Shown: piece by piece, positions 1 through 20,000 of the stretch
Layout of the letters: the number at the start of each line of letters is the position of its first letter
Numbering within the stretch: position 1 is the first letter of the stretch
Assembly: GCA_008632985.1 (NCBI GenBank)
Contig: QPGO01000117.1
Coordinates: 246,671 to 266,670, forward strand
From: Psammoneis japonica
Lineage: Eukaryota
Direction of reading: 5' to 3'
Length of the DNA stretch: 20,000 bases
Notes under the pieces: generated by a model
What the model was told of the DNA's origin: nothing
Database searches by the model: none
What the model saw: only the letters and a program-made list of their open reading frames with translations
Program-made: the position numbers and the translations under genes

Positions 1-1164
1 GCCATGTATGAAGCAAATCTCTTGGATGAATTCCCCGTCGTGTCCACCAATGTATGGAAGTATCTGGAACGCACCCAGATTCTTTCGACAAAGACTTCTC
101 AGTCTTCGCCTGCCTATGAATACGAGTCTAATGCCATGCGTGACAAGTACTATCGGCACGTGTCGGAGGGTGGATGGCCCTTTTCGACAAGTGCCCACGG
201 ATGGCCAATCAGTGACTGTACCGGAGAAGGCCTCAAGGGCGTTTTGTGTTTGACAAACTGCAGGGCTGTTGAGGATGGCATCAAAAGTGGCAAGCTACCC
301 GCCATGAACGAGAAGCGACTGGAGAATGCAATTAACGTCATTATTACGCTTCAGAACGAAGACGGAGGTGCGTTCGTGCAACGATACTATTGATACTTGA
401 GTCTTTTTTCTGTACACTTACACAGACTCTTCTCCCGCCGTTTTACTCTCTCTTCTCCTAGGCTGGGCGACTTATGAAAACAACAGAGGCTGGGGTTGGT
501 ACGAGCATTTGAACCCCAGTGAAGTGTTTGGTGACATTATGATTGACTATTCATATGTGGAATGCAGCATGGCAAGTCTGACCGCTTTGGCAGATTTTCA
601 CGAAATGTATCCAAACCACCGCCGTGCCGAAATTGAGCACTCGATTGAACGAGGCAAGGATTTATCAAGAGCATTCAACGGAATGATGGATCTTGGTACG
701 GTTCTTGGGCTGCTGTTTTTGTTATGGATGTTGGTTTGGTATTGAGGGTTTAGTTCAGGCTGGTGAACCAGTGTCTTCCCCCGTCATTACCAAGTGTTGC
801 GATTTCTGTTGAAGCACCAGCGTCCCAATGGCGGTTGGGGTGAAGACTTTACGTCGTGCTATGACAAGGACTACGCGGCGAACGGAATGGACGCGTACGG
901 CGATGATGGAAGTGGTGTTGTCAACACGGCTTGGGCACTCATGGCACTGTCCAAGGCTAAATGCCAAGACGTGGAGGCCGTTCGTCGAGGCGTCCGCTAC
1001 CTCATGGAACGCCAGTTGCCGTGTGGAGATTGGCCGCAGGAAGGTATTGCAGGAGTTTTCAATCGAGCGTGTGGAATCACGTACACAGCCTATCGCAATG
1101 TCTTTCCCATCTGGGCCTTGGTCGTTGCGTTGCGACTTACGGAGATGCTCTGAATGAAAATTGA
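1..1164 (+). CDS. CAS1: Oxidosqualene cyclase, probable cycloartenol synthase (5'-truncated by the window; intron 368-461)
   Basis: Motifs GGWPFST-HGWPISDCTGEG (DCTAE-type catalytic motif with the His/Ile pattern of cycloartenol synthases), QNEDGGW, NPSEVFGDIMIDYSYVECS, QW repeats (QRNDGSWYGSW, QRPNGGWGE, QLPCGDWPQE) and YRNVFPIWALG. GT-AG intron 368-461 joins DG-GWATYENNRG in frame. Four apparent 1-nt losses near 660, 710, 801 and 1121 must be corrected to reach TGA at 1162-1164. Confidence 0.93.
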
Positions 1165-1317
1165 ACGTCATAATTTCAATTCATCTGCCACACATTTTGA
1201 ATGTGAATGCGGGAGGCGATGGTAGGAAAGATTTCAAGTTTTTGATAGACGCGAGTTTGACTATTCAAGTTCCAAACGCACTGGCCTATAAAACTATTCC
1301 TGCCCATCCACACGATT

Positions 1318-1735
1318 TCATGACTTCTTTTTGGTTTCCGACTCTGTAGTACTCTTTTCTGATGCCGTTTTTTCTTCTTTATCGGTCTTGCTCGTCATGG
1401 CCACTTTTACGCCCCCAACAAATTCCCTTACAAGTACTGGCATGTCCTGTCCCATTTGTCTTGCGGCGGTGGAGTTGTGATCCTTCAAGTTTTCATTCAC
1501 AGTTGCAACTATCTCGGCCAAATCCTCTTGTTGCATAAAGGAATTGATTCCCTTCACAATCAAGCCCGCACCAACTTCCTGCATGCTTGGGTGGTTGATA
1601 ACGGCTGCCGCGAACGTCGCTGCAAATTGAACGGCTCCATCAAACATGGCAGAAGAGATGTTACCCATGTTGTACAACAAATATTATCAATTGTGGAACC
1701 GAGACAACACCGAGAAGAAGCACAGAAAGCACCAT
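1318..1735 (-). CDS. Hypothetical protein with N-terminal hydrophobic segment
   Basis: 120-codon ORF 1318-1680 with protein-like helical composition and a K/E/S/T-rich tail. Restoring one T near 1681 joins it to MVLSVLLLGVVSVPQLIIF (ATG at 1735). An ATG at 1779 is possible with one more indel. No family recognised. Confidence 0.5.
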
Positions 1736-2146
1736 GGCGGATCTTCTTGGATCATGGAATTCGCGCGATTGGATTCCATCTGCAATATTTTAAATATATG
1801 TATGTATGTATAAAATAATTAAAAAACTATTCAGTACTGGATGTTTAATATTAAAAAATATGTCCCAACGGACAATGTCTGTCTGTGCATCGGCAGGCGC
1901 CAATCATGTCAAATTTTATGTCAAACGCACCTCGAGCTCGGAGCGAGCGAGCGGTGACCATGCCGCCAGCGCACATAAGCGTCAAGCGTCGCTTCAACAC
2001 ACAAGTTGCTTTGATCTGTTGCAACAGTAGTCAGCAAGACAGCAAATATCGTCATACCGACCTTATCGTATTTCTTAGTCAAGGCCAAAAGGGGTCTTTG
2101 TTGCGTGTATTCGTTCATTTGCAACTGGCCTGATATATTATTCTTC

Positions 2147-4102
2147 ATGGGTACCTATCTCTCCACACCGGTCGTTGACAAGGACACGGAATCGGGTGAA
2201 TCCCTGAAATGTCCCATCTCACCCGTGGCTTGGGGCGTCGTTGATATGCAAGGATGGCGCAAGACCATGGAAGACGCTCACGTGGCGTGTACAGATCTTG
2301 ATATACCCCTACATTTAGACGTACAGGAAAGCTCTAAAATGACAAAGCATCAGGCAAAGGTGTTTGGAGTTTTTGATGGTCACGGAGGACCGGAAGTTGC
2401 TCGGTTTTGTCAATTGTATCTCGTTGATGTAATCAAGTGTATGCATACCTGGAAGCAGGACTCGCCAAAAGAGAGGGACGCTGTGGGACAAGCGCTTGTG
2501 ACGGCTTTTCATGCTCTGGATCGAATGATTGATGATCCCTCGAGAAGGTATGCTCTACCTTACCGTATGAATTTGTTTGCGCACTTAAGAACGGCAAAGC
2601 GTTTTATTATGAGTTGTTCAGAGCCTATTTCATACGTCTCATGTCTGTCTTTTTGCTTATGTTTTGATTACACAGAGAAGAACTGTTTCGCTTACAACAC
2701 GAGAAACCACAGCACGGAGAGCGACGGACGGTCATTCTAGACTTGCCAGAAGGATTTTACGAGGGTCCAATGCCGCACCTGCATAATGTCAACGATACAG
2801 ATGATAGTAAAATGGACACGACAACAAAGGAAGAGACCAAAGAAGCGAGCAAGGATACGCCAGATGTCAACGATACAGATGACTGTGAAATGGACACAAC
2901 AACAAAGGAAGAGCCCAAAGAAGCCAGCAAGGATACTGAGACTCCAGAGGACGAAGCTTCAGCAACGAAAGAAGTCAATGACGCATCTGGAAAAGATCAA
3001 AACGGTACAGACTCAAAAAGAAGAGGATGACTCCAAGGATGATGACTCCAACAAAAAGGTTGGTGTCAGCGAAGAAGAACAGAATGAATTTGAAATGGAG
3101 AGCGAAAGTAGTAACCAAGAAGAGAAGGAGCGCCAGCAACGAACTCTGTCCGTTGTCCAACCCGGTGGAATTTTGGAGCAAATTCTAGACATTGGCGGCG
3201 GAGATCAATTGTCGATTTCTCGCGGTGATTCTGGGCAAGTAGAGATTCAAGTCACCGACGAAGAGGGCGTGGAGGACGGTAATGGTAAGTGCTGTTCTTG
3301 GTATGTTGTTCTGGTGTTGTTGAATCTCGTGTATCTGAATACCACTGGTTCTCCCCATCAGTCATTGTCGTGAAATCACCACCCGAAGAATCGAAAACCA
3401 ACGGTCCGTCAGCATCGGTGCCAACCGTACTTCAAAACGGTCGGCAGGTTTGTAATCTTCCCGAACACCCGATTCACGCAGGGTGCACGGCCGTTGTGGG
3501 TGTCTTGATTGGTCGAACGCTCACCATTGCCAATGCGGGCGATTCGCGGGCCGTGCTTTGTCGAGAAGGTGGACGCACCGAGCCGCTCAGCTTTGATCAC
3601 AAGCCTTTGCAAGAGCGGGAAATGAATCGCATCACCAAGGCGGGTGGGTTTGTCAATCAGTTTGGGCGTGTCAATGGTAATCTGAATCTTTCTAGATCGA
3701 TTGGTGACCTAAAGTACAAACAAGTGCCTGGAATATCTCCGGCAGAGCAAATGATTACTGCCCAACCCGATATCGTTCAGTAAGTATCTCGATCCCATGG
3801 TTGATACACCAAGTTTATGAGCACGTTTTAACTGCGTCTTGTTGTCCCTTCACAGAGTCACTCTGCAACCAAAAGACGAATTCTTTATTTTGGGTTGTGA
3901 CGGTATTTGGGACTGTCTCACAAACGAACAAGCGGTTCAGTACGTTCGTGAGCGCATAGACGCAAAGACACCAACAGAAATCGGGGCTGAAATGTTGGAT
4001 GATATCATTAGCGATGATCCGAGGGCAACGCAGGGTATCGGTGGCGACAACATGACAATTATGATTGTGGATTTGCAACCAGAAACGAGGTCGTATCGCT
4101 GA
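2147..4102 (+). CDS. PP2C/PPM-family protein phosphatase, PPM1G-like with acidic insertion (introns 2548-2675, 3285-3361, 3780-3855)
   Basis: N-terminus MGTYLSTPV, then motifs MQGWRKTMEDAH, VFDGHGG, GCTA, ANAGDSRAV, LSFDHKP, GRVNGNLNLSRSIGD, GCDGIWD and GGDNMT. Three GT-AG introns each restore the frame. One indel in the A run near 3015 lies in the D/E-rich insertion. Confidence 0.93.
2786..2936 (+). repeat. Tandem duplication with 78-nt period (26 aa) inside the PP2C acidic insertion
   Basis: ATGTCAACGATACAGATGA starts at 2786 and again at 2864. The copies encode VNDTDDSKMDTTTKEETKEASKDT and VNDTDDCEMDTTTKEEPKEASKDT. Confidence 0.92.
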
Positions 4103-4291
4103 AGCGCAGCTAGAGAGAGAGAGAGAGTGCTATAGATAAGAATTGCATCGCATTTCGAATTCCACCAGAAACTTCATAAGGTACTCTAGAGTCATGATAC
4201 GTTTTGTAACAAAAGGTGTTACTCCTTTACTATCTAAAAAGGTATCCCGAATACCAACCGCCTCCTAATGTGTTTTGATTCAAGTTACAGC

Positions 4292-6281
4292 TTACGGGGC
4301 GATTCGCTTGGGATCACGGGGGAACCATGCGCTCTTGCGAATGTTGGGGAGACCCAAAAAGAGCATCACGACACGCTCCAATCCAATGCCACCTCCTCCA
4401 TGCGGGAGAGCACCATGCCGAAAGGAATCGACATAGGATTCGATATCCTTCAGGTCAATACCCCACGCCTTGGCGCGTTCTTCAATCAAGTCGGGCTCGT
4501 GGATTCGCTGAGCACCCGACAAGATTTCCTGACCGCGAAGGAAGAAATCGTAACTATTGGAAAGTTTGGGGTTCTGAAAGTGTCGTAATGCAGTGTAAGT
4601 ATTTCGATGCGGTAGTGATCAAACGACAAGAAAGCTTAATGCAAACTCACCTCAGGATCGGGCATGGTGTAGAAAGGCCGGACCGACAATGGATACTTGT
4701 CCATAAAGAAGAAGTCCGTGTCGTACTTCTCACGGACAATGTCACCGAGCTTCTTCTCGTTCTCGGTACTCAAATCATCATAGTCACCCTGTTCCACTCC
4801 CGCTTCTCTCAGGAGAGCGCAGCCTTCTGCATACGTCAACTTGAGTGTCGGCCGAAGGTACTTGAGGTCCTCAAAGGGATGTTGCTCTCGGACGCGCTCG
4901 AGTTCATTCTTGCATCGCTCGTTGATACCATCAAAGATGGAAATGAACAACTCACTAAAGACCTCCAATACCTCATCGTAGTGTTCTGAAATGACCATTT
5001 CCAAATCAAAACCCGTAAACTCACACAAGTGACGACGCGTGTTGGAGTTCTCCGCACGAAACACCGGGACCCGTCTCAAAGACACGCTCAAAGCCACTAC
5101 AGGCAGCCGTCATTTGTTTGTGGAGCTGCGGACTCATGGCCAAACAGGCGGGTTGACCAAAGTAGTCTAGAGTAAACACATCCGCTCCACCCTCTGACGC
5201 ACCACCAATCAGCTTGGGAGTATGAATCTCGACAAAACCCTTCTTCATGAGACACTCACGAAAGAGACATCCAACCATACTTTCAATCCGAAAGATAGAT
5301 TGGTTGGCAGGAGTCCGCAGATCGAGCCAACGGTAGTCGAGACGCATCTTTTGACCAACACGAATGATTCCATCCTCGTGCTGCTCTTCTTCATCATCCT
5401 CATTGTAGGCACCCACGTCCGTTTCCTTTCCAGATTCGGGACGGCACGCATCCTCCATTTGAAAGGGAAGAGCCGCCTTGGCCTTGCAAACACAGTGAAA
5501 GGCCGAGATTTGAATCTCCACCATTTTTTGTGTCGCCGACTCGACGGGCTGGTCCGGGACCGTCACAATTCCCTTGACGTCGACAACGCTCTCCGCCGGA
5601 ACGCTGTCAATATACTTGTTCATGGCTGCCGATATCGTTTCGGATTCAAAGCAAACTCCCTGAACCGAGTAAAGCGAAGACCGCACCAACACAAAGGCCC
5701 CTTTCCACGAGCCTTGACGTTGCAAGTGCCCACGGATCCAAACCTCTTGCCCCGCAATGGCAGGCTTTAGGTGATCAATATGAGTCCAAATCTTGTCGGT
5801 AATTTTTGAGATTGCACCATGGGAGCGTCTCCAAAGTTGTCTTGACCGACACCGGCCAACCGATCGGCCTTGGCCTTTTCACGGCGGAGTCGTTCCAAGC
5901 GATTCGCTTCCTTTTTGGCTGCCTTTTCTGCCTTGGCTTTGGCCTTGGCGGCGTTCTTTTCCTTGTTCTTTTCGGACGGTGCATTCGGCTGTTGTGCCGC
6001 CGCCTTCTTTTTTGCTTCCTTTTTCGGAGGACCAAAGTCGGTTCCTGTGACCTCTTTGAATTTGGCCTGTATTTAAATGTGGGAGTGCAAGACTTTTAAG
6101 TTCAAATTGCAAGTCGCATCTTTTTTTCGCACCCCAATTTAAAAAAAAATCTCACCTTGAGTGCCAGCATCTCATTCAAGGTTCCCTCCCACGCTTCTTT
6201 TGGCTTTTTCTCAAGCTTGGCGGCTTTGATTTGCTCACCAAGCTCATTAATTTTCGCTGTGAGTCCTTCTGCGGTTTCCAT
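4292..6281 (-). CDS. DARS1: Cytosolic aspartyl-tRNA synthetase with N-terminal WHEP-like domain (introns 6067-6155, 4574-4650)
   Basis: OB-fold anticodon-binding region (ESVVDVKG), [11 protein letters not shown], motif 1 [26 protein letters not shown], motif 2 [50 protein letters not shown] and motif 3 [14 protein letters not shown], ending [13 protein letters not shown] at 6281; exon 1 is 42 codons. Indels near 5065, 5700-5720 and 5803. Confidence 0.95.
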
Positions 6282-6782
6282 TGTTCCCTCTTTTTTTTTG
6301 TAATGTCAAGGACGTGATTGAATCAATCGACAAGAGCACGTTTGGCAATAACAACAGCAAGAGCACGTCTGATGAAGTGTGAGGAGGCGGCCGCAGTTTT
6401 TTGTCAGTTGAGGGTCGCGGTCGGTTACCGTGCGTTCGTTTATTTCTTGCGCCATAAGAAGTCTGGCCGTGCTCAGTGCCCGACAAACGCAGACCACAGA
6501 ATCGAAGCGCGCGCTTTTATACTGCAATTCTGCGTAGGATTCTACATGCGTGTTTTCTACGAGATTTTATCTACCTACGTACCGAGCGCCACAAGAAAAA
6601 AAAAACCATCCACACCATGACAGAAATACACACGAAACACAAAACCAACCCCGTCATTATGTGAGACGACCGGCAGAGCAAACAACGGCGCGGGTAGATT
6701 CCTTGCCCTACCTACTCTCTCTCTCTCTCTAGAGAAAGAAAAGTCACGCTATTGTTTCCAGAGGTTCCAGGCACAAAAGAAC

Positions 6783-7744
6783 ATGAACAATCATCAGAGA
6801 CCAAATGGCGGGGAGCAGCAGACCACAGCTTTGCGCAAGAAACGATCATTCATGATTCTAATCGCAGTGGTTGTGGTGGGTATATCAGCAGCAGTCGCTG
6901 CGACTGTCGGAGTTGTAATGTCGAGATCCAGCAGCGGCGGCGGAGGTGAAGCTACGGATGCAACGACACAACAAGAGGGTTCTTCCGATCCCACATCCTT
7001 TCGTGTCGATGACGACGGCAAAATGGTCCCATGCCCCCATGTATTCTTCACCCTTTGAATTCCTTTCCACTGATCCGGATGGCATTCATCTCAATGGACT
7101 AAAAGCAACGTCGCCCAATGCTAATTCGATGTCCATCTTGGCTCGACGTCTACCATTTACTATGAAATGGTTGGGTCCGTACATTTACGAGGATATCATG
7201 GATGACGACCTTTGGCAAACTGTTTGCGCCGTGGACATTGGCAGTCCTGGTTACATTTATGTGCGTGGACGGCGAAACTGTTTTGAGGACGACCGCTCGA
7301 CACTCAATATCAATCAGGGTTATGTTTACGTGGCACACATGCGTCTGTTGCCCGATGGGGTGGTTTGGTGGAAGGAAACGCCCGACAAGGTGATTATATC
7401 GTGGGAAAATGCAACCAAGTCCATGGATCAAAATGATTTGAATTCTATTGAACGCCACGATCCAGACGACACGAGACGGCTTTATATTAATGCACAGATT
7501 CACCTGTACGCATCGGGTCAAATCACACTGTGTTATGGTCCAAGCAACTGGGCCGACATTAACAATGGTGATACAACACATCTCGTAGGTGTTTCGGCAG
7601 TGACAAACGGTGGCAATGATGGTTTTTGTGGAGCGACTGGAGAACCACATTTTTGGAAAGGCGACGGAGAGTTTCTGCCGAGATTGGCCTGCAAACATGT
7701 GCCAGGACTATTGGCTTGACCGGAACGCTCCAAATACTAAATGA
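6783..7744 (+). CDS. Probable type II single-pass membrane protein with a beta-rich extracellular domain, uncharacterised
   Basis: Basic RKKR, then a hydrophobic helix (FMILIAVVVVGISAAVAATVGVVM) and an S/G/T linker. An indel in the C run near 7035 joins ORF 6946-7719 (LPFTMKWLG, KVIISWE, INAQIHLYASGQITLCYG). A second indel near 7680 would give the ending DWPANMCQDYW with stop at 7742-7744. Both ends are uncertain; a short upstream exon at 6617-6660 is possible. Confidence 0.6.
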
Positions 7745-8087
7745 CCTGAAGAAGTCTTGGGATGGACTGCAGCAGATGGTATTTTTTTATTGGAACTTTT
7801 TTCTGTTTTGCAATCACATGGAAGGTGCTGTGGCCTAGCTGTTCAACGGAAAACGATGAAATTCCTTGATGCTAGCATGGGGTGTGTAGCCGTACATCTA
7901 CGAAAAAGTCAACAATAGATTCACGTCATTTTCTGTCTTAGTTGACTAATCTAGCCTCCAAATTGGGCCCTGCAGTACATACTCGTAAAGTGGAATGAAT
8001 CTATCACAACTTCGTTGTGACTACGGAGAGCGGAAAGCGCTCTGACGATATTCAGTGTGGACAATCGAGCCCTACAGGGCCATAGCC

Positions 8088-8251
8088 AGCTACTGTAGAG
8101 TAGAGAAATACTCTCTACTAATACTCTAGCTACTAGAGAGTAGAAGTAGCTACTCTCTACTCTCTAGCTAGCACTCTCTACTCTCTCTCTCTTGTAGTAG
8201 CTAGAGTAGAGAGAGTAGAGTAGACTCTCTCTCTCTAGAGAGAGAGAGCTA
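8088..8251. repeat. Low-complexity CT/AG/TAG-rich quasi-palindromic tract
   Basis: Mosaic of TAGAG, CTCTA, TAGCTA and CTACT words. Contains the perfect 24-bp palindrome (CT)6(AG)6 at 8225-8248. Confidence 0.85.
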
Positions 8252-8474
8252 TCATACAGTATTTATTAGAGTGGAGCATGGGCTGTCTGGCTATATGTAC
8301 GAGAGAAGATCCGGTATTGACTGCGATCGCACGTAAAAAAGATACCAGAGGCCACGACGGCAAATCTGTGTCGTGATTGAAAGATTCATTCGAGAATCAT
8401 CGAGAAACAACGCTCGGTGACACTATCTCTTAGTCATACCGGTATCACACAACCTTCTGTTTGCAACAACAAAC

Positions 8475-8978
8475 ATGGATGCTCTCCTTGAAATGGCCGG
8501 CAAAGCCGGTATGAACCCTTCTCAGGGCGAAGCCGCAACGGGTGGAATCATGTCTTTGCTCAAAAACAATCTCGACGCTAGTCAGTTTGGCAAGATCGAA
8601 GAGAACATCCCAGGAGCTTCGGAAGCTGCTGCCAATCACGAAAAGGCTGGTAGCGAAGGTGGCGGTATGAGCAGCATGTTGGGAAGCGCAATGTCATCCT
8701 TTGGAGGTGGAGGAAGCAGTGGTGGTGAAGGTGGTGGAGGAGCTGGAGGTCTTTCGTCTCTCATGGCCATGATGGGAACCAAGGGTGTCGATCCCGGTAT
8801 GATGTCGAAATTCTTGCCGCAAGTCACTGATTTCATCAAGCAAAAGTGCGGTATCGATGTAGGTAGCATGCTGGGCGGTGCATCTGGCGGTGGTGCAAGT
8901 GCTAGTGGATCAGAGGGTGGTGGAGCTGGTGACGTGATGAGTAGCTTGTCTGGCATGGCTTCGGGTTTTATGAAATAG
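8475..8978 (+). CDS. Gly/Ser-rich DUF2780 (VcgC/VcgE)-like protein
   Basis: Clean intronless 167-aa ORF with an A-rich start context. Blocks GMNPSQGEAATGGIMSLLKNNLDASQFGKIEENIPG and GLSSLMAMMGTKGVDPGMMSKFLPQVTDFIKQKCG match my recollection of the DUF2780 pattern. The CDS is confident; the family call is moderate. Confidence 0.75.
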   Translation: MDALLEMAGKAGMNPSQGEAATGGIMSLLKNNLDASQFGKIEENIPGASEAAANHEKAGSEGGGMSSMLGSAMSSFGGGGSSGGEGGGGAGGLSSLMAMMGTKGVDPGMMSKFLPQVTDFIKQKCGIDVGSMLGGASGGGASASGSEGGGAGDVMSSLSGMASGFMK

Positions 8979-9323
8979 GTGTTGTTGTATGCCTTCGGAA
9001 AGCGGATTAAAGTATTGTGGGGAACGATGCGTGGATAGTAGCTGTGCTCTGCTGTTCATACTTTGAAAGTAGTCCTTTTAGATTTGTTAGGTAAAGATGG
9101 AATGACTAGAGTTGATGTAGCAAAAATAGAAAAAAAGCGAAGTACTACACTCTTTCACAAGTATCACCTAATTCGTTCCACACGAATGGAACGAACGACA
9201 TCTGATATAACATCAGAAGGTGTCTAGAATCTTCCTCTGTGGCGCCTCTAGAGAAACAGGTTGCTACTGTGTTGACTTTGGTCACTCCTGCCACACTGTG
9301 CATGGGACAAGAAGCCTTCTTAG

Positions 9324-9396
9324 AAACCACGAGGACCAAAAGCCGAGTGAAAGAATTTTGTTACAAAACCACGAGGACTAGAAGTCGAGTGAAAGA
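9324..9396 (+). repeat. Two 31-bp direct repeats, 42-bp period
   Basis: AAACCACGAGGACCAAAAGCCGAGTGAAAGA (9324-9354) and AAACCACGAGGACTAGAAGTCGAGTGAAAGA (9366-9396), 28/31 identical. Confidence 0.9.
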
Positions 9397-10410
9397 TTTC
9401 TGAAAACCGAAATTCGAAAACAGTGTATCTCTACGACGTCTTCCAGAAACTCCTCTCGTCTTCATAACCTCGTCAGCGATTCTCCCTACCCAAACGACCT
9501 GAGACTGATTGTCGACCAACTGTCACACTGGCTTTCTGTAGGCAAAACTTGTGCCAGCTCTTTCCAAAGAACTCTCTATAAGGGTCTTGCCCCGAACGCA
9601 ACTTTCTTCTCCATTTTTTCACTGCCTAAAACTGTCGACTGTTTTGCCCTGCACTTGGTGTATCCGAGGATGATGATATGAGCGCCACTTTTCTCTAGAA
9701 GCTTTGAGACGGGATGTACGATACTTCTCGTCACGATCAGGCACTAACGGTCGTATCCTCAGATCCAGGATCAAACGTCGAACATTCGGGGACGTTTCTT
9801 TTTCTGTTCCCGCCTTGCAGCCTCCTGCAGCTGCTATTTTTGCGCTCTCTAGCCGATCAAAAGCAGAAATTTCCACCACGGTACAAGCGTCTCCACGTGG
9901 GGCATTTTGAATATCCTTTTATTTTGTCGAGAGAAATCACGTGTTTTTCGATGAAGTACTGAGACGACCACACGGCTACACGACCAACGACCAGCCGACC
10001 AATTCGAGTTTCGACCGGAGTAAATTGAACATTAACTTTCTCGATCTTTATCCATCTCACAGCTTGATAACGATGAGAAGAAACATCACACATTCACATG
10101 ACTCAGGGATGTCATGATGGGTTTCGGTGATGCTGAGTTGCAGCAAGTTGCACTCAATGATACGCTGTTGCCGCGTCAGTTGCGACGAAGAAAAGGGCGG
10201 GAGGCAACTTGAAGCGAAAAGTACGTGGCGCGGTCTGTCATTCGTTCTCCAACGATTCTGATTGGATGAAAAATCTCATAGTTCCCTCCGACGATTACAC
10301 GCGGAATAGCGCGCGGTGCGACCATCACTCGATCTTCCCGTCCTGTTCATTTTTTCAAGGAAGGGCACCGCAAGCCATCGCGTCCCCTTGTTCAAATCTC
10401 TCCTCCAAAG

Positions 10411-13400
10411 ATGGTATCTTTCAAAATCGCTGCGGCTGCGCTTCTATCCGCTGGGACTACTACAGCGTAAGTCAAGGATTTGGATGGATCGGTGTTGATT
10501 TTCTCGTTGTTTTTTGCCATCGTCTCGGTGTGTCGGCTCGAGCGGTGTGCGATCACAAATTGAACTTGAAGTTGAGAGCGTAGAATTCTACGTGTTCTGG
10601 TACAAAGTCGATCCTCGTACAAATCTACGACTGACCGAGAAAATGCCGACCAAGAGGGGACCAGCGAGAAAACCGTCGTCTTTTCATGCTGTAGCTTGAA
10701 ACGATGAACTTACCTACTATTTTGCTTCCTCCTTTAACCATGTGATCTTGTTACAGATGGCAGTCAGGTGTCCCCTCGTTTGTGTCGACAAAGAGCATCC
10801 AGCGTTCTGCGGTGGCGAGGAACACACTCTACCAAAAGAAAGCAATTAAGAAATCGACTTCGTCGTTGTCAATGGTTGTTTCAGATCCTACTTCTTCAGG
10901 AGGAATGTTCACAGCCACCAATGCCGAAAATCGTCGTGTTGTTCCTGAGGATGTTCGTGGACGCCCAAAGATGAAGGTCGTCTACGTTGTTCTTGAGAGT
11001 CAGTACCAGTCTTCCATGACGGCGGCCGTCAAGAGAATCAACGCCGGTTCTGACAACATGGCTGTTGAATGTGTTGGTTACCTTCTCGAAGAACTCCGGA
11101 ATGACGAAGCCTACGAACAATTTAAGAAGGATGTCGAAGAAGCAAACATTTTCATCGGATCCCTCATTTTCGTTCAAGAGCTCGCAGAGAAAGTTATCGA
11201 CGTCGTCAAGCCCAGACGTGATGATCTCGACGCTGTTCTCGTCTTCCCCTCCATGCCCGAAGTTATGCGTATGAACAAGGTTGGAAGCTTCACAATGAAG
11301 AACTTGGGACAATCCAAGAGCGTCATATCCGATTTCATGAAAAAGAAGAAATCCGAAGACGGTTCGTCGTTCGAAGAAGGCATGCTCAAGCTTTTGCGCA
11401 CCCTTCCCAAGGTGCTCAAGTTCCTCCCCAGTGACAAGGCTGCGGATGCCCGTACCTTTATGATGTCCTTCCAATACTGGCTTGGAGGGTCGCCTGAGAA
11501 TCTCGAATCCCTTCTTATGATGGTTGGACAGGATTACGTCGACCCCATCAAGAAGGCCATGGAGGGCAAGGAGAAAGTCGTTGCCGAGGAACCAGTCCTC
11601 CTCCCTGACAAGGCCATCTGGCACCCTGTTGCTCCTCAATTGTCTTCGAGAATAACCAGAAGTACTTTGAGTGGTACAACAACGAATTCTGTCCCGAGGC
11701 TGGTATCGACCCCAAAACCGCCCCTACTGTCGGAATTATTCTCCAGAAATCCCACATCAACACTAAGGATGACACCCACTATGTTTCTCTCATCTCTGAA
11801 CTAGAAAGCCGAGGCGCCCGAGTTGTTTCAATCTATTCCGGTGGACTGGATTTCTCTGGACCCGTGGAAGAATTCTTCTACGATGCTTCTGGAAAGTAAG
11901 TCGCTGCGTCTTTCTTGGGCTCAACATGCTTGCGACATTCTCACTCATTGGAATCGCGTTTTTTGTTTAGGCCTATCGTCGATACGGTTATCAACCTTAC
12001 TGGATTCGCCCTCGTTGGTGGCCCGGCTTCGCAGGACCACGAGAAGGCATCTCAGGTTCTCAAAAAGCTCAACCGCCCTTACATGTGTGCCGTCCCGCTC
12101 GTTTCCAGTCGTTTGAAGAATGGCAAGCATCTGAGTTGGGTCTTCACCCCATCCAAGTCGCTCTCAGGTTTCGCTTCCTGAGATCGATGGTGCTATCGAG
12201 CCCATTATCTACGCTGGACGTGAAGGCGCCACCGGACGCAGTGTTCCTCTCGCTGACCGAGTCAACCTTCTTGCTGATCGTGCCATGAAGTGGTCGGCAC
12301 TTCGCAACAAGCCTACCCAGGATAAGAAGATTGCCATTACCATCTTCTCCTTCCCGCCCGACAAGGGTAATGTCGGAACCGCTGCCTACCTTGACGTGTT
12401 TGATTCCATCAAGGCTGTTTTGAAGCAGCTCAAATCCGAGGGATACGATATCGGTGATGCTCCAATGGGCAAGGAGGAGATCATGGAGGCCGTTCTTAAT
12501 GATCCGGAGGCACGAATCTCTTCGCCCGAGCTTAATGTTGCTTACCGCATGAGCACTGATGAATATTATGAGTTGACACCCTATGCTACTGACCTCGAAG
12601 AGAACTGGGGACCGGCTCCAGGCAACCTCAACTCTGACGGACAGAACCTTGTTGTGTACGGAAAGCAATTCGGAAACGTCTTTATTGGTGTGCAGGTACG
12701 TAAATATCCAGGTGTCGATTATTATACCCGCGTGTCCCCGCAATCGTTTCTTAACCTTTCGACTAATTTCTGTTTGAATACAGCCATCCTTCGGTTACGA
12801 GGGTGACCCAATGCGTTTGTTGTTTGCCAAATCGGCGAGCCCACACCACGGTTTTGCCGCGTACTACACGTACCTTGAGAAGATTTTCAAGGCCGATGCA
12901 GTCTTGCACTTCGGAACCCACGGAAGTTTGGAATTCATGCCCGGAAAGCAGGTCGGTATGTCTGGAACATGCTACCCTGATCGTTTGATTAACTCGTTGC
13001 CGTCGGCCTACCTCTACGCCGCCAACAACCCATCCGAGGCAACCATTGCAAAGAGACGTTCTTATTCCGCCACCGTGTCCTACCTCACGCCACCCGCTGA
13101 GAATGCTGGTCTTTACAAGGGACTAAAGGAATTGAAGGAATTGATCTCCTCTTACCAGGGCTTGAGAGAGAACGAAGGTCGCGGCCCAGCGATCGTGAAC
13201 TCCATTGTGTCAACAGCATGGACGTGCAACCTCAATGCTGATATCGATGATCTTCCAGATCTCGAAAGCTATGATGCCAAGGATGACACACCCGAACGTC
13301 GTGATGAAATTGTCGGAAAGGTTTACGCGCAAATCATGCAGATCGAAAGTCGTCTGCTCCCGTGCGGTCTTCACACGTTGGAGTCCCCCCACCGCAGAAG

Positions 13401-15083
13401 AGGCCGTCGCTACGCTTGTCAACATTGCCCAGCTCGATCGTCCTGAAGATGAAATCGAGGGATTGCCTCGCGTCATTGCTGCCTCTGTTGGCAGAGAAAT
13501 CAACGAAGTTTACCGTGGAAACAACGCAGGTGTCCTCGAAGATGTCGATTTGAACACCAAAATCGTCGACGCATCTCGTGCGGCTGTTCGTGCCTTGGTT
13601 GACCAGTCCACCAACACCGACGGCCGTATCAAGGAAGTGAACGCCCTGTTTGATGACGTAGGTAACTTCCTTGAAAAGATGAGTGGAAAGAAGAAGCCCT
13701 GGACACAAGCGATCATTGATGCTGGATTCCCCGACGTCAGCGAGGAGCGCTTGACTCCGGTCATCAAATACTTGGAGTTTTGCCTCAAGCAGATTGTCGC
13801 CGACAACGAACTTGGCGGAATCATGGAGCTTCTCAATGGTGAATTCCTCATGCCCGCTCCTGGTGGAGACCCCATTCGTAACCCCGCAGTTCTTCCTACC
13901 GGACGTAACATGCACGCCCTCGACCCATCTGCCATCCCGACCTCCGCTGCCGTTGAAGTGTCACAAGACGTTGTCAGGAAACTTCTCGAGAAGCTTTCAG
14001 AAGAGAACGATGGCGAATATCCCGAGAGCATCGCCTTCACCCTATGGGGTACTGACAACATCAAGACCTACGGAGAGTCACTCGCTCAGGTTCTTGCCCT
14101 CGTTGGCGTGAGACCCGTTCCCGATTCTCTTGGACGTGTGAACAAGGTTGAACTCATTCCTTTGGAAGAGCTTGGTCGCCCTCGTATCGATGTCGTCGTG
14201 TCTTGTTCCGGTGTGTTCAGAGATTTGTTCATCAACCAGATGAACTTGATGGATCGTGGTATCAAGATGGCTGCCGAAGCCGATGAACCGCTTGACCAGA
14301 ACTTTGTCCGCAAGCACGCTGTTGAGCAAGCCGAAGAGCTGGGTGTAACACTCCGTGACGCCGCTTGCCGTGTTTTCTCCAACTCTGCTGGATCCTACAG
14401 TGCCAATGTTGGACTTGCCATCGAGAATGGTGGTTGGGAAGACGAAAGCCATTGCAGGATCAGTTTTTGACTCGCAAAGGATTTGCCTTCAACGCCGATA
14501 AGCCCGGAATGATGGAGCAACAAGCTGATTTGTTCAAGTCTGCATTGAAGAAGGTTGACGTGACTTCCAGAACTTGGACTCTTCCGAAATCTCTATCACC
14601 GACGTCTCGCACTACTACGACTCTGACCCTACCAAGGTTGTTCAGGGTCTTCGTGACGACAAGAAGAAGCCCATGTCTCTCATGGCTGATACCACAACTG
14701 CTAATGCCCAGGTTCGTACCTTGTCCGAGACAGTCCGTCTTGATGCGCGTACCAAGCTTTTGAACCCCAAGTTTTACGAGGGTATGCTTTCTACCGGTTA
14801 CGAGGGTGTGCGAGAGATCCAGAAGCGTCTCCGCAACACCATGGGCTGGTCTGCAACGGCCGGAGAGGTCGATAACTTTGTCTTTGAAGACGCCAACGAA
14901 GTGTTCATTGACGATCCCGAGATGCAACAAAGGCTTCTCGATACCAACCCCAATGCTTTCCGTGACATGGTCACTACCTTCTTGGAGGCCAACGGAAGAG
15001 GATACTGGGAAACTTCCGAAGAGAACATTGAGCGCTTGCAGGAGCTCTATGCTGAGGTCGAAGACCGTATCGAGGGAGTATAA
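10411..15083 (+). CDS. chlH: Magnesium chelatase subunit H, plastid-targeted (introns 10467-10756, 11896-11970, 12696-12783)
   Basis: Motifs [117 protein letters not shown] and [13 protein letters not shown], ending [11 protein letters not shown]. Exon 1 encodes the signal peptide [19 protein letters not shown], followed by WQSG and an S/T/K/R-rich transit peptide. Indels near 11640, 12101, 12164, 13377-13390, 14451 and 14567. Confidence 0.97.
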
Positions 15084-15245
15084 AGTGGGATATAATATTA
15101 TGTTTTAACAGTTTTAGAAAGATTACATTTGAAATTTACTCTGAAACTTCGTTCTGAACGTACCGAAGCGTCCTGAGTGCGAAGCAGTGATTTTCTGTGC
15201 GAGTTCAATCCCGCTTCGCCTGATCAGCTGAGCAAGCGTAGTACT

Positions 15246-16253
15246 CTAAAATAGAAAAGGGACAATCGCTTTTCGATGCTCACACATGTCCTTTGTAAAA
15301 ATGTTGCTTGTACCACTCATGACTTCTTCTAGCTGAAATCGTGAGATTCGATACCACCCACACAAAACAACACATGACGGTACCCTTTCAAAAATGAGTG
15401 AACCTTTGAATCTCCGGACCTGCCCAACTACTCATTGCAGCGTTCGTGTCTAGCATCCCGTGCTCTCTTAGTTGCTGGTACATTGGCTCCAGGAGTATGG
15501 CAAACCCAACATAAATTAAAATCTCTGCGAAGTAGTGCGGGCAACTCACGTAGCGAAACCATCGACCAGAGGGTAGTCCATAGTATGCGGCGCTAGCTTT
15601 CGTCGGCACATTATTGTTTTTTCTTCGGACCTAGCAAGCAAGCAGTGATGGCAGTACTGTTCATACTGACCAAGATACAACAAGCCACGCCAATAGATAA
15701 TGAAAGCATTGAATTCTTGGATCTTGTTGCTTGTTTTCTTGTTTTAATTCGTCGGGGCTGCAGGTCAGTGGCGGAACAAACACAAATGCCAGCAAGCAAT
15801 AGTGGACCACACCCAGCACGTAGCCACCAATGTGCATCTCACTACTGGGGTTCCATACGTGAACAAATCGACATTCCAACCATCGTCTTGCCAGGTGTGC
15901 AAACAAAAGAAGCAGCCCACATTGGTGCGCCAGTCCCTGAAGCAACGTTGTGGCAATTCGTCTTGAAAAGCCGCACTGAACCACAAAAGAGAAATTGTTG
16001 ATATCAACCCAGCCACATAAAAGTGCCTAAAGTACAGCTTTTGTACCAAGAACATATCTCCGTTCAAAAAGTACTGCACAATCGAAGACCGCTGTTGTTG
16101 CTTTACATTGTTGTTGTTGTTTCGAGTCTTGCCGTGCGCCGCAACAGTGCGCAAAAAAGGCGATGCACACGAAGCCAACACGACGATGGTTAACAACCCA
16201 TAGACTGGCGCAACTACATCATCCACGACACACAAGGCCACTCGCAGAAACAT
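15246..16253 (-). CDS. SRD5A3: Polyprenol/polyprenal reductase (SRD5A3/DFG10 family, steroid 5-alpha-reductase superfamily)
   Basis: Across frames: AHGKTR, VQKLYFRHFYVAG, HLARRWLEC, MHIGGYVLGVVHY, YGLPSGRWFRYVSCPHYFAEILIY, WVVSNLTISARRSHEWYKQHF and RKAIVPFLF with TAG at 15246-15248. Several indels between about 15300 and 15920 split the ORF. Confidence 0.88.
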
Positions 16254-16557
16254 CAATTATTGCAGATGCTTCAATCTGTTTTGTTGGTTCTCTCTCTTCT
16301 TCCTTTTCCTTCTTCAGCGCTTTCGAAATTTTCGATTTTAGTTTTTGCCCATTCATCTATCGGCTTTGGACTGTTGCGCCTTTTTATCATTCGATTGGTT
16401 CGATTCTTCTCTGTCGAGATGAACCAAAAAGGCGCGATCGACGCGCGAAGCATCGGTGTTCGGTGTCGCGATTTGCCAATGACGCGACGAAGTATCGCGT
16501 CGTCGTGTGTCAGACGTCGTTCTCACTCGACATACTGTGAAATACAGTGCAAACCGG

Positions 16558-17809
16558 ATGCGTCAAGAGGCGAAAGCCTGGAAAAGTTCATTGACACCAG
16601 CAAAGGTCATGATGGGGGGCAGGCGAAGAGTTGTTTGCGATTTGCGATGGCGATGTTTTTTCATCCAGTCCATGTTGATGTCAAGCAGAGTCGATCCGTG
16701 TTTTGGAAAGAGCAAATCTGTTACCACATTTCTATCGGGGCCTAAATCATCTTATAACGCCAGAGCAAGTCGATCAAGATACTTACCATCCACTCTATCA
16801 ACAGTAGCAAGATTCGTGTCTACCGGAACGACAGACGAGCACGCCAGAAACGAAGATGATGATTGGGACCTGATTTTACGATTTACAGACGGATCGCACA
16901 ATTCTGCAAAGATTTTTATTCCAGAAACAGAACCGTTTGGTGGACAGGACGCGTTTCAGAAGGCCTCGTTTGGCCAGCGTCTCGAAGCTACAATTGCAGC
17001 CTGTCGAGAGTTGGAAAAGTCAAGCGTATGGGTCGAAGTGCCCATGTCTCGAGCCAGTTTGATCGAAGAAATGGTAGAATCTGGGTTGCGATATCATCAT
17101 GCAACAGGCGATAAGGCAACGTTGTGCCTGTGGCTTGATGAGGAAAAGGATAACAAGATTCCGGATTTTGCGACTCATCATGTGGTACGTCTTTTGCTCT
17201 TGTTTATGCCAGTTGAAGTGATGTCTCAAGCTTCAGACCATAAACTTGTTTTCTCACAAACTCTACCTTGATTGTCAGGGCGTCGGTTCAATTGTTGTAA
17301 ATAGTCGCAATGAAATTTTGTGCGTAAGAGAATTGCATAGGAATTACAGGCCATGGAAGATTCCTGGTGGGCTGACGGAGCTAGGAGAACATTTAGATGA
17401 GGGCGCGATTCGTGAAGTCATGGAGGAAACGGGAGTTCCCTGTCGCTTTCTCTCTGTGTTGTGTGTTCGTCATACGCATGGAATACAATTTGGACGATCG
17501 GATTTGTATTTTGTGTGCCGATTGGAGCCTATTGAAGAGACAGATGACAATGGAAACGTTATAATACCGGAGCCCGTTGCTCAGGCTGATGAGATTGAAA
17601 CTGCCGCGTGGGTGCCACTGGAAGAATACAAAGCGATGGTTAACGATCCCAAGGGACACCCAATGATGCAGCATGTGTTGCAGCTTTATGAACAAGATCA
17701 TGAAATTGAAAGGACGGTATTGAGTAGCATAGTTCCAGGGAGGAAACCATCCCCAATATATCACATTCCAATTCGCGAAAAAATAATGACGGCGAGACCT
17801 GAGACTTGA
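16558..17809 (+). CDS. Nudix hydrolase, NUDT6/plant NUDX2-NUDX8-like (intron 17185-17278)
   Basis: Nudix box GGLTELGEHLDEGAIREVMEETGV, pre-Nudix region (SSVWVEVP, GLRYHHA, LCLWL, IPDFATHHV spliced to GVGSIVVN) and SDLYFVCRLEP. The R/S-rich N-terminal extension suggests organellar targeting. The start codon is uncertain. Confidence 0.88.
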
Positions 17810-18193
17810 AAAATGCTTCCATGTTGTGTCAAAATCAGCCTCTCGTTTTCGTAGAAAAGAACCATTCGGGCTTGGAAAACTAGTAGCAAGAAACTTAAAG
17901 GGCGAACCATATAATCGTAGAAGAGATAAACAAAGCCAGTGCCATATGGCTGGCTTTGTTTTGGACTTCTGCGCCAATGCAATGGAAGAGCAGAGAGACG
18001 ACAGATGCGCCTGTTGAAAATGTGGCGGGAAAATAAACCCATCGTACGTTTAACGGCGTTTTGTATGGTGCGTGTCGCGCGATTTTTGAAATTTTGCTGT
18101 TGGCGCCGATGGGCGATGTGTCGCTTCTTCAGTGTTTTCAGCTTCAGGCTTCACTTCTCAGTTTTTGCGCTGTGATATTGGGATAAGATTTCC

Positions 18194-18901
18194 ATGAAGA
18201 ATGCGTGTATATTGTGGACAGGAGGCAAGGACTCCATGATGGCTTTGATCAGGGCTCGGGAGCGTTACCACATTATTTGCCTCGCCACCTTCGAGCCCAA
18301 GCCGGAAAAAGCGTTCCTCGCTCATCCGCAATCCATCATCGAAGCCCAAGCAAAAGCTCTGGGCATTGAGCACCGCTTTCTTTCCGTCTCGGAACCATTT
18401 TCAGAATCCTATGAAGAAGCAATCGATAAGCTTGCGGCTGCTGGAATCCAAGTCCTCGTCACCGGTGATATGGATCGTGTGGATGGTCACGAAAATTGGA
18501 TTGCACAACGAGCTCGAAATGTAGTAGAGGTTGACTTACCGCTGTGGAATGCAGATAGGAAACAAATTCTCTCTAGCCTCATTTCGGATCATTGTATTCG
18601 AGCCGTTTGTACCTTGACACGAGCCGATGCATTCGAGGAATGCATTGTCGGGAGAGAGCTTGACGAAACTCTCGTTTCAGAACTGTGTCGGCGGCATGGA
18701 AGAGAGGGCTTTGACGCTTGCGGTGAAAACGGAGAGTATCACACGGCTGTGTTATGTGGGCCAGGATTCGCATATGGTTTGCATTTGAGAGGGGCTAGAG
18801 TTGCGTGCACTGGATCATACCGCCACCTCAACTTTGACGCAGTTGAAACATCAGCTGAACGCAAGTCGATACAAGACAAAACTAACGAAACACAAGAATA
18901 G
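18194..18901 (+). CDS. Diphthine-ammonia ligase (Dph6)/MJ0570-like N-type ATP pyrophosphatase, prokaryote-like form
   Basis: Intronless 235-aa ORF with PP-loop WTGGKDS, AQAKALGI, LVTGDM, PLW, VGRELD and DACGENGEYHTAVLCGPGF. Confidence 0.88.
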   Translation: MKNACILWTGGKDSMMALIRARERYHIICLATFEPKPEKAFLAHPQSIIEAQAKALGIEHRFLSVSEPFSESYEEAIDKLAAAGIQVLVTGDMDRVDGHENWIAQRARNVVEVDLPLWNADRKQILSSLISDHCIRAVCTLTRADAFEECIVGRELDETLVSELCRRHGREGFDACGENGEYHTAVLCGPGFAYGLHLRGARVACTGSYRHLNFDAVETSAERKSIQDKTNETQE

Positions 18902-19024
18902 AGAGTTGCTGCAGAGACCACTTTCTAACCTTACTACTAGACTAAACCGAGAACCCAACAACAAGAAAAGGAGGACCCAAACCTAACGTACTTTATGGGG
19001 CAACCACCTTTCCTCAGCACAGAC

Positions 19025-19312
19025 TTAACGGGCGCGTTGACGCATCTTCCTCCTCTTTCTGCGAAGACGACGCATGCGCTTCTTCTTCCACTTCTTACGC
19101 ATACCGCCATTTGCTTCAAGAAGCATGGTGATGGTGTCATCCTCTTCCACACCATTGGCAGCAAGAGAGCCGCCCTCGAGGGTCTGACGACCATTGACCA
19201 ACTTGATCTGGGAACTAGGAACGAATTCCTTGTTCTCAATCAAAGTCTTGAGAGTCTCAACCGACGCATCGGCATCGACCGTGTAAGCCGTTGATCCGAC
19301 AAAAATCTGCAT
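19025..19312 (-). CDS. RPL41: Ubiquitin-like domain (70 aa) fused to ribosomal protein eL41 (25 aa)
   Basis: MQIFV...LLEANGG is followed directly by [25 protein letters not shown] and TAA. The tail matches human eL41 ([25 protein letters not shown]) at 20/25 positions. One uninterrupted frame. Confidence 0.93.
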   Translation of the reverse strand: [95 protein letters not shown]

Positions 19313-19352
19313 AGTACTATGAACGCTTTTCAACAACTTGGTTGCTCGAAAC

Positions 19353-19618
19353 CTGGCAAAGAATAGAACGACAAAGAAAAATCAAATCACGTCAGAAATA
19401 ACATGCCACGGATGCGCTAATAACCTGTACTCTACAATCCCGATTGACACGAACGAAAGGAGACGAGGGAACGTAACGACTTCAGAACGTCCTCCAGAAA
19501 AAAATGACGGAACCGTCGCCACAGCTTGCATTGGCAACGACAATAATGACGTGGATCAGGTGAGTACGCGGGAGAAACGCCCGCGGACAGCGACGCAGCG
19601 ACGCCATTGTCGTCTTAC
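19353..19618 (-). other. Probable 5'-UTR intron of the UBL-eL41 gene
   Basis: On the minus strand: donor GTAAGA at 19618, branch-like TTCTGAC, a long pyrimidine tract and acceptor TTTGCCAG ending at 19353, 40 nt upstream of the ATG. The donor choice is less certain than the acceptor. Confidence 0.55.
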
Positions 19619-20000
19619 TTTCCGGTGAACAGACAGCAAGTTGTGTGCCGTTCGTGGCGAGACTTGTACCGAAGCTTACAGCAGCTTGCGTAAGTAGGAT
19701 ACATACGGGATGCGTCGTGGAATACATTGACCATTGACCCGCGAACCGAACACTGCCAGCACGCATGATCAGGTTGAGCGGAGAATAACACACACTCAAT
19801 GTGAGAGCATGCCAAACAAGCAAACAGACAGCACGACTGAGAAAGAAGGACAAAAAAAACGATCATGATGCAAGATGCAAGCATGATGGAGATTTTTCGA
19901 CCACAGCTGGTTTAACAGGGTCCCCCCTTGTTCATCCAAAAATTACCGTGACATTTGAATAAAGCTGTTTGCTGAGTGATGATTTTGAACACAAAAACGT

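Follow-up and report, generated by a model that had tools for sequence, protein, structure and literature searches.

The 20,000-nucleotide stretch of DNA analysed here (the window) carries its organism's gene for ribosomal protein eL41 (eS32), and this gene is built as a precursor in which the N-terminal half is an acidic, degenerate derivative of ubiquitin, a ubiquitin-like domain (UBL). In ochrophyte stramenopiles, eL41 genes commonly take this UBL-eL41 form, which is conserved. The original prediction had described a 95-aa ORF consisting of a 70-aa UBL and a complete, Met-starting eL41, and had proposed that this was a further type of precursor akin to Ub-eL40, Ub-eS31 and FUBI-eS30. Translation and Pfam analysis confirmed this arrangement with exact coordinates (Table 1), and the proposed precursor type was borne out by an in-frame gene, its conservation in relatives and a predicted beta-grasp fold. 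Homologues of the fused frame and prediction of a beta-grasp fold had been named in advance as checks, and both came out in favour of the prediction, as detailed below.

Table 1. Features of the UBL-eL41 gene in the window, and intact UBL-eL41 genes on giant-virus-type contigs
Feature	Position	Strand	Basis
UBL-eL41 precursor, complete coding sequence, 95 codons + TAA	19025..19312	-	Translation, 614 homologues of like architecture
UBL, 70 aa, net charge -7	19103..19312	-	AF2 fold, Foldseek, phmmer
Junction G69-G70 / M71, presumed cleavage site	19100..19108	-	G70 121/121, M71 121/121
Complete eL41 (= eS32), 25 aa, net charge +18, predicted single helix	19028..19102	-	PF05162, solved chains, AF2
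TAA stop of the UBL-eL41 ORF	19025-19027	-	Translation
5' leader (tentative)	19313..19354	-	Metatranscriptome contig of a close relative, mixed sample
Intact UBL-eL41 gene, dense intron-free giant-virus-type contig	L084:10001-10231		
Intact UBL-eL41 gene, likewise	L002:150-446		
Intact UBL-eL41 gene, likewise	L003:590-886		
Intact UBL-eL41 gene, likewise	L073:2974-3267		
Intact UBL-eL41 gene, likewise	L001:10001-10303		
Intact UBL-eL41 gene, likewise	L066:2956-3252		
Intact UBL-eL41 gene, likewise	L076:3001-3297		

The UBL-eL41 gene and its spread

Residues 1-70 of the translated ORF start with MQIFV and end with TMLLEANGG. An in-frame stop lies 23 codons upstream of the ORF, the Met of MQIFV is the first ATG past that stop, and the gene has no intron. 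No other eL41-like or MQIFV-like frame was found in the 20-kb window. The eL41 half scored 30.2 bits with Pfam Ribosomal_L41 (PF05162; cut-off 22.3, E 4.3e-07), residues 71-93 corresponding to profile positions 1-23 of 25, and it aligned end to end with solved 25-aa eL41 chains (26 distinct chains matched, best E 1.9e-05). In the AF2 model this half formed one long helix (residues 71-94), and across the fused sequences the net charge of eL41 was +17 or +18. The matched PDB chains are 22 to 41 aa long; nine distinct sequences, from other lineages, have 8-16 additional N-terminal residues, and chains of 33-41 aa have 9-16 of them.

Two further genes were recognised on the plus strand of the window. 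A Mg-chelatase H gene (CobN/Mg_chel, DUF3479) at 10782-14467 is spread over at least three ORFs, i.e. it contains introns, and a 235-aa ORF with a diphthamide-synthase domain (PF01902, E 1.2e-24) at 18194-18901 is convergent with the eL41 gene. On the basis of the split Mg-chelatase H gene and the diphthamide-synthase-domain ORF, the window appears to be nuclear DNA from a photosynthetic eukaryote. The stop codons of the diphthamide-synthase-domain ORF and the eL41 gene are 123 nt apart on opposite strands, so the 3' ends of both transcripts must be tightly packed.

RNA sequences came from one metatranscriptome run (0.15 share of words, 85% likeness), which contributed only short contigs of relatives. 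One contig of 156 nt, from a relative in this mixed sample, aligns to 19199-19354 with 3 mismatches and 3 gaps. The one contig spanning the junction, also from a relative, has 26 nt on the eL41 side against a threshold of 31 nt, and we therefore claim no transcript for the window organism. Two loose contig ends at 19102 read ...LSVPAG before the eL41 Met upon translation by hand, which would be the UBL tail of another relative.

A word-seeded search with the window protein gave 629 candidates, 614 of which matched at E<=0.01, and the best 120 of these 614 all contained PF05162 in proteins of 80-136 aa. Searches from more distant members of the family gave 511/524 and 999/6018 matches at E<=0.01. 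The diatoms among the sources were both pennate and centric (Fragilaria, Nitzschia, Seminavis, Epithemia, Cyclophora, Discostella, Stephanodiscus, Cyclotella and Cyclostephanos). Other named sources were Parmales, the brown algae Choristocarpus and Scytosiphon, the raphidophyte Heterosigma, and the chrysophytes/synurophytes Mallomonas, Epipyxis, Chromulina, Hydrurales and Paraphysomonas. One match was from a 'Mesodinium pulex' transcriptome and may derive from prey. A protein-atlas search added one further cluster with known members mostly from Oomycota, which we take as a lead only. Many of the matches are 'type:complete' ORFs in transcriptome assemblies of cultured algae, and the fused frame is therefore present on mRNA in those cultures. 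Database names of family members included '60S ribosomal protein L41', 'ubiquitin' and 'hypothetical protein'; the name 'small subunit ribosomal protein S27Ae', given to many members in one source, is a mis-annotation of UBL-eL41.

An uninterrupted UBL-eL41 ORF was present at the matched place in 71 of the 83 loci that we fetched (61 with the strict pattern and 10 with a variant eL41 tail). The other 12 loci comprised four in which likeness to eL41 was lost after 7-9 residues, five exon fragments and three cases of true ubiquitin. In a diatom-type relative, a 94-nt GT-AG intron (L004:1750-1843) lies inside the eL41 codons, after codon 7, and its removal restores the frame; this position places the UBL and the first 7 eL41 codons in one exon. 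A downstream eL41 exon was found for L004 only, and none was found for L005/L006 and L031. Five proteins of 99-124 aa (P0165, P0203, P0206, P0227 and P0237) appear to be gene calls extended through an intron of this kind.

HMMER searches of all libraries with the UBL alone gave 782 matches at E<=0.001, the top ones being polyubiquitin with 26-35% identity per unit. Among the 150 matches listed, 12 were single-stretch matches with more than 50% identity, and all 12 belonged to the UBL-eL41 family. Ten of these run on into eL41 (four complete, one with an in-frame unspliced intron, and five that break off after 7-9 residues), and two diverge directly after GG. One of the latter, P0264, differs at 1 of 75 residues from the UBL of locus L047, which continues straight into eL41. 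No free copy of the UBL and no other fusion partner was found among the matches listed.

In a tree of 87 rows and 100 columns, the window protein fell within a diatom clade of 49 rows (support 98/89). Its sister was a Cyclophora tenuis transcript protein with 81% identity (support 100/86), and this pair grouped with a Fragilaria crotonensis protein and locus L007 (support 97/78). The ubiquitin outgroup was placed on a long branch inside the tree, beside brown-algal sequences. With this placement and too few columns, we draw no conclusion from the tree on the origin or monophyly of the UBL.

An acidic relative of ubiquitin

The Pfam ubiquitin family (PF00240) matched residues 9-66 of the window protein with 23.5 bits (E 4.9e-05), slightly below the cut-off of 25.4, and is present in the precomputed annotation of some relatives. 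phmmer aligned UBL residues 6-70 to ubiquitin 10-76 (E about 1e-4). AF2 modelling on a 70-sequence alignment (pLDDT 91.1, pTM 0.74) gave strands at residues 2-5, 8-11, 36-40, 43-45 and 60-65 and a helix at 18-29, which is the strand-strand-helix-strand-strand-strand order of a beta-grasp. Foldseek comparison with the PDB returned ubiquitin chains as the top matches (E about 1e-6, TM 0.83-0.92 by target length, rmsd 0.9-2.7 A), with an identity to ubiquitin of about 28% (24-32% over the Foldseek matches). The 70-aa form has a shortened beta1-beta2 hairpin; centric diatoms and brown algae have a 75-aa form with 5 more residues there, and the shortened loop is the one that bears L8 in ubiquitin.

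The window UBL lacks near-identity to ubiquitin with its LRLRGG tail, K48/K63 and L8-I44-V70 patch. In the UBLs of the family, E, D or A stands where ubiquitin has R72, mostly A or S in place of K48, and E or D in place of K63; the patch positions I44, H68 and V70 are variable, and most UBLs have one or two lysines. The tail reads E/D-V-x-G/A-G, without the LRLRGG of ubiquitin. The residues that are invariant or near-invariant in 121 sequences (Y10, S17, K22, I25, E26, N27, E29, F30, P32, L38, G48, L50 and G70) map mostly to the helix and core of ubiquitin (K22=K27, I25=I30, P32=P37, L38=L43), not to its binding patch.

Charge and junction were tallied in a set of 315 fused sequences, defined as stored proteins of at most 200 aa in which an eL41 tail could be recognised and a Met lay 66-82 residues ahead of it. 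This left out 159 of 474 stored proteins, which were polyubiquitins or truncated or intron-bearing gene calls. The UBL was acidic in 315/315, with a net charge of -4 to -14 (mean -8.7), and a ubiquitin unit taken from a polyubiquitin match had a net charge of 0.

Purifying selection acts on the UBL. In close pairs of loci the dN/dS of the UBL was 0 to 0.28 (L024/L032, 0; L049/L050, 0.04; L026/L028, 0.09; L008/L011, 0.12; L041/L044, 0.25), and the viral pairs L002/L003 and L003/L073 gave 0.13. For the UBLs of the window and L007, dN was 0.28 and dS 1.46. Across 448 pairs with dS of 0.05-1.5 the median dN/dS was 0.39 and the maximum 1.17; the high values come from cross-lineage, saturated or AT-biased pairs, and we therefore relied on the close pairs alone. 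The eL41 part had a median dN/dS of 0.10 (720 pairs).

The last Gly of the UBL was present in 121/121 of the closest (diatom-type) sequences and in 315/315 of the fused set, and Met followed it in 121/121. The residue before this Gly was G in 63, A in 53, S in 4 and V in 1 of the 121 closest sequences, and G in 248, A in 60, S in 5, V in 1 and T in 1 of the 315; it was C in L066 and D in L069/L071. The original prediction had the two halves joined via Gly-Gly. Since the residue before the last Gly varies, this describes the window and not the family, and the C-terminal di-glycine that is conserved in conjugated modifiers is present in the window protein without being a family trait. Locus L056 (1107-1421) and protein P0282 carry the junction twice (...VNGGMRGGMRGKWKKK...), so that two candidate Gly-Met sites lie in tandem.

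Giant-virus-type contigs

That giant viruses themselves encode UBL-eL41 genes is likely but unproven, because metagenomic binning can err. In a viral contig collection, four loci had intact UBL-eL41 ORFs, 98-100 aa in length, and three of the contig names carry the prefix of giant-virus metagenome-assembled genomes. The contig of locus L084 is 24% GC and 83% coding, without introns, with genes for topoisomerase II, a protein with the minor capsid P8 domain (PF19065), a class II aminoacyl-tRNA synthetase and flavodoxin. Locus L073 has the flavodoxin neighbour in common with L084 and also an Rpb3/11-like subunit; L001 lies with genes for XRN, RFC-like ATPases, DnaJ and thymidine kinase; and both L066 and L076 are flanked by thymidylate synthase and a kinase. 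These assignments come from 47 of the 53 ORFs of at least 120 aa on the virus-type contigs, the six left out being antisense, overlapping or of low complexity.

In the tree, the viral label changed at least three times on well-supported branches, and the genes on virus-type contigs fell into at least three distinct clusters. A UniRef 'viral metagenome' protein belongs to the main viral clade, as do proteins on contigs of up to 170 kb. The top 50 matches of a BFVD fold search were viral ubiquitins and UBLs over 72-88 columns, and no named virus with UBL-eL41 was among them.

Genes related to ubiquitin were also found beside the fusion. On L001, a UQ_con E2 gene (L001:10365-10823, E 1.5e-50) lies about 60 nt downstream of UBL-eL41, which may be chance. 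The AT-rich loci L069 (3001-3237) and L071 encode canonical ubiquitin with two extra residues (MF), and a 95-aa UBL-eL41 with an Asp-Gly junction lies within 3 kb of this ubiquitin gene.

Proposed processing and comparison with known fusions

We consider it probable that UBL-eL41 is a cleaved precursor in which the UBL serves eL41 in cis as a chaperone or expression aid. The UBL would fold first, raising the yield of eL41 in cis and masking its charge. Without the UBL the ORF would have 25 codons, and its product would be too short to emerge from the ribosomal exit tunnel; with the UBL the ORF has 95 codons, and part of the +18 charge of eL41 would be offset. A deubiquitinase-like or ULP-like protease may then cut after the invariant last Gly and free eL41 with its own Met; since the tail is not basic and Ala often precedes the last Gly, this protease need not be a classic deubiquitinase. 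The freed eL41 would enter the 40S/80S interface at bridge eB14, and the UBL would form no part of the ribosome.

The original prediction had offered two roles for a free UBL, modifier or chaperone, of which the chaperone would be the better fit. Conjugation of the freed UBL via its C-terminal Gly, by an E1/E2 of its own and as a lineage-specific modifier, seems unlikely to us. It would accord with the last Gly in 315/315 and GG in 248/315, with a beta-grasp that is closest to ubiquitin by Foldseek, and with the E2 gene next to the fusion on virus-type contig L001; FUBI, too, has been discussed as a modifier. However, 67/315 sequences, and 58/121 of the closest ones, have A, S, V or T in place of the penultimate Gly. 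The position of R72, which in ubiquitin is needed for E1 recognition, is E, D or A, K48 and K63 are missing, the patch positions vary, and the conserved residues are those of the core. E2 genes are common in giant viruses, and the E2 neighbour on L001 may therefore mean nothing. A Lys-poor, acidic UBL without R72, K48 and K63 thus favours a cleaved precursor with a UBL acting in cis over a new conjugated modifier.

That the UBL stays attached to eL41 and forms a lineage-specific addition to the ribosome at the subunit interface appears improbable. Cleavage is a step that we infer, deubiquitinases might be unable to process the non-canonical junctions (A-G, S-G and D-G), and some solved ribosomes contain eL41 with extra N-terminal residues; given these extensions the eL41 N-terminus is not sealed, which weakens the steric argument. 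The position of eL41, however, argues against keeping a folded acidic domain there: according to PMC13485352 it lies in bridge eB14, between h44 and h45 at the subunit interface and close to the decoding centre. A folded 70-aa domain with a charge of -7 to -14 would face rRNA phosphates at this site. In addition, an invariant Gly-Met junction next to an untouched 25-aa eL41 resembles a site of cleavage, and no solved eL41 chain is longer than 41 aa (26 chains).

The invariant Met at the start of eL41 would fit internal initiation as well as a cleaved precursor. Separate initiation, with eL41 made mostly from its own Met by leaky scanning or from a shorter transcript and the UBL frame being an independent or regulatory upstream product, is nevertheless very improbable, since both halves occupy a single frame without stop or linker in 315 sequences, including the viral ones. 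The intron inside eL41 at L004 also ties both halves to one exon, and full-length fused ORFs occur in transcriptome assemblies. What would speak for separate initiation is Met71 in 121/121, and also that, to our knowledge, the ribosomal protein keeps no Met of its own in the classic ubiquitin fusions. The depth of RNA contigs peaks over eL41 too, although contigs of many organisms fall on this most conserved stretch and their depth is no measure. As far as we know, Met-Arg is not a substrate of methionine aminopeptidase and mature free eL41 keeps its Met; since this Met is kept anyway, its invariance has a simpler cause than separate initiation. A chance ORF or an assembly artefact, with nothing in its favour, was ruled out by the conservation, the selection, the Pfam match, the AF2 fold and the intact loci of relatives.

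The basis for asking why ribosomal proteins are fused to ubiquitin has so far consisted of three cases, Ub-eL40, Ub-eS31 and FUBI-eS30. UBL-eL41 is a fourth, independent and lineage-wide case, and thus a natural test, with the smallest and most basic ribosomal protein as partner. A UBL without the signalling features of ubiquitin, yet with its fold, its last Gly and a strong negative charge, points to a selected function in expression or chaperoning in cis, not in ubiquitin supply. We lean slightly towards a broader reading, in which UBL-eL41 is an old obligatory module that is common across ochrophytes, and probably also found in oomycetes and at least one haptophyte, with the acidic UBL as a dedicated in-cis chaperone and at least three uptakes by giant viruses. 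If this is true, eukaryotic viruses have eL41 as their second known ribosomal protein, and eL41 requires its UBL half wherever it is carried. The structure of this gene also has practical weight. The promoter and terminator of the L41 gene drive constitutively high expression in diatom engineering, as reported in PMC5124317, and its true structure therefore matters to users of these elements.

The fusion itself is not unknown, as it has an entry in a review table. The architecture 'ubiquitin~Ribosomal_L41' is given for one protein, Emiliania huxleyi R1FF22, in Tables S1/S2 and the text of Martin-Villanueva et al. 2021 (PMC8122580). Novelty, which the original prediction had left dependent on earlier reports, accordingly does not extend to the architecture, already in print there. 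R1FF22 is a haptophyte protein of the same Pfam architecture, compared here by its architecture entry, and is termed 'anecdotic' in that review, the accessible text of which is silent on diatoms, a divergent UBL, a variable junction and viruses. A 2024 review repeats the Emiliania huxleyi sentence (PMC11354881), and 'L41' does not occur in the text of a 2019 survey of ubiquitin fusions in algae (PMC6332867). We found no further description of the fusion in the searchable full-text literature, including PMC4111850 and PMC6156597. Nor did this literature contain an account of how widely the fusion occurs in the lineage, of its acidic UBL as a distinct family or of the variation at the junction.

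In the viral setting, the known counterpart is eL40. FloV-SA2 and metagenome-assembled genomes encode eL40, which was presented in 2024 as the first ribosomal protein of a eukaryotic virus (PMC11499249). This case, in which giant viruses encode a small eukaryotic ribosomal protein normally fused to ubiquitin, resembles that of UBL-eL41 on virus-type contigs. In the accessible text of PMC11499249 eL40 is the sole case and 'L41' does not appear, so that a virus-borne UBL-eL41 would be a second case and would extend the eL40 finding.

Free eL41 genes of 25 codons, as in yeast, plants and animals, encode the same 25-aa product without a UBL. The fused gene has the architecture of a fusion precursor: its N-terminal beta-grasp ends in Gly and is followed directly, in frame and with no linker, by a small basic ribosomal protein. 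Ub-eL40 and Ub-eS31 (UBA52/Ubi1-2 and RPS27A/Ubi3) likewise have an N-terminal beta-grasp in one piece with a small basic ribosomal protein. However, they carry true ubiquitin that feeds the ubiquitin pool, whereas the UBL of UBL-eL41 is about 28% identical to ubiquitin and is without R72, K48, K63 and LRLRGG; and eL41 retains its own Met, unlike the partners in Ub-eL40 and Ub-eS31. For Ub-eL40, the ubiquitin moiety is reported to be required for productive eL40 expression (PMC6721733).

FUBI-eS30 (FAU) of holozoans shares with UBL-eL41 a diverged, linker-free UBL that ends in Gly and stands ahead of a small, very basic 40S protein. In the protein-atlas search, FUBI-eS30 clusters ranked next after the UBL-eL41 clusters (scores 0.88-0.89), a lead only. 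FUBI is cleaved from eS30 and missing from the mature 40S subunit, as described in PMC8354635. The two systems differ in partner (eL41, not eS30) and in lineage (stramenopiles, not holozoans), and the UBL of UBL-eL41 is shorter (70-75 aa), is always acidic, and has a second-last Gly that is not conserved.
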